Shown here in pieces: positions 1 to 64,000 of a stretch of 64,000 bases of DNA. The notes under the pieces were generated by a model. The model did no database searches and was not told the DNA's origin. It saw nothing but the letters and a program-made list of their open reading frames with translations. The stretch comes from a virus, in IMG/VR virus record IMGVR_UViG_3300045004_000088, positions 128,001 through 192,000 of that record. One strand, given 5' to 3'. How positions within the stretch are numbered: the first letter of the stretch is position 1; each line of letters opens with the position of its first letter. The position numbers and the translations under genes are program-made.

Positions 1-882
1 TTTCTTACTGGCGCAACGGGTTTCATCGGAAGTCACACAGCAAAGAAATTGGTGGATGCTGGTCATGTGGTGACTGGCACCGGGGTTTCCACCGAAAGAC
101 CCTCGCATTGTACCAGACTACTCACGCCGAGTTTGGTCGGAATCAACTGGCCCGCCATCGGCAACATCGACGCCGTAATTCACTTGGCCGCGAACAACGA
201 CACGCTCTGCGATGACGAAGAAGAAATCATGCTGGCGAACTTCTACTCGTCCACGATGCTGTTCAAGCACTGCGTGAGCATGGGTTGCCGGAAGTTCGTT
301 TTCGCAAGCTCGGCGGCTGTTTACGGCAACGCCCCACCCCCACAAACCGAAGACGAAGAGTGCGTACCTCTTAACCCATACGGCAGATCCAAGCTGCGGT
401 TCGAGAAGTTCGCCAAGTCTTTTGCCGAAGACAACGGCGTCTCCGTCGTCGGCTTGCGTTACTTTAACGTATACGGACCCGGAGAGCAACACAAAGGACG
501 CCGGGCCAGCATGGTTTATCAGATCGTTCGCGCCGTACAAGAGGGCCGTCCGGTCAAGCTGTTCAAGCACGGCGAGCAGGCACGCGACTGGATTCACGTT
601 TCAGACGTTGTGGACCGGACGATAGGTGCCGTGGATCTTGATGGGTTTCACATCGTGAACGTCGGAACCGGAACGCCGCGTTCGTTCAACGACATCGTCG
701 CGGCGGCGGGTGGCAAGGTTGACGAGTACATTGACTGCCCGTTTTCAGGGGCATATCAGTCGCAAACGTGTGCGTCTACGAAAAAAGCCGAGGGCTTGTT
801 TGGCCCTCGGCAATTTGTTACTCTCGAACAGGGTGTTCGGACGATCACAGAAGACTGTTGTGGAGACGCGCGAGCTTCTTGA
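1..882 (+). CDS. NAD-dependent epimerase/dehydratase (SDR family, HldD/GalE-like), 5'-partial
   Basis: Frame open from nt 1. N-term TGATGFIGS Rossmann GxxGxxG; catalytic YGRSK motif; 277-aa ORF 49..882 in the same frame. Confidence 0.7.
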   Translation, partial: FLTGATGFIGSHTAKKLVDAGHVVTGTGVSTERPSHCTRLLTPSLVGINWPAIGNIDAVIHLAANNDTLCDDEEEIMLANFYSSTMLFKHCVSMGCRKFVFASSAAVYGNAPPPQTEDEECVPLNPYGRSKLRFEKFAKSFAEDNGVSVVGLRYFNVYGPGEQHKGRRASMVYQIVRAVQEGRPVKLFKHGEQARDWIHVSDVVDRTIGAVDLDGFHIVNVGTGTPRSFNDIVAAAGGKVDEYIDCPFSGAYQSQTCASTKKAEGLFGPRQFVTLEQGVRTITEDCCGDARAS

Positions 883-1687
883 TGAGCTTCTCTTGCAGCT
901 TCGGGCCGGCGTTGCCGCAAGCCTCTTCGATCACCTTGAACGCTTCGCCGAGCGAGACGTTGCTGTTAAAGCCGACATCCAGCCGCTGATTCGGGGCGAA
1001 GCCCGGTTCACCCGGCTTCGGTTCTTCGGTCGCGGGGGCGGGGATCAAAGCGTCTTCTTGGTATTCGCTCCAACCGTCCTTGTATTTGGCTTCCTTCTTG
1101 GGACCGAGCATCTCGCGGACTGAGTTCATCCACGATTCCTCATCCGCCATTTCCCAACGAGAGGATTCCTTTTGCATCTTCTTCTCGCTCTTTTTGCCGG
1201 ATTTCTTGGCAGACTTCTTTGCCGATTTCTTGCCGGACTTCTTCTTGGAGAACATGGGGGCTTCGGCTTCTTCGCCGCCCTTTTCCTTCTCCTCCCAGTC
1301 GCCGTCGCCTTCTTCTTCGCCGCCCTCGTCGCCGCCCTTCTCCTTCTCTTCGCCATCGCCCTCGTCGCCCTCATCATCGTGGTCGTCGTGGTCCTCCCCG
1401 TCGTCGTCATCGAAATCGCCGCCCATGTCACTGTGCATGTTCTTGGCAGACTTCTTCGCGAATTTCTTGGATGACTTCGCGCCGCAGCCGCAGCCCTCAC
1501 CGGCTTCGATCTCTTCGCCGTCTACTTCAACGTCGTGATCGTCGTCCTTCTTCTTGCCCTCGGCGACATCGGACACGGAACCGAATTGGCCCATGTTGAG
1601 GCCGAGGTTCTGTGGTTGGCTAAGACCCAAATTGAAACCTGGGCCGAAAGACTCATTGAGTTCTTTCCACTTTTTGTACGAGTTCAT
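845..1687 (-). CDS. acidic low-complexity protein (KKSAKKS repeats, D/E/G-rich core, GCGCG motif)
   Basis: 280-aa ORF; AAGGAG RBS 6 nt upstream of the ATG at 1687; overlaps the convergent epimerase 3' end. Confidence 0.55.
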   Translation of the reverse strand: MNSYKKWKELNESFGPGFNLGLSQPQNLGLNMGQFGSVSDVAEGKKKDDDHDVEVDGEEIEAGEGCGCGAKSSKKFAKKSAKNMHSDMGGDFDDDDGEDHDDHDDEGDEGDGEEKEKGGDEGGEEEGDGDWEEKEKGGEEAEAPMFSKKKSGKKSAKKSAKKSGKKSEKKMQKESSRWEMADEESWMNSVREMLGPKKEAKYKDGWSEYQEDALIPAPATEEPKPGEPGFAPNQRLDVGFNSNVSLGEAFKVIEEACGNAGPKLQEKLIKKLARLHNSLL

Positions 1688-1700
1688 AATGCTCCTTGAG

Positions 1701-1955
1701 TTATCGTCCCAGTTTGTTTCTGAGAATATCCCGTCTCTTCTTCTCTGCGGCCCTTCGTTCCGCAGTCATACCGGCTTGGCTACGAGCGGGGGTAGCGGCC
1801 GGTGCCATCCCTACGGCCGGTGCCACAGGAGCAGCCGCCATAGAAGACACACGTCTGGGGGCAATACTCTGCCCGGTGAGCGCAGCGACCCTCGTGGCCG
1901 ACTGGAACCTCTGTGGAGATCGGGGATTCTTTTTCTTTCCGCAAGCGCAGGCCAT
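1701..1955 (-). CDS. small hypothetical protein (N-term MACACGKKK)
   Basis: Internal Met 14 of ORF 1701..1994, preceded by a strong GAGGAG RBS; sits 8 nt after the stop of the upstream minus gene. Confidence 0.45.
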   Translation of the reverse strand: MACACGKKKNPRSPQRFQSATRVAALTGQSIAPRRVSSMAAAPVAPAVGMAPAATPARSQAGMTAERRAAEKKRRDILRNKLGR

Positions 1956-1965
1956 AGCTCCTCGA

Positions 1966-2154
1966 TTAAACGCCGATTTTTCGTCTGGCCCCAACTGGTC
2001 TGCTCTTGACGATCTTCTTCTGGTGTGTGCCGTCAGAAAACTTCTGGAGAACGTGCAGTTCGTTGCCTTTGACCGAAATCTCTTCCGAAATCATCGTTTT
2101 TTGAACCGTAGGGGTGCTGGCAGCGGCCTGATCGCGTTTACATCCGCATCCCAT
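1966..2154 (-). CDS. small hypothetical protein (N-term MGCGCKRD)
   Basis: Met 75 of ORF 1966..2376, preceded by GGAGGG RBS; GTATATAC motif about 25 nt upstream. Confidence 0.4.
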   Translation of the reverse strand: MGCGCKRDQAAASTPTVQKTMISEEISVKGNELHVLQKFSDGTHQKKIVKSRPVGARRKIGV

Positions 2155-2177
2155 GTGTCCCTCCAAATGGTTCAGGG

Positions 2178-2185
2178 GTATATAC
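2178..2185. promoter_or_regulatory. palindromic GTATATAC motif (candidate phage promoter element)
   Basis: Exact palindrome between the divergent minus operon (start 2154) and the plus gene at 2248; recurs elsewhere in the window. Confidence 0.3.
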
Positions 2186-2247
2186 GTTCCCGGCTCATTA
2201 TCTATCAAGGCCGCTTGAGTTTTGGCCCGACTTACTATGGGTAAGTC

Positions 2248-3744
2248 ATGGACCAAATCGAACAAGCAAAAGAAATGATCAAGGCCGGAATCAAGCAGGC
2301 CACTCGCCTCTTTCACGAGGGCAACCTGCCCGGCTGCCTGATGCTGATCGGTCATATCCTCCAAATGGACCCTCACAACGACGACGCCCTACAAATCGCC
2401 GGGCTACTCAAACTGCGGGTCGAAGAAAAAGAAGAGGCGACCCGTCTGCTGACGCTGGCACGTCAGATCAATCCGGCCAACCCGGATCATCACAACAATC
2501 TCGCCGTGGCGTACTCCCGCGCCGGCAAATACGACGAATCGATTGCGTGCGTGCGTGACGCAATCGCTATCGCTCCGGGCAGACCCGTCTTCTGGACCAA
2601 TCTGGGAGTACAACTCAAAGGCAAAGCGGCCGGTAAAACCGGGGCGGAACGCGAATCCTTGCTTAACGAGTCTGAAGCCGCCTTCAACAAGGCGATGGAA
2701 CTCGATCCGAATGCCGCGACCGCGTTCGCAAACCTCGGCAGTCTCTCGGCCGAGCGACACCAAATGGGACGAGCCGCCGAGTTGATGGAAAAAGCTCTGG
2801 AGATCGATCCCAAACTTTCTGGCGTACACGTCGATCTGAGCTACGTCTACTTCCTGACCGGACAGTTCAAAAAGGGATGGCCTCACTACGAACACAGAAT
2901 GACACACTACCCGCAAGCCTCGCGGTGGGAGAAGGTGTTCCCAAGCAGCAAAAGATGGGACGGCCGCACCTCATTAGAAGGTAAAACCGTGGGCATCTTC
3001 TGCGAACAAGGGTGTGGTGACGCAATCCACTTTGCCAGATACATCCCGCTGATCAAGAAAATGGCGGGCGAAGTGTGGTTGTGTTGTCACGATCCTCTGA
3101 AGGGATTGATGTCGCAGTTCTGCGAAACGATCCCGATGTCTCAAAAGCCCCCCTATTACGACGTGTCGATCCCGATCATGTCGTTGCCTTACCTGTTAGG
3201 CGACCCGGAAACGCCCAACGTCTACATCGACACAAAGCCGGCAGACTTGTCCGTCTACGGCGGATTCAAGGTGGGGATCTGTTGGGCGGGGAACCCACAA
3301 CACCCCGGCGACCGATTCCGTTCGGTCCACCTGCGCGAGTTTTCGCCGTTGGCATTTGAAGGGGTGAAACTGTTCTCGCTTCAAAAAGACTACCGGCCCA
3401 GGAAGTACCACGATTCTGAGGATGTCATTGATTTGTGCAGTGACGGCCCGGCCGTGGTGGACCTCTCTCCGATGTTGAACAACTTCGATGACACCGCATC
3501 GTTCGTGGCGGGAATGGATCTGGTAATTTCGGTGGACACGGCGGTGATGCACTTGTCGGCGGCTATGGGTAAAGAGACGTGGGGTCTGATTCCGTACAAC
3601 CCCGATTGGCGATGGGGGTTGTACGGAAGCGATACGCCGCTTTACTCGAACTTGAAGTTGTTCCGCCAGACACAGAAGAACGATTGGCGGTCGGTGATGG
3701 GGGCGGTGGGAGCCAAGCTGCGAGAAAAGTTAAGCCCGCGATGA
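2248..3744 (+). CDS. TPR-repeat protein fused to a GT9-like (heptosyltransferase-family) glycosyltransferase domain
   Basis: 498-aa ORF. N-term TPR-like helices; C-term FCEQGCGDAIHFARYIPLI and GICWAGNPQHP motifs typical of TPR-GT9 proteins. Confidence 0.7.
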   Translation: MDQIEQAKEMIKAGIKQATRLFHEGNLPGCLMLIGHILQMDPHNDDALQIAGLLKLRVEEKEEATRLLTLARQINPANPDHHNNLAVAYSRAGKYDESIACVRDAIAIAPGRPVFWTNLGVQLKGKAAGKTGAERESLLNESEAAFNKAMELDPNAATAFANLGSLSAERHQMGRAAELMEKALEIDPKLSGVHVDLSYVYFLTGQFKKGWPHYEHRMTHYPQASRWEKVFPSSKRWDGRTSLEGKTVGIFCEQGCGDAIHFARYIPLIKKMAGEVWLCCHDPLKGLMSQFCETIPMSQKPPYYDVSIPIMSLPYLLGDPETPNVYIDTKPADLSVYGGFKVGICWAGNPQHPGDRFRSVHLREFSPLAFEGVKLFSLQKDYRPRKYHDSEDVIDLCSDGPAVVDLSPMLNNFDDTASFVAGMDLVISVDTAVMHLSAAMGKETWGLIPYNPDWRWGLYGSDTPLYSNLKLFRQTQKNDWRSVMGAVGAKLREKLSPR

Positions 3745-3754
3745 TCGCGGGCTT
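3732..3754. terminator. palindromic hairpin spanning the stop codon (possible bidirectional terminator)
   Basis: AAGCCCGCGA / TCGCGGGCTT inverted repeat between convergent genes; no clear U-tract. Confidence 0.35.
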
Positions 3755-3759
3755 GGGGG

Positions 3760-4053
3760 TCAGTTCGAGGTCGCGGGAGCAGTGGTCTTCGGCGTGGCCT
3801 TCTTCTTGGCCGCAACCCGGCGTTGTGCGGCCGAGTCGTCGTAGTTGACTTCCAGCCCGTATGCGTCGGCGACCCGCCGCGCCACCGACTTGAGGGCCGA
3901 CAGCGTCTCGAACTTGGTGACGCCTTCCTTGTTGGCGAGCTTCGACTTGGTGGTGTACGGGGCGGTCAAACTGCCCTCGAAGCTCAGGGTTCCGGTCGTC
4001 TTGTCCTCGGAGGCAGTCACCTTGACCTCCAGAGTTGCCTTCTTCTTGCTCAT
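3760..4053 (-). CDS. lysine-rich small protein, possibly DNA-binding
   Basis: Met 12 of ORF 3760..4086 with AGGAAA RBS; Lys-rich termini. Confidence 0.5.
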   Translation of the reverse strand: MSKKKATLEVKVTASEDKTTGTLSFEGSLTAPYTTKSKLANKEGVTKFETLSALKSVARRVADAYGLEVNYDDSAAQRRVAAKKKATPKTTAPATSN

Positions 4054-4090
4054 CTTCGTTTCCTTTCGTGTGCGTGGTACTGCCACTGGG

Positions 4091-4753
4091 TTATCGCGGT
4101 CGAATCGTCATGTTGCTTCGGACAAAGTCTCTATGCTTCTCCCAGTTCTGGCCTTTGGGGTCGGGAACCCCGCAGTCCCTCAACGTCGGTATGACGAACC
4201 GTCTCGTCTTACTGGGTTTGAAGTTTTCAATCGCCGAGCAATACTTTGACTCGAACTTTGAACATTGTATGTCACCGAACAACGTCGTCAAAGACAAAAC
4301 CTTCACAATTGACGAAACTGTTTCCATGACTTCGCTCGACTTCAACCAGTGTCGGTGACCGCCGACGCGGGCGTAATCGATGTACCACATCATGGTGTCG
4401 GGGTCATACGAGAAAAGCGGGTTGGCGTTGCCGACCTCAAAGTGGAGTTCGATCAGATCTTCGATCTCGGAGAAATGCACCTGTTGTTGGGGTAGATACA
4501 ACTCGTAGTAGAGGTAGGCGAACACGGCTCGAAAACTGATTCCGAGGACCGACTTGCGTTTGTAAAACTTGGTCCGCAGGCAGTACGAGCAGAAGAAGTT
4601 GTTGTCCCCGGAAAGGCGTTCGAGGATCTCGGACCCTTTGGACGCAACGAGTTTGCCGCAGAAGTCACAGAGGCGGCACGATTCCTTTGGGAAGTTTGTG
4701 GAAACGGCCGGATGAATGTCGGCTTCGGTACGAAAAACGGGCATAGCAGGCAT
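4091..4753 (-). CDS. hypothetical Cys-rich protein
   Basis: Met 20 of ORF 4091..4810 preceded by GGGAG RBS; CRLCDFC...CSYC cysteine pairs. Confidence 0.55.
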   Translation of the reverse strand: MPAMPVFRTEADIHPAVSTNFPKESCRLCDFCGKLVASKGSEILERLSGDNNFFCSYCLRTKFYKRKSVLGISFRAVFAYLYYELYLPQQQVHFSEIEDLIELHFEVGNANPLFSYDPDTMMWYIDYARVGGHRHWLKSSEVMETVSSIVKVLSLTTLFGDIQCSKFESKYCSAIENFKPSKTRRFVIPTLRDCGVPDPKGQNWEKHRDFVRSNMTIRPR

Positions 4754-4791
4754 ATCTACTCCCAGGCTCCCGATTAACAGAATGAGGACCA

Positions 4792-5007
4792 ATGAAGACC
4801 ATGAAGACATTTTTGCAGTGGGCCGAGTCGAACAAGCTCGAACTGCCGCCGGTCAGCGAGAACGCAACGAAGCGTGGCGGTATCGCGACTTGGGCGTACC
4901 CGGACGCATACGTCCGCTCGCAGTATCCGAGCTTGTCCTTCGCGCCGACCGCCGCCGACCACGCCTTCAAGTTGAAGGGGTCGAAGAAGAACGAATCCAA
5001 GTCCTAA
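4792..5007 (+). CDS. small hypothetical protein, paralog A of a tandem pair (alt start 4801)
   Basis: 71-aa ORF; GAGGA upstream; clear similarity to the next gene (MKTFLxWA..KLELPP..TKRxGIAxWAYPD). Confidence 0.5.
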   Translation: MKTMKTFLQWAESNKLELPPVSENATKRGGIATWAYPDAYVRSQYPSLSFAPTAADHAFKLKGSKKNESKS

Positions 5008-5023
5008 CCAACAAGGACATCGA

Positions 5024-5320
5024 GTGAAAACATTCCTTGACTGGGCCGGCGAACACAAACTGGAACTGCCGCCTCTAGCCGAAGGTGCGACCAAGCGAGC
5101 GGGTATCGCTGCTTGGGCGTACCCGGACGGTTACATCCGCTCGCACTACCCGGACCTGTGGTTCACTCCGTCCGCTGCTGATGCGATCCAGAAGATGCAG
5201 CCCGGCCCGCCGTTCACACCGAAGAAACACAAGGTCAGTCACGAGACACCACCGGACTCCGCAATCGGGCCGGACGGCAAAGTTCGCGGCGAGAGGGAAG
5301 TCGATTACGAGGACTCTTGA
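5024..5320 (+). CDS. small hypothetical protein, paralog B of a tandem pair
   Basis: GTG start with AAGGA RBS 6 nt upstream; paralogous to 4792..5007. Confidence 0.55.
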   Translation: MKTFLDWAGEHKLELPPLAEGATKRAGIAAWAYPDGYIRSHYPDLWFTPSAADAIQKMQPGPPFTPKKHKVSHETPPDSAIGPDGKVRGEREVDYEDS

Positions 5321-5358
5321 AACAAGAAACCCGGCTTGCAAGCCGGGTTTCTTGTTTT
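5320..5358. terminator. perfect hairpin, bidirectional terminator
   Basis: AAACAAGAAACCCGGCTTGCAAGCCGGGTTTCTTGTTT between convergent genes ending 5320 (+) and 5357 (-). Confidence 0.6.
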
Positions 5359-5692
5359 ACAGGCAGATGCCGGCTTTCTTGAGTCGTTCCTCGTGATCGA
5401 GGTCGATGATGCTTTTCACTTCCTTCGGGATCAGGGACGGCTCCTTCTCGTAGACCCGTTCCCAGTAGCCCCACTGGTCTTCGCTGGCCGGGTTCTGGAT
5501 CACCATGCCGAGCTTCCAGTATTTGTAGAGGATCTGCTCGACCCGCTCTTTGGTCAGTCCGGCCTCTTTGGAGAGTGCGGAGACGCTCCTCCAAGCCCAC
5601 TTCTGGTGCCGCGAGAGGACCATGAAGAGAGCTTGTTCTTCATCGCCCTCTTTGGTGCCGTGCGGGTACACTTCCGACCACTGCTTTGGCAT
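5357..5692 (-). CDS. hypothetical protein
   Basis: 111-aa ORF; AAGGTGA RBS upstream of the ATG. Confidence 0.55.
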   Translation of the reverse strand: MPKQWSEVYPHGTKEGDEEQALFMVLSRHQKWAWRSVSALSKEAGLTKERVEQILYKYWKLGMVIQNPASEDQWGYWERVYEKEPSLIPKEVKSIIDLDHEERLKKAGICL

Positions 5693-5839
5693 AACTCACC
5701 TTTTGTAAGACGTTTTTGCGTGCAGGATAATAAATACCCAGGCAACGACCGCAGGAACGACGCCCGCGAGACTCTGTTGATATAGTAGCACGCCAGAGCC
5801 AACAAATGCTCTGCTTCTTCAAACAGGAACGGTGAATGA

Positions 5840-6523
5840 ATGGGAAACAAGTACAACAGGTACGAGAGAAAGCAACTCCAACAAGAAAAACTAGCTGCAT
5901 CTCTGGCCGGAACCGGACTCTACGTCTACCGGAATCCGAGCAGGACGGGAACCCTTACCCTGCCGAAGCCCAACGCCAACGGTGAACGAATCGTAGGTCC
6001 GGGCAAGGAATTTCAAGGCGACAGTTATTTCATGTCGCTCGTACAGACGGGGGATCTGATCAAGGTCCGTACCCTCAAGTCGCCGGCCCAAGAACAAGCA
6101 GAAAGAGCGGAGCAGCAAGCCAAGCTCGCACTGGCAGCGGCACCCGCACCGGCACCTGTCCCGGTGAAGATCGAAAAGAACGGCAACGTCTTTTCGGTCG
6201 ATCTGGACAACTTGTCACGCGAAGAATCCGAAGCACTGATCGCCAAGATCAAAGCAAAGTTCCACAGCCAGCACTCCGACGATGTGCTGACCGAAGCGGT
6301 GGACGCAAACCCCAAAGCCCGCCAAACCAAAAAGGCCGAGAGCATGAAACCGAACCAAAAGAAGTTGGTCCTCGACCAACCCGACCGCATCACGACCGAA
6401 GGCAAAGTGGAAAGCGTCGTCCGCGACGACGTTCCGGTGAAGCCGCTTCACGACCACGACGCCAAGAATCAGAAGGACGTTCTGCTCAACGAAGTCCCGG
6501 ACGGCGAAATCATCATCGACTGA
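5840..6523 (+). CDS. hypothetical protein (Ala/Pro-rich linker)
   Basis: 227-aa ORF with AGGAACGG RBS. Confidence 0.55.
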   Translation: MGNKYNRYERKQLQQEKLAASLAGTGLYVYRNPSRTGTLTLPKPNANGERIVGPGKEFQGDSYFMSLVQTGDLIKVRTLKSPAQEQAERAEQQAKLALAAAPAPAPVPVKIEKNGNVFSVDLDNLSREESEALIAKIKAKFHSQHSDDVLTEAVDANPKARQTKKAESMKPNQKKLVLDQPDRITTEGKVESVVRDDVPVKPLHDHDAKNQKDVLLNEVPDGEIIID

Positions 6524-6641
6524 CCGAAGAAGTGCTTTACAACCCGATTCCCGCGACCTATAGTGGGAATCGGGAAATCCTGCAATCGAATTCAAGGGGG
6601 CCAATCGGCCCCGTCGTAGCTTTCCCAACCGGGGATCAGCC

Positions 6642-6875
6642 GTGAACTCTCCAGTCGCCACACTTTCAAGTGAAGAGATCGCAGCCTCAGTGAAGTCATT
6701 CGCCGAGGCAGTGGGGTACGTCGAAACCGACCTCCACGACTTGTTCCAGAGGGTCAATAACGTCCCGGTGGAACAACTGAATCCCGAACAAAAGGCCAAG
6801 TTCGACAAGGCGCGGCAGAAGTACCTGCGGTGTCTTCAAGAGTTCGGATTACAAGAAATTCCGTCCGACCAGTAA
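6642..6875 (+). CDS. small hypothetical protein
   Basis: 77-aa ORF; possible GTG alternative start at 6639. Confidence 0.45.
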   Translation: MNSPVATLSSEEIAASVKSFAEAVGYVETDLHDLFQRVNNVPVEQLNPEQKAKFDKARQKYLRCLQEFGLQEIPSDQ

Positions 6876-6893
6876 ACCAGACGAGGACTCAAG

Positions 6894-8108
6894 ATGAGTA
6901 GCCTGATCGTTCAAGTGTGCCGAGTCGATAAAGTCGAAGAACATCCCAACGCAGAAAAACTTGCCCTTGCAACAATCAAGGGCTGGAAAACCTGTATTCG
7001 TAAAGACGAAACCGGCACCCAGTTCAAAGAAGGCGATCTCTGCGTCTTCTTCCCGCCCGACGCCGTTCTCCCCAAAGAACTGTCGGATCGGCTCGGCGTC
7101 ACCAAGTACCTCAAGATGTTGGGCAAAGGCACGGACGGCAAGACCCCCGAAGGGGGCCGTGTGGCCGTTTCGCGTCTGCGCGGGCATCCGAGCTACGGGT
7201 TGATCTCCAAACTCGACATCCTGCCAGTCAAGATGAATCCCGACTTCTCAATGGCTTGGAAGCCGGGCGATGACGTGGCGTCCACTCTGGGCATTACCAA
7301 GTGGGAGCCGCCGATGACCTGTACGGACGGGGACGCAGAAAAGCCGCACCCGGCGTTCCACCGCTACTTCACACTCGAAAACTACCGCAACTTCCCCGAC
7401 TTGATTCCCAAAGGCAAGCGGGTCGTTTTCACCGAAAAGATCCACGGGAAGAACTGCCGCGTCGGACTGATCAAGGACACTGGCCCGGACGGTGAAATGG
7501 TCTGGACGTGGATGGCCGGTTCCCACGACGTTCGCCGCAAAGAGTTCGTCACCCGCAAGCGGAAGATCCACGACCGCGAAACGGGCGAAACAAAAACCGA
7601 AGAATACCAAGACAAGTCGCAGTTTTGGCAGGCTCTGGACCGGCCGGGCGTGCGCGACATGATCGACACCATCAGCGGCGGAAAGACGAGCGGTGGCTGC
7701 GTCGATAACGTCGTCGTCTTCGGCGAGATCTTCGGCAGCGGCGTTCAGGACATGGCCTACGGGATGGCGAACGGGAACTGGGACTTCCGCGTGTTCGACA
7801 TCACCGTCAACGGCAAGTACATGAGCTTCGCCGAGAAGATGAACTGGTGCCACATCCACGATGTCAAGATGGTGCCGATCCTGTACGAAGGCCCGTTCAG
7901 CGAGGAAGAGGTCGAGAAGTTCGTGGGCGGCAACACTACCGTCTGCTCATCGGAAGAGAACGGCAAGTTCAAGGGCCGCGAAGGGATCGTGATCACCAGC
8001 GAAATCGAAACTCAAGCCGTCACCCCGGAAAAGGTGTTCGACCGGATGGCACTCAAGGCCATCAACTTCGAGTACCTCGAACGCGCCGGCGGCACGGAAC
8101 ATCACTAA
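6894..8108 (+). CDS. RNA ligase (Rnl2-like nucleotidyltransferase) with N-terminal tRNA-binding OB-fold (Myf/Trbp111-like) domain
   Basis: N-term VEEHPNAEKLALATIKGW matches the tRNA-binding domain. KIHGKN matches Rnl2 motif I (KIHGTN); EGIV motif IV; LKAI motif V. Confidence 0.7.
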   Translation: MSSLIVQVCRVDKVEEHPNAEKLALATIKGWKTCIRKDETGTQFKEGDLCVFFPPDAVLPKELSDRLGVTKYLKMLGKGTDGKTPEGGRVAVSRLRGHPSYGLISKLDILPVKMNPDFSMAWKPGDDVASTLGITKWEPPMTCTDGDAEKPHPAFHRYFTLENYRNFPDLIPKGKRVVFTEKIHGKNCRVGLIKDTGPDGEMVWTWMAGSHDVRRKEFVTRKRKIHDRETGETKTEEYQDKSQFWQALDRPGVRDMIDTISGGKTSGGCVDNVVVFGEIFGSGVQDMAYGMANGNWDFRVFDITVNGKYMSFAEKMNWCHIHDVKMVPILYEGPFSEEEVEKFVGGNTTVCSSEENGKFKGREGIVITSEIETQAVTPEKVFDRMALKAINFEYLERAGGTEHH

Positions 8109-8542
8109 TGTCCCTCAACGATTGGATCGAGTTCGACACGCCACCCTACGTCGCCTATTGCCCTCGATGTGGCGATCCGGGTTTGATTCCAAGTCACCGC
8201 GACTACATGAACGGCACTCTCTGCGAGTCCACGGACGAGTGCCGTCGTTGTGGTTACTACTGCGAATTCTCTTACGGAAGCACGAACGAAGGCGACAATT
8301 CGACCGAGGAGAACGCGCGTATGATCGGCATGCACGACGAACACAACGCCGACGACCCCTTCAAGCTCGAACTGAGCATCACCGCGCTCGTTCAGGCCAC
8401 CCGCCGTATGAAATACGGCGAACACCGCTTCCTGTCGGAACTGGTACGTCAGCGGAAGAAAGATCCCCTCTACAAGTCTTCCACCGAGTTCAAAAACCAC
8501 ACCGACATGCTGGAAGAACTACTCGAAGCCGGATTTTTCTGA
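8108..8542 (+). CDS. Cys-rich zinc-ribbon-like hypothetical protein
   Basis: ATG overlaps the upstream stop (TAATG); CPRCG...CRRCGYYC motifs. Confidence 0.5.
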   Translation: MSLNDWIEFDTPPYVAYCPRCGDPGLIPSHRDYMNGTLCESTDECRRCGYYCEFSYGSTNEGDNSTEENARMIGMHDEHNADDPFKLELSITALVQATRRMKYGEHRFLSELVRQRKKDPLYKSSTEFKNHTDMLEELLEAGFF

Positions 8543-8604
8543 CGCAATTTCGGAGACATCGGCGGCGAGTGCTTTTACCCACTGTCTCGATTCCAAAGGA
8601 AAAC

Positions 8605-8931
8605 ATGAAAACCTACACTGTCGTCGTCGTTGACGAAACCAAACTCGGCATGGTGCAAGAAGAGATCGGCAACATGGCCGGCGTGGGCAACATCACCCAC
8701 GGCAACCTGAACATCCTGATCGTGGAGTCCAGCCAGCCGCTGAATCTGGCGGCGGTTCACGGCGTAGAACGCTATGATGAAATCGGCGCGACGGCCGACT
8801 TCGTTGAAGGTCTTCGCGTTCGCGGCGAGGTCGTGCCGGAAAGCGAGTTGAAAGATCACCCCGCAGACGGCGTCACCCACGTCGAAACCCCCGAAGGGGA
8901 AATCAAACGGGTCGCTTTCTCGGCGGTGTAA
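8605..8931 (+). CDS. hypothetical protein
   Basis: Met 162 of ORF 8122..8931 with AAGGAAA RBS. Confidence 0.5.
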   Translation: MKTYTVVVVDETKLGMVQEEIGNMAGVGNITHGNLNILIVESSQPLNLAAVHGVERYDEIGATADFVEGLRVRGEVVPESELKDHPADGVTHVETPEGEIKRVAFSAV

Positions 8932-9291
8932 ATGAAGCACGAAACGACAATCGAATACTGCGACGGCAACTTGAAGCACCTCGCCGTCGATATTGCCAAC
9001 CTGCAATACGACGCACTGCAAGACTTTTTGCTGTCGCTCGCGGAAAAACTTGAGAAAGACGCCGAGGCCGACCGAACCAGAAATCGGCCTATACTGTCCT
9101 CTCGATTGGAAGCGGCGGCGAGAAACATCGAAGACGCAGCCAGGGCGATTGCTCTGGCTTGGAAAATCTGCAAGCCTCATGTGGAGAACCAAGATGGAAA
9201 GCGATGCTCTGGGCGACCGGATGAAGATGTACGAGCGTGCGGGAACTGCGGAACGGTTCATGCCGCTTCTGCCAGTGATGGCACGAATTGA
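8932..9291 (+). CDS. hypothetical protein (uncertain; 3' end overlaps the Thg1-like gene)
   Basis: 119-aa ORF, ATG overlapping the upstream stop (TAAATG); the last ~100 nt overlap the 9194 start. Confidence 0.3.
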   Translation: MKHETTIEYCDGNLKHLAVDIANLQYDALQDFLLSLAEKLEKDAEADRTRNRPILSSRLEAAARNIEDAARAIALAWKICKPHVENQDGKRCSGRPDEDVRACGNCGTVHAASASDGTN

Positions 9292-10015
9292 CGGTCGCGC
9301 CTTCCACAGCTTCGTTCGCGGTCTGGAACGCCCCTACGATCAGCGCCTGAGTCAGATGATGATCGACACCACCAAGTACCTCGTCAAAGAGACTGCGGCG
9401 GTGATGGGCTACTGCCAGAGCGACGAGATCGGCCTGTGCTGGTACAGCGGCAACCCGGAAACCCAGATCTACTTCGACGGCCGCGTGGCGAAGATGATCA
9501 GTCAACTGGCCGCACAGACCAGCGTGTACTTCTACCGCCTGTGCGTGGACCGCCTGCCACCGGAGTACGCCGCGAAGATGCCGACCTTCGACTGTCGGTG
9601 CTGGACCGTGCCGAACTTCAACGAAGCCGCGAACACCTTCCTCTGGAGGGAGTTGGACGCGAGCAAGAACTCGATCTCGATGGCGGCGCGGAGCGTGTAC
9701 TCGCACAAGGCGTTGGAGAACAAGAACGGGTCGGAGATGCAGGAGATGCTCTGGCAGAAGGGCGTCAACTGGAACGACTACCCCCGGTTCTTCAAGCGGG
9801 GAACCTTCATCCAGCGGCAGATCGTGACCCGGAAGTTCACCACCGACGAACTCGACAAGTTGCCGCCGCAGCACGAGGCCCGGCACAACCCGGAACTGAC
9901 CTACGAGCGGTCGGACTACGTCGAACTGGACATGCCGCCCTTCAACAAGGTGGCGAACCGAGCGGCGGTCATCTTCGAGGGTGCCAAGCCGCAACTCTAC
10001 TCGTGTGCCGGGTGA
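9194..10015 (+). CDS. Thg1-like protein (tRNA-His guanylyltransferase family 3'-5' nucleotidyltransferase)
   Basis: GGAG RBS. VMARIDGRAFHSF matches the Thg1 VVVRLDGRNFHRF motif; GYCQSDE matches the GxSDE metal site. Confidence 0.7.
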   Translation: MESDALGDRMKMYERAGTAERFMPLLPVMARIDGRAFHSFVRGLERPYDQRLSQMMIDTTKYLVKETAAVMGYCQSDEIGLCWYSGNPETQIYFDGRVAKMISQLAAQTSVYFYRLCVDRLPPEYAAKMPTFDCRCWTVPNFNEAANTFLWRELDASKNSISMAARSVYSHKALENKNGSEMQEMLWQKGVNWNDYPRFFKRGTFIQRQIVTRKFTTDELDKLPPQHEARHNPELTYERSDYVELDMPPFNKVANRAAVIFEGAKPQLYSCAG

Positions 10016-10018
10016 ACC

Positions 10019-10219
10019 ATGAACCTCTGGTGTCGTCTGTTCCACCGCTGGAAGTACCACACCTACTTCGGCCCGACGTGTACGGAAACGACCGTCCACG
10101 CGGCTTGCGAAAAGTGCAAAAAGGTGTACGTCAGGATCTCTCGCGACTGTGCGCCGAGCGACGTGTTCTTCCAGAAAACCGGCATCGACTACAACTCGGT
10201 CGCAACCAAGTTCAACTAA
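10019..10219 (+). CDS. small Cys-containing hypothetical protein
   Basis: 66-aa ORF starting 4 nt after the Thg1-like stop. Confidence 0.4.
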   Translation: MNLWCRLFHRWKYHTYFGPTCTETTVHAACEKCKKVYVRISRDCAPSDVFFQKTGIDYNSVATKFN

Positions 10220-10258
10220 AGCAGCAAAGGCTACCAATTTGGTAGCCTTTGCTGCTTT
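10218..10258 (+). terminator. perfect hairpin terminator
   Basis: AAAGCAGCAAAGGCTACCAAA/TTTGGTAGCCTTTGCTGCTTT inverted repeat right after the stop at 10219. Confidence 0.6.
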
Positions 10259-10286
10259 AGTTGGTACAATCGAGTCGGAGGAACAC

Positions 10287-10403
10287 ATGCCGACCCCCCT
10301 CGAAATGATCGACGCGAAAGTCAAGAACTGCAAGCGTTGCGGTCTGTGCGACGGTCGCAAGAACACGGTTTTCGGCGAGGGCAATCCTTCCTTCTCTAAC
10401 TAA
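10287..10403 (+). pseudogene. N-terminal 38-aa fragment of a family-4 uracil-DNA glycosylase, truncated
   Basis: CKRCGLCDGRKNTVFGEGNPSF matches the UDG4 CxRCxLxxxRxxxVxGEGN motif. A stop follows; the rest of the domain is absent and a low-GC insert comes next. Confidence 0.5.
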
Positions 10404-10431
10404 CCATCTGTGCTGGTGATGGGTACAAAAA

Positions 10432-10482
10432 CACCGAGACGATATTGGATCACTCAAGTCCCGAACACCGTCTCGGTATTTA
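10432..10482 (-). terminator. hairpin with U-tract downstream of the minus gene ending 10524
   Basis: ACCGAGACG/CGTCTCGGT 9-bp stem with a large loop, followed by TTTTTG on the minus strand. Confidence 0.3.
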
Positions 10483-10523
10483 CTGTCTTCGGAGTTTATC
10501 TTTTACTTCCTGTAAGTCGCCGT

Positions 10524-11009
10524 TTATCTTTTCTTCATGCGTTTTGGACTGTTTGTAATACGAATGATCCTATCAACTTCTGATTCTTCTGGTTGAGACA
10601 TCCGACGCTCAACCTCTGCATCTGCTTGTTTTTGAAGTCGTGTATCTCGCTCATCATCTGTTTCCCAATTATCCATTTCTCCAGGCTTGATAAGCCCAAA
10701 GTGCTTATACGCTGGCCCAAATTTTTCCATTTCCTTTGGCGTACTGTTACGAATTAGTGGGTTGGGATGAGATTTATACTTCTCATAATGCTGCATGGCT
10801 TGTTGCATATATTGGTCATCTGGACTCAATTGTTGGGCTATAGGAGCCTGAACTGCCCCGCCAGCACCTAACATAGTTCCAGCAACAAGTGCTGGAGCAA
10901 GGGCTTTCTTTCCTAACCATCGCCCAGCACTACGCAATTGATGCCCACCCCAAATTTCATTATACATTTGCTGATCTCGTACAGCAAGCCATTCGTGAAA
11001 TGTATTCAT
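10524..11009 (-). CDS. hypothetical protein in a lower-GC inserted block
   Basis: Met 168 of ORF 10524..11510; starts 4 nt after the stop of 11014..11955; local composition is AT-richer. Confidence 0.45.
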   Translation of the reverse strand: MNTFHEWLAVRDQQMYNEIWGGHQLRSAGRWLGKKALAPALVAGTMLGAGGAVQAPIAQQLSPDDQYMQQAMQHYEKYKSHPNPLIRNSTPKEMEKFGPAYKHFGLIKPGEMDNWETDDERDTRLQKQADAEVERRMSQPEESEVDRIIRITNSPKRMKKR

Positions 11010-11013
11010 ACAG

Positions 11014-11955
11014 CTATTTAGTAGATGGACTTGATTTTTGCAAAAACTGACCTCTCTCATCACGCTCCATAACCCTCTTCTTCTGACTTTCAGAGAGTTT
11101 CTTACGGCTCTCGTCACTCCACACCTTGCCCAAATGGGCCGTGCGGCGTCCGTTGTGCTTCTCGGCAAGAGCCTGACACTCATCAACCTCAAGCACCTGG
11201 GTCGGGATGAATGGATTGACCGAGTTGATCTCGGCACGGCACAGTTTACAGCCGTTGTCGTTTCGGCTGGTGTCGAAGTACAGGACGATCTCCTTGAGAT
11301 GTGGCCGCAGCAGTACCGCCTTGTTCTCACCTTCTGCTTGCACCACGTCGCCACAAAGGGTCTGGATAGTTGTTGCCGCTTCCAGAAGATGTTGCTTGGA
11401 CTGCCGGTACTCAGAAACCAGGGAATGCAGACCAACCTCCAGTTGTTCGATCTCCACCTGTTTGTCCTTGATAAACTGTTTGATGTCAGGATCGTCGCCC
11501 ATGTCAGCAAACTTCAAGATCAACTTCTGCTTCTCGGCTTTCAAAGAAACGACCTTACCACGCACAGACTGGTGAACTTCATCAAAGATTTCTTGGTACG
11601 TCAATTCCAAATAGTCGGCGTCATTGTCTGGAGTCGCCATGTACTTCCACGCACGCTTCTTGAAGTTCTTGGCCTTCTCATCCTCCGTATCGCCAGGGAG
11701 GTTAGCGAAGATGAACTTATACATCTTCTGAGCGACTTCACCGCAAGCGGCGATGGCATTGTCTGTCCGCTTGTTTGTTGGGTCCAGCATCTCTCCGATC
11801 AGTTCGTTGACGATGCCGTTGGAGGACTTGACCTTTTCACAGAGCGTAAGGTAGCTCTTTTCGAGCCAACGCAGCCAGTTGTCAATGATTTCGTGGATCA
11901 CGTCGATCTTGACTGCCCCACACTTCTCACAGCGATAGTTTTTCGACGGCTTCAT
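11014..11955 (-). CDS. NUMOD3-motif protein, putative homing-endonuclease-like or DNA-binding
   Basis: 313-aa ORF; C-term GRRTAHLGKVWSDESRKKLSESQKKR resembles NUMOD3; N-term CEKCG; lies inside the UDG-disrupting insert. Confidence 0.5.
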   Translation of the reverse strand: MKPSKNYRCEKCGAVKIDVIHEIIDNWLRWLEKSYLTLCEKVKSSNGIVNELIGEMLDPTNKRTDNAIAACGEVAQKMYKFIFANLPGDTEDEKAKNFKKRAWKYMATPDNDADYLELTYQEIFDEVHQSVRGKVVSLKAEKQKLILKFADMGDDPDIKQFIKDKQVEIEQLEVGLHSLVSEYRQSKQHLLEAATTIQTLCGDVVQAEGENKAVLLRPHLKEIVLYFDTSRNDNGCKLCRAEINSVNPFIPTQVLEVDECQALAEKHNGRRTAHLGKVWSDESRKKLSESQKKRVMERDERGQFLQKSSPSTK

Positions 11956-12043
11956 CCCATCGACGGCAGCGCGTTCGACTGCGACATCCTCGACATGATC
12001 GCCGCGTTGAAGAAGAAATACGCCGACAAGCCATAATTACAGC

Positions 12044-12409
12044 ATGTTCAAAAAATGGCTCGTCTTACGCGAAAACGATGAATCAGCCTTCATTCAGGCC
12101 ATCAAAGCGAACCCGACAGACCGCACGCTCTGGCTGGTCTACGCCGACTGGCTAGATGAACACGACCGCCCCGAAGAGGCGGCGGCAATCCGCAAGGCTA
12201 AAGCCGCCCCTCCTCCGAAAAGCCGACAAGTCAACAGCATGGGCGAACGCGAGTACCAGAGCTTCGGTACTTGGCGGAAAGCGATCATGACCGAGTTCCC
12301 CGGAGCCACATTTGACGGCAACAAGGACATTGCACAAGCATTGTTCTACGGTACGGGTGTCGGCGAATGGGACGGGGAACGCGGGGTCATCTACGCCAGG
12401 AACAGTTAA
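12044..12409 (+). CDS. TIGR02996-like (repeat-companion domain) protein
   Basis: ANPTDRTLWLVYADWLDEHDRPEEAAAIR matches a motif that is expanded in Planctomycetes and Myxococcota. Confidence 0.55.
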   Translation: MFKKWLVLRENDESAFIQAIKANPTDRTLWLVYADWLDEHDRPEEAAAIRKAKAAPPPKSRQVNSMGEREYQSFGTWRKAIMTEFPGATFDGNKDIAQALFYGTGVGEWDGERGVIYARNS

Positions 12410-12864
12410 GACTTGCCTTTGCCGTAGTGTCTAGCAATGGCGCGAGCTACGTCCGGCCAGATCCTGCGAACACCGGGGTGCAGGTTCTTTGACGTGATGT
12501 GTGACAGCGGCACCCATTCGTAATCGCTGCTCTCGTCACTCAACTTGACGTTGTACGGCTTCTCAATGGTCATCAGATACGTCTTGAAGACGTGGTGGCC
12601 GTCCTGATCGGTGAAGTCATCGATCCGCGTCATCGACGGCAGATTGCCACTCTCTTCTTTGGCCTCACGGTGGGCCGCGCCGATGTCCGATTCGCCCGAC
12701 TTCACTTTGCCGCCAGGAATGGCCCAGGTGTTGGGTTGGTCGCACGGCGGCTTCCGCTTCAGCAAAAGAACCACATCACCGTCCGTCATGAACAGACCGG
12801 CTCCACGTTTGCCGTACCGCTTCTTGCCGCCGGCACCGATTCGCGAAAACCCGGATTTACTCAC
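12406..12864 (-). CDS. Nudix hydrolase
   Basis: Nudix box GGKVKSGESDIGAAHREAKEESG (GX5EX7REUXEEXGU). Confidence 0.7.
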   Translation of the reverse strand: MSKSGFSRIGAGGKKRYGKRGAGLFMTDGDVVLLLKRKPPCDQPNTWAIPGGKVKSGESDIGAAHREAKEESGNLPSMTRIDDFTDQDGHHVFKTYLMTIEKPYNVKLSDESSDYEWVPLSHITSKNLHPGVRRIWPDVARAIARHYGKGKS

Positions 12865-13436
12865 TTCGGACCCCTCTTCAAAGGAACCGCTTTCAGCTTC
12901 TCAAGGTGCTTGTCGGGAACGCCCTTGAGGTGGTGCATCATGTTCTTCAACTTGTTGGCGATCTGGTTGGCACCAGTGCCGTCAACGACTTTGGAACTGT
13001 TGACTGAAACGGTCTTGCGGTCGCGATTGTAGAACCCGCGAGACATCACAAACGAGTGATGTTGTGGATTGAAACTGACGAGTCCGACCCATTCGCCGTC
13101 GTCCCAGTTGCGGCTGGAAACGAGAATGCGAAGCGGTTTCTCGTCAAACACCAACTTGACGTGGTATCCGTTGTTCTTCAGAGCCGCGCTGACGTAGCCC
13201 AGACAAATCTTGGCGAACGCTTCTTCGGCGTCTTTCAGGCTTGTGCGGTAATTGACTTCGACGCTGTAACGGGTAGATTCAGCCCCTTCGAGCAACATCT
13301 CATCGGGTTCGTCTTTGCAGGCTTCGGTGAAGAAAGCGACGGCCGTTCGTGCGAGCGCGGGGACGCTCACTTCGACAAAATGCTTGCCGACGATTTCGTT
13401 GACCAGTTTCTTTCGGTAGTCTTTCCAAGAACGCAT
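12861..13436 (-). CDS. hypothetical protein
   Basis: 191-aa ORF, 4-nt overlap with the downstream Nudix gene (operon-like). Confidence 0.55.
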   Translation of the reverse strand: MRSWKDYRKKLVNEIVGKHFVEVSVPALARTAVAFFTEACKDEPDEMLLEGAESTRYSVEVNYRTSLKDAEEAFAKICLGYVSAALKNNGYHVKLVFDEKPLRILVSSRNWDDGEWVGLVSFNPQHHSFVMSRGFYNRDRKTVSVNSSKVVDGTGANQIANKLKNMMHHLKGVPDKHLEKLKAVPLKRGPK

Positions 13437-13437
13437 G

Positions 13438-14073
13438 TCACCCCATGATGATGCCGTGGGCCTTCAACCACTCGGCGAATGCCACTTTGTCGTATTTACT
13501 CCTCTTGGAAGTATTCTGCCTGCCGGATAGTGGCTGAAGATTTTCCAGGCAGTTAATCAGCTTCGGGTCAGTGATGCCATTCTCGATAAAGGCATTGATC
13601 GGGAAAATGTGATCGAGGTGCCAAGAGCCGCCACAAACTTTGGCATAGTTCGGATGCGACAAGACGTAAGTCTGAAGTTCCTTTGGGGTGTATCCCAAAA
13701 TCTCGTGAGTACGGCGAGCCTTTGTAGTCTTTCCGGCTTTCAAACTCGATGACAAAGCTTTGTAAATCTTCTTGCGGAAGAGTTCATTCTCTCTGGCCTT
13801 CTGGCGGTCGGCGATCCACTGATAGTTGTTGGCTCCACTGACCTTCTTTATCCATTCTCGATTGTTTGACCGCTTCTCTTGAATCTTCTTCAAGCCGCAC
13901 TCATAACAGTTCTGTTTTTGATGAACGAAAGCGCCAAGTGTGACAGCAGACATGTTGCCACACTTGCAACGATAAGCCACTGGCGTAACACTGTTCTTGT
14001 AAACAGTGTCAAGCAATTCGCATCCGCGATCAGCAAACATCTGGCGCACTTGTTCTATGGTGAATTTTCTCAT
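13438..14073 (-). CDS. HNH homing endonuclease
   Basis: WHLDHIFPI...NLQPL...N HNH motif; lower-GC island; Met 23 of ORF 13438..14139 (longer alt start at 14139). Confidence 0.65.
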   Translation of the reverse strand: MRKFTIEQVRQMFADRGCELLDTVYKNSVTPVAYRCKCGNMSAVTLGAFVHQKQNCYECGLKKIQEKRSNNREWIKKVSGANNYQWIADRQKARENELFRKKIYKALSSSLKAGKTTKARRTHEILGYTPKELQTYVLSHPNYAKVCGGSWHLDHIFPINAFIENGITDPKLINCLENLQPLSGRQNTSKRSKYDKVAFAEWLKAHGIIMG

Positions 14074-14107
14074 GCCATATTGTAGTGCATTATAATTGGA
14101 AAATGTC

Positions 14108-15010
14108 TTATCCCATGACGATGGGCAACTGCCCATCACCGAATCTGGTGATCAGTCTCTCTTCCCATTCCTTCTTTTCCTCGCGGCCCTCTTGCAACAG
14201 AGTGTCGCCGTCGAGTTGTACGCCGCCGTTCGGCCCAGGCGGGTTTTTGATCTTGCTCCTGATTCGGCCGAGCATGATCTTGGCGAAACACAACGCCCCT
14301 TCTTTCATGGCGTGAGCCACACGGCCCCAGTCCTTGTGCTTCTGAATGTAGTGGACGGCCACCTTGTGTACCCGGTACGGGATCGGGTAGATCTTGATGT
14401 GTTGGAAGTCGCCCAACCACTCCCACCCGCCCAGGTTAGAAGCGATTCGGGAGTACATTTGTTCGTACTGCTTGTACAGAACCCACTCGCCCATCCTGCC
14501 CCAGATCGGCTGGATCGGGTCGATCATGCCGCCCTGAATGCTGGCATAGGCACCGCCCGGATAGAAATACTCGACCGGCAGCGAACCGCCCAGGTCGGAC
14601 GCGGCGAACGCGAACGAGCCAGTTTCCTTGTACCGCACCTCTCGGATGTAACCGATTTCCGGCGGAAGTTTGTAAACGCTTTGGCCCGGCGTTGTGTTAA
14701 ATACGAACCACTCGAAGTATTCGCGTGGGGCGTACTCCTCGAATACTGCGAGTGCTTCGTCCACCGCGATGTCGAGTTGTTGATCGTTGAGTTCGATCAC
14801 GACTTCCGGCGCACCTAACATGGCGAGAACGTAGTCTTTGATCTGGTCTATTACCTTTGATCGGTCGCGTCTCGGACCCAGTTGTTTGATGTCCAACGGA
14901 TCGGCTACACCGAGGCCGTTGCCGCCGCCACAGCCACTTGCACAAACACCGCCGCCCTGCGTGTAAGAAGGGCGGGGCAAGACGATTTGATTGCTACCAC
15001 AATTTCCCAT
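14108..15010 (-). CDS. hypothetical protein (MGNCGS, Gly/Cys-rich N-terminus); possible virion component
   Basis: 300-aa ORF at the head of a minus-strand cluster; function not recognisable. Confidence 0.55.
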   Translation of the reverse strand: MGNCGSNQIVLPRPSYTQGGGVCASGCGGGNGLGVADPLDIKQLGPRRDRSKVIDQIKDYVLAMLGAPEVVIELNDQQLDIAVDEALAVFEEYAPREYFEWFVFNTTPGQSVYKLPPEIGYIREVRYKETGSFAFAASDLGGSLPVEYFYPGGAYASIQGGMIDPIQPIWGRMGEWVLYKQYEQMYSRIASNLGGWEWLGDFQHIKIYPIPYRVHKVAVHYIQKHKDWGRVAHAMKEGALCFAKIMLGRIRSKIKNPPGPNGGVQLDGDTLLQEGREEKKEWEERLITRFGDGQLPIVMG

Positions 15011-15017
15011 TGTGAGG

Positions 15018-15025
15018 TATATAGA
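15018..15025. promoter_or_regulatory. GTATATAG motif in a divergent intergenic region
   Basis: Lies between the minus gene start 15010 and the plus gene start 15056; same element as at 27424 and 18700. Confidence 0.3.
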
Positions 15026-15055
15026 TTAGCAACAGGAAGGTTTCAGAGATTGGTA

Positions 15056-17755
15056 ATGAGCAAGACTTTCTCAAGCTTCTTCAACGAACTGTACTACACT
15101 AAGGACCACGCTTATAGACGGCTCCGTCTGTTCAGCGAGATGGCGAAGCCCTTCCACATCTACAAGAAACCCATCGTGTTCGACAACACCGACGCGAAGT
15201 TCCTGTACCAGTTCCCTCGTAAGTTCTGGCTCCAGGCGATGGTGATGAGGTATCGCACCGACCTGTTCAAAGCGCTCAAGGGTCGTCACGACAACCGTCA
15301 AAAGCTGTTCGACCGGAAATACGAAGAGGTTCTGCCAGAGATTCAGAAGCGGTTCGCCAAGAAGAAAAACGGCGACAAGCTCGCTCGTCGGCAGGCAATT
15401 TTGGTGGCCGAAGAGTACGCCGCCAAGCACGACATGGGCAAGCTCGAATTCCCGAAAGAGAAGACGTACACGTTCAAGCCCGCCGGCAAAGCCAAGCCGG
15501 TCCAAATCAACGCCAAGACGTACATGGACCAACTGGTTCACAAACTAGAGGGCGAGTACGGCGACCCGAACGGTTTCGACTTGGAACACCCGCGTCGTGG
15601 TCACGACGGCCGTCACATGTCAACTCGCGGCTTCAACTTCCCCACCGTTGACACGATCCGCGAGATGATGAGCGAATGGTTGAACTACATCGGTCACCAC
15701 ATGCTCGGAGAACTGCCCGGCGAAGGCGACGGCATTCACTGGCGGGCCGACCACGCGGGCGGTTCTGGGAAGACCCGGTTCGATGACACGTTCACCGTAA
15801 ACCGCATCAAAGAGGAGAGGTTCAAATACTGGTACGACCGGCTCCCGACCGAAGAGAACCCACTCCGACTCTGGCAGGAAGTCATGCCGGAAGACAAGAA
15901 GGGTGCCAGCACCCAAGAGATCAGGAACAACAACAGCAAACGAGAAAAGCTCGCCCGCGCTTTGGCCGAACGTGACGTTCGTCAAATGGCAGCGGACGGC
16001 AAGATACGCACACCGCCGACTCCGCAACACCCGGAAGGGCGGGTCGTTGACGTTGACGACCAGGGCGACATCAAACACCCGTCACTGCACATCCCTCACA
16101 AGAAGGTGAGCATCCGATATTTGAACTCGGACGGCGAAGAAGAGACGGCTGAAGAAGAGGTGCCGTACCTGCTTCCGGGCGGATTTTTGCGCAAGCTGTC
16201 GCCGGCCGAGAGCGACAGCATGGACGACGGAATCAAGACCGGCAAGCACTGGAACCCCGACAGCAAGCGGTTCGAGTCCCAGTATGTCTCGGTAACCGAT
16301 CACCCGGCCGCAGGCATGCAGGGTACGGATCACATCCGCGCCGGCGCTCTCAACCCGAACAACAACTCGACGGGCCGCAAGTTCCTCGATCCGAGCGATC
16401 CGAGCTACGACGAGCGTCTGGACCGGCTGAACGAAGAGATCGGTCTGAGGAACGACGGACAGTCGGCAGAAATCTACGATGCTATCGAAGCGGCTTTGAA
16501 GGCCGGCGGCACCGGCGGCATGGGAAACCACGAACGCCAAGTCCTGATGATGATGAAAAGGGATCTTCACAACTTGGCCTACATGATGTTGGTCGAGAAC
16601 TTGGACGAATCGGACAGCCGAATCTTCAACCCTGAGTGGCGGAAAAGGAAGATCCGCGACATGGTTGCGAAGTACGGCCAGCAAGACTGGGGTCGTGGCA
16701 GCCGGCGTCTTCGCGGATCAAAAGAAACTGACAGTCTGGATTCGGAAGTCGAAGAGGACGGTGAAGAAATGACACTAGCCGACAAGCTCCGCCAGCAGTT
16801 GACCAAAGCGAAGCAACAGGCTCTGGCTCTGAGAGGCAGCGGCAAGTGCAAGGTGGGGTCGGGGGAAAAGAGGTTGAACACGGGGGAGTGCCAGTTCGAG
16901 TACGACCTCAGACAACTTCACGCCATGCTCGACTCGGCCGACACCGAGGCCGCGAGTGCCGACGCCGACATCAAACGGGGTGAAGACGCGATTGACGGCG
17001 ACACGATGGGCGCGGGGGTTCAGGGCAAGCTCGACGCGACCTTCCGTGCTTTCACGGTGTTGAAGGCGCAGTTCGTCAACATGGGGCAGCAAGAGAAAGA
17101 GGCAGAAGAGTCGGCGATGGCGGCTTTGAAGGAGATCCTTCAGGACGACCCGCCCGCCAAGAGCATCATTTCTCGCGTGAGATACCGCATCAACAAGTTG
17201 GCCTCGAAAGCCGGCGAAGATGTGGAGAAGGCGAAGCTACAGCCAGTTGACCACGCTGCGGGTGCGGAACAAAACGAAGAGGAGATCCGAGACGCGGCGA
17301 CGAAACTGGGGGTGGTGGAAAAGACGCTCACGGGATTCCTTGAAGCCGGCAAGATCGAGCAGTATCTGTCGCGTGTCGAAACGCCGCACTTTGACGAAAC
17401 CATCAAGCAACTGATGGAGAAGTACCCGACTTTGAAGCCGCGTTATGACATGCTGTTGAAGCAGATAGCCGACGTGAAGAAGCAGAGGGAAATGGTGATC
17501 GGGAAGGCTCCGAACCTCCCGCAGACCAGAGAATCGAATCGGTTTAACTTGATTAGCTTGCTTCAAGACAACCGGCTCGACTTGATCCCGTTCAACACCC
17601 AGTTCAGAAGAATGGTCGGCGAGGGCAAGATCTTGTTGAAAAAAGTTCAAGAGATGCTGGAAGAGTTGAAGTGGCGGCAGGGAACGCTTTTGGCCCACCC
17701 CGATGACAAGGAAGCTATTGAGGCTTTCGAGGAGATCATCGGAGGCAAGAAGTGA
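15056..17755 (+). CDS. large hypothetical protein (~899 aa) with a coiled-coil-rich C-terminus; possible virion or assembly protein
   Basis: Met 59 of ORF 14882..17755 with RBS-like AGGAAGG upstream; no recognisable catalytic motifs. Confidence 0.6.
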   Translation: MSKTFSSFFNELYYTKDHAYRRLRLFSEMAKPFHIYKKPIVFDNTDAKFLYQFPRKFWLQAMVMRYRTDLFKALKGRHDNRQKLFDRKYEEVLPEIQKRFAKKKNGDKLARRQAILVAEEYAAKHDMGKLEFPKEKTYTFKPAGKAKPVQINAKTYMDQLVHKLEGEYGDPNGFDLEHPRRGHDGRHMSTRGFNFPTVDTIREMMSEWLNYIGHHMLGELPGEGDGIHWRADHAGGSGKTRFDDTFTVNRIKEERFKYWYDRLPTEENPLRLWQEVMPEDKKGASTQEIRNNNSKREKLARALAERDVRQMAADGKIRTPPTPQHPEGRVVDVDDQGDIKHPSLHIPHKKVSIRYLNSDGEEETAEEEVPYLLPGGFLRKLSPAESDSMDDGIKTGKHWNPDSKRFESQYVSVTDHPAAGMQGTDHIRAGALNPNNNSTGRKFLDPSDPSYDERLDRLNEEIGLRNDGQSAEIYDAIEAALKAGGTGGMGNHERQVLMMMKRDLHNLAYMMLVENLDESDSRIFNPEWRKRKIRDMVAKYGQQDWGRGSRRLRGSKETDSLDSEVEEDGEEMTLADKLRQQLTKAKQQALALRGSGKCKVGSGEKRLNTGECQFEYDLRQLHAMLDSADTEAASADADIKRGEDAIDGDTMGAGVQGKLDATFRAFTVLKAQFVNMGQQEKEAEESAMAALKEILQDDPPAKSIISRVRYRINKLASKAGEDVEKAKLQPVDHAAGAEQNEEEIRDAATKLGVVEKTLTGFLEAGKIEQYLSRVETPHFDETIKQLMEKYPTLKPRYDMLLKQIADVKKQREMVIGKAPNLPQTRESNRFNLISLLQDNRLDLIPFNTQFRRMVGEGKILLKKVQEMLEELKWRQGTLLAHPDDKEAIEAFEEIIGGKK

Positions 17756-17824
17756 CATCCTTCAGTGAATGGCTGGTCCAGAGACAGTGGCCCCCGCTTA
17801 TTACCTTCGGCAACTGGAGCGACG

Positions 17825-18112
17825 ATGAACGCGATGAACTGGATGGACCTTCTGTCGAACCCCAGAGGGGCGGCGGTAAAGAACTACATGCTGCAACTGC
17901 TCGGCGCGGAAAAGTACCAAAAACACCAGTCGTTCATCGAACGACTGGCGGTGAACCTTCAGACACAAAGTGATCTGGAGGACTTCGCGAACATCATGGT
18001 TTCGATATTCGAGAGCGGGTACTTCAAGGCGTTGAACGACTACAAAGACAAGTTCGAGAAGTTGGGTTACAACATCACGGTGTCGCGCGAAACCGTGGCT
18101 GAAAATCGCTGA
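17825..18112 (+). CDS. hypothetical protein
   Basis: Internal ATG of ORF 17765..18112 preceded by GGAG RBS. Confidence 0.45.
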   Translation: MNAMNWMDLLSNPRGAAVKNYMLQLLGAEKYQKHQSFIERLAVNLQTQSDLEDFANIMVSIFESGYFKALNDYKDKFEKLGYNITVSRETVAENR

Positions 18113-18671
18113 TGCCCATTTCGAGCATCCAGCCATCGGTGTTCGGCTTGACCGAGGACACACGCCACCACCGCTTATCCCCGTTTTGTGGATAGAGTAC
18201 AGATCCGACTGTGACTTGATCGGTGGGACACCAGATGGTGAGCGAGATGTCGTCGCCCAAAAGGATGATCCCTTCAAACGTGAACGGTTCGCCGGTGTAG
18301 TCGATTTTTGTTTTCATGTCTCCGTAAAGCTCGTCTTTCACTTTCTTAACAACGCCGGGCAAGCAATAGATAACGACCTTGTTTGGCGAGTGTTTGAGTA
18401 CGGATGTGACTTTGGGCGGGGGCGTCTCAACTTTGACGCTCTCGACCGGGGGCAGATCTTTGGTGATGTCTTGAACGGCCTCGGCCAACTCATCCACAAA
18501 ACTGACTTGCTCCAGGGATCGGTAGTCTGTCTGGCCCGTGTCGGGAACGACCAATTCTTTGAATTTGAAGTTGTGGAGTGTGAAATCACCATTCCAGATT
18601 TCCTGATTCATCATGAAAGGATTGGTTCTGTTCAGTCGGTACGGCGTTCCGTCAGATTTTCTGAGCGTCAT
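18075..18671 (-). CDS. hypothetical protein (N-term MTLRKSDGTPYRL)
   Basis: Met 53 of ORF 18075..18827 with AGAGGA RBS; N-term DGTPY motif shared with the gene at 20479. Confidence 0.5.
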   Translation of the reverse strand: MTLRKSDGTPYRLNRTNPFMMNQEIWNGDFTLHNFKFKELVVPDTGQTDYRSLEQVSFVDELAEAVQDITKDLPPVESVKVETPPPKVTSVLKHSPNKVVIYCLPGVVKKVKDELYGDMKTKIDYTGEPFTFEGIILLGDDISLTIWCPTDQVTVGSVLYPQNGDKRWWRVSSVKPNTDGWMLEMGISDFQPRFRATP

Positions 18672-18699
18672 GGAAGTCCTCTTTATTTTTAGGCACGCA

Positions 18700-18707
18700 C
18701 TATATAC
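18700..18707. promoter_or_regulatory. GTATATAG motif (minus orientation) in a divergent intergenic region
   Basis: About 30 nt upstream of the minus gene start 18671 and 47 nt upstream of the plus gene 18754. Confidence 0.3.
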
Positions 18708-18753
18708 AAGAGCTTGCCGCTTCGCTAATACAGTTCGCAAGAACGGGAGACAA

Positions 18754-19152
18754 ATGTCACTAACAGTACCCCTGACCTCGCAGATCGTTCTGCTCCAGTA
18801 TTTGATGGGGCTGACCGCGCCGGGCAATAAGATTCTTCACCTGTACAAAAACGACCCGTCGATTTCGACAGCAACGACGCTTGGCAGCTTGACCGAATCG
18901 ACCGAAGCCGGGTACGCCCCGGTCACCCTGTACTCGATCAGTTGGACCATCTCGCAGGACATGGCGAGCGTCACGACGGCGATCTACAGTGAAATGCCGT
19001 TCGACTTCACGACCGGAGCGACGGTGTACGGATACTACGTCACGAGTGCGGCGGGAAGCCTGCTGTGGGTCGAGCGGTTCGGTGGCGCTCCGTATCAGCT
19101 TCCGGTCAATGGTGGCCAGATCGCTGTTTCGGCCAGAGCGACCCTCGACTAA
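18754..19152 (+). CDS. hypothetical protein
   Basis: Met 48 of ORF 18613..19152 with GGGAGA RBS. Confidence 0.5.
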   Translation: MSLTVPLTSQIVLLQYLMGLTAPGNKILHLYKNDPSISTATTLGSLTESTEAGYAPVTLYSISWTISQDMASVTTAIYSEMPFDFTTGATVYGYYVTSAAGSLLWVERFGGAPYQLPVNGGQIAVSARATLD

Positions 19153-19172
19153 CCGTTTCCAACCCAGAGAAG

Positions 19173-19180
19173 GTATATAA
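19173..19180 (+). promoter_or_regulatory. GTATATAA motif immediately upstream of the 19184 start
   Basis: Motif ends 3 nt before the ATG (possible short-leader or leaderless transcript). Confidence 0.25.
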
Positions 19181-19183
19181 GGC

Positions 19184-20479
19184 ATGGTCACATTCATCGA
19201 ATGGGTTAGAGGCATTGAACTCGTCCGGCCGTTCATCGAGAGCTTGCTTTCGGAGTCGCGTCGTGGCGAGCCTGTTGACTTCACCGACTTGGCGAAACGA
19301 TTCGTACAGGCGGCTCAACACATTATCAAACAAAGCAATCTACCCGATGGAGTGAAAACTGCGGCACTTACCATCGACAAAACACCGCAGTTGCAACCGC
19401 ACGTTTTGGGCGGGAAGCTGCGTGGGGCATTGTCGAAGATCCCTGACGGCAGCACGCAAGAAGACATGATCAGCGACACCTTCTTGAGAATGGTCCAGAA
19501 GATGCCTGACATATTGGCGAAACAATACGCGGACTCGTCCAACCCGCCGACCGCCCAACAACTGGGCGATTATTTGGGTACTCTCTTCCAGTACGACGTG
19601 TCACAGTTCAGCGTCAAGCAAATGTGGCGCAAGGCTGCGAAGGCACCGAAGAACCTGAGTGACATCCAGAACGACGACGGGACAGAGATCGAACCGGGCT
19701 ACGAGCCGGCCGATCCTTACGCCGCACCGAGTCGCCCGAAGATGTCTCGCCAGCGGTGGAACGACGCCATCAAGGTGGTGATGGGAGTTCAAAAGAGCAT
19801 CCACGACGACATCGACCGGATCAACAGCGACAGTAGGAGCCGCGAGAGAACCGGCAAGAAGCAGGAACACGCCGACAAGCTGAACGTGACACTGGCACTG
19901 ATGCGCAACATGCCGATGGAAGTGGCCCGTCAGATCGGTGCCGAAGGCGACGGTATGAGTATGGACGACGGAAAGGTCTACTCAAGACTGAAGAAGATGA
20001 TCAAGGACGGTGAGTCGGACATGGACGGCGGCGACCGCTCACTGCTCATGCAGTGGGCCGGCAAAGACGGTGGTGACGACCACGAACACCGCGACATCAT
20101 CGCGGCGGCTATCTGGATCGCGAACGGCATGAAGGAAAGCGAAAAGCCCCAGAGAGTGGCGAACGTCGAAGGACGCAACGCTTGGTTCCTGAAGTATGCC
20201 GAGATCCCAGATGAGGAAGAGGCAACGCAAGACGAGGAGCCGCTTCAGTACACGTCACCGAAGAACGACAAGCCGGACGAACCCGACGAACCCGACGAAC
20301 CGACCGACGACTACAGTGGTGCCAACCTGTTCGCAACGGACAACAAAGACGAACCGGAACCGGAGCCAGAACCGGAACCGACGCCGACGCGGTTCTCGCC
20401 GAACGTAGAACGCAAACGCAAGAAGAAGAAAAAGAACAGGGACAACCCGCAGCAGCGGAGCTTGTTCGATGATTTCTAA
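19184..20479 (+). CDS. hypothetical protein with acidic PEPEPE repeats and a KRKKKKK basic tail
   Basis: 431-aa ORF; C-term ...QQRSLFDDF; possibly scaffold or internal-protein-like. Identity is speculative. Confidence 0.6.
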   Translation: MVTFIEWVRGIELVRPFIESLLSESRRGEPVDFTDLAKRFVQAAQHIIKQSNLPDGVKTAALTIDKTPQLQPHVLGGKLRGALSKIPDGSTQEDMISDTFLRMVQKMPDILAKQYADSSNPPTAQQLGDYLGTLFQYDVSQFSVKQMWRKAAKAPKNLSDIQNDDGTEIEPGYEPADPYAAPSRPKMSRQRWNDAIKVVMGVQKSIHDDIDRINSDSRSRERTGKKQEHADKLNVTLALMRNMPMEVARQIGAEGDGMSMDDGKVYSRLKKMIKDGESDMDGGDRSLLMQWAGKDGGDDHEHRDIIAAAIWIANGMKESEKPQRVANVEGRNAWFLKYAEIPDEEEATQDEEPLQYTSPKNDKPDEPDEPDEPTDDYSGANLFATDNKDEPEPEPEPEPTPTRFSPNVERKRKKKKKNRDNPQQRSLFDDF

Positions 20480-21027
20480 TGAGTAGGAGGCTCGTGCTTT
20501 ACAACAGAGACGGAACGCCGTACAAGCTCGCCGGGACGCGGCAGCAGTTCAACGACCGGAGTGCGGACCTGAAGTTGTTCGACGTGTGGGATCAGGAGGC
20601 GATCAGGATCGGCGGGAGTCCGCTGTACTACCAAGAGGTATTCATCCCAGAGCAGACAACGGACCCGATTTACCTTGAGAACCGTCGCAAGTTCTGGAGT
20701 ACGGTGCCGGTGGAGTTGTGGTGTGTGTACGATCCGATTGCGGCGACCAACACGCAAACCGCGTTCGGGATCGACTCGCCCGACGAGATGAAGTTCGAGG
20801 TGAACTATCGCGCGATGTTGGACGCGATTGGTCACAAGCCGAAGATCGGCAGCATTTTGAAGACCCCGTTTTTGAACGAGGTGTGGGAACTGGTTCAGAT
20901 GAACCTGAACGAGTTCAAGATGTACAAGGCTCTGAGGGCCGACCTTCTGTGCAAGAGATTCCAAGACGACGCCGTGGGTGGTCCGAGTATCTCGTCTCAG
21001 AAAGACACCAATTACAAGATCGTGTGA
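20479..21027 (+). CDS. hypothetical protein (N-term MSRRLVLYNRDGTPYKL)
   Basis: 182-aa ORF, start overlapping the upstream stop; AGGAGG nearby. Confidence 0.55.
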   Translation: MSRRLVLYNRDGTPYKLAGTRQQFNDRSADLKLFDVWDQEAIRIGGSPLYYQEVFIPEQTTDPIYLENRRKFWSTVPVELWCVYDPIAATNTQTAFGIDSPDEMKFEVNYRAMLDAIGHKPKIGSILKTPFLNEVWELVQMNLNEFKMYKALRADLLCKRFQDDAVGGPSISSQKDTNYKIV

Positions 21028-21033
21028 GGACCA

Positions 21034-21522
21034 ATGAAGAGTTTCTACGAATTCGCCGAGAGAGCGAAACGTCACAGGCTGATGAGGGAAGTCGGTGAGG
21101 CGGAACCGGCGGCTGCGCAAAACAACATGGCCGCACAGAACGCACAGAAAATGGCTACACCGCCGTCGAACAAGAACGCGACGAACCCGCCAGAAGGCAA
21201 CGACTCGGACCTGTTCGCGGCTTTGGCTAAGAACTGGAAAAACTTCTACGCGGCCAACGACAACAAGGCGGCATTCGCCAGACTACAAGCGACCGACTTC
21301 CAGCAGACGCCCGGTGTGAAGGAAATCAACCAGACACTCGGCAACCTATCGACCCAGTTGGACAAGCTCGCGGCATCACTCGCCAAGCCGCAACAAAAGC
21401 CGGCTAATAACGCCGCTGCGACGGCCAACAACGCGGGCAGCAACACGGCCGGCGCGAGTGCCGGTGCTAAACCTGCGGCGGGGGCGGCACCTCAACAGGC
21501 GGCTGGTGGGATGGGTCAGTAA
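21034..21522 (+). CDS. Ala/Asn-rich low-complexity protein
   Basis: 162-aa ORF with GAGGA RBS. Confidence 0.5.
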   Translation: MKSFYEFAERAKRHRLMREVGEAEPAAAQNNMAAQNAQKMATPPSNKNATNPPEGNDSDLFAALAKNWKNFYAANDNKAAFARLQATDFQQTPGVKEINQTLGNLSTQLDKLAASLAKPQQKPANNAAATANNAGSNTAGASAGAKPAAGAAPQQAAGGMGQ

Positions 21523-21624
21523 TTCGCATCACCGCCTGCTTCGGACGAGGCACGGGGTGGATGGAAGTTATTAGCCTCATGGGTATATGGGGTCGTAGTT
21601 TCGGCGAGATTATCGTCATCAAGT

Positions 21625-21652
21625 GGACCGGAGTCATCCGGTCCTTTTTTTT
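21625..21652 (+). terminator. rho-independent terminator
   Basis: GGACCGG-AGTCAT-CCGGTCC followed by TTTTTTTT. Confidence 0.6.
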
Positions 21653-21731
21653 GATCTTGAAGCCTTTCATGTTTCGCCTTTTCACCGGAGGGACTCATTT
21701 ATTGAACAAACGGCAATCTGGAGGATAGATA

Positions 21732-22721
21732 TTGCTTATGAACGGTCCCGATCCGAACCACCACGAGCAGAGTCTGACCCCTTGCAACGATAAGGGACTG
21801 ACGAACGACGAAAATCGTGATCCGCCGGAAGGGTATTGTGAAGGTCGGCCCTCGCTGCGACACGTTCCAGAGACGCAGGAGAGTTGGCTCGATGACGCGA
21901 TGACCAAGAAGCTCGGTCTTGGTTTCAACAAGCTCTGCGACCCGGTCCAAACGGGTCAGATTATCAACGACAACGAGAAGACGAACCCCAACGTCTTGTA
22001 CCGCTACTCGAAGGCCATCCGCTCGTGCGACGAGGCGGTAATGGACCTGTTCCGCAACTTGGTGATCATTGACGAAGACGGTGTGGCAAAGGCGGTTCCG
22101 ATCATCTGGGCGACTCAGGAACGGGCGGTGGCTCACGCCATCCAAGAGAACGTCAGTAAAGACGTTAACAATGTCGTCAACCGCATCAAGTTGCCGATGT
22201 TGGCGATCTCTTCGACGGACTTCAGTTTCAACCAAGACAGGTACACCTATCACCGCGCCATCGACTGGCTGAGGCAGAACGGACGGCCGGGGTTCGAGTC
22301 GCGGGAGAAGTACGATCACGGCACGGTGATGGGGGTGTCGCGCGGCATCCCCGTTGACGTGGGCTACACGCTGATTGCGTGGACCATGTACGTCGAGGAC
22401 ATGAATCAAATACTCGAACAGGTGATGACAAAATTCTCTCCGGTAGCATACATAAGCGTGCGTGGTGTGAGATGGGAAACCATTGTCAAACTCACCGGCA
22501 TTGCGAACAACTTGGAGACAGAGCCTGGGGATAATCAGTTGCGGGTGGTTAAGTTCCAATTCAATTTGAGTGCGGAAACGTATATACCCCAACCGATCAG
22601 TCGCGAAAAAACGGTGTTGAAGATCAAGACCGACTTCGTGGACGGGGTGAGCAAAGACAGCATCACCAGAGTCATTGATAGGCTGGAGACTGCCGTGAAC
22701 GAATTGGAATGTGACGGCTAA
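21732..22721 (+). CDS. hypothetical protein directly upstream of the sheath gene (possible tail-associated)
   Basis: 329-aa ORF; GGAGGA RBS; TTG start at 21732 or ATG at 21738. Confidence 0.6.
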   Translation: MLMNGPDPNHHEQSLTPCNDKGLTNDENRDPPEGYCEGRPSLRHVPETQESWLDDAMTKKLGLGFNKLCDPVQTGQIINDNEKTNPNVLYRYSKAIRSCDEAVMDLFRNLVIIDEDGVAKAVPIIWATQERAVAHAIQENVSKDVNNVVNRIKLPMLAISSTDFSFNQDRYTYHRAIDWLRQNGRPGFESREKYDHGTVMGVSRGIPVDVGYTLIAWTMYVEDMNQILEQVMTKFSPVAYISVRGVRWETIVKLTGIANNLETEPGDNQLRVVKFQFNLSAETYIPQPISREKTVLKIKTDFVDGVSKDSITRVIDRLETAVNELECDG

Positions 22722-22735
22722 TACCAGAGGAAACG

Positions 22736-22960
22736 ATGATTGAGATCACCAACAGAAAAAAGTTCCCCATCCAAGTGATGGTGAAGTCGCGGGCGAAACC
22801 GAAGTCCTTCACGACCAAGATCATTGCCGGCAAAGGCGCGGGAATGAACGTGTGGCTGTGTGAGGACGAGAGGACCACGGCACAAATTGAACGCCTTGAA
22901 GCAGCCGGTTTGATCAGCACAAGGCACATTCCGAACATCACGATGCAAAAGGGAGAATAA
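22736..22960 (+). CDS. small hypothetical protein
   Basis: 74-aa ORF with GAGGAAACG RBS. Confidence 0.5.
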   Translation: MIEITNRKKFPIQVMVKSRAKPKSFTTKIIAGKGAGMNVWLCEDERTTAQIERLEAAGLISTRHIPNITMQKGE

Positions 22961-22962
22961 GC

Positions 22963-25338
22963 ATGGCCATCCTACAAGGTTTTCCGCCGTCAAACACCAT
23001 CAGCCCATCGGTTCGTATTCAAGAGAACGACCTAAGCTTCATCGCTCCAGAGCAGTCGTTCCACCGGGCGGGCTTGGTCGGGTTTGCCAGCAAGGGACCG
23101 ATCAACAGCCCGACGCTGATTGCGACACAACGTCAACTGAACACGGTGTTCGGCTACCCGCACCCAGACGTGGGCGACCCGTATTTGATCTATGCGGCTT
23201 CGCAGTACCTGTTGGTAGCGAACGAACTTTACGTTTGCCGCGTGGCCGACGTTGACCCGGTTTCGGACGAACAAGCGACGACCGCCTCTGCCAACATGTT
23301 GGCGGCTGGTTCGATCATCGACATTTTCTCCTCGACCACCGGCCCGTACAGCTTCTCGCACGACAGCTTCTTCCGTTGGAGGCTGAACGGCCAGTTGAGC
23401 AACAAGACACTGACGATCCCGGCCGATGTGAACCGCGACTCGCCGGACGACGGCGACCCGTGGTCTGTGGCCGACTTGGTCGAATGGCTGAACCTGCAAA
23501 TTGACGCCGAGAACGACGGCGTGGAGTTCTACGTCCACGGCAGCGGCGGCAGCGCGACCATCGGTTTCCGCTCGGTGTGGGCATACGGCCCGCAGTCGGA
23601 ACTCGAACTGGTTTCGGTTCAGGACGACGCATACGGCGTGATGGGCATCGGCACGGGTCTGACCCCGGCCGAACTGACCGGCTCGGCCGACCGCTACCCG
23701 AACAACGGCTACACCTCGGCCGGCACCTTCAACTTCACGGGTCTGACGAACGTCTACCTCAACGTCGTGATCGACGGTACGGACAACGTGCTGATCGATG
23801 ACGTTTTGCAGACGATTGACCTGACCAACCTCGAAGGTTCCACTTGGACCACTTCGCAGGTTGTGGACGAGATCAACATTCAGTTGACGGGTCTGCCGGG
23901 TGGGTTCGTGGCCGAAGCAGTTGGCAACAACGTCCAGCTTCAAACTTTGGCTCGCGGTCGCGACTCCCGCCTGTTGGTGAAGTCCGACTCGACGGCCGCT
24001 TCGATCTTCGGATTGGCAAGCACCACGGCGGCTGGCGACAGCCCGATTGGTGTGACTGGTGACGCCGGCATCTACACCTTCGGCCGTGTCGAAGGCGAAG
24101 ACAACCTAACGGGTCAGATCTCGATGACGGTTACGGCCGAATCGACTGGCATCGAGGGCAACAACACGCGGGTCCAGATTGTCAACGACACCGCTCAGGG
24201 TACGTTCAAGATCGCGGTGTTCAACAACGGCGTGCAGTTGGAAAGTTGGGGCAACCTGACGAAGAACCAGTCTTCTTCCTTCTACGTCGAAACCTACATC
24301 GCTCTGGTGAGTGACTTCATCAGAGTCATCGACAACCCGGACATTGGCGCACCGCCGGCCGATACGAGCATTGCGGGTGTGGCACTGACGGGCGGTTCGG
24401 ACGGAATTCCGAGCGATCCTGACAAACAGGATGAAATTCTTGTCGGCTCCTTACTCAGTTATACAGGTATCTACACCTTCTCCGAGCCTGAGCAGATCGA
24501 CATCGACCTGATAGCGGTTCCGGGTCACGCAAGCACCACCGTGGTGATGAGCCTGTTGAGCTTGTGCCAGAGCTACCGTCAGGACTGCCTCGCGATCATC
24601 GACCCGCCGTTCGGCTTGACCGCCACGGAAGTCGTGTCGTGGCAGAACGGTAGCCACCCGCTGAACCTTACGCGGTTTGACTCCGACTTCGGCGCACTGT
24701 ACTGGCCGTGGGTGAAGATCTTCGACAGCTACAACGGCGTGTCCGTCTGGGTGCCGCCGTCAGGTTCGGTCATGGCGACCATCGCCAAGAGCGACTTCCT
24801 CACGGCCCCGTGGTTCGCACCGGCTGGTATCACCCGTGGTGTGGTTCCGGGCATCACCGACGTGTTCAACCGTCCGACATTGGGCGAGCGGGACACAATG
24901 TACGGCAACAGAAACTGCGTCAACCCGATTGTCCAGTTCGTGGACATCGACGGGTTCGTGATCTGGGGTCAGAAGACGCTCCAACGTCTGCCAACCGCTT
25001 TGGACCGCGTGAACGTTCGCCGGTTGCTGTTCGTGGTTGAGAAACAAATCAGGGCGGCTTCGAGAACGCTGTTGTTCGATCCGCACGACGATCAGTTCCG
25101 GTCGAGGTTCGTGAACCTCGCGACCAAGATCCTGACCGAGATTCAAGTCGGACGCGGTATCCACGCCTTCATCATCGATGCGGGTACTGACTTGAACAAC
25201 AGAGATGTAGTGGACCGCAACGAGTTCCGCGCTCAAATCGGTATCCAGCCGACCAGGGCTGCTGAGTTCATGTTCATCGAGTTCAGCGTCAACAGGACTG
25301 ACGACTTCTCGCAAACAACAGTGAACACCTCTAACTAA
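22963..25338 (+). CDS. contractile tail sheath protein
   Basis: 791 aa; N-term ...SVRIQENDLSFIAPEQSF...GFASKGPINSPTLIATQRQLNTVFG is typical of sheath N-termini; GGGAGA RBS. Confidence 0.8.
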   Translation: MAILQGFPPSNTISPSVRIQENDLSFIAPEQSFHRAGLVGFASKGPINSPTLIATQRQLNTVFGYPHPDVGDPYLIYAASQYLLVANELYVCRVADVDPVSDEQATTASANMLAAGSIIDIFSSTTGPYSFSHDSFFRWRLNGQLSNKTLTIPADVNRDSPDDGDPWSVADLVEWLNLQIDAENDGVEFYVHGSGGSATIGFRSVWAYGPQSELELVSVQDDAYGVMGIGTGLTPAELTGSADRYPNNGYTSAGTFNFTGLTNVYLNVVIDGTDNVLIDDVLQTIDLTNLEGSTWTTSQVVDEINIQLTGLPGGFVAEAVGNNVQLQTLARGRDSRLLVKSDSTAASIFGLASTTAAGDSPIGVTGDAGIYTFGRVEGEDNLTGQISMTVTAESTGIEGNNTRVQIVNDTAQGTFKIAVFNNGVQLESWGNLTKNQSSSFYVETYIALVSDFIRVIDNPDIGAPPADTSIAGVALTGGSDGIPSDPDKQDEILVGSLLSYTGIYTFSEPEQIDIDLIAVPGHASTTVVMSLLSLCQSYRQDCLAIIDPPFGLTATEVVSWQNGSHPLNLTRFDSDFGALYWPWVKIFDSYNGVSVWVPPSGSVMATIAKSDFLTAPWFAPAGITRGVVPGITDVFNRPTLGERDTMYGNRNCVNPIVQFVDIDGFVIWGQKTLQRLPTALDRVNVRRLLFVVEKQIRAASRTLLFDPHDDQFRSRFVNLATKILTEIQVGRGIHAFIIDAGTDLNNRDVVDRNEFRAQIGIQPTRAAEFMFIEFSVNRTDDFSQTTVNTSN

Positions 25339-25366
25339 GGGAAAGATACCATAAGGAGAAACGATC

Positions 25367-25987
25367 ATGGCGCAACTCAAAAATCAGCCGATGGGCATGG
25401 GACAACTTGGCAAGACCAACGTTGTCTTCAAGCGGAAGTTCCGCTGGACCTTTGAAGTCATTACGAACTGTCCGGTGATCCCGAACGTTCCAGAGCATTT
25501 CGTCAAACTCGCTGCTCGGCCGAACCTGAGCATCGAGGAAACCGAAATCAACTTCTTGAACGGCAAGATGTGGATTCCGGGTAAGGGTACTTGGGAAACG
25601 ATCTCGGTAACATACTACGACGTATCCGGCACTGACGGCGACATGTCGTATGTGTACTCGTGGATCGCCACCGTGTACAACTTCCTGAACCCGATCCTGT
25701 TGACCCAGTCCTCGTCTCAGGACGGTTACGGCGGGACGGCGTTCCTCAACCTGTACGACGGTTGCGGTACGGCGATGGAAACTTGGACCCTCGGCAACAT
25801 GTGGCCGCTGACGGTCAACTTCGGCGAACTGGATTACGCGGCGTCCGAAGAGTGTACCGTCGAATTGACCTTGCGGTACTCGGAAGTGGCGTACAAGGCA
25901 CAGAACTTGTGTATGCAGCAGCCGATTGCGGCCTGCTCTGGCTGTGGTCCGTGTGTGGAAGTCCCGGCCCTCGTCGCACAGGGCTGA
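25367..25987 (+). CDS. tail tube protein (T4 gp19-family), paralog 1, with Cys-rich C-terminal tail
   Basis: KRKFRWTFEV...LYDGCG...FGELDYAASE...TLRY motifs shared with the three paralogs. Confidence 0.7.
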   Translation: MAQLKNQPMGMGQLGKTNVVFKRKFRWTFEVITNCPVIPNVPEHFVKLAARPNLSIEETEINFLNGKMWIPGKGTWETISVTYYDVSGTDGDMSYVYSWIATVYNFLNPILLTQSSSQDGYGGTAFLNLYDGCGTAMETWTLGNMWPLTVNFGELDYAASEECTVELTLRYSEVAYKAQNLCMQQPIAACSGCGPCVEVPALVAQG

Positions 25988-26002
25988 TATTGACAATCAA
26001 AG

Positions 26003-26036
26003 AAAAAGCCGACCTGAAAGGGTCGGCTTTTTTCGT
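26003..26036 (+). terminator. rho-independent terminator
   Basis: AAAAAGCCGACC-tgaaag-GGTCGGCTTTTTT. Confidence 0.65.
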
Positions 26037-26066
26037 TTTGAGACTCATTTATACACGGAGGACCAA

Positions 26067-26597
26067 ATGGCACAATCAATGGGATTCGGCATCCTGGCTT
26101 CGCCAAATGCCGTCTACAAAAGGAAAAACCGCTGGCTCATGAAGATCGACGGCATCGCCGACGACGGGACCAGTGCGTTGCCGCCGGCCAAAGGAGCGAG
26201 GCCGAGCCTCACCTTCAAGGAAATGGAAGCCCAACACCTCAACGAGACGATCTACTACCCAAGCAAAACCGAATGGAAGCCGATCCAACTGACGCTTTAC
26301 GACCTCAACATCTCAAGCGGCGGTTGCACCAATAAGGGCAAAAAGGTGTTCGACTGGGTCAAGAAAGTCTACGACCCGGAAAACGGCGGTTGGGTCGCGC
26401 CGTGCGACGTAGAGTTTAAGAAAGACTGCCGGTTGGAAATGTACGACGGCTGCGGTGAGATCCTCGAAACTTGGATCTTCGAGAACGCTTGGCCGCAGGT
26501 CGTAGAATGGGGCGAATTGGACATGTCCGAAGGCAACATCGTAATGCTCGACATCACGCTCAGATACGACCGCGCCTACCTCGTCAACCAGAACTAA
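26067..26597 (+). CDS. tail tube family protein, paralog 2
   Basis: Met 48 of ORF 25926..26597 with GGAGGA RBS; YKRKNRW...MYDGCGEILETW...LRYDRAY. Confidence 0.7.
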   Translation: MAQSMGFGILASPNAVYKRKNRWLMKIDGIADDGTSALPPAKGARPSLTFKEMEAQHLNETIYYPSKTEWKPIQLTLYDLNISSGGCTNKGKKVFDWVKKVYDPENGGWVAPCDVEFKKDCRLEMYDGCGEILETWIFENAWPQVVEWGELDMSEGNIVMLDITLRYDRAYLVNQN

Positions 26598-26830
26598 TCG
26601 AACAGGTCAACGCCGAGAATCTCTCGCCATTCCTGAATCATCTGTTCTAGTTCTTTGGGTTTCTTACCGAGAACCCGACAGGCTCCCGATTTGTTCAGAC
26701 GGTGCTTCTTGGTGGTCCACTTGGTTTCGTTCGTCAAAAGCAGATGGATCTCTTTCTCGTAGCCGGAATCGATCAAAAGTTGAATTTGTTCAGCCCGCTC
26801 GATCTCGTTCACAAAATTCCCAGACATCAA
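26594..26830 (-). CDS. small hypothetical protein
   Basis: 78-aa ORF directly downstream of the sigma factor gene. Confidence 0.45.
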   Translation of the reverse strand: MMSGNFVNEIERAEQIQLLIDSGYEKEIHLLLTNETKWTTKKHRLNKSGACRVLGKKPKELEQMIQEWREILGVDLFD

Positions 26831-26835
26831 CCCCC

Positions 26836-27363
26836 TTAGCTTTGTAGTCTGTGCGACTGCCAGCGTGAAGCCGTCTTCCCGTGAGTGCCGCCCAGATAAA
26901 TCGAATCCATAGTGTCTTGGAGGAAATCATGGTACTTCCTCTTCAATTCATTGTAGTTCCGAATCGTCCGGTGATTTTGCTTTAGGTGATTGAAAATACA
27001 AGTCGTCATGTAATTGAACGCCTTGCCCTTAGACGGATCAAACCTGTCGATCTTCTCGAAACAAATCAGGACACCCTCCTGAATCGCGTCGTCCGGGTCG
27101 ATCAAGTAGAACTTGGCGTAACGAACGAGGTTCTCCGACAACAGGTAGAAGGCCGTCGCCAGTTCGGACTGAGCCACGGAGAACCGACCCTTCGCCTCCT
27201 CAAGATCGAAATTGTTCTTGTCCCGCTGCTTCCGGTTGCGCCGCTGATCACGGCACATGTTGTCCTCCGCAATCATTTCGCAACGAAGGCACTCGCGTTT
27301 CGCTTCTTGAAAGCGAGCGATGATACTTTCCAGATATGCGTTGTTGAGATACTCGTTCGCCAT
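26836..27363 (-). CDS. sigma-70 region-2-like small sigma factor (T4 gp55-like late sigma candidate)
   Basis: Met 15 of ORF 26836..27405 with AAGGAG RBS; DAIQEGVLICFEKIDRFDPSKGKAFNYMTTCIFN resembles sigma region 2.1-2.3; ~175 aa. Confidence 0.6.
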   Translation of the reverse strand: MANEYLNNAYLESIIARFQEAKRECLRCEMIAEDNMCRDQRRNRKQRDKNNFDLEEAKGRFSVAQSELATAFYLLSENLVRYAKFYLIDPDDAIQEGVLICFEKIDRFDPSKGKAFNYMTTCIFNHLKQNHRTIRNYNELKRKYHDFLQDTMDSIYLGGTHGKTASRWQSHRLQS

Positions 27364-27423
27364 CGAAGCTCCTTGAATGGGTGAAAACAAAGAAGCCCCG
27401 CGCATAGCGATATGACGGGGTAT

Positions 27424-27431
27424 CTATATAC
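27424..27431 (-). promoter_or_regulatory. GTATATAG motif upstream of the sigma factor gene
   Basis: About 60 nt upstream of the 27363 start on the minus strand. Confidence 0.3.
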
Positions 27432-27528
27432 TGACGACCGCTCAAATCTGTTGGATTTTTACGCGGAGGGCGTCAGGGCTTTCGATTCTTGCGAACAATT
27501 CGGTATGATGTGATTGGGAGGACGATCA

Positions 27529-27783
27529 TTGAGAGAGATCTACCAACGCCTGTTCGACATCATCGCGAATCCGAACGCGCCCAAGCCGTACCGCGACTTG
27601 CTGGTCTTCATGAAGACCAGCGGGCGGTCGGCCGAAGCAGCCGGGATCGCAACACTATTAAAGAACGTCTTCGATGAAAACGAAGAACCTGAGCCTGCAC
27701 TGTCTGAACGTCGGCGAACCGGAGCCGACAATCAAAACGCTATTGGAAGCGAGGCGGTACGCCGGCCCGATGACCGTGGGTGA
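27529..27783 (+). CDS. small hypothetical protein (TTG start; may be joined to the next ORF by a frameshift)
   Basis: GGGAGGA RBS 7 nt upstream of TTG; shares an EPEP junction with the +1-frame ORF at 27674. Confidence 0.4.
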   Translation: MREIYQRLFDIIANPNAPKPYRDLLVFMKTSGRSAEAAGIATLLKNVFDENEEPEPALSERRRTGADNQNAIGSEAVRRPDDRG

Positions 27784-28630
27784 CACGGTCGGGTCCGACA
27801 AGTTGAAGGCTTTTTGTTTCGAGAACGGAATCGCATACGTCAAATTGGGCCTGGGCGACAGTTTCGCGGACTGCCACAACCACCTTCTGAAACAATCCGA
27901 CACGCCCTGGCACATGCACCTCTATCCGGGCGAAACACTGGTAAATCCAGAAGAAATTCAAGGTTTGACGGCCGGCAGAGCCGTCGCGTACCGTCTGCCC
28001 TGTGTCCAGAGCGGGTGGTTAAACAAAGAGGTGAGACTGTACCACCGTGACCTGAAGTGTCGTTTCAGTCGCGCCGTTTTCGAGGCCGTGGAAGTGAAGG
28101 GGGAGTTCGCGGAACTGTACATCACCGGCGGGGTCGGAGGCGGGCCGATTGCGTCCGTAGCAGACAAGTGGGTGGAGAAAAATCCTCTGGCTTTGACCCC
28201 TCGCTACTACAAGGCCATCTCTTTGCTTCTGGAAGGAAAACAAGTCGAGTTCGTGGCGGCGGCAAAAGAGCAACTGTTCGCCGACAACAAGGCCACCATC
28301 GACAACATCATGTTGCGTTACTATCTGGCGTGTGCTTTGGCGGCGAACCCGGCCACACACAAAGAGTGCGGGCAACAGATCGTGGAGTGTCTTGCGGCAA
28401 ACGTGTTGATGGCCGAATTCTGGTGCTTGTTGGGCGACGTGTGTTTCGCCGAGGGCGGGTACGAGAGGGCCAAAGCTTTTTACCGCAACGCCGTGACTCT
28501 GGGTAGTCAGCGGCGGAAAGACGATGAGTGGCCCATGCACATCGCCAAATACAAGAAGCACCCGGATAAGATGATCGCGGCGTGTGACGAAACGGTCGCG
28601 GGTGCCAAGAACTTCAAGATAAAATGGTGA
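27770..28630 (+). CDS. hypothetical protein with TPR-like C-terminus (start uncertain)
   Basis: Met 33 of ORF 27674..28630; C-term helical repeats. Confidence 0.5.
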   Translation: MTVGDTVGSDKLKAFCFENGIAYVKLGLGDSFADCHNHLLKQSDTPWHMHLYPGETLVNPEEIQGLTAGRAVAYRLPCVQSGWLNKEVRLYHRDLKCRFSRAVFEAVEVKGEFAELYITGGVGGGPIASVADKWVEKNPLALTPRYYKAISLLLEGKQVEFVAAAKEQLFADNKATIDNIMLRYYLACALAANPATHKECGQQIVECLAANVLMAEFWCLLGDVCFAEGGYERAKAFYRNAVTLGSQRRKDDEWPMHIAKYKKHPDKMIAACDETVAGAKNFKIKW

Positions 28631-28973
28631 CGCCAATGGAATCTGGCAGTTCCGATTCCGCGCGGAGCCAGAACTCCATGTCGCGACCCAAAGGACTGCC
28701 GGCCGCTTCCCAGAGTTTTTCTGCCGCCTTACGGGTGGCCTCCCACCGGCACCCCGGCAACCTCATGTCGTCGTCCGGCTCGTAGGTGGCGTACACCTTG
28801 CTGTCCTCATCAATCACCCTCAGACGACAGACCACTCTCGCGAGGTTGGCATCGTGTTTCAGGGATTTGACTGCACGTTCGAGGTCGGGGAAAGGTTGTC
28901 TCCAGGCTTTGGAATCTTTCCACTCGGCGTTCGGGTCGTCCCGGCCCCACATGCTTTGAAGTCGGTATGTCAT
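28614..28973 (-). CDS. hypothetical protein
   Basis: 119-aa ORF in the antisense cassette between the tube genes. Confidence 0.5.
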   Translation of the reverse strand: MTYRLQSMWGRDDPNAEWKDSKAWRQPFPDLERAVKSLKHDANLARVVCRLRVIDEDSKVYATYEPDDDMRLPGCRWEATRKAAEKLWEAAGSPLGRDMEFWLRAESELPDSIGVTILS

Positions 28974-29359
28974 GGAGTGTACACCAAATCGAGTTCGTTC
29001 ACGATGACGACGACCTTGTCCTCGTACCGCGAACAGGTAATTTGCTTCCGCCCCGGTCCCAATCGGTTGAGATGGGCTTCTAAATCTTTGACGTGACAGT
29101 CGATCACCAAGAAACTGTTCTTCATGAGGAGTTTGTCTTCTTCTTCCGGGTCGGATACGGCGCGGTTGGGGAAGTAGCTCTGAAGTTGCGTCTTGGCGAT
29201 TTTGATGACGCGGCGGTAGATCGGCATGTTGCAGGCACAGCCGGGATTCTCAAGGTACTTCCTCACGTCCTCGTTGAGTTCGGCGGGAAGGGAGTTGCGG
29301 AACCGACTGTCCCTCATCGCCATCTTCACGTCGAGCAAAGTGATCGGTTTTTCACTCAT
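28970..29359 (-). CDS. hypothetical protein
   Basis: 129-aa ORF, 4-nt overlap with the downstream gene. Confidence 0.5.
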   Translation of the reverse strand: MSEKPITLLDVKMAMRDSRFRNSLPAELNEDVRKYLENPGCACNMPIYRRVIKIAKTQLQSYFPNRAVSDPEEEDKLLMKNSFLVIDCHVKDLEAHLNRLGPGRKQITCSRYEDKVVVIVNELDLVYTP

Positions 29360-29858
29360 CGAAGCTCCTGCCGGTGACCGTGTTCGGATCTGCCACTTTG
29401 CGGACGGTTACGACGCGACCGCACCGGGGGCATTTGAATTTCTTGCTGTTGTTCTTCGCGGGCGGCGTTCTGATCTCCCCGGTGAGCGGGTCGCGATAAG
29501 GCGACCCGCCCGGAATCGGCGACTGCTTGTAGGGGATCAGACCGGAAACGTCACTGCCGTCTGTCAGGCGTTTGAACCCGCACGGCTCGCAGTAGATGCT
29601 GTAGAGCTTCAACTGGTTGGACGGCTCGAAGTCGCGGACGGGCGGCGGGAGGGTGCCTTTGTTGATCATCTCGGCCGAGATGTGACTGCCCTCGGCCGAC
29701 TTCTGCAACTCCTCGGCGTGGGCCTTCACTTCGGCGATCTCGGCGGCACGGTCTTTGATGACGAACCGCGCCCCTTCCACCACCTGATCGTCTCTCTTGT
29801 TGAGGTCTGCGACCTTCTCGGCGACCGAGATCTTTTCGCCCGCGACTACTTCATCCAT
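29352..29858 (-). CDS. hypothetical zinc-ribbon protein
   Basis: 168-aa ORF; CEPCG...CPRCG. Confidence 0.5.
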   Translation of the reverse strand: MDEVVAGEKISVAEKVADLNKRDDQVVEGARFVIKDRAAEIAEVKAHAEELQKSAEGSHISAEMINKGTLPPPVRDFEPSNQLKLYSIYCEPCGFKRLTDGSDVSGLIPYKQSPIPGGSPYRDPLTGEIRTPPAKNNSKKFKCPRCGRVVTVRKVADPNTVTGRSFDE

Positions 29859-30202
29859 TACTGTTCCTTTGGCGTCTGTACTACCGACTGGGATTCAAAG
29901 TAGGTAAGCACTACAGCAGCCAAGTAGGACAGGAAACTGGCGGCGCACCCGCCCAACAAAACGACCACCGGGTGCCACGAGATGAGCCAGAAGGTCACGA
30001 AGAAGCCGACCCATGTGCCGCAACACTGGTAACACTCGATGATGCGGCTGAAGAATCCGGGGAGTTTGTTTTTGACCCAATCTCTGACGGGTTGAAAGAT
30101 GCTGCTGTCAACGATGATGTGTGTCATCCCGATGACGGCGAGTGCAAAGAACAACAGGACGGGTAGCGAGAGGGTGCTTTCCAAGTGTGGGAAAAATGTC
30201 AT
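29858..30202 (-). CDS. small membrane protein
   Basis: 114 aa with 3-4 hydrophobic helices. Confidence 0.5.
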   Translation of the reverse strand: MTFFPHLESTLSLPVLLFFALAVIGMTHIIVDSSIFQPVRDWVKNKLPGFFSRIIECYQCCGTWVGFFVTFWLISWHPVVVLLGGCAASFLSYLAAVVLTYFESQSVVQTPKEQ

Positions 30203-30203
30203 G

Positions 30204-30569
30204 TCATCTCCAAGCTGTTATACTGATGGTGTCGCCCTTGCGGTACACGACGACCTCGGCGTGTTCGCCCAGGCCGTCGAGACAATCGGTAGCGTTTTGA
30301 ATTTGGCACGTCCGGTTTGAAACGGCGTTCGGGTCAAAAGATCTGACCGAAACTTCCTGGCCGAGATACTCGCTTAGAACTGACAAATGCTCAGGTCGGA
30401 TCGCCTGTAGCAGTTCGATCTTGGTCCTAGCGGCCAAAGTTCTGAGAGCGGGAATGCTGTGTCCCGTGAACCATGTATCGAAGTAAGCTCTCAGGTCGGG
30501 GAGCTTGGCCCGGAGGACAGAGTCCTTCAGAACCAACGCCTCCACGTTCCCAAGATTTATTTCAATCAT
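30204..30569 (-). CDS. hypothetical protein
   Basis: C-terminal 121 aa of the long antisense ORF 30204..31622, taken from the internal Met (MIEINLG); the rest is antisense to 30657..31793. Confidence 0.45.
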   Translation of the reverse strand: MIEINLGNVEALVLKDSVLRAKLPDLRAYFDTWFTGHSIPALRTLAARTKIELLQAIRPEHLSVLSEYLGQEVSVRSFDPNAVSNRTCQIQNATDCLDGLGEHAEVVVYRKGDTISITAWR

Positions 30570-30656
30570 GATCAAGATCCGCAAAAAATTCCAAGTCGTT
30601 ACTCTCTGATTAGGGTAGTGAGCGACCAGAGCATTATAACGAAAACGGAGACAACC

Positions 30657-31793
30657 ATGTCCAATGACAACAACAAGATCTTCCGTCCCCGCAAAGCACA
30701 ACCCGGCGACGGCGATTCGCCGTTCAGCAACATCGACGCGGTGCGTGCGGCTGCGGCAGCGGACTCTGGGATGGAAGCCCCGCCGCTCATCGGCGAAAAC
30801 CCGGCGGTCAAGATTCAGGGTAACATGCCGCCACAATTCGTGCAAGCAATGAGCCAACAACGCAACTTGTCGCGAGAGGCCGCAGGCGAGGAAGTCGCCG
30901 ACGTGAAGTCGGGGTTCGGAAAGATGAAGAACCCGGAACAGGTCGCTCCCAAGAAGCCGCAGTTCAACAACGGCGACAAGCCGCTCACGTCGGGACTCAG
31001 CCCGCAAGCGAAGGCGTTGATCGACGGCCTCAAACCGAAGGCTGTTTATGACACCATCTGCCTGCCCTCGAAGGGCCGCTTCTACGACGGCCAGAACGGG
31101 CCATCGGACGGCATCCTCAACATCCGCCCGATGACCGGCGAAGAAGAACAAATCCTCGCGACACCGAGGTTCGTCCGCAAGGGGATGGCGGTCAACATGA
31201 TCTTCCAGCGGTGTATGCAGGAGCAGTTCCGCGCCGAAGACCTGTTGACCATCGACCGCACCTACCTGCTCATCTGGCTCCGGGGCATCAGCTACAGCCC
31301 GAACTACGACGTTGAGGTCAAGTGTCCGTTCACCGAGAAGAAGTTCACGGCGACGATCAACTTGAACGAACTGAACGTCGAAGAGTGTCCGGCAGACTTC
31401 GGCCCGGACCTTCAGGACGTTTTGCCGACGACCGGGTACAACTTCAACTACCGCCTCTCGACCGGCAAGGACGAGCAGGAGATCCAAGAACACCGCGACC
31501 GCCGCATGAAGATGTTCGGCGACAACGCGGGCGACGACACCCTGTTGCACCGCACGGCGATGTTGCTCAACGACATCGAGGGTGTGAACGACAAGAGGGA
31601 ACTCTTGACGCTGATCAAGCACCTGCCGATCAACGACGTGTCCTACATCCGCAACTGCATCAACGAACCGCCGTTCGGGGTTGACACGACCGTCACCCTT
31701 CTGTCTCCATACGCGAACGAAGAGTTCGAGACGGAGCTACCGCTCGACGCAAATTTTTTCTTCCCAAAGCGACGGCGGAAGGAGACGAACTAA
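30657..31793 (+). CDS. hypothetical tail-region protein (378 aa); candidate frameshift-extended tail assembly protein
   Basis: Met 67 of ORF 30459..31793 with GGAGACAACC RBS; ends 33 nt after a T_TTT_TTC slippery heptamer. Confidence 0.6.
   Translation: MSNDNNKIFRPRKAQPGDGDSPFSNIDAVRAAAAADSGMEAPPLIGENPAVKIQGNMPPQFVQAMSQQRNLSREAAGEEVADVKSGFGKMKNPEQVAPKKPQFNNGDKPLTSGLSPQAKALIDGLKPKAVYDTICLPSKGRFYDGQNGPSDGILNIRPMTGEEEQILATPRFVRKGMAVNMIFQRCMQEQFRAEDLLTIDRTYLLIWLRGISYSPNYDVEVKCPFTEKKFTATINLNELNVEECPADFGPDLQDVLPTTGYNFNYRLSTGKDEQEIQEHRDRRMKMFGDNAGDDTLLHRTAMLLNDIEGVNDKRELLTLIKHLPINDVSYIRNCINEPPFGVDTTVTLLSPYANEEFETELPLDANFFFPKRRRKETN
31754..31760 (+). promoter_or_regulatory. candidate -1 programmed ribosomal frameshift slippery site T_TTT_TTC
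   Basis: In the zero frame of the 30657 gene. The -1 frame stays open for 91 codons to TAA at 32033-32035. Confidence 0.3.
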
Positions 31794-32167
31794 GCGGGGA
31801 GCCGAACCCGGATGTCACGGACGAAGAACGTTCGAGTCTCGCACTCTGGAAAAACCTGATGGAAGAGATCTTCTTCTTCCAGTACCACATGCACCTCGAC
31901 ATGTTTACGGTCATGAAGTACGAAGTGCCGGAACGCAAGTGGCTTATCGACAGGTTCATCCAGCAGAAAAACAAGGAAAACGAGCAAATGGAAGCCGAAC
32001 GCCGGAAGGCGAAAGCTTCTGCAAAGAGGCGATAATGTTGGGTGACTCCAATGTCTGGATCGCGAAGCGTAAATACCGGAAACGCTGCGAGTGCGACTTT
32101 GAAGCAAAGTTGGCTCGCAGGGTCGCAGAATTGCGACGAAACCAGTTACGCCGCGTAGGAGCATCCA

Positions 32168-32884
32168 ATGGCGACCAAAGAAAGAAACCAGAACCCCGTT
32201 TGCAACGACACAGTCATTCTGCGTCTGTACCAGTTCAATGAGAACGCGCCGGCCGATGTCAACGAGGTTCAGAAGGTAGAGATCTACGTTCACGATCACA
32301 CCGTGGAAGGCGGCAGACGGCTGGTTCAGACGATTACCGACATCGCCCGGAGTGATGTCGGCCAGTACAGCGTGGTGGTGGACCTGACATCTCCGACCTA
32401 CACCATCGGCCAGTATTGCGACGTGTGGACGATCAGTTACGAGGCCGACGAATGTCCGGGGACGAGGACGTTCGAGTTCGAGATCAACGCAGACAAGTGG
32501 TACGGAAACAGCGACCAGTTCATTTGGGACTTCTACTTCGCGTTCAGACCCACCAGATTCCGAAAGAACGAAAGAAAGTACATCGTCGTTGAAGTGACGC
32601 CAAACGTGCCACACCTCAGTGACTTGGAACGGTACTACCAGACCCTACAGACTTACCCGGACCTGTTCATCACGATCCAGATGCGATGCGTGGAGTGCAT
32701 GCCGGCCGAGGAAGACCTACAAGTCGTCGTGGACCGCGCCAGAGTGTCACTGACCAGCAGCCGGCTCGGTCAATACTTCCTCGACACCACCGAACTGGCG
32801 TGCGGAATTTACGATGTCTGGTTTGATCTAGAAGTGGGCGGCAACACCTACATCTCGCCGAAGAACCAGATCCAAATCTTCTAA
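32168..32884 (+). CDS. hypothetical protein
   Basis: 238-aa ORF with GGAGCATCC RBS. Confidence 0.55.
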   Translation: MATKERNQNPVCNDTVILRLYQFNENAPADVNEVQKVEIYVHDHTVEGGRRLVQTITDIARSDVGQYSVVVDLTSPTYTIGQYCDVWTISYEADECPGTRTFEFEINADKWYGNSDQFIWDFYFAFRPTRFRKNERKYIVVEVTPNVPHLSDLERYYQTLQTYPDLFITIQMRCVECMPAEEDLQVVVDRARVSLTSSRLGQYFLDTTELACGIYDVWFDLEVGGNTYISPKNQIQIF

Positions 32885-32904
32885 ACACTCTTCACAGGAG
32901 AGAT

Positions 32905-33546
32905 ATGGGAAACCCATGTAACACTGGGTCTGGGAACCTTGCGCAATTTACGGAGTTCAACTGGATGAATGGGAAGGTGTTCGTCCCCAATCAAATGCCC
33001 GGTTTGACACACTTGAACCTGGGCAATCAGAAGAAAACGAACACCGGCCCCGGCCCGTCCGACGAAAAGCCCTTCAGCCACGAACTCGAAAAAATCACCG
33101 GCAAAAAGCCTGCCCCGCCCGGCGAAATGAACTGGGAAAGAACCACACCAATGGGCATGGGCCAACACCCGTTCGCCCTGCCGACCGCGATCATCCCCAG
33201 ACAATTCCGCTTCTTGGTGGGAACCGAACTCAGCAAGACGTTCCAGAACTACGTCAAGGACTTGGAGATCGACTGGATCGGCAAACGCATCAAGATCAAC
33301 TTGTACGAAACGATGGAGTTCGACACCGATCAGGTGCTGTGTGCTTTCTCCGACAAGAAGGCCAGCCGGCCGTTGCTGGTAACGCTGTTCGACGGCTGTG
33401 GAAACCCGATCATGGGCTACAGGTTCAACGGGGTGACTTTGAAGACGTATTCGACGCCGCTGAACTACGAGAGCAGCGACGTGTTAACGAACAAGGCGGT
33501 ACTGGCGTTCGCGTCGGTAGACAAGCTGAAGAAGCCCGCCAAATGA
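32905..33546 (+). CDS. tail tube family protein, paralog 3
   Basis: RQFRFLVGTE...LFDGCGNPIMGYRFNGVTL...LNYESSDVLTNKAVLAF; GGAGAGAT RBS. Confidence 0.65.
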   Translation: MGNPCNTGSGNLAQFTEFNWMNGKVFVPNQMPGLTHLNLGNQKKTNTGPGPSDEKPFSHELEKITGKKPAPPGEMNWERTTPMGMGQHPFALPTAIIPRQFRFLVGTELSKTFQNYVKDLEIDWIGKRIKINLYETMEFDTDQVLCAFSDKKASRPLLVTLFDGCGNPIMGYRFNGVTLKTYSTPLNYESSDVLTNKAVLAFASVDKLKKPAK

Positions 33547-33596
33547 CCCTCGCTCTGGGGCGGGGACAAGAAGTCCCCAATTTTCCAAAGGAACAC

Positions 33597-34159
33597 ATGC
33601 CACTACACATTCAGCCGAACACCGTATACAAACGCAAATTCCGATGGACCATCGAGGGCAAATTCCCCGGCGGCGAGATCGAACAACACTTCATCAAGGT
33701 CGCGGCGCGACCGGAACTAACAATTGAAGAAGTCGAACTGACCGGGATCAAATTCCCGGCGAGCCAAAAATGGCAATCGATTGCCGTCACGTCTTATGAC
33801 ACACCCAAGCAAATGTACTCAGCTTTAGCCGAGTCTTATTTCGAGACGCCAAATGAATGCCCGACCGAGAAAAAAGGCACAGTCACACTGAGACTGTACG
33901 ACGGCTGCGGTTGGCTTTTGGAATCTTGGGAACTCAACGGGCATACTTCTCGAAAGCTACGTTCACAGAGTACGACACTGAAGACGTGGAATTTACGATT
34001 CAGTACGATAGTGCCAAATACACCCCAAAAGAAAAACTCACATCGTTACCGCCTCACCTGAGTCCTCCACCACCCTCGCCGCCGAAGATCAAATGCCCTA
34101 ATTGTCAGCACGAATTTACACACGCCTTCGGATTGGGGATGTGTTCGACAATTTTTTGA
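33597..34159 (+). pseudogene. tail tube family paralog 4, interrupted by a 1-nt frameshift near 33939-33944
   Basis: YKRKFRWTIEG...LRLYDGCGWLLESWELNG runs in frame A to 33941. AYFSKATFTEYDTEDVEFTIQYDSAKY continues in frame B (ORF 33857..34159). A one-G shortfall in aacGGGcatac causes the shift. Confidence 0.5.
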
Positions 34160-34268
34160 CTTGATTTTGTATCAAGGATGATACAATAAAGCGTCCTCGG
34201 TGGCTGCTCACGCCGCCAAACAATGCCCGATTGAGGACTAAGGGTGTTCAAAAAAAAGGATGTGAGTC

Positions 34269-35168
34269 ATGGTCTACAGCAATCACTTCGTCATGTGCGT
34301 CATGGTGGACGGCAAGCCACTCAAGGAAAAAGCAGACGGAACCGTTCAGATTCCGATGAATTCCGAGTACGCAATCCGGTTCAAAAACAAGAATAGTCGG
34401 CGGGCGCTCGTCAAGTTCACCCTCGACGGTGAGGACGCGAGCGGCGGCGGCTACGTCATCGACGGACACAAGGACATCGAAATCAGGCGGTTCTCCGACC
34501 GCGATCAGACGTTCAAGTTCGTAGATCTGAACAGCGGAGAAGCACAACTCGAAGGCAAGAACGGCCCCAACACGGACGGCAGCAAGGGCGTCATCGAAGC
34601 GAAGTTCTACCTCGAAAAAGAATACGTCGCGCCGGCACCGCTCCCGGTTCCAGTGCCGATGCCGTATCCATATCCGGTGCCGATGCCGTACCCGGTTCCG
34701 CGTCCGTCTCCGTGGCGTCGTCCATACGAGCCGTACTACCTCAGCGACAACACCAGATCCCGCAAGGGGATGGTGGCAGAGCCGACGTGGTCAACCAACT
34801 CGACTCCGACACGCGAAGCGTGCGGCGGTGGCGGCACGATGTCCTCATGTAGTCTGGGCATGGCAGCATCCAGCCCGGAATGCACGAGCTACAACTGCTC
34901 CGACGCCGCTCCGACACCGACGTACTCGATGTCGCCGCCGGTGATCGAAGGGGTGACGGTCGGTGGTGGTGCTTCGGGTCAAACCTTCGTGTCCGTGTAC
35001 TTCAACGCGGAAACGGATCACGTCACACTGAGACTAATCCTGCGAGGGGTCAAGGAAGGCACGGTGGTGCAAGAGGCAGTCGAGGAATCGGAATACTGCC
35101 GCAACTGCGGAGCGAAGAAGCCCAGAAAGAACGACAAGTTCTGCGGCAAATGCGGAAGCAAGTTCTAA
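34269..35168 (+). CDS. hypothetical protein with PVPMPYPYPVPMPYP repeats and a C-terminal double zinc ribbon
   Basis: 299-aa ORF; C-term YCRNCGAKKPRKNDKFCGKCGSKF. Confidence 0.55.
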   Translation: MVYSNHFVMCVMVDGKPLKEKADGTVQIPMNSEYAIRFKNKNSRRALVKFTLDGEDASGGGYVIDGHKDIEIRRFSDRDQTFKFVDLNSGEAQLEGKNGPNTDGSKGVIEAKFYLEKEYVAPAPLPVPVPMPYPYPVPMPYPVPRPSPWRRPYEPYYLSDNTRSRKGMVAEPTWSTNSTPTREACGGGGTMSSCSLGMAASSPECTSYNCSDAAPTPTYSMSPPVIEGVTVGGGASGQTFVSVYFNAETDHVTLRLILRGVKEGTVVQEAVEESEYCRNCGAKKPRKNDKFCGKCGSKF

Positions 35169-35203
35169 ACGAAGAAGGCCGGGGAGATCTCCCCGGCCTT
35201 CTT

Positions 35204-35839
35204 TCATCTCGATCCCAAATAAGTGTCGGCATTGAGCATCGAATGGTGCAGAGCATGAGCGTTCCCAAGAACGTCGTGGAACTTGGGCTGCAAGAACTGT
35301 TTGTACGCTTCGAGCATCTGAACCGCGCAAACACGCGGCTCCATCGCTCCAATCGCGGTTCCGAGGCCCGGACACAGCATCGAGTCGATCTTGTGGGCTT
35401 TGGCCGCTCGTAGGGCCGCACGGAACGCCAAGAAAGCGTTAACGGTCTGCCCGACTTTCATCGGCACACGCATGGTCGGGGCCGAGATCAAGTAAGGCGT
35501 GCGGTTCACGCGGGCGTTGTGTTGAGGATGATGCGGCAGCGTCTCCCTCATGTCGATCACAGCCGCCTGTCCGACCAAAAGCTCGCCGTCGAACTCGGTC
35601 CAGATCTTGGCGCGAAGGTTGTCGCCGATGCCCCAACCGAAGTATTCGCTGTAGACGAAGTCGATCCCGCCGTCCATGTAGCCGAACGAGTTCGCGGGAC
35701 TGACGATGCTCATCACATCGAGGTGTTCGCCCTCTTGGAAGATGTCGCCACAAGAGGCTTTGATGTTGTTGTTTCCCGCGAAAACTTGTTGCCAAGCGCG
35801 GACGAGTTCTGGATTGCGGTCGCGAAGGAAGATTTTCAT
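35204..35839 (-). CDS. macro-domain protein (ADP-ribose binding/processing)
   Basis: Met 76 of ORF 35204..36064; VMSIVSPANSFGYMDGGIDF resembles the macro-domain NAAN...GGGV signature; weak RBS. Confidence 0.55.
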   Translation of the reverse strand: MKIFLRDRNPELVRAWQQVFAGNNNIKASCGDIFQEGEHLDVMSIVSPANSFGYMDGGIDFVYSEYFGWGIGDNLRAKIWTEFDGELLVGQAAVIDMRETLPHHPQHNARVNRTPYLISAPTMRVPMKVGQTVNAFLAFRAALRAAKAHKIDSMLCPGLGTAIGAMEPRVCAVQMLEAYKQFLQPKFHDVLGNAHALHHSMLNADTYLGSR

Positions 35840-35893
35840 GCAGTAACCAAATATTCGCGGCGAAAAATTAGCGCAAGTTACTTGTAATATATT

Positions 35894-36139
35894 ATGAGCG
35901 TAATTTACTTCCTGGGTCTTGAAGACCAAGCCGGACTCGACAACCTCCTCGCGATCCGCCAAGAGAACGAACGCAGGCAGGCTCTGACTTTCGATGACTA
36001 CCAACTGCCGGCCTTCTACGAAAACACAATGCCCGACATTCGTCGCGTAGACAAATGCGGGCATATCTTTGAGGCCGTGAAGGTCAACAACGACACGTTC
36101 GTGCTGACCGTTGGTGGCAACGCCTACGGAGCCAAGTGA
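35894..36139 (+). CDS. small hypothetical protein
   Basis: 81-aa ORF; no SD but an AT-rich TAATATATT stretch just upstream (possible leaderless transcript). Confidence 0.45.
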   Translation: MSVIYFLGLEDQAGLDNLLAIRQENERRQALTFDDYQLPAFYENTMPDIRRVDKCGHIFEAVKVNNDTFVLTVGGNAYGAK

Positions 36140-36598
36140 TCACAGGCCGATCTGACGCCGCATCGCGGTGATCTTTTCGAGCGGCATCCAGTCGGCGAAA
36201 TCGCCCGCGTCGTACAGTTCGGCGAGTTGATCGTAGCTGACCCAGTTCCAGCCTTCGCACTTGTGCGGCTCGGCGTTGACCGGCTCGCCCGCGACCCAGT
36301 CGGCCACCATGAAGATCGTGATGTAGTGCTTATCGTAGTTCTTCATCACGTCGTTGGTGACGAACACCGCGTTCTGCACGGGGAAGGTACGCACACGCAC
36401 CTTGAAGTTCGGCCCGCACTCTTCCCGCAGTTCGCGGAACAGGCACTCTTCCCACGTTTCGTTCCAGTCGAGATGCCCGCCCGGAAACGAGAGCAGACCG
36501 GCCGCGTGTGAGCCTTTCCGCCGGCCCACAAGAACCTTCCCGTCCTTGATGACCATCACGCCGATCCCGACACGCGGGTTCTTTTGAGGGGAATCCAT
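36140..36598 (-). CDS. Nudix hydrolase (second copy in the window)
   Basis: Nudix box GGHLDWNETWEECLFRELREECG. Confidence 0.7.
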   Translation of the reverse strand: MDSPQKNPRVGIGVMVIKDGKVLVGRRKGSHAAGLLSFPGGHLDWNETWEECLFRELREECGPNFKVRVRTFPVQNAVFVTNDVMKNYDKHYITIFMVADWVAGEPVNAEPHKCEGWNWVSYDQLAELYDAGDFADWMPLEKITAMRRQIGL

Positions 36599-36641
36599 GT
36601 TTTCCTCGTTTTCTTTGCATGGAAGACGCTTTTGGCGTCCC

Positions 36642-37079
36642 TTATAAGGATAGAGGCTCGTCTTCTTGTCTGGCGTACTCGGCGGCGACCGAATGCTTCT
36701 CTTCCAGTCGCCGCAGTTCGCTCTCGAACTGTTCGAGTCGGCTCGCGTCGGCGTGGTAAATCAGCGTGCCGCCGTCGCCTGAGTGTGAACCGTAGTAGTG
36801 TCCGGGCTGGCCGGGTACAGGAACCCCGTCTTGAATCAAGACGGCCTGTTCGGGGGTCAGCTTGACAATTTTTGGATAACCCTTTTCATCAAGCGGAGCC
36901 ACACCCGGATCGCCGTACTTCGCGATGTAGCCCGCCAGATCGCCGCCGCAACGAGCGATCCATTGTCGTTGTTCTCGCACCTTCTGCCGGGCGGCGAAAA
37001 TCAGCTTCAGCCCTTTCATGGGAGTCCTCAAGAAAACACGGGCGACTCTTGTTGCTTCGAGCCGTTCAGCTTCCGTCAT
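36642..37079 (-). CDS. hypothetical protein
   Basis: 145-aa ORF in a tightly overlapping minus operon. Confidence 0.5.
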   Translation of the reverse strand: MTEAERLEATRVARVFLRTPMKGLKLIFAARQKVREQRQWIARCGGDLAGYIAKYGDPGVAPLDEKGYPKIVKLTPEQAVLIQDGVPVPGQPGHYYGSHSGDGGTLIYHADASRLEQFESELRRLEEKHSVAAEYARQEDEPLSL

Positions 37080-37893
37080 CGGACACCATCGGGAGTGAAA
37101 TCCGGGTGCCTTCTTTCTTGGCCTTCGGCTTCTTGGGCTTCACCTTGACGGGAACGAAAACGTGTCCGTTGGGGAATGCCCTGTATTCCTTGCCGTCGAG
37201 GGTCGGGTCAGCACCCGACTTGAACGCCGACCCTTGTTTGTAGAAGAACACCACGCCGGCCTTGTCGCAACGGTCCTTGATGTCCCGCGCCCACTGGGGA
37301 TCGTGCTGGCGATAATCGGTTCCGCTTTCGCCGCCGAAGATGAGCCAGTGTAACCCGGACAGATCGAGCTTGTCCAGAGGGCCACAGGCGGGTTCGTAAG
37401 AAACGAACCGCACCACGGCCGGAACCGACCGCAGGTGATCGGCACGCGAGACGTAGTCGTTGTTCTCGATTGTCGATCCGATCCAGACGTTCGGGTAGCC
37501 CGCACCCCAGTCCGAAGGCAAGCTCTGGAGGATGCGTTCCGGCCGCTTGGTGAGCAACTGCCATGTCAGTTGCGGGGTGGCGCGGATCAACGGCCACAGT
37601 TTCTTGAGTTCCTCGATGACGGTCGGGTGATCCTCGAACACGTCACACATGCTGGAACAGAAGACGAGGTGACGGACGCCGTCTTTGGTCGCGACGTTGT
37701 TCCACTTCAGGGGTTCGCCCCAGTGGAGATCGCCGAAGACGCGGCGCGGTTTGGTCTTGCCCCAAACGTCAAACTTGTACCGCAACGCCCAAGTTTCGGC
37801 GTAGCAGTTTTTGCACGCGGGGCTGACCTTCTCGCACCCCCAGACGATGTTGAAGGTGCGGTTGGTCCAAGAAATGGTTGTGACTTCAGCCAT
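37066..37893 (-). CDS. phage Gp37/Gp68 family (DUF5131-like) protein
   Basis: N-term ISWTNRTFNIVWGCEKVSPACKNCYAE is characteristic of the family. Confidence 0.6.
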   Translation of the reverse strand: MAEVTTISWTNRTFNIVWGCEKVSPACKNCYAETWALRYKFDVWGKTKPRRVFGDLHWGEPLKWNNVATKDGVRHLVFCSSMCDVFEDHPTVIEELKKLWPLIRATPQLTWQLLTKRPERILQSLPSDWGAGYPNVWIGSTIENNDYVSRADHLRSVPAVVRFVSYEPACGPLDKLDLSGLHWLIFGGESGTDYRQHDPQWARDIKDRCDKAGVVFFYKQGSAFKSGADPTLDGKEYRAFPNGHVFVPVKVKPKKPKAKKEGTRISLPMVSDDGS

Positions 37894-38152
37894 TGACGGG
37901 TTCCTCCGTAATCTTGAAGACGCCGATCAGGTAGTCCACGAAACCGTCGTGGACGTAGTCGCGGGCGAACTCGTTCGAGCCTTCGGGAACGGTTCCCATC
38001 CGGTTGCTCAGTTTCTTGACTTGGGCTGCGAACGCTCGCGCGTCTTCGATCTTATCGAAATTCTTCTTGAAATCATAGCGACCGTTTTGCAAGCTGCCAC
38101 CGCCACAGTTGTACTGGTAGCAGACGAAACGGACCTGATAGAACGTTTTCAC
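37886..38152 (-). CDS. small hypothetical protein
   Basis: 88-aa ORF, 8-nt overlap with the downstream gene. Confidence 0.45.
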   Translation of the reverse strand: MKTFYQVRFVCYQYNCGGGSLQNGRYDFKKNFDKIEDARAFAAQVKKLSNRMGTVPEGSNEFARDYVHDGFVDYLIGVFKITEEPVNG

Positions 38153-38529
38153 TTCAGTTCTCCGTCAACTTTGAAGACTTCGCCTTTGACGACCACGGTG
38201 ACGGGCCACAACACCACCGTGTACGGGCCGCGTTCCTTGTCGTTCTTGCTGCGTGCCAATTCGGAGGCAATGTCCTTTTCAGCCTCTTCGCGAGTCTTGT
38301 AGCTCCGCGAGTAAACGACAACGTGGCCGTACTTGTCGTAGGCGGTGTACTCGTATCCGCCGAACCGCCCCACGTTCACAGTCTGGGTGTCGCGGATAGC
38401 CAACTGCTCCGGTTCGCGAGGTTCACCGCGCCAGCCACAGTTGTTGCAGCGTTGTTGCAGCGATGCCCACACCCAACAGTCTCTGAGGGGTTGGTCGCCG
38501 TTGCAGTTCGGGCAGTTGGAGTATTTCAT
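38149..38529 (-). CDS. zinc-ribbon hypothetical protein
   Basis: 126-aa ORF; CPNCNG...CNNCGW. Confidence 0.5.
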   Translation of the reverse strand: MKYSNCPNCNGDQPLRDCWVWASLQQRCNNCGWRGEPREPEQLAIRDTQTVNVGRFGGYEYTAYDKYGHVVVYSRSYKTREEAEKDIASELARSKNDKERGPYTVVLWPVTVVVKGEVFKVDGELK

Positions 38530-38667
38530 GGCACCACTATAGACCGGGGACGAGCGTTCGGTTCCGAAAACAGGGAAGCATTGTAAAGGATTTCGGGTTT
38601 ACAAACAACCCGATTCGTCTATAGTGGCAGTGCGACCAATTCCACATCCTACCGGGAGACACTTCCT

Positions 38668-39780
38668 ATGGCCGAGAAGAACAACACTCGTGACGGTGGT
38701 TTGAACCGGGGCGGCATGGTCGGCCGCGTCAGCATCGGTGAACTCTATCACCGCATGAGGGACGTTCACACGGATCGTGAGGGCCAGAAGGAAGAAACCG
38801 CTTCGCCGGCAGCAATCACAGTCATCCCAAGCGCGGCGGTGACAACCGAGGACGCGGCGGCGCGGTCCAAACAGCGGCGTCAAGAGATTTGGGAAGACGC
38901 AAAGGCGAACGCCGCCTACTACATCGACCAAGCCAAGAAGGACGGCAACAAGAAACCGTGGTTCCAGTACGTCAAGAAGACCTTCCAGTACGGCGAATTC
39001 GTCCTCCTTACCCCGGACATGGCCGAAGAACTCTTGCGGTTCAACCCCGACAACCGGCACATGAAGCCGTGGTTGACGGCCGCGTACCGTCGCGACATGG
39101 AGAACGACAACTGGATTCCCGGTCACGAGGGGTTGGGCATCAACCTGTCGGGTAACATGTTCGACGGTCAGCACCGGGCCGAGGGCGTGGTCGAAGCGGA
39201 CAAGGCAGTGCCGGTGTGGATCGTATTCAACGTACTGGACGAAGCCAAGTTCGTCACCGACAGCGGCGCGAAGCGGAACGTCAACGAGAAGTTGGCGATG
39301 GTGTGCAAAGTCACGTTGCACAACCGCACCGCCGGCATGCTCAAGGCGATGATGCGGGGCATCACCCCACGGAACAAGTTCTCCGAGGCGGAAATCGCCA
39401 CGTTCGCGGTGTCGTACCAGAACGTCATCGAGTGGATCAGCCAATACCTGCCGGTGGCACGCGCCGACGTTCAGGCGGCTCTCGGCAAGGCGTTCCTCTG
39501 GTACGGGCCGGACAAGCTCGCGCCGTTCTGCGACCGACTGCGGGAGCTACAGTTCATTGACGACGAAGACCCCGCCAAGACGCTCTACAAGTACACTCAG
39601 CAACTGCGGACGGGGCGGGTGAACAACCCGATCTCGACCTACAAGAAAACGCTGGCGGCGATTGACGCCGTGATCAACGGCAAGCCGTGCAGTCGCCTCT
39701 ACGAGAAGGCCGACGACCTGTTCGAGTGGGTCGTGGACGAGAGCGGTTCCTACAAGGTGCCGCCCAAGACGGTTTCGTGA
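38668..39780 (+). CDS. ParB/Srx-fold DGQHR-motif protein (DndB/DpdB-like nuclease or NTPase domain)
   Basis: GINLSGNMFDGQHRAEGV contains the DGQHR signature; GGGAGA RBS. Confidence 0.55.
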   Translation: MAEKNNTRDGGLNRGGMVGRVSIGELYHRMRDVHTDREGQKEETASPAAITVIPSAAVTTEDAAARSKQRRQEIWEDAKANAAYYIDQAKKDGNKKPWFQYVKKTFQYGEFVLLTPDMAEELLRFNPDNRHMKPWLTAAYRRDMENDNWIPGHEGLGINLSGNMFDGQHRAEGVVEADKAVPVWIVFNVLDEAKFVTDSGAKRNVNEKLAMVCKVTLHNRTAGMLKAMMRGITPRNKFSEAEIATFAVSYQNVIEWISQYLPVARADVQAALGKAFLWYGPDKLAPFCDRLRELQFIDDEDPAKTLYKYTQQLRTGRVNNPISTYKKTLAAIDAVINGKPCSRLYEKADDLFEWVVDESGSYKVPPKTVS

Positions 39781-39796
39781 AACAAGAACCCTCACA

Positions 39797-39826
39797 CAGC
39801 GGGCAAAACGGCCCGCTGTGTGGTTG
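39797..39826 (+). terminator. strong hairpin after the DGQHR gene (no U-tract)
   Basis: CACACAGCGGGC-caaaac-GCCCGCTGTGTG perfect 12-bp stem. Confidence 0.4.
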
Positions 39827-39912
39827 AATCGGAGAAATTCGGCGCAAAACCGGAGAGTCCGATTCGGGGTGCTTTTGGATAGTGAGACGACATCCTCAAC
39901 CCGGTGACGCAA

Positions 39913-41526
39913 ATGCGCGACGAAAAATTCGACTTTTGGTTGGCGAACGGTTTCAACCTCTGTCTGGTCGGACACCACGGCGTCGGCAAAACGGCGTTGG
40001 TGAAGTCCTGCTTCGAGCGGGCCGGTCTGGTCAAAGACAAAACCTACATGTACTTTTCGGCGTCCACACTCGATCCGTGGGTGGACTTCGTGGGCGTTCC
40101 GCGTGAACGGACCATCGACAAGATGCCGCCGGAATTCGGCATCATCCGCGAACTCGCGGTCGTGAACGAAGACCTCGCAGTCGAGTGGGTCATGTCCAAC
40201 TGGAAGCTCAAGGAAGCTTCCGCCAAGAAGACCGTGTCGCACGCGCTCGGTCGCAAAGAGGGCAAGACGTTCCTCGAACTCGTTCGCCCGGAAGCGTTCG
40301 CGAACGACGACCTCGAAGCGATCTTCATTGACGAGTTCAACCGCGCACCGAAGAAGGTGCGGAACGCCGTCATGGAACTGCTCCAATTCAAGAGCATCAA
40401 CGGCAAGCGGTTCCCGAAGCTCCGCGCGGTCTGGACGGCGATCAACCCCAACGACGACGAGCAGCAGAAGTACGACGTGGAAGAGATCGATCCGGCACAG
40501 ATGGACCGCTTCGTCGTGTCCATCAAGGTCAGCTACAAGCCGAGTCTCGACTGGTTCGTCAAGGAATTCGGCACGCAGGCCGGCAAAGCGGCGGTCCAAT
40601 GGTGGACCGACCTCCCGCCCGACGAACAGAAGAACGTCAGCCCGCGTCGGCTGGAGTACGCTCTGCGGATGTGGGAGGCTCGCGGCGACGTGCGGGACGT
40701 GCTTCCGGGTTCGTCGGGCGTCAAGAAGCTGCTCAGTGCGTTGGACACCGGCCCGATCTCCGAGCGGATCGAGGCGTTGTTCAACAGCGGCGACAAGACG
40801 GCCGCGAAGTTGTTCCTCACCAACGAGAACAACTACGATTCGGGCGTCAAGGTGATTGTCGAGAGCGAAGCGATGATGGAGTTCTTCCTCCCGCTCTTGA
40901 ACAAAGAGAAGATCGCGGTTCTGCTCTCGGACAACCAGCGGGCGCGGACGATGATCTGCTCGTCGTTCAAGGCCCACGACGTGTTCCAGCACGCGATGCG
41001 GGAGATCTTGGAAGCGAAGCAGAACAAGCCGCTCATGGCACAGATCCGCAAAGCTCTGAGCGAGAGTGTCGTCCAGAAGGCGGGGTTCGGTCCCGACTCG
41101 AAGGCGGGTGAGAAACCCGAACCGCCGCACTTCGTTCGCGGGGCCGACAAGATCGCGGCGTGGGGTGCCAAGATCGCGGAACTGAAGCAGTTGCCGGTGG
41201 ACGCCGCGCAACAGCGGACGGCGATCTACAACCAGATGGTCGCCCACATTCCCGAAAAGATGACGGGGGACGAAGCCCTCGGCACACTCGAACTGCTCAA
41301 CGGGCTGATGCAGCGGGCGTGGCAGACCGCCCTAACGTCCGACACCGCGACGGGCATGAAGCTGGTGGTCAACATGGCGAACCACGCCATCGCGCAACTG
41401 GCAATCAACAAATCGATGTCGTGGAGTGACATCCTCGACAACTACATGAAGAAGATGAACTACCTGTTGGACAAGGTCCGCACCGCCGGCCTCGCCAACA
41501 AGATCTTCACACCGGCGAAGGGCTGA
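39913..41526 (+). CDS. MoxR-like AAA+ ATPase
   Basis: Walker A LVGHHGVGKT; Walker B/sensor IFIDEFNRAPKKVRNAVMELL; ATG at 39913 with GGTGA RBS (a GTG at 39904 is also possible). Confidence 0.7.
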   Translation: MRDEKFDFWLANGFNLCLVGHHGVGKTALVKSCFERAGLVKDKTYMYFSASTLDPWVDFVGVPRERTIDKMPPEFGIIRELAVVNEDLAVEWVMSNWKLKEASAKKTVSHALGRKEGKTFLELVRPEAFANDDLEAIFIDEFNRAPKKVRNAVMELLQFKSINGKRFPKLRAVWTAINPNDDEQQKYDVEEIDPAQMDRFVVSIKVSYKPSLDWFVKEFGTQAGKAAVQWWTDLPPDEQKNVSPRRLEYALRMWEARGDVRDVLPGSSGVKKLLSALDTGPISERIEALFNSGDKTAAKLFLTNENNYDSGVKVIVESEAMMEFFLPLLNKEKIAVLLSDNQRARTMICSSFKAHDVFQHAMREILEAKQNKPLMAQIRKALSESVVQKAGFGPDSKAGEKPEPPHFVRGADKIAAWGAKIAELKQLPVDAAQQRTAIYNQMVAHIPEKMTGDEALGTLELLNGLMQRAWQTALTSDTATGMKLVVNMANHAIAQLAINKSMSWSDILDNYMKKMNYLLDKVRTAGLANKIFTPAKG

Positions 41527-41596
41527 AAACTTCGACGCAAAACCGGAGGGTACACGCAACCTGCGTGTACCCCTCGTAGCCAATACGGAGACTCAC

Positions 41597-43072
41597 ATGT
41601 CCGACGAAATCGCTCCCGAAGTTGAACCCGAAGTCGAAGTCGCACCGCAACCGGCCGAGCCGAAGCCCTTCAAGTTGACGGGCGACGAGTGGCGCGAAAT
41701 GCTGCTCTCCCTCGAAGAACACCACGGCGTGTTTTACAAGTTGTGGTCGATGGGCATGCCCATCTTCACCACCCAGATCGACACCGCCGCAGTCTCGTTC
41801 AGCAAGGGCGGCGACTTGGTGGCGTTCCTGTTCAACCCGCACTACTGGCAGAAGTGTACCCCCTACGAACGCAAATTCGTGATCTGTCACGAGGCGTTGC
41901 ACGTCATCCTGAATCACGGCGTCCGCATCAAGGACTCCGAAGATCGGGAGATGAGCAACATCGCGCTCGACGTGGTCGTCAACCACATGCTCACCCGGTG
42001 CTTCGCGTTCGACCGCGACCAGATCAGCAACTGGGAAAAGCTGTGTTGGGTGGACACCGTGTTCAAGCGGCCGGACGGCAAGATCCGCCACGACCCGCGT
42101 ACCTCGCGACCCATCGCGGAAGACGAGTCGTTCGAGTATTACCTGAACATGCTCGCCAAGCACGGCATGCCGAAGTGCGGCAAGGGCAAGCAGGGGCAGG
42201 GCAACCCGTGTCAGGGTCAACAGGGGCAGGGCGGCGGTCAGGGGAACCAGCAAGGTGACGGTCAGGGTCAGCAACCCGGCGACGGGCTGCAAACACTGGA
42301 CGATCACGAAGTGATGAGCGATCCCGACAACGATTGGGGCGCGGTCATCGACCGACTGGACGAGGAACTGTCGGACGACGAGAAAGAGACGATCAAGTCT
42401 CAAATCGAGAAGCACTTTCAGCCGTCGCCGTCGCAACGTGCTGGTACGCATCCGGGCGGGCAGTGGCACATCGCGAACGTGAAGAAGGTGCCGAAGAAGA
42501 AGAAGTGGGAATCGGTCATCAAGAAGTGGGTCCAGACCAAGATTCAGGAAAAGGACAGCGACGAAGAACAGTGGTCGCGGCTGAACCGCCGGATGGTGAT
42601 GCTCCCGCGCGACATGTTCCTGCCGTCGCAGATGGAAATCGAGGACCGCGTCAAGGACAAGAACCGCATCAAGGTGTTGTTCTTCCTCGACACGTCCGGC
42701 TCGTGCTGGCACCTGAAGGACCGCTTCTTCACGGCCGCGACGAGCATTCCCGAAGACCGATTCGACGTTCGCCTCTTCTGCTTCGACACGTCGGTCTACC
42801 CGACCGATCTGAAGGACAAGAAGATGCACGGCGGTGGGGGGACGTACTTCCACATCCTCGAACAGTACATCCAGAGGATGATGCAACAGGACGGCGACGG
42901 GCGGTATCCCGATGCCGTCTGGGTTCTCACTGACGGGTACGGCGACCGCGTCACACCGGCGATGCCCGACCGCTGGTACTGGTTCCTCGAAGGCAGTATG
43001 ACCGCGAAGTCACTGACTTCCAGCTACTGTCCCGAAGAATGTGCGGTTTTCAAGCTCACCGATTTCGAGTAA
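41597..43072 (+). CDS. VWA-domain protein with N-terminal HExxH putative metallopeptidase domain (DUF2201-like partner of MoxR ATPases)
   Basis: CHEALHVILNHG HExxH; LFFLDTSGSC MIDAS-like; GGAGAC RBS; directly downstream of the AAA+ gene. Confidence 0.65.
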   Translation: MSDEIAPEVEPEVEVAPQPAEPKPFKLTGDEWREMLLSLEEHHGVFYKLWSMGMPIFTTQIDTAAVSFSKGGDLVAFLFNPHYWQKCTPYERKFVICHEALHVILNHGVRIKDSEDREMSNIALDVVVNHMLTRCFAFDRDQISNWEKLCWVDTVFKRPDGKIRHDPRTSRPIAEDESFEYYLNMLAKHGMPKCGKGKQGQGNPCQGQQGQGGGQGNQQGDGQGQQPGDGLQTLDDHEVMSDPDNDWGAVIDRLDEELSDDEKETIKSQIEKHFQPSPSQRAGTHPGGQWHIANVKKVPKKKKWESVIKKWVQTKIQEKDSDEEQWSRLNRRMVMLPRDMFLPSQMEIEDRVKDKNRIKVLFFLDTSGSCWHLKDRFFTAATSIPEDRFDVRLFCFDTSVYPTDLKDKKMHGGGGTYFHILEQYIQRMMQQDGDGRYPDAVWVLTDGYGDRVTPAMPDRWYWFLEGSMTAKSLTSSYCPEECAVFKLTDFE

Positions 43073-43089
43073 TCCGGCCTATACTGACC

Positions 43090-43120
43090 TCGTGTAACTC
43101 ACGAGGTCAGTTTCTAGGAG
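43090..43120 (+). terminator. hairpin terminator
   Basis: CTGACCTCGTG-taact-CACGAGGTCAG followed by TTTCT. Confidence 0.5.
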
Positions 43121-43126
43121 ACGGAA

Positions 43127-43624
43127 ATGAATCAGCAGAACGAAGAAACCCCCGCACAGAAAGCGGCCGAAGCGGTCGGGTGTGGCATGATCGCGGCGGC
43201 GGTCGTAGCCCTCATCATCGTCATGTTCATGGCGCAAATCGATTCGGCCAAGAAAACGGCTACGGACTGGCTGGAACGGTCGAAAACGCCGGCCGGGTAC
43301 ATCACGGGCAAAGTTACCAACGTCAAAACGTGGCAAGAAGAAGACTTCAAACACAAAGAAGGCAACCTGACCCTGACGCTCCCCATCAGGGATCGTTGCG
43401 AGGTCACGTTCAGCGACGGCCGGACACGCAAGTTCGTCGGCATGCCGAAAGATACGGTTCCGACCGACAAGGAAATGACGTTCATCTGGGGCGGGTTTGA
43501 CATCCTGCTCGAAGTGGTGGACGCCGAGGAGTTCAAGAAGCGACCCCACAAACCCGGCGACCCGCCGCCACCTCCGAACAACATCGGCGCGGTAGTGGCA
43601 CCGCCACCGGAGAAAAAGACATGA
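43127..43624 (+). CDS. membrane-anchored protein with Pro-rich C-terminus
   Basis: 165 aa; one TM helix (GCGMIAAAVVALIIVMFMA); GGAGACGG RBS. Confidence 0.5.
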   Translation: MNQQNEETPAQKAAEAVGCGMIAAAVVALIIVMFMAQIDSAKKTATDWLERSKTPAGYITGKVTNVKTWQEEDFKHKEGNLTLTLPIRDRCEVTFSDGRTRKFVGMPKDTVPTDKEMTFIWGGFDILLEVVDAEEFKKRPHKPGDPPPPPNNIGAVVAPPPEKKT

Positions 43625-43944
43625 AGGTCCGATTCAACGAGCTACAACGCAAGGCGTGTATCAACGCCACACGTTGTCTGCAAGCGGTCGTGGTCGTGAC
43701 ACTCAACCGCGACCCTCTCGGCGAGACGTGGATCAATCGGGCGGCGCACTTGATGAAGTACATCGGCCCAGAAGCGATCAACCTTTCGGATGCGGACCTG
43801 ACGCCCGAAGAAGCCGTAACGCTTGCGAAAGCTCTGGACGTGATGCACTACGTCTGGACGTTCTCGAAGGAACTCCCTCTGTCGCGGGAAGAACGCAACA
43901 AGGTCTTGAACTCGGTTCGCCAGTGCAAGTCCGCAATCCAGTGA
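43621..43944 (+). CDS. hypothetical protein
   Basis: ATGA start/stop overlap with the upstream gene. Confidence 0.45.
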   Translation: MKVRFNELQRKACINATRCLQAVVVVTLNRDPLGETWINRAAHLMKYIGPEAINLSDADLTPEEAVTLAKALDVMHYVWTFSKELPLSREERNKVLNSVRQCKSAIQ

Positions 43945-43951
43945 GGCCAAG

Positions 43952-45118
43952 ATGGACTTCTCTCGTTTCGTGCCGCCGAAGATGATCCCGTCGCTCCACT
44001 GGTTGGGGCGGCGGGATTGGGTCGAGTACGGCGACATTCCAGACCGCCGACAGGTCTGGGGTCGGCCGAAAGAACTCGTCATCGCCGACAAGCCGGTCGA
44101 AAAGACCTTCTCGGCTATTGGACAATTGGACGACCCGAAGCAGCCGTGGCTGAACCGTCCCGGCAAGCTCTACGTTACCCCGCAAGAGTACAACTCGCGG
44201 CCCGTGGAGTTCTGGAACGAGACGCGGCGTATCTTGCAGTGGTTGGCCCACAATCCGATCAGTACCTTCTTCATGTACGGCATGAGCCGGTCGCTGGCCG
44301 ATGGCGCGAAGATCTTCAAGGCGACCACTCAGCAGTGCCTCGACCTCGCGAGCGACGAAGGCGAGATGACATGCGACTGGCCCTTCGAGGATCACAACCA
44401 GCCGTACCCGGTCTTCATTCTCGAACTGCCCTACGAGTACCAACAGCGGCTGAAGACGATCTTTAAGACGGAAACGGTGCCGTCGCACGTCTTCTGCCAG
44501 CACGAGAAGGACCGGATGATCACCGTCTCCGCGTTCTTCAATCGTGACAACGTGGTCACGCACCTGACGCCCAATCGCGCCGAGTACGCGACCCTCGAAG
44601 ACTCCATCGTCTCGAACCGCCGCCGCCGGTCGAACAGTAGCGACATCGCCGACCCGTCGATCCACCAAGAGAACGACTTCGACGTTGCCGAGTTGACGCA
44701 GCGGTTGGCGATCAACTTCGGAATGTGGATGAGCTTCATCGGCACACACGTCAAGGGTCCGCTTGAGCCGGAAGAGTACGCCCGACTGAAACACGAGGCT
44801 TCACTCACCAGCCACAAGAAGCAACGCCGCGCCCAGAGCGCCCGCGATCAGCTTCTGGGGAGTTTGCAGCAGATCGTATTCGATCAGGTTGTCGAGTTCC
44901 ACGACGAGATCATCGAGGTCGATCCGCGACCGGACGCGGCGGGCGGAACCCACCGCTCGCCCAAGCCGCACCGCCGTCGCGCCCACTGGCGCAAGCAGGT
45001 GTGCGGGCCGAACAACAGCGAGCGGAAGTGGATTCCGATCAAGTCGGTGATCGTGCGGAAGTCGGCCTTCGTTGGTGACATCTCGCAGATGACGACAACC
45101 TACGTCACAAAGAAGTGA
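43952..45118 (+). CDS. hypothetical protein
   Basis: 388-aa ORF. Confidence 0.55.
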   Translation: MDFSRFVPPKMIPSLHWLGRRDWVEYGDIPDRRQVWGRPKELVIADKPVEKTFSAIGQLDDPKQPWLNRPGKLYVTPQEYNSRPVEFWNETRRILQWLAHNPISTFFMYGMSRSLADGAKIFKATTQQCLDLASDEGEMTCDWPFEDHNQPYPVFILELPYEYQQRLKTIFKTETVPSHVFCQHEKDRMITVSAFFNRDNVVTHLTPNRAEYATLEDSIVSNRRRRSNSSDIADPSIHQENDFDVAELTQRLAINFGMWMSFIGTHVKGPLEPEEYARLKHEASLTSHKKQRRAQSARDQLLGSLQQIVFDQVVEFHDEIIEVDPRPDAAGGTHRSPKPHRRRAHWRKQVCGPNNSERKWIPIKSVIVRKSAFVGDISQMTTTYVTKK

Positions 45119-45158
45119 ATGGCCTCTAAATAGAGGCATAAAGACCTTCAAAGAATAC

Positions 45159-45377
45159 TTGGCCGAACAAGACACGAAAAAGGGCGGGGACACCGAAAAG
45201 CAAGACAAATGCCCTTACTGCGGTCGCGCCAAAGGACCGGGTATGTGCATGTTCTGCGACAACGGAATTGGCAAGACCACCGGCTCGATCAGTATGCCGA
45301 AGGTGACCAGCAAAGCCCCCGTTGACAAATTCGGGAAGCTCGACCGGAGCGTTCGCGGCCCGACCAGCATCAACTAA
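45159..45377 (+). CDS. small zinc-ribbon protein
   Basis: CPYCG...CMFCDNG. Confidence 0.4.
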   Translation: MAEQDTKKGGDTEKQDKCPYCGRAKGPGMCMFCDNGIGKTTGSISMPKVTSKAPVDKFGKLDRSVRGPTSIN

Positions 45378-45385
45378 GGTGCCAA

Positions 45386-45571
45386 ATGGAAGACGAATCC
45401 AAGAAGGAAGGCAAACTGCCCGAATGCCCAGAATGCTCCGGGCCTCGCGCCGTGTACTGTCGTCAACCCCACACGCTCCGAATCGAGTGTCCCGACTGCG
45501 GTCTGAAGACCGCCGAGTACGCCGAAGACGCGGGCGGCGTCATGTCTGTTCCGTGGGGACATTTGCTGTAA
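45386..45571 (+). CDS. small zinc-ribbon protein
   Basis: CPECSG...CPDCG. Confidence 0.4.
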   Translation: MEDESKKEGKLPECPECSGPRAVYCRQPHTLRIECPDCGLKTAEYAEDAGGVMSVPWGHLL

Positions 45572-45911
45572 GACCGAACGCCTGTCGAACGTAGTTCCAT
45601 CCGGGGAAGCCGCCGAGGTTGCGATCATCAATGTAGCAGTGGGCGTAAACCTTACGCCCACCGTCGTCGCGGAAGTCATCTTCTCGGCGGTTCTCGTTGA
45701 CGGAATGAACCTCGACGCCGTGTTTCTTGAGGAACCTGACGGCTTCGGTGAGGTACTGACGCTTGCGAGTGTCCTCGCGGCAGGTGTTGAGGACGATGGT
45801 GTGGCCGGCGACGATCAGGTCGCGGAGGGTTTGGATGCCCTCAAGCGGCTCGCCGATGTCCGGGTAGTCATGTTCCACAACAGTGCCGTCGAAGTCTACT
45901 GAAATGATCAT
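45540..45911 (-). CDS. HAD-superfamily phosphatase (possible nucleotide or polynucleotide 3'-phosphatase)
   Basis: Met 22 of ORF 45540..45974 with GGTGA RBS; motif I ISVDFDGTV (DxDGT). Confidence 0.5.
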   Translation of the reverse strand: MIISVDFDGTVVEHDYPDIGEPLEGIQTLRDLIVAGHTIVLNTCREDTRKRQYLTEAVRFLKKHGVEVHSVNENRREDDFRDDGGRKVYAHCYIDDRNLGGFPGWNYVRQAFGLTANVPTEQT

Positions 45912-45921
45912 GGAGTCACCA

Positions 45922-46164
45922 ATGGAAATGAAAGCCATGTGTCTCACGTTCGGGGAACTCAAACCCAGAGACACGTTCGTTACGGTAGGTGGTCACAGTC
46001 TACTGCAAAAAATCCATCCTGTCAAAAGCAAGAGGACGCCGGGCCTCCAGTACGTCGCACAGGACCATGTTTCCGGCGTGATCGTGCCTATGGAAGACTC
46101 AACCCTCGTTTACATCGTGGTAATCGGAGATTGGGCGAAACGAACGGATCTCAAGGACGACTGA
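45922..46164 (+). CDS. small hypothetical protein
   Basis: Internal Met of ORF 45883..46164 preceded by GGAG. Confidence 0.35.
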   Translation: MEMKAMCLTFGELKPRDTFVTVGGHSLLQKIHPVKSKRTPGLQYVAQDHVSGVIVPMEDSTLVYIVVIGDWAKRTDLKDD

Positions 46165-46800
46165 TCAATGATGCGGGAGAGGCCAGTTTGACTGATCTGG
46201 AATCGGCGGCTCGTCAATCTTGCCGGCATTCACTGCAACTTCACCGATGGCTTCCTCGGTGAAGAAGAAACCGTCTTCGAGTTCTAGCAAGTGTTCGAGA
46301 GCTACGGCGGTCCACTTGCCGTAGATGAACTTGAACTTGAAGTGACGCCCTTCGAGTTCATCGCTGTGGACGAAGGCCAGCCACGGGCGGCGGGTCTTCT
46401 TCCACAAGAGCATCGGTTTGCGTTCGGCGCGGGCAACGTCGTCGGTTACTTGTTTCAAGAAGGCGTTGAGCGTACCACTCTCTTTTAGCAGCACCAAATT
46501 CAAGTCGATGTCGTCGTAGCCATTCTTGGACTCCAACACCCACTTGAAACCTTTGGGGCAACACAGATCTCCCGTCAGCGTGTCCTTCGCGTGCTTGGGG
46601 AGGTTCTTGACCTGTCCCCAACGGTTGCCTGAACCGACAGAGCGACTGAAGCCGTCGCCGAATCTGGTGGTGAACAGTTTGACGAGATCGCGTTCGGCAC
46701 GTTTGCCCTTTTTGCCGCCATCGACCTTCTTCTTTTTCTTGCTCTTGAGTTCCAGAACGTCATCGACGCTCAGGCCGCTCAGGTCCAGTTTGGGTTTCAT
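46165..46800 (-). CDS. putative Holliday-junction resolvase / PD-(D/E)xK nuclease (Hjc-like)
   Basis: ERDLVKLF...GDL...VLESK resembles the Hjc E..D..ExK pattern; basic N-term. Confidence 0.45.
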   Translation of the reverse strand: MKPKLDLSGLSVDDVLELKSKKKKKVDGGKKGKRAERDLVKLFTTRFGDGFSRSVGSGNRWGQVKNLPKHAKDTLTGDLCCPKGFKWVLESKNGYDDIDLNLVLLKESGTLNAFLKQVTDDVARAERKPMLLWKKTRRPWLAFVHSDELEGRHFKFKFIYGKWTAVALEHLLELEDGFFFTEEAIGEVAVNAGKIDEPPIPDQSNWPLPHH

Positions 46801-47813
46801 ACGCTCTCCAGTTCGAGCCGCAGCCCGTCTATTTCTTCCGCCACGTTATGCACGAGGGTTGTCACCCCGGTGTGAACCGCCGGACTCAATGAGTTCTCAC
46901 GTTCGGTTCGCGCGTATGCCGTTTCCAACTCCGCGATCCTCTGTTTGAGGAGAGCGACCGACTGCAAGAATTCCGGGTTGTTAGGCCCGGTATTCTTCAT
47001 TTTAGTGTTGTAGCCAACCTCGAACTTTCTGAACTCTATGCCATCGATTTGTAGAGCGAACATCCACACTTCAGACGGAGACAGCGAATACAGTTTGTGC
47101 TTGGAGAAATTCGGCACCTGCCTCAGTTGCGGCATCGAGGCCACGACAGCACTCCAGATCTCTGCCGTAGAGCAGAACCAGATTTGTCCCAAGCTGTCTC
47201 TGGTGTCTGCGATCCACAAGGGACGGTGCTTGTTGCGAAACAGCCAGAGCCGCTTCTGCTTGTCGTTCTCGGCCACGGCCGTAGCCATGTGTCCCTGATT
47301 GATTAGCGAGAACACCTCTTTGATCCCGAACAGACGTTCGGCGATGGTCGGTTCTTCGTGCGGGAATCGCTTGACGGCGTCGTCGCGGTTGATGCCGAGG
47401 ATGATCCGCAGAATGATCTCGGAGTCGCAACCGGATTCAAGACGGTAGTTCTGTGCCAACATCCCGTACTCGTTTTCGGGAATGCGGCCGTTGTGGATCA
47501 ACGCCACCGTGCGATCTTGATTCAAGAACGGGTGGTTGTTGCGGTTGTCTTCTGGTCTGCCCTGGCTCGCGCCGCGAGCGTGCGCAACCAAAATCTGGCA
47601 GTTCTTCTCACGAAGCGACTGCCAGTTGTCGGTCTTGATGTATTGCGAAGACCGCAGCGGCTGCTTGTGGAAGTAAACGGCGTCACCTTCGACGCCGTAG
47701 TGTCCGGCCGCGTCGGTCCCGCGACTTTCGAGCTTGCGAAACAGGTTGGTCGCCAGTTTGAAGCTCAGGTCGGGGTACTGGGACTGGCCGATGTACCCTG
47801 ATATGCCACACAT
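46797..47813 (-). CDS. class II (Ntn) glutamine amidotransferase domain protein
   Basis: N-term MCGISGYIG with nucleophile Cys2; GATase-II fold motifs; no obvious synthetase partner domain. Confidence 0.65.
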   Translation of the reverse strand: MCGISGYIGQSQYPDLSFKLATNLFRKLESRGTDAAGHYGVEGDAVYFHKQPLRSSQYIKTDNWQSLREKNCQILVAHARGASQGRPEDNRNNHPFLNQDRTVALIHNGRIPENEYGMLAQNYRLESGCDSEIILRIILGINRDDAVKRFPHEEPTIAERLFGIKEVFSLINQGHMATAVAENDKQKRLWLFRNKHRPLWIADTRDSLGQIWFCSTAEIWSAVVASMPQLRQVPNFSKHKLYSLSPSEVWMFALQIDGIEFRKFEVGYNTKMKNTGPNNPEFLQSVALLKQRIAELETAYARTERENSLSPAVHTGVTTLVHNVAEEIDGLRLELESV

Positions 47814-47821
47814 TCAATACC

Positions 47822-48421
47822 TCACATTCCTACCGGCGCAGGCGGCGGGGATTGACCCATAGCCGCTCCGGGTGTCGCGCCGGCGTTGGGATCTAGCGGA
47901 TTGTCTTCCTGCGGTTGTTCCGCAGGCGGTTGCTGTTGTTGCTGATCGTCGGCGGGCGGTTGCTCTTGTTTCTTGTTGCCGCCGGTCGGAGAGTTTTGTT
48001 CTTTAGGACTGGTCGATTTGTCTTCGTCCGGGTCCGGGTCTTCCGAGGTGTTCGCGCCGATCTTGTTGATCGGAACGCCCATCTTGCCGATCACCTTTTC
48101 AAGCTCGTCCGCACTGCCGGCAACGATCTCTTCGAGTCCCTCTCGTTCCTCAATGGCCTTCATCATCGCCACCCCGATTTTCTGGAGCGGTCTGAGGAAC
48201 TTCATGTCGTCCTTCGGCCAGTGCGTGTGCAGCACCCGCCGAATCTGATTGACGATCTTCTCCGAGTACCTGACGAGGCTGCGGGTTCCCATGCTCTTGG
48301 CATCGTCCCGAAGCTCCTGAAGGGCGGTGAGAATGTCACCCATCTTGCCGCCGAGGTAGACACGGCTTTCGAGCAAGATGTAGTCCTTGAATCCGAATTC
48401 GTCCCAATTTGGTATTGCCAC
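47822..48421 (-). CDS. hypothetical protein with Gln/Pro-rich disordered C-terminus
   Basis: 199-aa ORF. Confidence 0.5.
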   Translation of the reverse strand: MAIPNWDEFGFKDYILLESRVYLGGKMGDILTALQELRDDAKSMGTRSLVRYSEKIVNQIRRVLHTHWPKDDMKFLRPLQKIGVAMMKAIEEREGLEEIVAGSADELEKVIGKMGVPINKIGANTSEDPDPDEDKSTSPKEQNSPTGGNKKQEQPPADDQQQQQPPAEQPQEDNPLDPNAGATPGAAMGQSPPPAPVGM

Positions 48422-48431
48422 TTTCCTCCGT

Positions 48432-50087
48432 TCACTCTTCCGAGTCTTTCTGTTCCACGCCCCGGTGGTTGAGATGGTTCAGTGCCGCTTCCACCAACCC
48501 GGCGAACAGCGGAGCAGGACTCATCAGTCGGCTTTTGAACTCAGGGTGAGCTTGTGTGCCGATGTAGAACGGGTGGATCGCACGATCCAACTCCATTACC
48601 TCCACCAGACCCGATTGTGGGTTTCTGCCGGTGACTTTGAAGCCTTTTGCCGACATCGCCTCTATGTACGCGGGATTCACCTCATATCGGTGTCGGTGCC
48701 TCTCACTCACCAACTTTTTTCTGTACAACGTGTACGCCAGAGAATCCTTCACCAACTCGCAGTCGTATGCACCGAGCCTCATGTTCGCCGACTTGCCGGT
48801 CAACTCCGCTTGCCCCGCGACAAAGTGTACGACCGGGTTGGGAGTATTAGAGTCGAACTCAATTGAGTTCGACTCTAAACCGAGAGCGTGGCGAGTGAAT
48901 TCGATCACCGCACACTGAAGTCCCAGACAGATGCCGAGGAACGGCAGCTTGTGTTCCCTCGCCCATCTCGCGCCGCGAATCTTGCCCTCGACGCCGCGAC
49001 AGTCGAAGCCACCGGGGACGATAAGACCCTGTAAACCCTCGAAAAACCTGCCGTGGTTTCGCTTCGAGTTCTCCACGTCCTCTGCCGAGATCCACCTGAT
49101 CTTGACCTTCGCGTTGACGGCCGCAGCCGAATGAACCAACGCCTCCTTCAAAGACAAATAAGCCTCGTCCGCGTTCTCGATGTACTTGGCGAGAACGCCG
49201 ATCTCCACGGTCGGCAGATCGGGGGAAACCATCTTCTCGACCAATTCTTTGTGCTTCTTGATTCCGATACCGTTGCGGCCGAAACGGAACCGATCAACGA
49301 TCAGGTCGTCCACGTCACGGTTGTAGAACTCCAACGGAACGTGATAAACGGTCTGAACGTCGGGGGCAGTGAAAACGGCCTTCCGGCGAACGCCGGTCAA
49401 GCTCGCGATCTTGTCGAGAAGTTTAGTCGGAAGCTCGCGGTCGCTCGGCGTGCGACACAGGAGAATGTCGGGAGTGATGCCGAACGATTGAAGGGTCTTG
49501 ATGGACTGTTGAAGGGGCTTGGTCTTAAACTCTTTGATCGTCGGAATCCAAAGAATCGGCGCGACGTGGACGATGATCACGTCCTCGAAGTTGTCCTGCT
49601 TGAATTGACGAACGGCTTCGAGGAACGGCCCGCTCTCGATGTCGCCGACCGTTCCTCCGATCTCAACGATCACACAGTCGTTGTTTTCGCCGAGTGCCTT
49701 GAGTCTAGATTGGATTTTGTCGGTGACGTGGGGAATGCACTGAACGGTCTGGCCGAGGTACTTGCCCCCTTTTTGTTCGGCGAGAAGTTCGTCGTAGACC
49801 TGACCGCTGGTGAGGATGTTCTTGCTAGAAACCTCGACACCCATGATGCGTTCGTAGGTGCCGAGATCGAGGTCTGTTTCGGAGCCGTCATCACACAAGA
49901 AAACCTCGCCGTGTTCTCGCGGCGATAGGATTCCGGCGTTGACGTTCAGATAAGGGTCGAATTTGACTGGCGTGACTTTCAAATCACGCATCTTCAGTAG
50001 TAATCCCAAGCTCGCGGTACTGACGCCTTTGCCCGACCCCGAATAAACGCCGCCCACCACGATGATGTATTTGCTTTGCATGCTCAC
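48432..50087 (-). CDS. pyrG: CTP synthase
   Basis: N-term KYIIVVGGVYSGSGKGVSTASLG; C-term class-I GATase domain (GICLGLQ); 551 aa. Confidence 0.8.
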   Translation of the reverse strand: MSMQSKYIIVVGGVYSGSGKGVSTASLGLLLKMRDLKVTPVKFDPYLNVNAGILSPREHGEVFLCDDGSETDLDLGTYERIMGVEVSSKNILTSGQVYDELLAEQKGGKYLGQTVQCIPHVTDKIQSRLKALGENNDCVIVEIGGTVGDIESGPFLEAVRQFKQDNFEDVIIVHVAPILWIPTIKEFKTKPLQQSIKTLQSFGITPDILLCRTPSDRELPTKLLDKIASLTGVRRKAVFTAPDVQTVYHVPLEFYNRDVDDLIVDRFRFGRNGIGIKKHKELVEKMVSPDLPTVEIGVLAKYIENADEAYLSLKEALVHSAAAVNAKVKIRWISAEDVENSKRNHGRFFEGLQGLIVPGGFDCRGVEGKIRGARWAREHKLPFLGICLGLQCAVIEFTRHALGLESNSIEFDSNTPNPVVHFVAGQAELTGKSANMRLGAYDCELVKDSLAYTLYRKKLVSERHRHRYEVNPAYIEAMSAKGFKVTGRNPQSGLVEVMELDRAIHPFYIGTQAHPEFKSRLMSPAPLFAGLVEAALNHLNHRGVEQKDSEE

Positions 50088-50100
50088 ATTGTATGTAAGC

Positions 50101-50307
50101 TCAATCTAGCGGAACCCCGGCGACATTTTCGGTCGTCGGGAGTTCCTTTTCGTAGCTCGGTTTGCCGAACATGAAACCTAAACAGTTGACGTGGCAGTCG
50201 CACAGAAAAGATTCGCTGCCGTCAGAAAAAACGGTCCTGTAACCGAGTCGAGCGTTGCACTCGGTACAGTGATACACTTCGTAAACTTTGACGATAGTTT
50301 TCGCCAC
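50101..50307 (-). CDS. small Cys4 zinc-ribbon protein (GTG start)
   Basis: CTECN...CDCHVNC; GAGGTGGA upstream; sits between nrdB and pyrG. Confidence 0.3.
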   Translation of the reverse strand: MAKTIVKVYEVYHCTECNARLGYRTVFSDGSESFLCDCHVNCLGFMFGKPSYEKELPTTENVAGVPLD

Positions 50308-50315
50308 GTTCCACC

Positions 50316-51386
50316 TCAAAGGGTGATGTTGTCGAGATCCGAATCGTTGAGCGCGGTGTTGGCGGAACCAACCAAGTACGACTCCAGTTCGCTCTCTTGC
50401 GGGGCCACCTGCACCGAAGTGCTGTCGAAGTACCGGGTTGACCAGCCGGAAACCGGGTTGGTCTTCTGGTTGAAGATCCGCTTGTAGCCCATAGCTTGGA
50501 GCCGGGTGTTGGCGAGCCACTCGACGTAGCCGTGGAGGACTTCCGTGTTCAGGCCCAACAGCGAGCCGCGTGAGAACAGGTAGTCGGCCCACGCCTTCTC
50601 GTTCTTGACGGCCAGCCGATACAGTTCGTACACCTTCTCTTCATTGTCGGCCAGAACCTTCTGGAACCCTTCCTCTTCGTGGTTCTTCCAGTTCTTGATG
50701 ATATTCTGGGTGATCGCGACGTGCAAGTTCTCGTCGCGGGCGATCTCGCCGATGATCTTGGCACTGCCTTCCATCAGCCCCTTATAGCCGAAAAAGAACG
50801 AGCAGACGAACGAAGTGTAGAAGGCCACACCTTCGGTGATGTTGGTGCAGATCACCGAGTTGAAGATGCGTTGCTTCAGGTCCGTCTCGTCGTTCAGCAA
50901 CTCGTCGTATGCCTTCGAGATCGCGTTGGCGCGGCCGACGATCTCCTTGTCGTCCAAGATGCTGTCGAAGAACGCGGTGGCGTTCTTGGTCACGTTCTTG
51001 AAGATGTGGGTGTAGCTGAACGAGTGCATCTGCTCCATCGACGCCCACGTCCCCATGCACAGTTCCAACTCCGGGTTGGTCACATACTCACTCATCTTGT
51101 GGATGCTGCGACTCAACATGGAGTCGGTCATCGTCTGCCAGCGGATGTTGCTCTCGAAAACGAACCGCTCGGACTCCGAGAGCTTCTCGAAGTCAACGCG
51201 GTCTTTCGACAGGTCGATCCGCTGCGGACGCCAGCGGTAGTTCTCCTGCTGCTCCCAGAGGCTGAAAAACTTCGGGTACTTGAACTGGTCGTACCGTTGC
51301 AGGCTCAGGTCTTCGCCGAGGAACATGATGCGGTCGTTGACCGGGACGTTCTTCTTGTTCAAAACGGTCTTCATATTGGTTCTCAC
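50316..51386 (-). CDS. nrdB: ribonucleotide reductase class Ia small subunit
   Basis: Ferritin-like motifs EGVAFYTSF and ARDENLH; E. coli NrdB-like throughout; alt start Met 5 (51374). Confidence 0.8.
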   Translation of the reverse strand: MRTNMKTVLNKKNVPVNDRIMFLGEDLSLQRYDQFKYPKFFSLWEQQENYRWRPQRIDLSKDRVDFEKLSESERFVFESNIRWQTMTDSMLSRSIHKMSEYVTNPELELCMGTWASMEQMHSFSYTHIFKNVTKNATAFFDSILDDKEIVGRANAISKAYDELLNDETDLKQRIFNSVICTNITEGVAFYTSFVCSFFFGYKGLMEGSAKIIGEIARDENLHVAITQNIIKNWKNHEEEGFQKVLADNEEKVYELYRLAVKNEKAWADYLFSRGSLLGLNTEVLHGYVEWLANTRLQAMGYKRIFNQKTNPVSGWSTRYFDSTSVQVAPQESELESYLVGSANTALNDSDLDNITL

Positions 51387-51395
51387 TTTTGGCTG

Positions 51396-53648
51396 TTACA
51401 GGGTGCAGGCACCGGAAGCACATCCGTCCTTCTCTTTGGCGAAGTGCTTGTTGCCGTCTTCGGTGTTGAGGTAGTAGAGCGACTTGCCGCCCGACTTGTA
51501 GAAGTGGATCATCTCCTTGATGATCTGCATGTACGGGATCTTCTTGTCCTCGTAGTTGGACGGGTTGAAATACTGGTTGCAACTCATCGCCATGTCCATC
51601 CACTTCTGGATGACGGCGCAGACGTTGAGGTAGCCGATGTTGTCGGGCATATCGAACGCCAACTGGTAGTGTTCGGCCGACTTGACGTTCGGAACCAAGA
51701 ACGGCAGGCTCGACTTCTTGGAACTCTTGAACGCCAAGATCGACCGCACGGGTTCGACGCCGTTGGTGACGTTCTGCGAAGCCGCCGACGACTCGCACGG
51801 CATCTGGCACGTCAGCGTGGTGTGCCGCATGCCGTGTTCCTTCAACTCGGCGCGTAGCGACTCCCAGTCCATGCCCGCCGGACGGTTGGTCGGAAGGTCT
51901 TTGAACTTCTTGTCAACAGGCAGCCAGCCGTTGGAATACTTGGACGACGCGAACTTGTCGCACACGCCCTTCTCTTTCGCCAAGTTGATCGACGCTTTGA
52001 TGAGGTAATACTGCTGCTTCTCCATCCACTCGTCCACCAGATCTAGTGCGGCCGGGTCGCCGTACTTCACCTTGTTCGACGCGAGGAACGCGGCGAGGTT
52101 GGTGATGCCGATGCCGAGAGATCGCTTGCCCGTGCAGAAGTTGCGGGCCGCGAGATCGAAGTAGTCTTGGATGTCGATCAACTCGTCCAGCATACGCACG
52201 ACGCAGTCGCAAACCCGCGCGAAGTCCTCGTCGGAAGTGATCTCCAACCAGTTGATGGCCGACAGCACGCACACGCCGATTTCTGACAGCGGGTCGTTGA
52301 TGGCGCGGAGCGGCTCGACGGCTTGTGTGACCTCCGTGCAGAGGTTGGTCATGTTGACCTTTTCGTTCCACGACCCGTAGGTGTTGACGTTGTCCACGTT
52401 GAAGATGTAGATGCGGCCGGACTCCAACCGCTCTTTCACGAGCAGCGAGAACAGGTCGCGGGCCGGCACGGAGTGGCGGCTCTTGATCGACTCGTCCTTC
52501 TCGTACTTCTGGTACAACTCATCGAACTCGTCGGTGCCGAAGGCGTCGTACAAGCCGGGGACTTCGTGCGGCGAAAACAGGGTGATGTTCTCTTTCTTCA
52601 GGAACCGCTCGTAGAACAACCGGGACAGACCGATGGCGTAGTCCAAGTTGAAGACGCGGTTGTCGTGGGTGCCGGTGGTCGCGTTCTTCAACTGGATGAT
52701 GTTCTCGATCTCGTAGTGCCAGATCGGGAAGTTGATGGTGGACGAGCCGCCGCGCACGCCGTTCTTCTGCCACGCCTTCGTGTTGGCCTCGGTGATCTTC
52801 AAAAACGGAATGACGCCGGGGTGCAGAATCGTACCGTTCTTGACGGGCGTGTTGATGGCCCGCATGCGCCCGTAGTTGACGCCGATGCCGTACCCCTTGC
52901 ACGTCGCTTCCGCGACCGCGTTGTTGGTGGCGTTGATCGAGTCGCAGGTGTCGAGCATCTCGATGAGGCAGCACGACGCGAACGAGTTGTTGTTCGTACC
53001 CAAACCGGCCAACTGCGGGGTGGCGAGGTTGATCTTGAACTTGCTGAAATAGTTGTAGGCCCGCTTCACCATCGGCAGCCGCTTCGCCGCCGGGTAGCGG
53101 TGGAAGATGGTCATCGCAGCGACGATGTAACGGAACTGCGGAGTCTCGTGAAGTTCCTTCGTGTGCTGGTTCTTAACGAGGTACTTGTCGCACAACTGCT
53201 TGGTAGAGCAGAACGTGTACGTCAGGTCGCGGTCGTGAACGATGAACTCATCGATCTTGTTGATCTCTACGTCGGTGTACCACTCCATCAGGTCTTTGGT
53301 GTAGTACCCATTTTTGATGTTCTGGCGGATCAAATCGATCAGCTTCGGCGGGTTCTTACCGCCCCACACGTTCTTGCGGATCTGGTAGTTCAGAAGCCGA
53401 CCCGCGACGTACTGGTAGTCCGGGTTTTGCTCGCTGATGAGGTTCGTCGCCGAGTCGATCAGAACGGAGTGGATCTGTTCCGTCGTGATGCCATCGACCA
53501 CATTGAGCTTCATGTTGATCTCAATGTCGGAAACGCTGACGTTCGACAGCCCCTCGATTGCCCACGAAACCACTCGACTGATCTTCTCGATCTCGAAGTT
53601 CTCCCGCGACCCGTTTTTCTTCACCACACTGATCTTATTTACAGACAT
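51396..53648 (-). CDS. nrdA: ribonucleotide reductase class Ia large subunit
   Basis: 750 aa; N-term ATP-cone; catalytic core; C-term ...GCASGACTL; AGGAGA RBS. Confidence 0.85.
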   Translation of the reverse strand: MSVNKISVVKKNGSRENFEIEKISRVVSWAIEGLSNVSVSDIEINMKLNVVDGITTEQIHSVLIDSATNLISEQNPDYQYVAGRLLNYQIRKNVWGGKNPPKLIDLIRQNIKNGYYTKDLMEWYTDVEINKIDEFIVHDRDLTYTFCSTKQLCDKYLVKNQHTKELHETPQFRYIVAAMTIFHRYPAAKRLPMVKRAYNYFSKFKINLATPQLAGLGTNNNSFASCCLIEMLDTCDSINATNNAVAEATCKGYGIGVNYGRMRAINTPVKNGTILHPGVIPFLKITEANTKAWQKNGVRGGSSTINFPIWHYEIENIIQLKNATTGTHDNRVFNLDYAIGLSRLFYERFLKKENITLFSPHEVPGLYDAFGTDEFDELYQKYEKDESIKSRHSVPARDLFSLLVKERLESGRIYIFNVDNVNTYGSWNEKVNMTNLCTEVTQAVEPLRAINDPLSEIGVCVLSAINWLEITSDEDFARVCDCVVRMLDELIDIQDYFDLAARNFCTGKRSLGIGITNLAAFLASNKVKYGDPAALDLVDEWMEKQQYYLIKASINLAKEKGVCDKFASSKYSNGWLPVDKKFKDLPTNRPAGMDWESLRAELKEHGMRHTTLTCQMPCESSAASQNVTNGVEPVRSILAFKSSKKSSLPFLVPNVKSAEHYQLAFDMPDNIGYLNVCAVIQKWMDMAMSCNQYFNPSNYEDKKIPYMQIIKEMIHFYKSGGKSLYYLNTEDGNKHFAKEKDGCASGACTL

Positions 53649-53755
53649 GTCATTCTCCTGATCTCAAATACCCAAAGGGAGGGTATCTAAGACACCCGTC
53701 GTTTTTTCTAGTTGGTATTAGTTCGTGAAGCCGGTCGCCTTGCGCGAACGCGGCG

Positions 53756-55777
53756 TTAAGAGTCGGCCAGCTTGGAAGTTCCGTCTTTCATTTCGATCCA
53801 GATCGTGTCGCAGCCGTTGAGCAGCGACAAGAGTCCCTGATCGTGCGTGGTGACAAAGACTTGCATCTCTTTGGACATCTCGCAAATCATGTTGTAAATG
53901 CCCTGAACACCGATTGGGTCGATGTTGGTGGTGACTTCGTCCAGAAACACAACGGACGGGCTGGACCCGAAGTTGCAGATCTGGATGTACCGGAACGCCT
54001 GAGACACCGACAGGTTGAGCCGCCGCCGCTGGCCGTTCGACATAATGTGGTACAGGAACTGCGTCCCGTCCGGCGGGTTGCGCTCGATCTTGATTTCCAA
54101 CTCGTCGTCAAACGTCAGCGTCAGCTTGTTGTCGATCAGGTACTGCAACCAGTACGAGATCTTGGAGTTCAGTGCCGGGATGATGCCCGACATGACGTAC
54201 TTGCGAATGCCGGTGTCGCCGAACGCCTTGATCCAGTAGTCGAAGTAGGGCTGGTCCTCTTCGCACTGCTTGATTTCCTTCTCTTTGGACTCGCACGCGA
54301 CCTTCTTGTCGGACAAGTCCTGCATCGTGTCTTCGAGAACCTGCTCGTAGGGGTTTGGACCTTCGAGTTCGTCCCGACGCTGTTTCGCGAGCGTGTGACA
54401 CTGCTCCATCTTCTGTTGGAGCAACGCGATTTTCTTGTCAATGTCGGGCTTCGGTACGGCTTCCAGACGGCGCACAGTCGCCTTCAGTTGGTTGAGCTTG
54501 TCGTGGCCGTTATCGACCCGAATCTTGGCGTCGTTCAGGTTCTGACGCATGACCTGAACTTGATTCTGTTTGCCCTTGTGCCGCTCAACTAGGGTGATCC
54601 GTTCAGCCTCGGCAGTGTCGGCCGCTTCGGTGAACTCACGGATGGCGGTTTCGAGCGCTTCCAGAACGTGGGTGCAGTTGGACTCATCGACGGTGCCGTA
54701 GCACGCCGGGCATTGGGTGCCGGACTTGTCCTTGAGTTCCTTGAGTTCGCCCCCCTTCTCGGCCGCACAGTTGCGGTTGTACGAGATGATCTGGTTCGCC
54801 TGCTTGATGGCGACGGCGAGCGTACCCTCGTCTTCGAGCAGTTTGTGATACTGCTCGGTTGCGTTGTCGATGAGGGTTTGGATCTTGGTCAGCTTGTCCT
54901 GTTGCTTCTGCAAATCCGATTCGGCTGCCGGCAACTGGTCCTGAGCCTCTTGGTATTCGAGAGCGGCCTTGCCCGCGTCGGACGCCGCGATCTCGTTCCT
55001 GATCTTGTTGGCGAGGGCGTCGTAGCCCTTGATCTCTTCGAGCTTCTTGGCCTTCCAGTTCTGAACCTGTGCGCGGATCTCCCCGACCCGCTTGTCCATG
55101 AGTTCGCGGTCGTGAACGAGGATCTCGTACTCGCGGGTGAAGTTCTTCAGGTTGTCTTTGTTGATCTTGGCGAGATCCTTCGCGTTCTGCGAGTACGTCT
55201 GGTACTTTTCGAGCGACAGCAGGTTCTCCACGATCTGCCGCTTGGCGGGAACGTCGCATTCGAGGAAGGCGTTCGTGTTATCGTCGGTGAAGACGACGAC
55301 GTTGACGAACGTCTCGTAGGACATGCCGACGATGTCTTCGATGGCCTTCTGGGTCGCGGGCATGCCGCCCAACGTGATCTCGGTCGTCTCGTTCCAAACG
55401 CCCTCCGCACTCTTCCAGAGCCGCAGTGATTCGGGCTTGCGGCACCGGACGACGCGGTAGTCGTCCCACTGAACTTCGACGTAGAGCTTCTTGCCCGTCT
55501 TGTTGTGGATCACGTCGTTGTGGCCGATCTTCTTCGGCCGCTTGATCGTCTTGCCGTAGAGTCCGTAGACGATCAGTTCGGGGACGGAGCTTTTGCCCGC
55601 GCCGTTGCTCGACTCCTTAGCCTCTTCGGAGTCGTCGTCCTGACTGCAAGAAACGTCGAGGTTGCGACCCCTAATGAGGACGATGTTCCCCAGATTCTGA
55701 AAGTTGATTTCGATACCTTCTTCGCCGAAGCAAAGGAAGTTCTTGGCTTTCACGAACTTGAAAACGTGGCGTTTCAT
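53756..55777 (-). CDS. SbcC/Rad50-like recombination ATPase (T4 gp46-like)
   Basis: Walker A NGAGKSS; long coiled coil with CPAC zinc hook; signature SNGQRRRLNLS; Walker B VVFLDEV; H-loop TTHD; Met 13 with AAGGA RBS. Confidence 0.75.
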   Translation of the reverse strand: MKRHVFKFVKAKNFLCFGEEGIEINFQNLGNIVLIRGRNLDVSCSQDDDSEEAKESSNGAGKSSVPELIVYGLYGKTIKRPKKIGHNDVIHNKTGKKLYVEVQWDDYRVVRCRKPESLRLWKSAEGVWNETTEITLGGMPATQKAIEDIVGMSYETFVNVVVFTDDNTNAFLECDVPAKRQIVENLLSLEKYQTYSQNAKDLAKINKDNLKNFTREYEILVHDRELMDKRVGEIRAQVQNWKAKKLEEIKGYDALANKIRNEIAASDAGKAALEYQEAQDQLPAAESDLQKQQDKLTKIQTLIDNATEQYHKLLEDEGTLAVAIKQANQIISYNRNCAAEKGGELKELKDKSGTQCPACYGTVDESNCTHVLEALETAIREFTEAADTAEAERITLVERHKGKQNQVQVMRQNLNDAKIRVDNGHDKLNQLKATVRRLEAVPKPDIDKKIALLQQKMEQCHTLAKQRRDELEGPNPYEQVLEDTMQDLSDKKVACESKEKEIKQCEEDQPYFDYWIKAFGDTGIRKYVMSGIIPALNSKISYWLQYLIDNKLTLTFDDELEIKIERNPPDGTQFLYHIMSNGQRRRLNLSVSQAFRYIQICNFGSSPSVVFLDEVTTNIDPIGVQGIYNMICEMSKEMQVFVTTHDQGLLSLLNGCDTIWIEMKDGTSKLADS

Positions 55778-55844
55778 CAGGAGTCCTTTGGCAAGTCGGC
55801 TGACATCTTCCACGGTCGGGCCGAAGATGTCAATCCGACTTTGT

Positions 55845-56423
55845 TCAATTTGAAGTAGCGAGCGCCACGGCGATCAGGGGGTCGCCGCCCGGTGATGAAT
55901 AGTAGTCGTCAACAAGGTCCGCATCGTACTGGTGGGCGAACCCCGCCGGCAATACGCTGGCGAACCAGGGGAAGAACTCCACGAAGTAGCCGACGTAGTT
56001 CGCGTCGAAGTGCGGCGGGGACGAACCTGTGCCGAACGACATCTCGATCACGCGGGCCAGCATGTCCAAAAGGTCGGACGGAGCGGCCCAGAAGTCCTCG
56101 TGAACGAGACGACTGCCGTGGAACGGGCGTCGGACACATGAAGACTCGCGGCCGAAGGCGACGACCTTGTCTGCGGCGAGTTCAAAAATCTCCTCCACGG
56201 ATTTTTGAACTCGGACGTTCGGCCCGGCGAACAAGAAGACGCCGTCCCTTTTGGCGAGGGCCGCGATCAATCCCGCCTGTGTGCCGTCGTACAACTCGAA
56301 GCCGTCGCCGGCCGTGTTGAAAACAAGAACGGCCGTGCCGAGCTTTTTGACCGCCGCGAGCCAATCCTTCCCGTGTGTGTCCCAAGATTCGGGGGTGAAA
56401 GCCCCCACGATGTACTTCTTCAA
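55845..56423 (-). CDS. hypothetical protein between the SbcC- and Mre11-like genes
   Basis: 192-aa ORF; 4-nt overlap with the upstream gene. Confidence 0.5.
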   Translation of the reverse strand: MKKYIVGAFTPESWDTHGKDWLAAVKKLGTAVLVFNTAGDGFELYDGTQAGLIAALAKRDGVFLFAGPNVRVQKSVEEIFELAADKVVAFGRESSCVRRPFHGSRLVHEDFWAAPSDLLDMLARVIEMSFGTGSSPPHFDANYVGYFVEFFPWFASVLPAGFAHQYDADLVDDYYSSPGGDPLIAVALATSN

Positions 56424-57487
56424 GCTGCCTCTTCGTGCTGGATAATGCGTTTGCCGAAATCGATCAGACGCGGCTTCGGCAAGCCGTTGCAGCCGACATC
56501 ATCGACATAGCGTTCTAGCATTTTGTCTTCGGCTTGCAGGATCGCGAGTGCGTCCTGAATTACATGAGTTTCCTCTTCCGTCTTCTTGCGGAACTGGCGC
56601 ACATTTACCGTCGCGGCCCCCTTGCTCGACAGAAGCTCTCGCCGAATCTTCGCCACGTCAATGGCCGACAGATCCTCCGTCATCAGCGTAACGAACGCCC
56701 CCTTCAAATCGTACAGATTGAGTTGGTCCGGCTTCAAGTAGTAGTGCCTCGGACTGAACTCGTTGAGGATGTACTCCCGGTTCCCGCTCTCGCAGTCGAG
56801 CAGGATCAGGTGTTTGTCTTGGAACGCCTCGCCGAAGCTCAACTGGAGCGGGCTGCCGATGTACTCGACCTTGTCGGCCAGCACTTGGGTGGCGTGGTAG
56901 TGGCCGAGGAACGTCCGCTCGTACCGCTCGAACAGGTTGGCCGAGACTGGCACCATTTCGCCGTCGTGTTCGATGACCACGTCGGAGACGGTGCCGGAAC
57001 TGTTCAGCTTCGCGCCGTCAATGGCGATGTGGCCGAGGCAGTATTTCGCCGGCTCGTCGTAATCGCCGAGCATTTCCACGGCACTGACCGGATCGTGGGT
57101 GAAAGGGATGAAATCCCACTTCGCGCCGCCGATGGTCCGTCGCTCGACAGAACTGATGACCGTGACGCCGGGCAACGCTTGGAACGGGTAGACTCCGCTG
57201 ATCGAGGTGTCGTCGTTGAACCACAGGTCGTGGTTTCCGAGCAGCAGCCAGAGGCGGAACTTGCCGTTGCAGTATTTCTTGAGGATCTCGTAGACGCGGG
57301 TGTACGTCAGTACGTCGATCTTGGATCGGTCGTGTAGCAAGTCGCCGCCGAACAGGATGTCTTCGACGTGACGGGCCTTCGCGGTCTGGAACACCCATTC
57401 GAGTGCCTTCAGACAGTCTTCGAGTCTTTCCGCACGGCGTTTGTGGGGGTGGACGTGACAGTCGGCGAAGAGTAAAACATGGCTCAT
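56420..57487 (-). CDS. Mre11/SbcD-like nuclease (T4 gp47-like)
   Basis: Calcineurin-like phosphoesterase motifs DCHVHPH, GGDLLHD, GNHD; Met 27 with AGGAGTGG RBS. Confidence 0.75.
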   Translation of the reverse strand: MSHVLLFADCHVHPHKRRAERLEDCLKALEWVFQTAKARHVEDILFGGDLLHDRSKIDVLTYTRVYEILKKYCNGKFRLWLLLGNHDLWFNDDTSISGVYPFQALPGVTVISSVERRTIGGAKWDFIPFTHDPVSAVEMLGDYDEPAKYCLGHIAIDGAKLNSSGTVSDVVIEHDGEMVPVSANLFERYERTFLGHYHATQVLADKVEYIGSPLQLSFGEAFQDKHLILLDCESGNREYILNEFSPRHYYLKPDQLNLYDLKGAFVTLMTEDLSAIDVAKIRRELLSSKGAATVNVRQFRKKTEEETHVIQDALAILQAEDKMLERYVDDVGCNGLPKPRLIDFGKRIIQHEEAA

Positions 57488-57561
57488 CACCACTCCTGAA
57501 ATGAAAGAAGACGCACAGTCAACCCGTGCGCCTTCTAGTCTTAATGAAAAAACCCCTTCAG

Positions 57562-57855
57562 TCAAGACGAGGTTTTATTTTGTTGTTGTTGGCCGTGGCT
57601 CAGGTACTTCTCCAAAACGTCCCAGACGTTCGTGGACTTCAGCTTGGTCGGTGCTTGGTTGCCAGCACCCGGTGCGCCACCGCCCGGCCCGCCCATAGGA
57701 GGAGGTCCACCCGGAGGCAAACCGCCGCCACCCATAGGTGGAGGACCGCCCATCGGAGGACCACCCGGCGGTGCGCCACCGCCCGGAGGACCGCCCGCCG
57801 GTGGTGGCGGTGCCGCGTCTTCGATAAGATTCAAGAACTGGGTGAATGTCTTCAT
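57562..57855 (-). CDS. Gly/Pro-rich low-complexity small protein (uncertain; the opposite strand also carries an ORF)
   Basis: Met 66 of ORF 57562..58050. GTATATAC lies 6 nt upstream. A hairpin plus U-tract terminator overlaps the stop. Confidence 0.3.
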   Translation of the reverse strand: MKTFTQFLNLIEDAAPPPPAGGPPGGGAPPGGPPMGGPPPMGGGGLPPGGPPPMGGPGGGAPGAGNQAPTKLKSTNVWDVLEKYLSHGQQQQNKTSS

Positions 57856-57860
57856 CGCAG

Positions 57861-57868
57861 GTATATAC
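57861..57868. promoter_or_regulatory. palindromic GTATATAC motif
   Basis: Identical to the flank GGTATATACG at 2178. Sits between the minus start 57855 and the plus ORF 57895. Confidence 0.3.
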
Positions 57869-58114
57869 GATCCGGGTAAGAAGAAAGGGGCGTCATGGCT
57901 TGGAACTTTTGTGGCGGGTGCAGGCGGGCTTTTGAAAGCTGGATTCACTGTCAGGGCTTCAGGTGCCACGACTGCCCTCGTCAGATTCCCTCGATACTCG
58001 ATGTGATGAGCAGAGCCGATTTGGAAGAAAATCCAAAATCGCGCGAACAAAACCCGTCGAGCGGCGTCTACTATTGTGAGCGGCCCGCGAAGCCGAAAAA
58101 AATTCGCGAACGGG

Positions 58115-58343
58115 TTGACGAGAAAAAGAAGTCAGCCTACTATGTAACGACAGAGCGGCAAAAGCCCTCTGCAAACACACGAAGAAAAATGAACACGTTC
58201 TCCCTTAGTCTGTTTAGCTCGCTGTCGTCCTTGTATCACAAGAGACGAGACGCAGGCTCTACGGGCTGAGTGAGGTACACCAGAACCTCTCAGACGAACA
58301 CCCGAAGACCCGCGTCTCCCAAGACGCGGGTCTTCTTGTTTTT
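58115..58343 (+). ncRNA. candidate small RNA transcription unit (sigma70-like promoter to rho-independent terminator)
   Basis: TTGACG-17nt-TACTAT at 58115-58143. About 190 nt of AT-rich sequence with no convincing ORF. Strong terminator at 58304-58343. Confidence 0.3.
58304..58343 (+). terminator. rho-independent terminator
   Basis: GAAGACCCGCGTCT-ccca-AGACGCGGGTCTTC followed by TTGTTTTT. Confidence 0.65.
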
Positions 58344-58352
58344 CTGGAGGCT

Positions 58353-58724
58353 GTGATGGAATTCAAACGTGACGTGATGAGGTTGTTGGTTCCGGGCGTC
58401 AAGTACGTCGGCCCCGGTTTGGACTACGAAAAACTGCCGCCGCAAACGGAAGCGGCGGTCAAGATGGTGTGCAAGAAGTTCGGGATCAGCTACAGCCACG
58501 CGGAAGAGATTGTCGGGGACATCGACAAGTACCAGTGGCACATCGAGCGGATCAGGTTCATGGACGACAAGGTGAGAGAGTTCCTTCGGGAACACGACGT
58601 GGTCGGCGCGGTCAAGGCGATCAAGGCGGTTCGACCGGACTGGGGCTTGCTGAACTGCAAGCTGTACATGGAAGACGTGCGTGACGGGAAGAAACCGTGG
58701 CCGGCAGTGAAGGCGGTCAAATGA
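58353..58724 (+). CDS. hypothetical protein
   Basis: GGAGG RBS; GTG at 58353 or ATG at 58356. Confidence 0.55.
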   Translation: MMEFKRDVMRLLVPGVKYVGPGLDYEKLPPQTEAAVKMVCKKFGISYSHAEEIVGDIDKYQWHIERIRFMDDKVREFLREHDVVGAVKAIKAVRPDWGLLNCKLYMEDVRDGKKPWPAVKAVK

Positions 58725-58891
58725 AAAAGGCCGTCAACGAAGAAGAGAAACAGTGGATGAAAAACCGCGACAAGAAGTTGCGGCCGAAGCCCGGACTGTT
58801 TTGGTGCGACTGTGATCGCAACCACGTTTCCGCGTGGCAAAAATGCGAGGTATGTAACAGTCGGACTGGCAAGCGGTGCTTTAAGAAGTGA
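58721..58891 (+). CDS. small zinc-finger protein
   Basis: ATGA overlap with the upstream gene; CDCD...CEVCNSRTGKRC. Confidence 0.4.
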   Translation: MKKAVNEEEKQWMKNRDKKLRPKPGLFWCDCDRNHVSAWQKCEVCNSRTGKRCFKK

Positions 58892-58893
58892 AT

Positions 58894-58921
58894 GCGGTTG
58901 TGGCGAAACTGGTAGACGCGC
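58894..58921 (+). repeat. 28-nt duplicate of the 5' end of tRNA-Leu(CAG) (acceptor plus D-arm)
   Basis: gcggttgtggcgaaa[c/t]tggtagacgcgc matches 59459-59486 with one mismatch; diverges after the D-arm; no T-arm or 3' acceptor. Confidence 0.5.
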
Positions 58922-58969
58922 AAGATGGCAAATTCTGAGGTGTGATACTCTGCTAAGTGCGGAGGAAAC

Positions 58970-59458
58970 ATGCCAAAGAAAAGAAACTGGACCGACGAGC
59001 AATTGAAGGAAGCTGTTGCTACTTCGTTCTCGTACTCAGAAGTGTTGAGAAAACTGAAGTTGAAGTTCGCTGGCGGAACTCACGCGGCGATCAAGCAAAA
59101 AGTGAAGTGGTTGAAACTCAATGTTTCGCATTTCACAGGCAGTAGTTGGTGTCGAGGTGAGAAGTACCGACAAACGCTACTGAAAAGGAACACCCGAACA
59201 CTGGAAGAGATCTTGGTAAAAGACTCGACCTATCAATCGGGGGCGAAGCTGAAAAAGAGGCTGGTGACGGCGGGAATTTTGAAAGACATCTGCTGCCAGT
59301 GTGGGAATGAAGGTGTGTGGTGCGGTCAAGCTCTGACGTTACAGCTTGATCACAAGAATGGCGACCGGACTGATCACAGGTTAGAAAACCTCCGAGTGAT
59401 ATGTCCAAACTGTCATTCGCAGACACCTAACTTTGCTGGACGTAACGCGAAGAAGTAA
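58970..59458 (+). CDS. HNH homing endonuclease
   Basis: LQLDHKNGDRTDHRLENLRVICPNCH; GGAGGAAAC RBS; stop abuts the tRNA-Leu start. Confidence 0.65.
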   Translation: MPKKRNWTDEQLKEAVATSFSYSEVLRKLKLKFAGGTHAAIKQKVKWLKLNVSHFTGSSWCRGEKYRQTLLKRNTRTLEEILVKDSTYQSGAKLKKRLVTAGILKDICCQCGNEGVWCGQALTLQLDHKNGDRTDHRLENLRVICPNCHSQTPNFAGRNAKK

Positions 59459-59540
59459 GCGGTTGTGGCGAAATTGGTAGACGCGCGGTCTTCAGATGGC
59501 CGTCCCGCAAGGGGTGTGGGTTCGACTCCCACCAACCGCA
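59459..59540 (+). tRNA. tRNA-Leu(CAG), type II
   Basis: Acceptor GCGGTTG/CAACCGC. Anticodon stem CGGTC/GGCCG with loop TTCAGAT. Long variable arm. T-arm GTGGG-TTCGACT-CCCAC. No encoded CCA. Confidence 0.7.
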
Positions 59541-59607
59541 CTGTAAGACCCGGCAACGGGTGTTCTTTGACAACTGGGCGAGACAACAAGCGGTTCTCGG
59601 AGCAGCT

Positions 59608-59862
59608 ATGAAAAACGTTTGGTTGGAATTTTTGCAGTTGAAGACCGATTTCCCGCTCGGATCGTGGGTACAAATGACACTCGATCCTTTGGACGATTAC
59701 TTTGAATCGATCTGGGCTTCTGATATGATGGGGGTAGTGACGGGGTACAACATCATGCAGTCACTGGTGGTGGTGTACTTCGACAACAACGTCACGATGC
59801 AGTGCGGCCCGAAACTACTGAAGGTCGTTGAAAGCCCTTTGGTCCATGACTGGGACATGTGA
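59608..59862 (+). CDS. small hypothetical protein
   Basis: Met 17 of ORF 59560..59862 with GGAGCAGC RBS. Confidence 0.45.
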   Translation: MKNVWLEFLQLKTDFPLGSWVQMTLDPLDDYFESIWASDMMGVVTGYNIMQSLVVVYFDNNVTMQCGPKLLKVVESPLVHDWDM

Positions 59863-60092
59863 AAATGACGGACAAAGAAGAGATCGAGATCCTTCAGGCT
59901 CGTATCGATGAGTTGAAGGGGGTAAAGAGCGGCCCGCCGAAGTGTTTCCACTGTGGCGGGAGCGGCGAGGTCGCGTGGGAAGGAACCTGCTACTACTGCG
60001 TGGGGAGCGGTTACTGCTACCCACCGAACGATCCCAACCATTGGAGCAACAAGAAAGAAGAAAACGGACCTTATTACGATCAGGTCTGGTGA
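59859..60092 (+). CDS. small Cys-rich protein
   Basis: CFHCGGSG...CYYCVGSGYC; start overlaps the upstream stop. Confidence 0.45.
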   Translation: MKMTDKEEIEILQARIDELKGVKSGPPKCFHCGGSGEVAWEGTCYYCVGSGYCYPPNDPNHWSNKKEENGPYYDQVW

Positions 60093-60097
60093 GATAA

Positions 60098-60179
60098 GCC
60101 AAAGTGACGGAAATGGCAGACGTACTCCGCTCAAAACGGAGCGCCGCAAGGCGTGTGGGTTCGATTCCCACCTTTGGCA
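60098..60179 (+). tRNA. tRNA-Leu(CAA), type II
   Basis: Acceptor GCCAAAG/CTTTGGC. Anticodon stem CTCCG/CGGAG with loop CTCAAAA. Variable arm CGCCGCAAGGCGTGT. T-arm GTGGG-TTCGATT-CCCAC. Confidence 0.7.
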
Positions 60180-60185
60180 CTAACT

Positions 60186-60266
60186 GTACCGGCTGAACAT
60201 GGGCGAGTTCCCCTGGCTGTAACCCAGGTGCCTTCGGCTGTAGAGGTTCGACTCCTCTCCGGTACA
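60186..60266 (+). tRNA. tRNA-Tyr(GTA), type II
   Basis: Acceptor GTACCGG/CCGGTAC. D-stem GAA/TTC. Anticodon stem CCTGG/CCAGG with loop CTGTAAC. Variable arm contains a GCC-TTCG-GC tetraloop hairpin. T-arm AGAGG-TTCGACT-CCTCT. Confidence 0.65.
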
Positions 60267-60268
60267 CT

Positions 60269-60486
60269 GCATCCGCAACGGAATAGCCTTGATCGGTCTT
60301 GGGATAATTAACAAGGTGCTGCTCGATAAGTAGCGAAAGCTACCGCTTGCGGGCGTAAGGTCGGGGTGCAAGTATCGACCTCAAGACGGCGGATGCAATC
60401 GGGTGTCGATCCACACGGCAGACTGTAAATCTGCTGCCATTATCCTGTGTGGCGGTCGGCGATGGGTTCAACTCCTACGGCACCCA
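60269..60486 (+). ncRNA. unresolved structured RNA: 128-nt helix-closed domain with GNRA tetraloops plus a tRNA-like 3' part
   Basis: GCATCCGC (60269-76) pairs with GCGGATGC (60389-96) around GTAGC-GAAA-GCTAC and C-GTAA-G. The 3' part has GGGTGTC/GGCACCC acceptor-like ends and GCAGA-CTGTAAA-TCTGC, but no room for a D-arm. Confidence 0.3.
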
Positions 60487-60499
60487 CTGGAGACTCGCG

Positions 60500-61018
60500 A
60501 TGAGCGACATGATGGAACTTCTGGCGAAACGGTACGCCGAACCCGATCTGAACCCGTATCTTTTCGAGATCGGACAAAAGGTGAGGCTCCGCAAGGGCCG
60601 CTCGAACGACGGGCAGACGCCTCAACATTGGGACGGGGCAGTCGCAACAGTCGAAAGTCGATACTGCACCGGACTCCACAAGGAACACTGGTACAAGTTG
60701 AGACACTCGAACGGCCAACTGGCAGAGTTCTGCGAAGACGAGATCGACGCACGCTACGCGCGGCGGCGAGTCAACTTCAAAGAAGTTCTGGCCGAGGAGA
60801 ACCCGAAAGCCATCGTGTTTGACGGACTCGAAGAAGCCATGATCGGCGTCGGCGGTCAAACGACGCAGAGGCTCGCGGTCTACAGTGTCCGAAAGATCAT
60901 GGAACTGCTCAGGCAGAAACACGGCGACGAACAAGCGGCCCAAGAGTGGTTCGACTTCAACATCGCGACCCTCTGGGCCGGCGAGAATACTCCGATCTTG
61001 GTGTACGATGAAGTCTGA
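60500..61018 (+). CDS. hypothetical protein
   Basis: Met 18 of ORF 60449..61018 with GGAGACTCGCG RBS. Confidence 0.5.
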   Translation: MSDMMELLAKRYAEPDLNPYLFEIGQKVRLRKGRSNDGQTPQHWDGAVATVESRYCTGLHKEHWYKLRHSNGQLAEFCEDEIDARYARRRVNFKEVLAEENPKAIVFDGLEEAMIGVGGQTTQRLAVYSVRKIMELLRQKHGDEQAAQEWFDFNIATLWAGENTPILVYDEV

Positions 61019-61280
61019 AGACAATCTGCGGGTGGCTCCTCACGAGGAAACACCCAGGCAGAAGTATCTGTGTGACAACGCGAGACACCTGATCTGCGTG
61101 CCGTATTCCATTGATAATCTGCACAAGATGGCGGCAGATTTGGGAATCAAGAAGTGCTGGTTCCACAAGGACCATTACGACATTCCGAAGCGACGGATCG
61201 CCGAGATCACCGCGAAGTGCGAGGTCGTGGACAGCCGAGAAATCGTCAAGATCGTGAGGCCGAAGAACTCTGCGAAGTGA
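61008..61280 (+). CDS. hypothetical protein
   Basis: Met 42 of ORF 60885..61280; overlaps the upstream gene end by 11 nt. Confidence 0.45.
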   Translation: MKSEDNLRVAPHEETPRQKYLCDNARHLICVPYSIDNLHKMAADLGIKKCWFHKDHYDIPKRRIAEITAKCEVVDSREIVKIVRPKNSAK

Positions 61281-61289
61281 TAGAAATTT

Positions 61290-61371
61290 GGGTCTGCTAA
61301 CGCTGTGGGAAGCTACGTTGACTGTAAATCAGCCGCCTTCGGGATAAGAGGTTCGATTCCTCACAGACCCA
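61290..61371 (+). tRNA. tRNA-Tyr(GTA), second copy, slightly non-canonical D region
   Basis: Acceptor GGGTCTG/CAGACCC. Anticodon stem GTTGA/TCAGC with loop CTGTAAA. Variable arm has a CC-TTCG-GG hairpin. T-arm GAGG-TTCGATT-CCTC. Confidence 0.5.
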
Positions 61372-61377
61372 CTGAAT

Positions 61378-61452
61378 GCCTACCAAATGCTAATCTAGTG
61401 AAAGCTTAGGTTTGAAAAACCTAGTAGCCCGGAGCGTAACCGGGGGTAGGCA
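61378..61452 (+). tRNA. tRNA-like, possibly tRNA-Phe(GAA) with non-canonical T-loop
   Basis: Acceptor GCCTACC/GGTAGGC. D-stem GCT/AGC. Anticodon stem TAGGT/ACCTA with loop TTGAAAA. T-arm CCCGG-AGCGTAA-CCGGG lacks TTC. One to two extra nt at positions 8-10. Confidence 0.3.
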
Positions 61453-61471
61453 CTAGCCAGTATGCTCGTTC

Positions 61472-61542
61472 GGGATTACATGACAATTGGTTAAGTCGGG
61501 GAACTCAAATTCCCTATAGCTGGTTCAAATCCAGCGTATATC
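61472..61542 (+). tRNA. tRNA-like fragment or pseudo-tRNA (anticodon-like loop ACTCAAA, intact T-arm, no pairing acceptor)
   Basis: GGGGA-ACTCAAA-TTCCC hairpin plus canonical T-arm GCTGG-TTCAAAT-CCAGC. The 3' flank GTATATC does not complement the 5' GGGATTA. Confidence 0.25.
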
Positions 61543-61566
61543 TCGTGCAAATTTTGACTGGCAACT

Positions 61567-61639
61567 GCCGCGCAGGTGTAAAGGGTAGACACGCTTCCCT
61601 GAAAAGGAAGAGGACTCGGTTCGACTCCGAGGGGCGGCA
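61567..61639 (+). tRNA. tRNA-Phe(GAA)
   Basis: Acceptor GCCGCGC/GGGCGGC (one G-G mismatch). D-stem GTGT/ACAC. Anticodon stem CTTCC/GGAAG with loop CTGAAAA. T-arm CTCGG-TTCGACT-CCGAG. Confidence 0.65.
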
Positions 61640-61740
61640 CTTGAATAGTTTCGGCCTATGGCTGAAGAACGCCAAACCGTTGTCAGATAGACGCCAGAGG
61701 TGACTAGATTTTAGTAGGTGGTCCCTACTAGGAGTCAGTC

Positions 61741-61947
61741 ATGAACATCGACAACGTGAAGAGTGGCGTGAGCAAAGAGGAAGTCATGAGGCTGCTGCGT
61801 GCGGCCGGCATGCTCCAAGACTCGACGCCGGTGAAGCTGCAACAGATGCGGGCGGTTCGCGTGTCGCGGCCGGAACCCCGGCCCGAACACGAAGAACTCG
61901 GCATGAGCCACAGCGAGTGGTTCCGCCGCTACGTCAGCGACTGGTAA
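61741..61947 (+). CDS. small hypothetical protein
   Basis: GGAG RBS downstream of a TAGTAGG/CCTACTA hairpin. Confidence 0.45.
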   Translation: MNIDNVKSGVSKEEVMRLLRAAGMLQDSTPVKLQQMRAVRVSRPEPRPEHEELGMSHSEWFRRYVSDW

Positions 61948-62178
61948 TCACTTCCCGGCAACGAGCTTGCGGAGGTCGCTGGACGACTTAGACGGGTTAC
62001 GGATGATTTCTTTCACCAGTTCCTCGCCTTTGGAACTGGTGATCTTCGACCAGACCTTTTCGAGCGTGGTGCGGTTGTACTTCTTGACCAGCTTCTTCAG
62101 CCCGTCGATAAAGTCCTCGACGGCTTCGATGTCGCTGCTGCCCGTACCCGACTCGACAAATTGACGAAACGATTGCAT
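61948..62178 (-). CDS. small hypothetical protein
   Basis: 76-aa ORF with GGAGGG RBS; convergent with 61741..61947. Confidence 0.5.
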   Translation of the reverse strand: MQSFRQFVESGTGSSDIEAVEDFIDGLKKLVKKYNRTTLEKVWSKITSSKGEELVKEIIRNPSKSSSDLRKLVAGK

Positions 62179-62193
62179 AGACCCTCCAGTCTA

Positions 62194-62237
62194 TGTATCG
62201 ACTCGGAAGGAAAATATGTATCGACTCGGAAGGAAAA
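62194..62237 (+). repeat. tandem direct repeat 2 x tgtatcgactcggaaggaaaa (period 23); second copy forms the 5' end of tRNA-Ser(GGA)
   Basis: Exact duplication, visible in the sequence. Confidence 0.5.
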
Positions 62238-62313
62238 CCGGATGGGTGTCCGGCATCGCCTGGAAAGTGATTGGTGCCTTAAACGGCATGGGGATCGATA
62301 CCTCTTCCTTCCG
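62228..62313 (+). tRNA. tRNA-Ser(GGA), type II, non-canonical (T-loop ATCGATA, 4-bp T-stem)
   Basis: Acceptor GGAAGGA/TCCTTCC (7/7). D-arm CCGG-ATGGGTGT-CCGG. Anticodon stem ATCGC/GTGAT with loop CTGGAAA. Variable hairpin GTGCC-TTAAAC-GGCAT. T-arm GGGG-ATCGATA-CCTC. Confidence 0.5.
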
Positions 62314-62416
62314 CTATGTGTGACTGCAAAATGTGTCGGGCGCGGAAACGCAAAAAGCTCATCGACACGCTCCATTCAAAAGGCGTCATCCTCGTACACA
62401 GGGGCGAAGACTTTCT

Positions 62417-62728
62417 ATGCCAAACAAGTTCGAGGGCCGCTGGCGTTGGTGCAACCACTGCCAGTGCGCGAGAATCCGATGCTTCAAGTGCGGCAACATC
62501 TCGTGTAGCGGCGGCGGATGCGTCGAGTGCCACGACGAATTCACCGAAGCGATCAGAATGAGCGGCACGGGCGAACACCCTAGCAAAGAAGAACTCCTCG
62601 CCGACACCGAAGGCATTAGAATTGATGCCGAGTGGGGCGAAAAGGTATGGGACGCATGGTCGAGTACACAATCAAAAAAGGCAGCAAGCACCAGAACAGA
62701 CGGTGCGGCTACTGCGACGGGCGAATGA
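62417..62728 (+). CDS. Cys-rich small protein (uncertain; overlapping alternative ORFs)
   Basis: Met 29 of ORF 62333..62728; CNHCQCARIRCFKCGNISCSGGGCVEC; tail low-complexity. Confidence 0.35.
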   Translation: MPNKFEGRWRWCNHCQCARIRCFKCGNISCSGGGCVECHDEFTEAIRMSGTGEHPSKEELLADTEGIRIDAEWGEKVWDAWSSTQSKKAASTRTDGAATATGE

Positions 62729-62871
62729 CGCCCGGCCGCAAGTTCGTACTCGACCCGGAACGGTACGAAAACCAACTGCCAATGATCTTCCACCCGCAGT
62801 GCCGCGAAGCGTGGGTGAAGCGTGGCAAACAACCGCTGTGCCGAGGTAACTGTGACACTGTACATGCTTGA
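62656..62871 (+). CDS. small Cys-containing hypothetical protein
   Basis: Internal Met of ORF 62632..62871; CGYCDG...CREAW...CRGNC. Confidence 0.4.
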   Translation: MVEYTIKKGSKHQNRRCGYCDGRMTPGRKFVLDPERYENQLPMIFHPQCREAWVKRGKQPLCRGNCDTVHA

Positions 62872-63052
62872 GTGGTACAACGGCCTCGAATACGCAGACG
62901 CCGAGACGACACTGTTGGGCGTTTATCGAAGTGAAGAAACGCGATCCGAGGCCGAACAACGGTATCGCGAGTCGGAGGAACGTTGGCCCTTCACTAGCAA
63001 GGAAGGGAAGTTCGTGAAGTGGGAGATCCAGTTGGACAAGGATCTGGTGTGA
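62864..63052 (+). CDS. small hypothetical protein
   Basis: Met 15 of ORF 62822..63052; ATGCTTGA overlap with the upstream stop. Confidence 0.4.
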   Translation: MLEWYNGLEYADAETTLLGVYRSEETRSEAEQRYRESEERWPFTSKEGKFVKWEIQLDKDLV

Positions 63053-63055
63053 TAC

Positions 63056-63140
63056 GGAAGGGACTGTGAGTGGCTACACGACTTTGTTTGCTAAACAAAG
63101 ATACGGCAACGTATTGCGGGTTCGACGCCCGCTCCTTCCG
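63056..63140 (+). tRNA. tRNA-Ser(GCT), type II, with extended 6-bp anticodon stem
   Basis: Acceptor GGAAGGG/TCCTTCC. D-stem TGTG/CACG. Anticodon stem CTTTGT/ACAAAG with loop TTGCTAA. Variable hairpin ATACG-GCAA-CGTAT. T-arm GCGGG-TTCGACG-CCCGC. Confidence 0.6.
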
Positions 63141-63143
63141 CTC

Positions 63144-63233
63144 GGCTCTGTGCGCTAAATGGTAAAGCGGCAAGTTTCAAAAACTTGTGTCTCCCCGCGT
63201 GGGAAATTATCGGTTCGAGTCCGATCAGAGCCA
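63144..63233 (+). tRNA. tRNA-Leu(CAA), second copy, type II
   Basis: Acceptor GGCTCTG/CAGAGCC. D-stem CGC/GCG. Anticodon stem CAAGT/ACTTG with loop TTCAAAA. 21-nt variable arm. T-arm ATCGG-TTCGAGT-CCGAT. Confidence 0.65.
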
Positions 63234-63244
63234 CTTGAATCTTT

Positions 63245-63272
63245 TTGTCTTGTTCTGACAGTACACTAGAAT
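63245..63272 (+). promoter_or_regulatory. sigma70-like promoter candidate TTGTCT-16-TAGAAT
   Basis: Upstream of the HNH-AP2 gene, which has a GGAGG RBS. Confidence 0.3.
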
Positions 63273-63287
63273 GTAGTGGAGGTCATA

Positions 63288-63719
63288 ATGAACAAATACA
63301 GCAAAAAGAAATCCGATCAGCTAGGTGTCAACTTCAGTACGGCGTGCCACACTTTGAGGAAGTGTGTAATGTTCTCTCTGCTGAAAGAAGCCAAGAAAAA
63401 CGTTTGCTTCAGGTGCGGCAAGGCAATTCAGACTGCCGAAGAACTGAGTCTTGACCACAAAGAAGATTGGCTTGACAAGACCAACGCCAAAGAACTCTTC
63501 TTCGATTTGACCAACGTGGCCTACAGCCACCGCCGCTGCAATACTTTGGCGATGTTGGACAAACGCACACAGTTTCGCGGTGTGACCAAGATGGGTGGTA
63601 AAAAGAAACGTAAAAAGCCATATACGGCTCGCTGGTGGGATGGGACCAAGCAGGTGCATATCGGGTATTTCGCGACGGCCGAGGAAGCACAGAAAGCATT
63701 AGAAGAAAGGTCCAAATGA
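63288..63719 (+). CDS. HNH endonuclease with C-terminal AP2 DNA-binding domain
   Basis: LSLDHKEDW...NV..SHRRCN HNH; FRGVTKMGGKKKRKKPYTARWWDGTKQVHIGYFATAEEAQKA AP2-like; lower GC. Confidence 0.65.
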   Translation: MNKYSKKKSDQLGVNFSTACHTLRKCVMFSLLKEAKKNVCFRCGKAIQTAEELSLDHKEDWLDKTNAKELFFDLTNVAYSHRRCNTLAMLDKRTQFRGVTKMGGKKKRKKPYTARWWDGTKQVHIGYFATAEEAQKALEERSK

Positions 63720-63919
63720 ACGCACAATACGTTTGCAACAAGTGTGGGGAACCGGCAGAAATGGATACTCGCATGGGTGGTGGAGACGTGTACCTAACAT
63801 GCGGGTGCGACAGAAATGGGGAATGGGTCGATGACGGTCGCGGTGGGTATTACGACACCGACGCACAGCCAGTTCTCGTGCAAGAACCGAAAATGCAAAA
63901 ACCAAAAAAGGAAGATTAA
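63716..63919 (+). CDS. small zinc-ribbon protein
   Basis: ATGA overlap; AAAGG RBS; CNKCG...CGCDRNG. Confidence 0.45.
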   Translation: MNAQYVCNKCGEPAEMDTRMGGGDVYLTCGCDRNGEWVDDGRGGYYDTDAQPVLVQEPKMQKPKKED

Positions 63920-63994
63920 CCGGACGGGGTCCGGCACCGCCTCGAAAGCGGTTGGTGCCTTAACGGGCATGGGGATCGATACCTCAGTCTTCCG
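63910..63994 (+). tRNA. tRNA-Ser(CGA), type II, paralog of the 62228 tRNA with the same non-canonical T-loop
   Basis: Acceptor GGAAGAT/GTCTTCC. D-arm CCGG-ACGGGGT-CCGG. Anticodon stem ACCGC/GCGGT with loop CTCGAAA. Compensatory changes relative to the 62228 copy. T-arm GGGG-ATCGATA-CCTC. Confidence 0.5.
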
Positions 63995-64000
63995 CTCACG

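Follow-up and report, generated by a model that had tools for sequence, protein, structure and literature searches.

The unit at positions 58115 to 58343 of the window (the whole stretch of 64 kb of DNA that was analysed) is very probably a ribosome-mediated, or leader-peptide, transcription attenuator heading a rightward operon of Leu, Ser, Tyr and Phe tRNA genes. This reading draws on in silico results: the anatomy and conservation of the sequence, RNA pairings that exclude one another and shift with the position of the ribosome, and the correspondence between the leader codons and the downstream tRNAs. In the mechanism we propose, the start of transcription, translation of the leader ORF, termination, read-through and the physiological signal are all predicted steps. 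Host RNA polymerase would initiate at about position 58150, and the nascent RNA would bear an ORF of 26 codons. When charged tRNAs are plentiful, the ribosome would proceed over region 2 (58247–58265) and the terminator at 58304–58343 would form; when no ribosome is loaded, a hairpin between regions 1 and 2 (1:2) would fold and the terminator would form as well. In both cases a leader RNA of about 190 nt would be released shortly before the first gene is reached. Scarcity of even one of these tRNAs would instead make the ribosome stall within the run of regulatory codons, holding region 1 and leaving region 2 free. The terminator 5' arm (58301–58318) would then be sequestered by region 2, permitting read-through into two small genes and the tRNA array, and the newly made tRNAs would relieve the stall, closing a negative feedback loop.

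The unit begins with a sigma-70-type promoter on the + strand (TTGACG-17-TACTAT, 58115–58143). The pattern TTGACN{16,19}TAYTAT occurs a single time in the 64-kb window, against a chance expectation of 0.04, and in the nine relatives with contigs that reach the promoter the -35 element TTGAC(A/G) and the -10 element TACTAT are kept while the spacer varies in sequence (it measures 20 nt in locus L128). An A-tract read from the sequence at 58096–58102 (+), 12–19 nt 5' of the -35 hexamer, is a possible UP element, and A/T tracts are found at the equivalent position in the relatives. Judged from the position of the -10 element, transcription would start at about 58150, that is, 1–2 nt before a 5' stem-loop (58151–58171, +); the relatives carry a hairpin at the same position, with a 4-nt, mostly purine loop and differing stem sequences. 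At the other end, between the leader ORF and the first operon gene, lies an intrinsic terminator (3:4 pairing, 58304–58343, +) with a stem of 14 pairs, nine of them G-C (58304–58317 with 58322–58335), a 4-nt CCCA loop and a TTGTTTTT tail. It is the strongest + strand terminator between 44 and 64 kb, and across the relatives 96.4% of the cells of its helix are paired, with compensatory changes in three pairs and five cells. The predicted transcript (58150–58342) is about 193 nt long and folds more stably than shuffled sequences, with z = -7.5 when the terminator is included and -4.5 without it. The near-consensus promoter and the strong terminator with a 14-bp stem and U-tract, both pointed out in the sequence-only reading, were thus borne out, the former by its uniqueness in the window, the latter by its strength, and both by their conservation. 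The same reading described the roughly 190 transcribed nucleotides as AT-rich, which they are not: their GC content is 52–53%, as compared with 56% for the whole window.

The combination of promoter, mini-ORF and terminator was found in ten distinct sequences, all from huge uncultured phages with contigs of up to 476–586 kb. The contigs include JAWVGZ010000010.1 at 586 kb, one of 476 kb (JGI 3300044451 and related) and IMGVR_UViG_3300013121_000017 at 261 kb. An IMG/VR scan with a 15-base pattern returned 112 loci, one being a true relative and the remainder chance matches, and stricter and gapped IMG/VR patterns gave no further relatives. A pattern scan of genome contigs gave nine matches, none of them related, while a metagenome scan with a protein profile added one new relative. 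DNA similarity to deposited phages was confined to a 112-nt match in an HNH gene, to a Variovorax phage. One locus (L133) contains the first operon gene and tRNA-Leu genes and lacks the leader directly upstream.

The leader ORF (58189–58269, +) spans 26 codons and a stop codon (MNTFSLSLFSSLSSLYHKRRDAGSTG; ATG at 58189, TGA at 58267–58269) and forms the tail of a longer, 124-aa frame (57895–58269), the last 26 codons of which are predicted to be translated. The earlier description of the unit as lacking a convincing ORF therefore does not hold, since this mini-ORF is conserved in the ten relatives: its ATG is invariant and its frame is kept in 10/10, with a length of 26–29 codons. The preceding initiation region (58172–58188, +) is C/A-rich and unstructured, with a mean probability of being unpaired of 0.59–0.96 near the ATG as compared with 0.31–0.48 for the whole leader in all ten sequences. 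It has no clear Shine-Dalgarno sequence, and none was consistently present before the leader ATG among the ten sequences; the Shine-Dalgarno sequences of the adjacent genes are strong.

Codons 4–16 of this ORF (58198–58236, +) form the regulatory run F S L S L F S S L S S L Y. No frame of the window contains a longer run of this kind than these 13 consecutive F/S/L/Y codons, and none of 200 random windows attained 13. The relatives have runs of 13–15 consecutive F/S/L/Y codons. Of seven related loci that were scanned, six likewise had the leader run as their longest; in L131 it is broken by a Pro codon. Apart from one Pro exception, the substitutions in the run are either synonymous or stay within F/S/L/Y (F to L, S to L, S to Y). 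Synonymous alternations include TCC/TCA, CTT/CTC, CTG/TTG and AGC/AGT, and the penultimate Leu is variously encoded by TTG, CTT, CTG or TTA. Indels within the run measure 3 or 6 nt, so that the frame is kept. The 3' half of the ORF behaves differently: past the Tyr codon of L136 the frame is shifted by an indel of 1 nt, yet the nucleotides CGAGACGC are retained, which argues that this half is conserved as RNA rather than as peptide. It should be underlined that a U-rich strand pairing with the G-rich region 2 is biased towards F, L and S codons, so the F/S/L/Y composition could in part be a structural by-product. Such a bias leaves unexplained the frame-preserving indels, the Leu position with four synonymous codons and the match to the tRNA set.

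The leader RNA can adopt pairings that exclude one another (all on the + strand). In the 1:2 hairpin (58204–58270), a putative anti-antiterminator and possibly an RNA polymerase pause hairpin, the codon run pairs with the 3' half of the ORF through 27 pairs; 88% of its cells are paired as compared with 34–55% in slid controls, and its free energy ranges from -29 to -41 kcal/mol in the ten sequences. Region 2 (GAGACGCAGGCTCTACGGG, 58247–58265) mimics the 3' arm of the terminator, so its partner may be either region 1 or positions 58301–58318. The latter stretch, region 3, consists of CCCG and the terminator 5' arm and serves as the 3' strand in the antiterminator helix. A small spacer hairpin (58272–58289) separates it from region 2, and the relatives also hold a hairpin at this position with other stem sequences. 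The antiterminator helix comprises 16 pairs, of which three have changed on both sides, and 92.4% of its cells are paired (slid controls, 29–53%); the duplex has a free energy of -19 to -26 kcal/mol, with z = -1.3 to -5.4 relative to shuffles. Its formation excludes both the terminator and the 1:2 hairpin that holds the regulatory codons.

Taken over the three helices, slid controls were 29–66% paired, and these comparisons concern structures that were initially derived from one of the aligned sequences. Unbiased folding of the full alignment by RNAalifold gave the 1:2 hairpin and the terminator, and when region 1 and the terminator 3' arm were left out, unbiased folding of this sub-region recovered the antiterminator helix. 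Covariation is modest, with two to three pairs per helix altered on both sides, because most of the relatives are close. Conservation and covariation among relatives, suggested by the sequence-only reading as a check on the unit, thus speak in favour of the unit: promoter, mini-ORF and terminator are kept in the ten sequences, with compensatory changes in the three helices.

The dependence of these pairings on ribosome position was examined by in silico folding with a ribosome mask. With the A site at codons 2–16, the antiterminator formed in all ten sequences, and at almost every position 8–10 of the 11 left-arm bases paired with region 2. When the mask was moved one to three codons past the run (from codon 17–19), the 2:3 pairing was lost, except at codons 19–22 in L131. 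Partial 2:3 pairing came back in the seven relatives with ORFs of 27–29 residues once the ribosome was placed at the stop or at the final one or two codons, since part of region 2 is then uncovered. Five relatives adopted the 2:3 pairing as truncated RNA even without a ribosome. Termination in the unstalled state is consequently a kinetic argument.

The genes that follow the terminator fit the codons of the leader. A Shine-Dalgarno sequence (GGAGG) and the first operon gene, encoding 122 aa, occupy 58346–58724 (+). The protein belongs to no Pfam or PHROG family; its AF2 model (pLDDT 93) found no fold match in the PDB with Foldseek, and a tblastn search of deposited phages with the protein gave nothing. 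The second small gene (58721–58891, +) encodes a Cys-rich protein of 56 aa (CxC...CxxC) and adjoins the first gene in the relatives too. It is followed by an HNH endonuclease gene (58970–59458, +; PF13392, PF01844), which ends 1 nt before the first tRNA. The part of the tRNA array that lies within the window (59459–63234, +) contains Leu-CAG (59459–59541), Leu-CAA (60098–60180), Tyr-GTA (60186–60267), Phe-GAA (61567–61640), Ser-GCT (63056–63141) and a second Leu-CAA (63144–63234), all on the + strand. The array extends past the window, as seen in L122 from the same phage, in which 13/13 tRNAs are Leu, Tyr, Phe or Ser.

This restriction to Leu, Ser, Tyr and Phe recurs among the same-strand downstream tRNAs of the relatives. 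It applies to 6/6 tRNAs in the window, 16/16 in L120, 13/13 in L125, 17/18 in L131, 6/6 in L114, 4/4 in L123 and 6/7 in L127, and the non-matching calls were a Val-TAC in L127, an 89-nt 'Ile-TAT' in L131 and a 99-nt 'Lys' in L128. Conversely, every F/S/L/Y codon of the leader is read by a downstream phage tRNA in the two loci L001 (17/17) and L131 (16/16), none of the other 12–13 leader codons is, and the leader samples every downstream anticodon family. In most loci in which both were mapped, 1–25 nt separate the preceding small gene from the first tRNA-Leu(CAG) (up to about 170 nt in L131), so that in most loci a promoter or terminator could not be accommodated before the first tRNA. The genes under the predicted control of the unit are thus functionally tied to the amino acids that it would sense.

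An analogous unit is present in a more distant phage, LR756511.1, which is complete at 595 kb. It lies directly before a separate cluster of 12 genes for Ser, Leu and Tyr tRNAs only, with no 122-aa gene, and consists of a promoter, a 5' hairpin, an ORF (MHTFSASLRLSSYSLSSLLYSNVRRGT, followed by a stop codon) and a strong terminator; its alternative pairing is less clean. About 50 class-I tRNAs form another cluster in this phage. No analogous leader was found in the scanned part of that cluster, where promoters of the same type face the tRNAs with no strong terminator in between. The notion that the phage has no tRNA genes beyond these four types was rejected as a general claim, given the roughly 50 others in LR756511.1.

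The sequence-only reading took the whole unit for a phage small RNA. What stands of this is an independent, conserved unit of about 190 nt; what does not is the absence of an ORF, and the anatomy is that of a cis-acting leader, as indicated by the mini-ORF with its regulatory codons, the exclusive 1:2, 2:3 and 3:4 pairings and the matching tRNA operon downstream. A stand-alone small RNA of this size acting in trans, with the mini-ORF incidental or the RNA serving a dual function, would agree with the unit having its own promoter and strong terminator and a very stable, conserved fold (z = -7.5). Terminated attenuator leader RNAs do act in trans in some bacteria, as exemplified by rnTrpL in Sinorhizobium. 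We nevertheless regard this explanation as unlikely, because the 5' half of the ORF displays codon-level conservation and frame-preserving indels and so does not qualify as non-coding, because the choice between pairings follows the position of the ribosome, and because the unit always stands directly before the same operon or the tRNA array itself.

The Rfam scan proposed as a check on the candidate small RNA gave it no support either, as no family was matched. At gathering thresholds the whole window yielded tRNAs only and no leader family, and at E <= 10 over 57400–59000 only sub-threshold, terminator-driven matches appeared besides the tRNAs, namely Thr_leader (18.2 bits, cut-off 55) and 6C (25.7 bits, cut-off 47). 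No T-box was matched over that interval even at E <= 10, and a tRNA-like or T-box RNA was rejected for lack of support from ARAGORN or Rfam. A northern blot alone would not separate an attenuator from a small RNA, since the terminated leader RNA could accumulate and become visible in such an experiment.

A second possibility is that the ORF encodes a functional hydrophobic micropeptide of 26–29 aa, membrane-active for example, followed by an ordinary terminator. The conservation of the ORF with synonymous changes and the core FSLSLFSLSSLY, which is hydrophobic plus polar, speak for such a gene. However, the changes in the run preserve membership of {F,S,L,Y} and not the sequence, L136 keeps the nucleotides of the C-terminal half yet reads them in a different frame, a Shine-Dalgarno sequence is missing, the ORF lies wholly within a hairpin that competes with the terminator, and its composition fits the downstream tRNAs. 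A micropeptide gene thus appears very unlikely.

Factor-dependent antitermination, in which a phage protein or RNA overrides the terminator (lambda PR'-tR' with Q, N/nut or put RNA), shares with the present unit a geometry of strong promoter, about 190 nt, strong terminator and operon. The conserved 5' hairpin is compatible with it, and the conserved DNA motifs upstream could bind a factor. On the other hand, it leaves the conserved frame, the F/S/L/Y run and the mimicry of the terminator arm by region 2 unexplained, and no Q-like or N-like gene was recognised among the neighbouring proteins. We assign it only a slight probability as a replacement for attenuation; an antitermination factor could act in addition to it.

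The 124-aa frame at 57895–58269 had been judged implausible because of its R/C-rich composition, an argument that is only partly right. As a whole the frame is not conserved, and the proposal of a single 124-aa gene was rejected on these grounds. Its N-terminal part (57895 to about 58030), however, has conserved Cys residues and synonymous changes in three genomes, and looks like a real small zinc-ribbon gene there. That the entire frame is a real gene, with promoter and terminator coincidental, is extremely improbable: the frame is open in the window, L114 and L115, where it is in phase with the leader ORF, its zinc-ribbon part is conserved as protein and a metagenome gene caller predicted an 87-aa product ending at 58269, but its middle part is in different frames in the window and L115, its only Pfam match is weak and sub-threshold, and it is absent or closed in seven of the ten relatives, all of which retain promoter, leader and terminator.

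With leader-peptide attenuation as the preferred reading, one may ask what the signal would be. We put forward, as a tentative and rather doubtful suggestion, that the leader is a tRNA-depletion alarm, which through ribosome stalling would turn on the phage's own replacement set when class-II (Leu, Ser, Tyr) and Phe tRNAs of the host are cut, inactivated or outrun in the course of infection. If the alarm reading is true, the unit would constitute an inducible counter-defence circuit, for instance against tRNA-targeting defence nucleases, and codon-matched leader peptides would be a means by which huge phages control parts of their own translation apparatus.

The presence of tRNA genes in phages and their control are long-standing questions, for which codon compensation and the replacement of tRNAs destroyed by host or defence systems are the current ideas. 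Should the proposed mechanism hold, huge phages of one clade would directly measure the supply of four amino-acid tRNA families with a test strip of 13 codons, in which nearly every isoacceptor of the cluster is sampled, and would make the matching tRNAs on demand. Class-II tRNAs as a separately regulated unit may then indicate a specific vulnerability during infection. The switch would also be a compact reporter of about 250 nt that could be moved to a model host, thereby making the question of tRNA control testable. Our literature search found no description of translation-coupled or leader-peptide attenuation for phage tRNA genes; if confirmed, this would, as far as is known, be the first leader-peptide attenuation of tRNA genes and also the first such control of a phage translation module.

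Leader-peptide attenuation is in itself a known mechanism, and it is the setting that is new. The enterobacterial attenuators (trpL, hisL, leuL, pheL, thrL and ilvL) share with the phage unit a mini-ORF close to the promoter, in which the regulatory codons form a run, and 1:2, 2:3 and 3:4 pairings that are chosen by ribosome position. Their terminated leaders are likewise 150–200 nt long, and thrL and ilvL are multivalent like the phage leader. In contrast to these systems, the phage unit would regulate tRNA genes and two small genes instead of biosynthetic enzymes, its leader covers four amino acids with nearly all isoacceptor families, it has no Shine-Dalgarno sequence, and it shows neither sequence nor covariance-model similarity to the Rfam leader families. 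Another parallel is pheST of Escherichia coli, where attenuation through the pheM leader controls phenylalanyl-tRNA synthetase and the amino acid is that of the regulatory codons. Control of a translation component for the same amino acid means that the supply of charged tRNA is both sensed and corrected; pheM does this for one amino acid with a synthetase as output, whereas the phage unit would do so for four, with the tRNAs themselves as output.

T-box riboswitches follow the same logic, in that tRNA status decides between terminator and antiterminator ahead of genes that restore charged tRNA. They bind uncharged tRNA directly through the specifier loop and the T-box sequence, without translation, whereas the sensor in the phage is a predicted translated ORF. 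Like the unit, the lambda PR'-tR' region has a strong promoter whose transcript, about 190 nt in both cases (194 nt for the lambda 6S RNA), ends at a strong intrinsic terminator, and behind it a long operon that depends on read-through. Lambda, however, relies on the DNA-binding antiterminator protein Q and on a pause near the promoter, and it lacks a leader ORF, in contrast to the conserved ORF and RNA switch described here. Finally, T4, T5 and other tRNA-rich phages have tRNA clusters that serve codon supply or replace tRNAs cleaved by host defences, and phage tRNAs have been reported to rescue infection from tRNA-cleaving defences (PMC10264068, PMC11555353, PMC13096335). Their tRNA arrays are likewise interspersed with homing-endonuclease genes, the difference being that the class-II tRNAs (together with Phe) of the present phages form a unit of their own that is predicted to be separately controlled.

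The unit lies on the plus strand (58115-58343) within a divergent intergenic region of 500 bp. Its promoter, TTGACG-17-TACTAT (58115-58143, +), has a pattern that occurs once in the 64 kb against 0.04 expected, and its terminator (58304-58335, +), a hairpin of 14 pairs (9 G-C) with a 4-nt loop followed by TTGTTTTT, is the top plus-strand terminator within 44-64 kb. The near-consensus promoter and the strong terminator with a 14-bp stem described in the sequence-only reading are therefore both present. The same reading called the transcribed stretch AT-rich, which does not hold (52-53% GC vs 56% for the window), and the Rfam scan that it proposed gave no family match for the unit. The predicted RNA of 193 nt has a folding energy of -86.5 kcal/mol (z = -7.5 against dinucleotide shuffles), and the leader RNA minus the terminator gives z = -4.5 against such shuffles. 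To the left of the unit lies a gene for a Gly/Pro-rich protein of 97 aa (57565-57855, -), beyond which SbcD, SbcC and ribonucleotide reductase follow on the minus strand, while a 122-aa gene (58356-58724, +; GGAGG at 58346, ATG at 58356) is located directly 3' of the terminator.

Relatives of the region were gathered from IMG/VR, a metagenome scan and a 5.8-billion-protein collection with the 122-aa gene as anchor, giving ten distinct versions, window included. Copies identical to the window were found on contigs up to 476 kb, and the other versions are represented by the related loci L114, L115, L001/L120, L123, L125/L126 (on a 586-kb contig), L127, L128, L131 and L136. The L136 contig begins just 5' of the leader ATG, with the promoter and the 5' hairpin outside its coverage. 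All nine covered versions have the -35 and -10 hexamers, the 5' hairpin, a C/A-rich unpaired stretch, the ATG, a mini-ORF and the terminator, the promoter spacer being 20 nt in L128; a check for conservation, also proposed earlier, thus shows these elements to be kept. L133 (1-1846, ENA ERZ2272596) carries a relative of the 122-aa gene, a small Cys-rich gene and then tRNA-Leu CAG and CAA, with another same-strand gene directly 5' of the 122-aa relative in place of the leader. The leader has either been lost from this lineage or sits further upstream than this short contig reaches.

The Gly/Pro-rich protein (97-118 aa) is encoded in the window, in L001 (3275-3568), in L148 (19612-19968) and in all other relatives, always upstream of SbcD and divergent from the leader promoter. 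It has a long low-complexity core (PPGG and PPMGG repeats) flanked by the conserved MKTFTQFLNLIEDAA (N-terminus) and KLKSTNVWDVLEKYL (C-terminus), and matched no Pfam or PHROG family. Between this gene and the SbcD start, a strong terminator-like minus-strand hairpin of 13 pairs (57506-57536) is found, also present in L001 (3240-3270); its sub-threshold Rfam matches to STnc40 and mmgR appear terminator-driven. A DNA motif 40-80 nt upstream of the -35 hexamer (58036-58080, +), consisting of GAAGAAAAT..CGCGCGAACA, about 20 nt and GTCTACTAT, is seen in nearly all relatives as CG[C/T]GAAC ... GTCTA[C/T] and may serve the divergent region as a second promoter or as an operator. Moreover, the window (57895 to ~58050, +), L114 (~5530-5690) and L115 (~1063-1220), and only these, share a small zinc-ribbon-like ORF (MAWNFCGGCRRAFESWIHCQGFRCHDCP..., MGDCFNVCGCCGKLVESWIHCQGFRCEDCP..., MSDCFNVCGGCGVLVESWIHCQGFRCENCP...) that is conserved as protein with synonymous changes. 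In each of these genomes this frame has no stop across the promoter and continues in phase into the leader ORF, although a frameshift between the zinc-ribbon part and the leader ORF distinguishes the window from L115.

Contrary to the view that the unit holds no convincing ORF, a conserved mini-ORF with codon-level constraint is located at 58189-58269 (+), encoding MNTFSLSLFSSLSSLYHKRRDAGSTG in the window; the leader peptides of the relatives are MNTFSLSLFSLSSSLYHKERDAGFTG, MHVFSLSLFSLSLSSLYLGRDAGSTDMSG, MTHFLLSLFSLSSLYLGRDAGFTDLAR, MNVFSLSLFSLSSSLYLGRGAGSTGISG, MNRLSLSLFSLSSLYLGRDVSFTDLEG, MNRFSLSLFSLSLSSLYLGRVAGSTGMSG, MNVFSLSLFSLPLSSLYLGRDAGSTDMSG and MKNLSLSLFSLYSSLYRGTRRRLFGPGE, each ending at a stop. 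No Shine-Dalgarno sequence precedes its ATG. Within the run, codon 4 through the Tyr (codon 16), indels measure 3 or 6 nt, synonymous swaps occur (TCC/TCA, CTT/CTC, CTG/TTG, AGC/AGT; the last Leu is TTG, CTT, CTG or TTA), and replacements remain within F, S, L and Y (F to L, S to L, S to Y) with one Pro exception, all of which suggests that this run is translated. At 13 residues, the F/S/L/Y run of the leader exceeds every other such run in the six frames of the window, and none of 200 random windows had a run reaching 13; the leader run was also the longest in six of seven related loci scanned, that of L131 being broken by a Pro codon. Beyond the Tyr the peptide varies freely, and in L136 a 1-nt indel shifts the frame after the Tyr while the nucleotides CGAGACGC are preserved. 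Taken together, the two patterns indicate constraint on the codons in the 5' half of the ORF and on the RNA in its 3' half. Judged from sequence, a leader peptide would be expected to show just this combination, which speaks against a non-coding RNA, such as a trans-acting sRNA, as well as against a functional micropeptide, both of which also explain fewer observations.

All sequences share one fold. It begins with the 5' hairpin, after which the start region stays open. The codon run (region 1) then pairs with the ORF's 3' half (region 2) in a long hairpin, which a small spacer hairpin separates from the terminator, made up of regions 3 and 4. Region 2 (GAGACGCAGGCTCTACGGG, 58247-58265, +) mimics the terminator 3' arm and is able to form 16 pairs with 58301-58318 (CCCG plus the terminator 5' arm), giving an antiterminator. 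On the MAFFT alignment A4, 92.4% of cells were paired for the antiterminator (2:3, 16 pairs), 96.4% for the terminator (3:4, 14 pairs) and 88.1% for the 1:2 hairpin (27 pairs), vs 29-66% in controls with partners slid by 1-3 columns. Covariation, a further check suggested at the outset, was partly seen: three pairs in the antiterminator, three (5 cells) in the terminator and two in the 1:2 hairpin changed on both sides, a modest overall signal because the relatives are close. RNAalifold without input structure returned the same antiterminator from the segment between the Tyr and the 3' arm. The region-2/region-3 duplex has -19 to -26 kcal/mol (z = -1.3 to -5.4 against shuffled region 2), and the elements have -29 to -41 (1:2), -24 to -32 (2:3) and -19 to -27.5 kcal/mol (3:4), similar to classical attenuators.

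Ribosome positions were mimicked by cutting the RNA before the terminator 3' arm and masking a block of 30 nt with each A-site codon in turn at its centre. When the A site was at codons 2-16, that is up to the Tyr exactly, 8-10 of 11 left-arm bases paired with region 2 at almost every position in all ten sequences. The 2:3 pairing was gone 1-3 codons beyond the run (codons 17-19), codons 19-22 of L131 being the sole exception, and in seven relatives with 27-29-residue ORFs it came back partially when the block was placed at the stop or at the one or two codons before it. Without a ribosome, five of the ten sequences formed the 1:2 hairpin and no 2:3 pairing; the truncated RNA of five relatives favoured 2:3, so termination in these would depend on 1:2 forming first, as is also assumed for the trp attenuator.

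Downstream of the terminator follow the 122-aa gene and a gene for a 56-aa Cys-rich protein. The 122-aa protein is confidently modelled with six helices and a beta hairpin (AlphaFold pLDDT 93), has no PDB match by Foldseek and no Pfam or PHROG family, and its motifs YQWH and WGLLECKLYMED are invariant among relatives. The first tRNA-Leu(CAG) lies 1-25 nt past the preceding gene in most loci with both mapped (up to ~170 nt in L131); the HNH gene inserted in the window ends 1 nt short of it. The tRNAs on this strand are those for Leu, Tyr, Phe and Ser in 6/6 cases in the window, 13/13 in L122 (20 kb of the same phage), 16/16 in L120, 13/13 in L125, 6/6 in L114 and 4/4 in L123, and in 17/18 in L131 (the other an 89-nt class-II-like "Ile-TAT", 3453-3541), 6/7 in L127 (the other a 73-nt Val-TAC, 13278-13350) and 4/7 in L128, where two undetermined calls resemble Leu tRNAs. 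A 99-nt 'Lys-TTT' call also lies within the L128 array (4221-4319). The odd calls in these three loci may be recoded, degenerate or intron-bearing tRNAs. The anticodon sets are nearly complete (Leu CAG/CAA/GAG/TAA/TAG, Ser GCT/CGA/GGA/TGA, Tyr GTA, Phe GAA). Counting G:U and U:G wobble, downstream phage tRNAs read 17/17 leader F/S/L/Y codons in L001 and 16/16 in L131, and none of the other 12-13 leader codons; the leader samples each downstream anticodon family in both.

The next strong plus-strand terminator in L122 lies ~14 kb further downstream. Beyond window position 64000, three more genes were noted in the same plus-strand region (L122 11667-12011, 18669-19112 and 20374 onward): one for a protein with a tRNA-binding domain (PF01588), which every longer relative shares, one for a class-II aminoacyl-tRNA-synthetase fragment of 147 aa (PF00587/PF13393) and one for ribosome recycling factor. 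This suggests that the tRNA array belongs to a larger translation module. HNH homing-endonuclease genes lie among the tRNA genes (window 58970-59458 and 63288-63719, +; L001 2533-3123, -) at positions that vary between relatives, recalling the endonuclease-rich tRNA regions of T-even phages.

An independent, distant case is the complete uncultured phage LR756511.1 (595 kb; SbcD 45% identity), which shares the Gly/Pro-rich gene and has the leader series on the opposite strand: a 292-aa gene, a promoter TTGACA-16-TAAAGT (a type that recurs in this phage), a 5' hairpin, an AGGA motif, a GTG start, the ORF MHTFSASLRLSSYSLSSLLYSNVRRGT with its stop and a strong terminator. Here tRNA-Ser(GCT) lies ~45 nt past the terminator with no 122-aa gene between, followed by 11 further tRNAs, every one Ser, Leu or Tyr. 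A tRNA scan of the entire genome (loci L149-L160) placed ~50 class-I tRNAs, which cover 17 amino acids with Phe among them, in a separate cluster 140-200 kb off, where the 19 kb scanned had no strong terminator between same-type promoters and tRNAs. The leader contains many S, L and Y residues and one Phe, and the Phe tRNAs are located elsewhere. This comparison of clusters indicates that the leader goes with the class-II array and that its composition follows array content. The alternative pairing is less clear than in the close relatives. The tRNAs of this phage are sorted by structural class (class-I at 220-291 kb; Leu/Ser/Tyr, with a long variable arm, at ~428-438 kb), and it also has a tmRNA (L155 42480-42832) and a 'Pyl'-called tRNA with the amber-reading anticodon CTA (L152 30188-30261).

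The most economical reading of 58115-58343 is a candidate ribosome-mediated attenuator. As long as charged tRNAs for Leu, Ser, Tyr and Phe are in sufficient supply, transcription would stop at 58343 and yield an RNA of ~190 nt, which may have a second role. When any of the four is short, the ribosome would stall in the codon run, the antiterminator would form and the tRNA operon would be transcribed, relieving the stall. A site for protein-dependent antitermination explains fewer of the observations, as does a real protein of 124 aa read from the whole frame 57895-58269.

Phage tRNAs are able to counter tRNA-cleaving defences (PMC10264068, PMC11555353); one of these defences, Septu, cleaves the variable loop of tRNA-Tyr (PMC13096335), and human SLFN11 is reported, by citation in PMC13056530, to cleave type-II tRNAs. 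These defences, their targets and the rescue by phage tRNAs make it attractive to regard the leader as a possible "tRNA-depletion alarm" for class-II tRNAs. Our literature search turned up no paper in which a leader peptide controls tRNA genes or a phage tRNA cluster. The anatomy of the unit matches that of the trp, his, leu, phe, thr and ilv leaders, and its logic is similar to that of the pheST leader and of T-box elements.

Follow-up and report, generated by a model that had tools for sequence, protein, structure and literature searches.

How does a nuclease gene come to stand between a fragment of a tRNA gene and an intact copy of the same gene, with the tRNA preserved? The question is raised by positions 58894 to 59541 of the window, by which we mean the whole 64-kb stretch of viral DNA analysed here. 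A sequence-only reading of the locus had claimed that nt 58894-58921 (GCGGTTGTGGCGAAACTGGTAGACGCGC) duplicate the 5′ end of the intact tRNA-Leu(CAG) gene that follows, and the claim holds: this segment and 59459-59486 match at 27 of 28 positions, with a start-to-start spacing of 565 nt. Apart from these two copies, the 64-kb window has no match to the 28-mer at up to three mismatches, and none was obtained in 100 dinucleotide shuffles. We consider it likely that the locus is a free-standing HNH homing-endonuclease cassette, with a predicted cleavage activity and a putative target site, that has invaded the phage tRNA-Leu(CAG) gene.

All features of the locus lie on the plus strand. The upstream copy (58894..58929) is recognized by its repeat match to the intact tRNA and begins 2 nt past the stop codon of an upstream 56-aa gene. 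Within its nt 1-28 the sole mismatch is at D-loop position 16, with C in place of T. The fragment had been said to diverge from the tRNA after nt 28. There is, in fact, a 6-nt deletion at that point, removing the 5′ strand of the anticodon stem; however, similarity then resumes, with 58922-58929 (AAGATGGC) matching CAGATGGC of the tRNA at 7 of 8 positions. In the intact tRNA-Leu(CAG), CAGATGGC makes up the 3′ part of the anticodon loop and the stem. Judged by its sequence, therefore, the fragment is a damaged tRNA 5′ half of about 42 nt rather than a clean 28-mer. A pseudo-tRNA had been considered for this region, but neither ARAGORN nor the Rfam tRNA model at E ≤ 10 calls a tRNA in 58894-58970. 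The upstream fragment is a relic and not a pseudo-tRNA with a full cloverleaf.

A spacer read from the sequence (58930..58969) separates the relic from the HNH gene. It carries an extended -10-like element, TGTGATACT, at 58940-58948 and a GGAGG Shine-Dalgarno sequence at 58961-58965, 5 nt ahead of the ATG. A consensus promoter scan of 58930-58969 called no promoter, and the spacer is at most a putative one. It is partly alignable by eye with the spacers that precede paralogous HNH genes (AATTC..., CTGCTA(TA)A...), and nothing resembling a variable arm or a T-arm is present between the relic and the ATG.

The HNH ORF (58970..59458, 162 aa) ends with a TAA stop codon at 59456-59458, the last base of which directly precedes nt 1 of the intact tRNA-Leu(CAG) (59459..59541; called by ARAGORN, 53 bits with the Rfam tRNA model). 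The ORF had been described as lying exactly between the two copies. This is correct for its stop, which abuts the tRNA, but not for its start, which lies 48 nt after the 28-nt fragment. Just 3′ of the tRNA, a terminator-like hairpin followed by a T-run (59548..59571) is the probable end of an HNH-tRNA transcription unit. A 9-nt sequence, AAGAAGTRA, stands ahead of both copies (58885-58893 and 59450-59458) and might be taken as an extension of the duplication into the upstream gene; we set it aside, since Lys-rich C-termini are common across the HNH family and a chance match is possible. No intron model matches 58600-59700. Given this result and the complete, unsplit tRNA downstream, a group I intron or split tRNA is ruled out.

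The 162-aa protein matches PHROG phrog_10822 (“HNH endonuclease”) over its full length (E 5.7e-51); the Pfam HNH_3 and HNH models score 22.5 bits (cut-off 24.8) and 15.3 bits (cut-off 21.4), both under the curated cut-offs. Enzymes of the HNH (His-Me finger) group have a catalytic His in a D-H motif, a conserved Asn, and a final His or Asn, carried on a beta-beta-alpha-metal fold, and two CxxC pairs flanking the active site are a trait of the PF01844-type HNH subgroup. In the window protein, the motif reads LDH128 ... EN140L ... CPNCH149, and the two CxxC pairs, C108-x2-C111 and C145-x2-C148, form a Cys4 zinc-binding signature. In an alignment of 50 homologues, consisting of the window protein and 49 from databases, residues C108, C111, H128, N140, C145 and C148 are invariant, and H149 is at least 90% conserved. 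The AlphaFold2 model (mean pLDDT 87.8) consists of an N-terminal helical domain and a C-terminal strand-strand-helix unit at 125-149, in which strands 125-128 and 141-144 are followed by helix 146-149, with pLDDT values of 94-96. The top matches of this model in a fold search of the PDB are HNH enzymes (McrA, Cap5, Gme HNH), none at E ≤ 0.001, and a sequence search of the PDB with the 162-aa protein found nothing. By motif and predicted fold, the protein is an intact HNH nuclease, with a presumed nuclease activity. Only HNH families match it; a GIY-YIG domain is absent, placing the protein outside the SegB family. A tblastn search with it returned 227 phage records, T5 hegA among them. Another ORF of the window, at 21034-21522, likewise encodes 162 aa and is not an HNH homologue.

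The carrier is a large (jumbo-size) phage, and the neighbourhood includes ribonucleotide reductase, an SbcCD-like pair, CTP synthase, and a long tRNA array interleaved with small ORFs. The small ORFs flanking the locus have no Pfam matches, and there is no adjacent integrase. Several searches were made for relatives. Exact-protein look-ups of window proteins returned near-identical contigs only, and they are uninformative on empty sites because every contig returned carries the HNH gene. A search of cultured-phage DNA for close relatives gave tRNA-sized matches only. Searching IMG/VR with the flanking proteins gave no match for the 122-aa protein and, for the 189-aa protein, one distant locus without tRNAs. 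The contig L007 is not syntenic with the window.

The decisive comparison is with L006, a 57-kb contig of a related phage that was reached through an 82%-identical homologue of the window's 122-aa protein. Its flanking proteins are 71-82% identical to those of the window and the gene order is conserved. At the equivalent position, which we call site A, L006 has an intact tRNA-Leu(CAG), identical to that of the window at 83 of 83 positions and located 1 nt past the stop codon of the 56-aa gene; site A of L006 contains neither an HNH gene nor a 5′ fragment. On the 3′ side, the same terminator-like hairpin is followed by the 84-aa gene, so that the 3′ flank is conserved with the window. Alignment with a relative lacking the HNH gene, which the sequence-only reading had suggested, therefore reveals an intact tRNA at the position of the fragment, in agreement with its proposal of homing-endonuclease insertion into a tRNA gene with duplication. 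Since the window fragment starts where the L006 tRNA starts, the fragment is the displaced 5′ part of the original tRNA. The HNH cassette at site A is thus an insertion/deletion polymorphism, with about 565 bp of extra DNA in the window. As to the intact tRNA-Leu(CAG) of the window, its 3′ flank is ancestral, and its 5′ half travels with the cassette or was restored beside it.

Occupancy is reversed at a second tRNA-Leu gene, site B. There, L006 has a gene for a 163-aa HNH protein, 54% identical to that of the window, directly ahead of tRNA-Leu(CAA), with the HNH stop codon forming tRNA nt 8-10. A relic is also present, in the form of a 26-nt copy (23/26) of the tRNA-Leu(CAA) 5′ end, 73 nt ahead of the ATG. 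In the window, tRNA-Leu(CAA) (60098..60180, plus strand; called by ARAGORN and recognized as an empty paralogous site by comparison with L006) directly follows a 75-aa gene, and there is no HNH gene. At site A, the window and a further contig, L134, are occupied and L006 is empty; at site B, L006 is occupied and the window is empty. As two genomes are compared, the change at site A may be a gain in the window, or recombination between the repeats may have removed the cassette precisely in L006.

The same layout recurs at other loci. L134, a 1.9-kb contig, is syntenic with the window and has site A occupied by an HNH gene whose product is 71% identical to that of the window, with a 23-nt relic. 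Its flanks are less alike, the 84-aa protein being 44% identical and the tail of the 122-aa protein 58%. The higher identity of the HNH protein than of these flanks, which are short and few, suggests lateral movement of the gene. Relic, HNH gene and tRNA are arranged in the same order in L008, with a 49%-identical HNH protein and tRNA-Leu(CAA), and in L044, with a 42%-identical one and tRNA-Tyr. A third paralogue, 37-39% identical, lies 4.4 kb beyond the window end (L002, 19402-19929); its stop codon falls in the D-loop of a tRNA-Leu(GAG), and a complete tRNA-Leu(GAG) and tRNA-like debris are found upstream of it.

The relics of the window, L006, L134, L008 and L044 all start at tRNA nt 1, are well preserved to nt 25-28, and are positioned 62-88 nt ahead of the HNH ATG. 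In the first four of these (window, L006, L134 and L008), anticodon-loop sequence can still be recognized beyond a short deleted or scrambled stretch at about nt 27-34. Each of the five clear cases has a mismatch between the relic and its intact partner at D-loop position 16, with C in the relic and T in the intact tRNA in the window, L006 and L008, and the opposite in L044 and L134; in the window (27/28) and L044 (26/27) this is the only difference. A rough post hoc estimate puts the probability of such a coincidence near 1e-3. The difference may reflect target immunity, or the position may simply tolerate either pyrimidine.

Exact searches with the 28-mer of the window relic found it in two viral contigs, L119 and L120, both truncated at the same point. 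The L119 relic, 28/28 identical to the window relic, is 124 nt upstream of a gene for a 32%-identical HNH protein, and the tRNA-Leu(CAG) downstream of that gene has a different acceptor stem. It is tempting to conclude from this identity that relic and cassette move together. We reject this argument: chromosomal tRNA-Leu(CAG) genes of Hymenobacter begin with these same 28 nt, as do tRNA-Leu(GAG) genes of some Bacilli, and shared ancestry accounts for the identity just as well. The possibility had also been raised that the 28 nt belong to an unrelated conserved element. In every case they are tRNA-Leu sequence.

To what extent is the family as a whole associated with tRNA genes? The survey drew on 29 viral and 80 metagenomic loci encoding HNH homologues; with the window, L006 and L002 counted in, 108 loci could be assessed at the 3′ end of the ORF. 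A tRNA was scored as abutting if it was on the same strand and started between 45 nt before and 30 nt after the ORF end. A same-strand tRNA touches or overlaps the stop codon in 47 of the 108 loci, and 31 of these 47 abutting tRNAs are tRNA-Leu, as against 26% of all tRNAs in these loci (binomial p ~1e-8). The commonest register, found in 11 loci, has the stop codon at tRNA nt 8-10. Where both ORF ends are defined (101 loci), a tRNA occurs within 1 kb in 88, a same-strand tRNA is directly adjacent in 69, and the adjacent tRNA is tRNA-Leu in 44. Six loci have tRNA-Leu on both sides of the HNH gene, and 23 of the 48 upstream tRNAs are complete tRNA-Leu genes standing in place of a relic. In the majority of loci with an abutting tRNA, no relic could be detected. 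Among cultured phages, the HNH gene overlaps tRNA-Leu by 10 nt in Gordonia phage Sixama, a tRNA touches each end of the ORF in Rhodococcus phage Dorin, and tRNA-Leu lies just upstream of the gene in Synechococcus phage S-CRM01. The copies in Kayvirus and Atu_ph07 have no annotated tRNA nearby.

We propose the following origin for the arrangement. The HNH gene has the traits of a free-standing homing-endonuclease gene: it lies outside any intron or intein, has its own Shine-Dalgarno sequence, and is polymorphic in presence and absence between conserved flanks. The block of about 565 bp would comprise the spacer with its expression signals, the HNH ORF, and a fresh tRNA 5′ half fused to the stop codon. 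On insertion, the new 5′ half would join the resident 3′ half, leaving the tRNA gene intact and its original terminator in place, and the displaced resident 5′ half would remain against the upstream gene as a damaged, non-functional relic. The enzyme would cut cassette-free tRNA-Leu genes within the region from the D-stem to the anticodon arm; this is where we place the putative cut, because all relics are damaged there. Repair would then be templated by a cassette-bearing genome: its relic would pair with the left end, its tRNA 3′ half with the right end, and copying of the interval between the paired ends would generate the observed structure. As the tRNA would remain functional, the cost of the insertion would be removed. 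What fits less well with this account is the identity of the window tRNA to the empty-site tRNA of L006: a recognition site wholly inside the tRNA would leave the carrier itself cleavable.

The arrangement may also bear on expression. Judging from the terminator that follows the tRNA, the HNH gene and the tRNA are probably co-transcribed as a single RNA, and RNase P cleavage at tRNA nt 1 would free the tRNA. In most relatives, where the stop codon is at tRNA nt 8-10, the same cut would remove the stop codon from the message and may thereby limit expression of the nuclease.

A more far-reaching reading, which we offer tentatively and consider doubtful in its full extent, is that the proteins form a widespread phage HNH clade specialized on tRNA-Leu and other tRNAs with long variable arms. 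The clade would spread by “half-gene replacement”, with every cassette joined to a replacement tRNA 5′ half and its stop codon mostly at tRNA nt 8-10; the resident tRNA would be split at the anticodon arm and rebuilt in one step, and position 16 would mark the cleavable versus the immune allele.

The main rival at the window locus, which we regard as rather unlikely, was already contained in the sequence-only reading, where insertion with duplication had been set beside a decayed second tRNA copy. According to the latter, two complete tRNA-Leu(CAG) genes ancestrally flanked a free-standing HNH gene, the upstream copy lost its 3′ two-thirds in the window, and the two copies recombined in L006, deleting the HNH gene; nothing would have been inserted “into” a tRNA. 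Such an origin is consistent with the many loci in which a complete tRNA-Leu stands 30-90 nt upstream of the HNH start (L012, L020, L022, L023, L028, L029, L135, L137), with the six loci flanked by tRNA-Leu on both sides, and with the paralogue past the window end, which sits between two tRNA-Leu(GAG) genes. Furthermore, the L119 relic retains a variable-arm-like piece, CCCGCAAGGG. This piece and the complete upstream tRNA-Leu genes indicate that decay of a whole duplicate occurs at least sometimes. At the window locus, however, the 40 nt after the relic hold no remains of a variable arm or T-arm and by eye resemble the spacers of the paralogous cassettes. In four or five independent relics, good preservation extends to nt 25-28 and damage sets in directly beyond, which is not what random decay predicts, and both empty sites hold exactly one tRNA within ancestral flanks. 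With a single tRNA at the empty site and no 3′-half remains in the window, the sequences favour insertion with duplication of the 5′ half, the two origins being only partly separable.

An alternative explanation is that the upstream fragment was kept because it has a function, either as an RNA element affecting expression or processing of the HNH gene or the tRNA, or as a DNA site bound by the nuclease. The far better preservation of relic nt 1-26 than of nt 27-43 (27/28 in the window and 26/27 in L044) could be read in this way, as could the five-of-five difference at position 16, and in read-through transcripts the ribosome-binding site and the AUG could be masked by a hairpin at 58939-58974. 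On the other hand, the relic-spacer fold is only marginally better than those of shuffled sequences (z -2.07), gene conversion between direct repeats would also keep nt 1-26 alike, and a functional fragment is not required, since no relic can be detected in most family members whose ORF abuts a tRNA. We find this explanation improbable. Finally, the 28-nt repeat as a chance similarity or an assembly artefact has a negligible probability: apart from the general risk that metagenome assemblers collapse or chimerize repeats, nothing speaks for it, as none of the 100 shuffles reaches the observed match, several samples have yielded nine contigs, four with lengths of 0.2-1 Mb, that encode the identical HNH protein, the same layout is present in unrelated assemblies, and the gene order at the locus is alike in the three loci read, L002-L004 (three samples, from the sources JGI and Logan), and in the near-identical contig L005, which excludes an artefact.

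Having weighed these alternatives, we return to the homing-endonuclease cassette and compare it with known systems. That nuclease genes occur inside phage tRNA clusters is well established. The closest parallel is SegB of T4 and T6, a free-standing GIY-YIG homing endonuclease in the T-even tRNA cluster (PMC2330249; PMC13096335). Like the enzyme proposed here, SegB cuts tRNA genes of related phages and is preferentially inherited with flanking tRNA genes, and its homologues are statistically associated with tRNAs (PMC2330249; PMC13096335). The end of its ORF meets the 5′ end of tRNA-Arg, and tRNA processing has been proposed to limit its expression (PMC2330249). The differences are that the window protein is HNH rather than GIY-YIG and that no isotype preference is reported for SegB, whereas 31 of the 47 tRNAs abutting the HNH family here are tRNA-Leu. 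In addition, no half-tRNA relic or replacement layout has been described for SegB; the amplification attributed to it duplicates a whole tRNA-Tyr together with a truncated segB (PMC2330249; PMC13096335).

Within the HNH group, T5 hegA (F-TflIV in the source annotations) is a distant relative of the window protein in the same subfamily, with 38.6% identity over its C-terminal 70 aa by tblastn, and it is in the T5 tRNA region, directly after tRNA-Ile. It differs in being 227 aa long, with only the catalytic domain alignable, and in having no tRNA after it and no annotated relic. The F-Tfl enzymes of the T5 tRNA region are reported to be site-specific endonucleases (cited in PMC2330249 and PMC5714182). 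HNH genes are also the most widespread protein-coding genes in the tRNA arrays of mycobacteriophages, mycobacterial plasmids and chromosomes, and it has been proposed that they generate and spread diversity in the tRNA repertoire (PMC5966550; PMC6409571). Actinophage homologues of the window HNH likewise overlap tRNA genes; the accessible reports on mycobacterial arrays, however, give co-location only, with no base-level insertion anatomy, empty sites or isotype preference.

A similar solution is found in protein-coding genes. In atp6 and cob of fungal mitochondria, insertion of a nuclease ORF is accompanied by duplication of the C-terminal part, and the displaced segment persists beside the ORFs (PMC6279837). 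As at the window locus, the duplicated segment keeps the host gene functional, and the old part survives as a fragment (PMC6279837). There, the hosts are protein-coding, the 3′ end is duplicated and the nucleases are LAGLIDADG or GIY-YIG enzymes, whereas the window has a tRNA gene, a 5′ half and an HNH enzyme. Integrative elements at tRNA att sites bring an integrase and leave a duplicate of the tRNA 3′ end. These elements, and the group I introns of tRNA-Leu, resemble the cassette in being mobile DNA that targets a tRNA gene and keeps the tRNA functional. The window differs from the former in its duplication of the 5′ half and in having no adjacent tyrosine or serine integrase, and from the latter in that no intron model matches the locus and that a complete tRNA lies downstream. 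The fused replacement tRNA 5′ half with its upstream relic, the reciprocal empty sites, and the strong preference for tRNA-Leu in this clade appear to be undescribed in the searchable literature.

What, then, does the locus tell us about phage tRNA arrays? Such arrays are increasingly regarded as counter-defence cargo. The nucleases within them have been suspected of shuffling and amplifying tRNAs, as was demonstrated for SegB in 2026. The locus amounts to a natural experiment at base level, with occupied and empty sites at two tRNA-Leu genes in two related phages, and it shows how an HNH element can occupy a tRNA gene without destroying the tRNA. It also opens up a large and easily recognized set of homologues, numbering roughly 400 or more, with a strong tRNA-Leu bias. 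For annotation, it advises caution: a short piece of a tRNA 5′ end ahead of an HNH gene is a footprint, not a gene. If the target of the enzyme is confirmed, the cassette would explain some of the tRNA-Leu multiplicity and part of the tRNA debris in phage genomes, and it could be a source of a compact nuclease whose target is conserved and predictable. If, moreover, the tentative half-gene-replacement reading is true, these elements would drive the duplication, replacement and diversification of tRNA-Leu genes in phage tRNA arrays.

A third HNH paralogue, of 175 aa, lies beyond the window between two tRNA-Leu(GAG) genes, at 19129-19998 of L002, a near-identical contig that extends past the window's end (about 4.1 to 5.0 kb beyond it). 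Its stop codon falls in the D-loop of the downstream tRNA-Leu(GAG). Debris of tRNAs fills part of the 190-nt stretch upstream of the gene; one piece of it, GTGACGGAACAGCAGACGTAC, is similar to the tRNA-Leu(CAA) D-arm and not to that of the adjoining tRNAs. In the unrelated viral contig L119 (9877-11269), a 25-tRNA array holds two HNH paralogues, each of which runs into a tRNA-Leu(CAG); between the two are found a 3′ tRNA remnant, a 28-nt 5′ relic, and a piece resembling a variable arm. The related phage contig L006 carries an extra HNH/HNH_5 gene of 80 aa at 12998-13240, adjoining a DUF4031 gene. This gene has no counterpart in the window, and therefore it is a further nuclease-gene polymorphism between the two phages.

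A tRNA-like RNA is located at 60391-60485 (+) of the window, with an orthologue at 11943-12030 of L006. It comprises an acceptor stem (GGGTGTC/GGCACCC), an anticodon stem-loop with GUA (Tyr), a variable region of considerable length and a T-arm, whereas its D-arm is aberrant. ARAGORN makes no call for it, and comparison with Rfam yields no more than a weak hit to tRNA-Sec (22.5 bits, E 0.59). Since the L006 copy displays compensatory changes in both the acceptor and anticodon stems, the element is probably a real structured RNA. It overlaps the GTG start that was listed mechanically for the 189-aa ORF.

Over the start of the window's own HNH gene, a hairpin is predicted at 58939-58974 (+), formed by the pairings GGUGUG/CAUGCC and CUCUGC/GCGGAG; its statistic is weak (z -2.07). 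In read-through transcripts from upstream, this hairpin would mask the Shine-Dalgarno sequence and start codon of the HNH gene, and its 5′ arm would be missing from any transcript begun at the -10-like TGTGATACT. Farther upstream, a strong inverted repeat at 58297-58342, with 21-nt arms that are 86% complementary and a 4-nt loop, is followed by a T-run; this element, directly upstream of the 122-aa gene, looks like a terminator. Gene orientation switches at a Pro/Gly-rich, possibly coding stretch (PPPPAGGPPGGGAPPGG...) that is open on both strands, at 57562-58050 (-) and 57632-58006 (+).

Over its first 28 nt, window 59459-59486, the phage's tRNA-Leu(CAG) is identical to the tRNA-Leu(CAG) found on the chromosome in several genomes of Hymenobacter and Hymenobacteraceae (L121-L133), and beyond this segment the phage and bacterial genes differ. 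The 28-nt identity may hint at the host.

Follow-up and report, generated by a model that had tools for sequence, protein, structure and literature searches.

At the right-hand end of the 64,000-nucleotide stretch of viral DNA analysed here (the window), tRNA genes are crowded together with HNH endonuclease genes and small cysteine-rich ORFs, and several of the tRNA copies look degenerate. The locus therefore raises the question of whether it is a partly degenerate array in turnover, as a preliminary description from the sequence had proposed, or a set of working genes with unusual structures. The region (58,894–64,000) makes up the opening 5.1 kb of a tRNA module that spans 11.6 kb in a huge phage. 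Judged from sequence comparison, several of the seemingly degenerate copies are predicted to be intact and to belong to widespread phage-specific tRNA lineages, whose unusual folds escape standard predictors.

tRNA genes of the island

The island contains 11 intact-looking tRNA genes (Leu-CAG, two Leu-CAA, three Tyr-GTA, two Phe-GAA, Ser-GGA, Ser-GCT and Ser-CGA), together with one probable tRNA pseudogene (element X), two tRNA fragments, two HNH genes and five small cysteine-rich ORFs. All nine tRNAs named in the preliminary description are present on the plus strand, and further ones were found. ARAGORN with a 90% threshold (-ps90) returned 11 hits within the 5-kb island and 3 across the remaining 58 kb, and a cloverleaf scanner that disregards loop sequence, run over both strands of the 64-kb window, found nine elements with at most one stem mismatch, all nine on the plus strand inside the island; the tRNA island is thus real. 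Systematic prediction, which had been proposed as a check, gave an answer that depends on the tool. Default ARAGORN reported six tRNAs (Leu-CAG, two Leu-CAA, Tyr-GTA, Phe-GAA and Ser-GCT) and Rfam at the gathering threshold only four, while covariance models built without window sequences, R1 (Phe), R2 (Ser) and R3 (Tyr), recovered four missed genes (Ser-GGA, Ser-CGA, a second Phe-GAA and a second Tyr-GTA) at 79–91 bits.

Seven of the 11 genes have a near-standard cloverleaf, and the other four belong to three phage-specific lineages. Default ARAGORN detects six of the seven: the canonical class II tRNA-Leu(CAG) (59459–59541; Rfam tRNA 53 bits, perfect cloverleaf), the canonical tRNA-Leu(CAA) #1 (60098–60180; Rfam 52.6 bits), the canonical cloverleaf of tRNA-Tyr(GTA) #1 (60186–60267; no stem mismatches, under the Rfam threshold, 86% identical to its orthologue in the related contig L232), a canonical tRNA-Phe(GAA) (61567–61640; Rfam 50.6 bits), tRNA-Ser(GCT) with a canonical T-loop (63056–63141; no stem mismatches) and tRNA-Leu(CAA) #2 (63144–63234; Rfam 55.1 bits), which travels with the second HNH gene. 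The seventh, tRNA-Tyr(GTA) #3 (61290–61372), was found with -ps90; its orthologue in L232, 84% identical and detected by default ARAGORN, differs in the anticodon stem by two compensatory changes, each double-sided. A D stem of just 2 bp is a caveat on the reading of Tyr #3 as an intact gene.

Three lineages with unusual cores

Two serine genes share the T-loop ATCGATA, with A at position 54. tRNA-Ser(GGA) (62228–62314), with a 5-bp D stem, scores 88.1 bits with model R2 (E 1e-21) and is undetected by default ARAGORN and by Rfam. tRNA-Ser(CGA) (63910–63995) scores 91.4 bits (E 1.5e-22) and matches, at 79–86%, unannotated stretches within the tRNA regions of phages of Xanthomonas, Stenotrophomonas, Myxococcus and roseobacters. 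The lineage comprises at least 54 distinct sequences, with serine anticodons in 52 of the 54 and a following CCA in 37; 97.2% of the cells in its stems are paired, and 20 of 26 pairs show double-sided changes. The eukaryotic initiator tRNA, which has A54 and A60, offers a precedent for A at position 54.

The second tRNA-Phe(GAA) (61378–61452) belongs to an A18/G55/U58 lineage, with the D-loop AATCTAGTGAA and the T-loop AGCGTAA. It scores 80.2 bits with model R1 (E 1e-16); neither default ARAGORN nor Rfam at E<=10 detects it. The lineage was found on 109 viral contigs as 65 distinct sequences, all with the anticodon GAA and 47 followed by a genomic CCA, and in cellular genomes it hardly occurs, with 5 hits among 185,579 from bacteria and archaea, every hit falling in a metagenome-assembled genome. 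Its stems are paired in 97.9% of cells, with double-sided changes in 18 of 20 pairs, and its covariation score is 0.85 against 0.20 when shuffled, a comparison whose shuffle-based significance is inflated by the relatedness of the sequences. The window copy may be impaired by a 2-nt insertion after positions 8–9, which is absent from every other family member.

tRNA-Tyr(GTA) #2 (60401–60486) represents a lineage that lacks the D hairpin. It fits model R3 at 78.9 bits (E 2e-22) with all pairs standard; nucleotides 11–16 (CCACAC) pair with GTGTGG inside the long variable region. ARAGORN -ps90 placed its 5' end at 60391, 10 nt too early. Across the family 96.3% of cells are paired, and helix A is 100% paired, with four of its six pairs changed on both sides. 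After the 6-bp helix of D strand and variable region comes GG (or AG), tracking U55 (or G55). Metazoan mitochondrial tRNAs without a D arm provide a working precedent (PMC4013460); in those organelle tRNAs the arm is simply lost, whereas the Tyr lineage, in a bacterial virus, forms a new helix with the same strand.

Throughout the three lineages stems covary and unusual core nucleotides stay fixed, although the loop motifs were set by the search patterns, so that loop invariance is partly by construction. Only the stems and the statistics for positions 18/55 and 54/58 are free of this bias, and the covariation counts took in related sequences, which inflates their shuffle-based significance. 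Among 753 non-Phe phage cloverleafs, U55 goes with a D-loop containing GG in 659 of 682 cases and G55 with a D-loop lacking GG in 57 of 62 (Fisher 3e-60); positions 54/58 are T/A in 648, A/T in 67 and A/A in 11. With 96–98% of cells paired and many double-sided compensatory changes, the predictor-negative copies appear to represent old, widespread lineages under structural selection. Because the lineage stems covary while the unusual core nucleotides are fixed, Ser-GGA, Ser-CGA, the second Phe and Tyr #2 are read as maintained genes and not as remnants. The term "partly degenerate" does not suit these four copies, which fit models of maintained phage lineages.

HNH genes and tRNA fragments

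Both HNH genes of the preliminary description were borne out by Pfam, PHROG and homologues, with Pfam matches below the curated cut-offs. HNH#1 (58970–59458, plus strand, 162 aa) is free-standing and inserted at a tRNA-Leu gene. It matches Pfam HNH_3 at 22.5 bits, slightly below the cut-off of 24.8, and has 405 homologues, one labelled F-TflIV by its source and many in cultured phages annotated as HNH endonuclease. HNH#2 (63288–63719, plus strand; 143 aa from the ATG at 63288, the longest ORF starting at 63276) matches a PHROG HNH endonuclease family (E 4e-21) and, weakly, Pfam HNH (16.8 bits).

In the closest relative (L005/L232), HNH#1 and its upstream spacer (58925–59458) are missing at the syntenic site, and the upstream ORF leads directly into an intact tRNA-Leu-CAG. 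The insertion is flanked by a direct repeat consisting of the first 28–31 nt of the tRNA and the preceding AAGAAGTRA. Its upstream edge is a 31-nt tRNA-Leu 5' fragment (58894–58924, plus strand), a direct repeat of 59459–59486 (27 of 28 nt identical) that aligns with nucleotides 1–31 of the uninterrupted L232 gene and diverges beyond. HNH#1 homologues adjoin tRNA-Leu in all three loci examined (L236, L237 and L239), and HNH#2 homologues in two of three (L359 and L360; L361/L362 has no tRNA nearby). The unit of Leu-CAA and HNH#2 recurs in L359, at 78% nucleotide identity over 63149–63706, in another upstream context.

Two further elements resemble remnants. A perfect 23-nt tandem duplication (62192–62237, plus strand; 100% identity, spacing 23) copies a 13-nt leader and the first 10 nt of tRNA-Ser(GGA). 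The tRNA-like element X (61473–61544, plus strand), found by ARAGORN -ps90 with a 6-nt anticodon loop and two acceptor mismatches, is conserved in position in L232 and L465, where its orthologues carry a 16–19-nt insert; the T stem covaries and the loops are irregular. X is probably a pseudogene of a short tRNA-Leu(CAA)-type gene, or else a tRNA-like RNA. Remnants thus exist, as had been suspected, but they are fewer than, and different from, what "degenerate" implied.

Small cysteine-rich ORFs

The earlier estimate of about ten small cysteine-rich ORFs was an over-count. There are five, all on the plus strand, of 56–103 aa with 6–9% cysteine and CxxC pairs. The first (58721–58891, 56 aa, five cysteines) lies directly upstream of the island, has a 66% identical counterpart at the same position in L232 and matches no Pfam or PHROG family. 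The second (59865–60092, 75 aa, two CxxCxGxG motifs; no family match) and the third (62417–62728, 103 aa, eight cysteines; no family match in a PHROG search) are called genes in the identical contig L233. The fourth, zinc-ribbon-like (62647–62871, 74 aa), is conserved between Ser tRNA genes in relatives, with 79% identity in L232, 77% in L464 and 63% in L465, the last two copies being flanked by Ser tRNA genes. The fifth (63716–63919, 67 aa), which is absent from the gene calls of L233, shares an ATGA overlap with the HNH#2 stop at its start and runs at its end into the 5' end of Ser-CGA.

The full module and its restriction to four amino acids

The window can be extended with two contigs, L233 and L463, which match it at 100% identity along 15,031 nt. 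Together they define a module that begins at 58,894 and ends near 70,480 (window coordinates), with about 21 tRNA genes on one strand; the last are Leu-TAA and Leu-TAG (70,059–70,480), after which come 3.2 kb without tRNAs. Contigs of this phage reach 476 kb. Leu, Ser, Phe and Tyr are the only amino acids that the module serves, each with a complete isoacceptor set; this restriction was observed over about 74 kb of the 476-kb genome, and further tRNA islands may exist elsewhere. Several anticodons are served by two or three structurally different genes. The same restriction is seen in L005/L232 (16–24 tRNAs), L237 (12), L465, L464, L359 and L360. The island anticodons read the commonest Leu, Ser, Phe and Tyr codons of the phage (CTG, CTC, TTG, TCG, AGC, TCC, TTC and TAC), these four amino acids account for 22% of its codons, and the rare codons TTA (2% of Leu) and CTA (3% of Leu) are also served further along. 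A tRNA_bind protein is encoded in the island as well.

Discussion

Dense same-strand tRNA genes interspersed with small ORFs are familiar from large phage and mycobacterial tRNA arrays (PMC6409571 and PMC5966550). Those arrays serve most amino acids, and other phage loci that we retrieved carry 20–30 mixed tRNAs, whereas the module and its relatives are confined to full sets for four. Free-standing homing endonuclease genes likewise occur among the tRNA genes of T4 and T5. The T5 tRNA region carries the HNH endonucleases F-TflI, II and IV, which recalls the HNH#1 homologue named F-TflIV, and HNH#1 itself is present or absent between relatives. SegB of T4, which helps the tRNA region to be inherited preferentially in mixed infections (PMC2330249), is a GIY-YIG enzyme, whereas both island enzymes are HNH. 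The association with tRNA-Leu and the duplicated tRNA 5' fragment, which set the island apart from the T4 and T5 systems, are known here from sequence comparison.

An island in flux, in which endonuclease insertions duplicate tRNA genes, extra copies decay and the predictor-negative elements are pseudogenes or remnants, would account for the tRNA-Leu fragment beside HNH#1, the tandem duplication at Ser-GGA, the irregular anticodon loop, acceptor mismatches and inserts of X and its orthologues, and the 2-nt insertion of the Phe copy; the Ser genes at equivalent positions in the window and L232 are also of unrelated sequence types. We consider it improbable as a whole, since four of the "degenerate" elements fit their family models with all or nearly all pairs standard, the families combine pervasive compensatory change with genomic CCA ends, and the run Tyr-Tyr-Tyr-Phe-X-Phe is common to three lineages. 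Endonuclease-driven turnover, as first suggested, thus holds for the fragments and the mosaic gene order; an origin of the duplicated isoacceptors in recent turnover or decay is not supported, the conserved run arguing against it. Plain codon supplementation, in which the island raises tRNA supply where codon use by the phage exceeds that of its host and the odd structures are neutral, agrees with the match between anticodons and commonest codons. It remains a doubtful account, leaving unexplained the four-amino-acid limit, the tRNAs for rare TTA and CTA, the two or three divergent genes per anticodon and the conservation of unusual core nucleotides across more than 100 contigs.

A spare set that maintains Leu, Ser, Tyr and Phe decoding without the host tRNAs that defences destroy or block, with altered isodecoders (those without U54/U55 or without a D hairpin) evading recognition, is a tentative possibility drawn by analogy. 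Known cases include the tRNA-Lys of T1/T7 against PrrC and of T5 against PARIS, and mycobacteriophage tRNAs with altered anticodon loops (PMC10264068 and PMC11464382). Here too phage copies of attacked tRNAs are present, including multiple tRNA-Tyr; the known examples act by oversupply or anticodon-loop changes, whereas by sequence the island tRNAs are predicted to depart from the norm in the T-loop, the D-loop elbow and the D arm. Three of the four completely served amino acids have bacterial class II tRNAs, which the toxins AbiEii and MenT3 favour (bioRxiv 10.64898/2026.01.19.700257), and tRNA-Tyr is degraded by retron-Eco7 PtuAB, which T5 tRNA-Tyr counters (PMC11555353). Cash, a CRISPR-associated Schlafen nuclease, cleaves at the UUC of the T-loop, an activity that a single change of U54 or U55 abolishes; the paper leaves phage-tRNA targeting open (PMC13462974). 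The window phage and L237 each carry canonical isodecoders alongside noncanonical ones, UUC is missing from every T-loop in some phage arrays (L181, 13 of 13), and the near-absence of the Phe lineage from cellular genomes points the same way. Nine of the 12 tRNA-like elements of the window (X included) nevertheless keep the UUC T-loop, Cash acts broadly instead of being restricted to class II tRNAs, and Phe falls outside that class. Tolerated drift could explain the altered elbows equally well, as could adaptation to a phage factor such as the tRNA_bind protein.

The best explanation, and in our judgement a probable one on the comparative evidence, is a conserved four-amino-acid tRNA module with maintained unusual lineages and HNH passengers on tRNA-Leu. 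Both free-standing homing endonuclease genes would be selfish passengers with tRNA-Leu genes as their putative target; insertion and ensuing repair would have left the tRNA-Leu 5' fragment and the relocated Leu-CAA gene and thereby the mosaic gene order among relatives. The module would be transcribed rightwards together with the small ORFs and the transcript processed by host RNase P and 3' nucleases. Its tRNAs would then read the most-used Leu, Ser, Phe and Tyr codons of the phage, and by analogy the unusual tRNAs may plausibly act against host defences.

tRNA genes of the island and their detection

With default settings, ARAGORN found six tRNA genes in the 64-kb window, all on the + strand between 59,459 and 63,234, in the 5'-to-3' order Leu-CAG, Leu-CAA, Tyr-GTA, Phe-GAA, Ser-GCT and Leu-CAA; four of the six reached the Rfam gathering score. 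At a threshold of 90%, ARAGORN gave 11 matches in the 5-kb island versus 3 in the other 58 kb. Because ARAGORN and Rfam both rely on the conserved T-loop, we wrote a scanner that considers the four stems only and ignores loop sequence, and applied it to both strands of the window. Nine elements had at most one stem mismatch, all of them in the island and on the + strand: Leu-CAG at 59459, Leu-CAA at 60098, Tyr-GTA at 60186, Phe-GAA at 61378 and 61567, Ser-GGA at 62228, Ser-GCT at 63056, Leu-CAA at 63144 and Ser-CGA at 63910. Every match outside the island had two mismatches. The relaxed calls and the stem-only elements together therefore place the tRNA density of the island far above chance. 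The nine tRNAs that a preliminary description had listed by reading the sequence proved essentially correct by default and relaxed ARAGORN, Rfam and the stem-only scan.

Canonical stems (7-bp acceptor, 7-nt anticodon loop and T arm) also fit a second tRNA-Tyr gene, Tyr #2, when its 5' end is placed at 60401, and the acceptor stem of a third, Tyr #3 (61290-61372), was perfect in relaxed ARAGORN. The elbow nucleotides G18 G19 and T54 psi55 C56 are present in seven genes and incomplete in the other four, all of which scored under the Rfam threshold: Ser-GGA and Ser-CGA have A54 (ATCGATA), Phe 61378 has A18, A54, G55 and U58, and Tyr 60401 has no D-loop. Default tools miss five of the 11 tRNA genes in the window part of the island. 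Members of the noncanonical lineages in other phages mostly carry a genomic CCA at the 3' end and lie within tRNA arrays. By thermodynamic folding alone, the family structures did not stand out (z-scores -0.9 to -2.4); the case for these predicted structures rests on covariation.

Extent and repertoire of the island

The gene content of the window includes NrdA/B, CTP synthase and SbcCD-like genes, and no close relative was found among cultured phages. Copies 100% identical to the first predicted endonuclease gene of the island, HNH#1 (58970-59458), occur on metagenome contigs as long as 476 kb. Two contigs (L233 and L463) share 15,031 identical nt with the window and reach beyond 64,000, where the island continues with Ser-GCT, two Ser-TGA, Phe-GAA, two Leu-GAG, Leu-TAA and Leu-TAG to its end at ~70,480, followed by 3.2 kb without tRNAs. 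The whole module comprises ~21 tRNA genes, covering all Leu, Ser, Phe and Tyr codons and no other amino acid.

The closest relative is the IMG/VR contig 3300013121_000017 (261 kb; loci L005 and L232), whose SbcD-like protein is 72% identical and whose tRNA module is syntenic with the island. ARAGORN made 16 default and 24 relaxed calls there, all Leu, Ser, Tyr or Phe save a few relaxed ones that are probably false, some of them on the minus strand. Like that of the window phage, this module ends in Leu-TAA and Leu-TAG. The restriction to four amino acids was also seen in a third phage (L237) and in the short contigs L359, L360, L464 and L465.

Several other features lie in or beside the island. 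A 114-aa tRNA_bind protein (PF01588, Trbp111/CsaA-like) is encoded inside it (L233 15985-16329, equivalent to window positions 64,954-65,298), and such a gene also lies inside the island of the closest relative (L232 10375-10705). Proteins of this kind bind the tRNA elbow, and the gene is of interest because the elbows of the island tRNAs are altered. Just 3' of the island, in the tRNA-free 3.2 kb (L463 18588-20351, window-equivalent ~71,956-73,719), are genes for a fragment of a class II aminoacyl-tRNA synthetase (core, 147 aa, PF00587/PF13393), a NUDIX hydrolase and ribosome recycling factor. Just 5' of it, at 58304-58335, a perfect 14-bp hairpin (GAAGACCCGCGTCT / AGACGCGGGTCTTC) followed by TTGTTTTTCT resembles an intrinsic terminator and gave a weak 6C-like Rfam match. 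An ORF on the minus strand at 57562-58050 has a long low-complexity Pro/Gly run (PPPPAGGPPGGGAPPGGPPMGGPPPMGGGG), and a similar ORF occupies the same position in L005. Between Tyr #1 (60186) and Tyr #2, at 60268-60397, a 9-bp terminal inverted repeat (TGCATCCGC ... GCGGATGCA) encloses ~110 nt of hairpins and a GGGTGCAAGT motif, with a fold z-score of only -1.9; the L232 counterpart of this intergenic region contains a T-arm-like TCGGG TGCAAGT CCCGA.

Three noncanonical tRNA lineages

Ser-GGA (62228-62314) and Ser-CGA (63910-63995) are paralogues sharing the T-loop ATCGATA. By blastn, Ser-CGA matched, at 79-86%, unannotated DNA in the tRNA regions of five cultured phages: Xanthomonas phages BUDD and X1, Stenotrophomonas phage DLP_6, roseophage DSS3_MAL1 and Myxococcus phage Mx1. 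IMG/VR contains no exact copy of a 40-mer taken from Ser-CGA; the pattern TGGGGATCGANACCTC retrieved at least 119 stretches there, with at least 54 distinct cloverleafs. Among the 54 listed, the anticodons were TGA (31), CGA (11), GGA (7) and GCT (3), all of them Ser, and the remaining two cloverleafs, with non-Ser calls, are probably misfolds of the quick heuristic; a genomic CCA follows 37 cloverleafs among the matches listed. In an alignment of 19 sequences, 97.2% of cells were paired and 20 of the 26 pairs had double-sided changes, with a covariation score of 0.78 versus 0.21 when shuffled and at most 0.15 with partners slid. A covariance model built without the window sequences scored Ser-CGA at 91 bits and Ser-GGA at 88 bits, and found two further members just past the window end and four in L237.

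The unannotated A54 tRNA-Ser genes lie at 2477-2562 in phage BUDD (L001, ON758385), ~2494-2580 in DSS3_MAL1 (L003, MN602268) and ~2477-2562 in DLP_6 (L004, KU682439); the gene is likewise unannotated in the published genome of phage X1. In Mx1 (L002, OR576727), a TROVE/Ro60-like ribonucleoprotein gene at 4977-5080 lies 2.4 kb from the phage tRNA-Ser, so that Mx1 might have Y-RNA-like mimics of tRNA.

The second lineage is represented by Phe 61378-61452, which has perfect stems, the D-loop AATCTAGTGAA and the T-loop AGCGTAA. Its L232 orthologue keeps both loops and has compensating changes in four of the five anticodon-stem pairs. Viral contigs with AATCTAGTGAA-N-GAGCGTAAC numbered 109, nearly all with a gap of exactly 29 nt, and yielded 65 distinct sequences, every one with the anticodon GAA (65/65) and 47 with a 3' CCA. 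Across 185,579 bacterial and archaeal genomes there were only five matches, all in metagenome-assembled genomes. The contig L365 (JAOZSQ010000001.1, 426,929 bp, labelled a Thermoplasmatota archaeon MAG) carries this phage-type tRNA-Phe and could represent a huge phage that binning wrongly assigned to an archaeal metagenome-assembled genome. In the family alignment 97.9% of cells were paired and 18 of 20 pairs had double-sided changes, for a score of 0.85 versus 0.20. Other members pass the Rfam tRNA model at 42-49 bits; the window gene fails it because of a 2-nt insertion after positions 8-9, and scored 80 bits on a family model built without it. In L232, a sibling tRNA with G18 and the T-loop ATCGAAA lies ~130 nt 3' of the A18/G55/U58 copy and offers a natural comparison for the 18/55 pair.

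The third lineage is a tRNA-Tyr without a D hairpin. Relaxed ARAGORN had placed Tyr #2 at 60391-60487 with two acceptor mismatches, and the family alignment replaced this placement by 60401-60486, with a perfect acceptor stem (GGGTGTC/GGCACCC). A blast match of 72% to locus L157 led to the pattern GACTGTAAATCNGNTGCCAT, present in 96 viral stretches. The resulting family has ~25 distinct sequences, most ending in a genomic CCA, with a common layout: the acceptor strand, 3 nt, a 6-nt strand, the anticodon arm, TGCC and an A/T-rich stretch, then the complement of the 6-nt strand, TGG or AAG, GGCA, the T arm and the 3' acceptor strand. The long-range helix A formed by the 6-nt strands (CCACAC/GTGTGG in the window) is paired in 20 of 20 sequences, with double-sided changes at four of its six pairs and variants such as CCCTAC/GTAGGG, CCCAAC/GTTGGG, CCTCTC/GAGAGG and CCACTT/AAGTGG. 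A putative helix B (TGCC/GGCA) has one strand fixed by the search pattern. The trinucleotide 3' of helix A is TGG in 14 sequences with U55 and AAG in five with G55 (CGG with U55 in the window); it tracks residue 55 and therefore behaves as G18 G19. A model built without the window gave 60401-60486 a score of 78.9 bits (E 2e-22), all of its pairs being standard, and blastn against 50,697 cultured-phage records gave no match to this lineage. Tyr #3 is 84% identical to an L232 gene accepted by default ARAGORN, the two differing by two double-sided anticodon-stem changes and sharing a minimal D region.

Elbow covariation across phage tRNAs

The 99 viral loci fetched for the Phe pattern provided, with Phe genes excluded, 753 distinct cloverleafs. 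The D-loop contained GG in 659 of the 682 with U55 and lacked it in 57 of the 62 with G55, 56 of these 57 having AG (Fisher 3e-60). Positions 54/58 were T/A in 648, A/T in 67 and A/A in 11 (Fisher 8e-82). Both p-values are overstated because the surveyed sequences are related; the direction of the 18/55 and 54/58 associations is clear. In one array (L181, IMGVR_UViG_3300045413_000228) none of the 13 non-Phe cloverleafs found has the T-loop UUC; in most of them TGC is combined with a D-loop AG, or ATC with a D-loop GG. We found no account of linked 18/55 and 54/58 changes in phage tRNAs in the literature searched.

A tRNA-like element and short tRNA-Leu genes

Between the two Phe genes lies a tRNA-like element (61473-61544), found at this position in the window, L232 and L465. 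Its T stem covaries, its D-loop and T-loop shift together (GG with TTCAAAT, AG with TGCGATT), and a central TCA is common to three lineages. It fails the canonical tRNA stems, with a 6-nt anticodon loop and two acceptor mismatches, and its relatives have an insert of 16-19 nt. The element is probably a pseudogene; with lower probability, it may be a conserved tRNA-like RNA with another role. An opal suppressor is unlikely, as position 33 is variable, its loops are irregular, and more window ORFs end in TGA (25 of 52) than in either other stop.

The element resembles short tRNA-Leu genes of other phages. Bacterial tRNA-Leu normally has a long variable arm. Genes of only 75-77 nt without this arm lie at 2354-2428 and 2643-2719 in L237, 3865-3939 in L236, 3855-3930 in L239, and at 323-494 and 952-1027 in L360. 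Several of them adjoin HNH genes.

Predicted homing endonucleases, turnover and small ORFs

HNH#1 scored 22.5 bits against Pfam HNH_3, under the 24.8 cut-off, and has hundreds of homologues, many with PF13392/PF01844 or annotated as HNH endonucleases, and one named F-TflIV by its source. The second predicted endonuclease, HNH#2 (63288-63719), scored 16.8 bits against Pfam HNH, under the 21.4 cut-off, and matched a PHROG HNH endonuclease with E 4e-21; an exact-sequence look-up of the full-length protein gave no match, and the gene caller's start (P0122) is shorter.

In L232, tRNA-Leu-CAG lies directly 3' of a Cys-rich ORF. The corresponding order in the window is this ORF, the 5'-terminal 31 nt of a tRNA-Leu, 534 bp containing HNH#1, and a complete tRNA-Leu-CAG. 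HNH#1 is thus present or absent at a conserved site with flanks collinear with L232 and a junction marked by the duplicated 5' part of the tRNA; the context of its stop codon, AAGAAGTAA, repeats AAGAAGTGA of the upstream ORF. Homologues of HNH#1 (49-58% identity) adjoin tRNA-Leu in three other phages, in the arrangements Leu-CAA|HNH, Leu-CAG|HNH|Leu-CAA and Leu-CAA|HNH|Ile. A split or intron-containing tRNA-Leu around HNH#1 was rejected, as there is no intron fold and the downstream tRNA-Leu is complete by itself; Rfam gave no intron family match at E<=10, and ARAGORN in intron mode found nothing new.

HNH#2 lies 3' of the second Leu-CAA gene (63144-63234). Ser-GCT and Ser-CGA are 2 nt apart in L232 and have Leu-CAA, HNH#2 and a small ORF between them in the window, which is suggestive of an insertion at an otherwise conserved site. 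The Leu-CAA and HNH#2 pair recurs in L359 at 78% nucleotide identity with a different gene upstream, a 57% homologue of HNH#2 lies between Leu-TAG and Leu-CAA in L360, and no tRNA lies near a third homologue (L361/L362), which is more distant. Rearrangement linked to the HNH genes is therefore real. The preliminary description had attributed turnover of the island to endonuclease insertion, and this accounts for the fragments and, only in part, for the mosaic gene order.

That description had also counted about ten small Cys-rich ORFs. We found five (58721-58891, 59865-60092, 62417-62728, 62647-62871 and 63716-63919), of 56-103 aa with 6-9% Cys in CxxC pairs, and a count of ten requires the HNH proteins, DUF4031 and an overlapping ORF of doubtful status to be included as well. 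Two of the five are conserved in L232, and a Pfam and PHROG search assigned none of them to a family.

Discussion

tRNA islands with homing endonucleases are already known as a type. What sets this one apart are three tRNA lineages of noncanonical structure, elbow changes that compensate each other, and a repertoire that is complete but limited to four amino acids. The gene structures, their conservation and covariation, the four-amino-acid restriction and the presence or absence of an endonuclease gene between relatives are direct observations. The module would be co-transcribed and processed, and its tRNAs would decode the most-used Leu, Ser, Phe and Tyr codons of the phage; a scan for sigma-70 promoters and terminators within the island gave no more than background. 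Compensation for rare codons, judged on phage codon usage alone, was rejected, as the island tRNAs match the commonest codons.

The module might serve as a spare decoding set against host defences directed at tRNA, an explanation that we consider possible but rather doubtful. The bacterial Schlafen nuclease Cash cuts the T-loop UUC and needs U54 and U55, and the 2026 study describing this left phage tRNA targeting open (PMC13462974); the A54 of the Ser pair and the A54 and G55 of Phe 61378 are compatible with escape from such cleavage, and compatibility is all that they indicate. The toxins AbiEii and MenT3 favour class II tRNAs (bioRxiv 10.64898/2026.01.19.700257), and PtuAB degrades tRNA-Tyr (PMC11555353). 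However, UUC is kept in most of the genes, and Phe falls outside class II. We tentatively propose, with less than even confidence, that the module of these huge phages, which would form a clade, makes them self-sufficient in decoding with class II tRNAs (Leu, Ser, Tyr) and Phe, and that its canonical genes might be backed by re-engineered isodecoders (Ser with A54; Phe with A18/G55/U58; Tyr with a D stem made with the variable region). Phage tRNAs in general might use isosteric elbow swaps (G18-U55 to A18-G55, T54-A58 to A54-U58), which would let them evade host enzymes whose recognition depends on the universal T-loop or on class II shape.

Default tools miss five of 11 genes here and the A54 tRNA-Ser is unannotated in the GenBank entries of the cultured Xanthomonas, Stenotrophomonas and roseobacter phages; therefore, tRNA censuses and codon-usage studies of phages undercount systematically. 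For tRNA structure, the lineages provide replicated natural cases of compensated change at the most conserved tertiary pairs, and the tRNA-Tyr, in which the variable region supplies one strand of the D stem, adds a further structural example; if real, the D-hairpin-less tRNA-Tyr would be a tRNA architecture without description outside organelles. The noncanonical genes are ready test substrates for the Schlafen question, with the canonical paralogue adjoining each as a control. The complete isoacceptor sets for Leu, Ser, Tyr and Phe only point to some form of selection acting on just these tRNAs.
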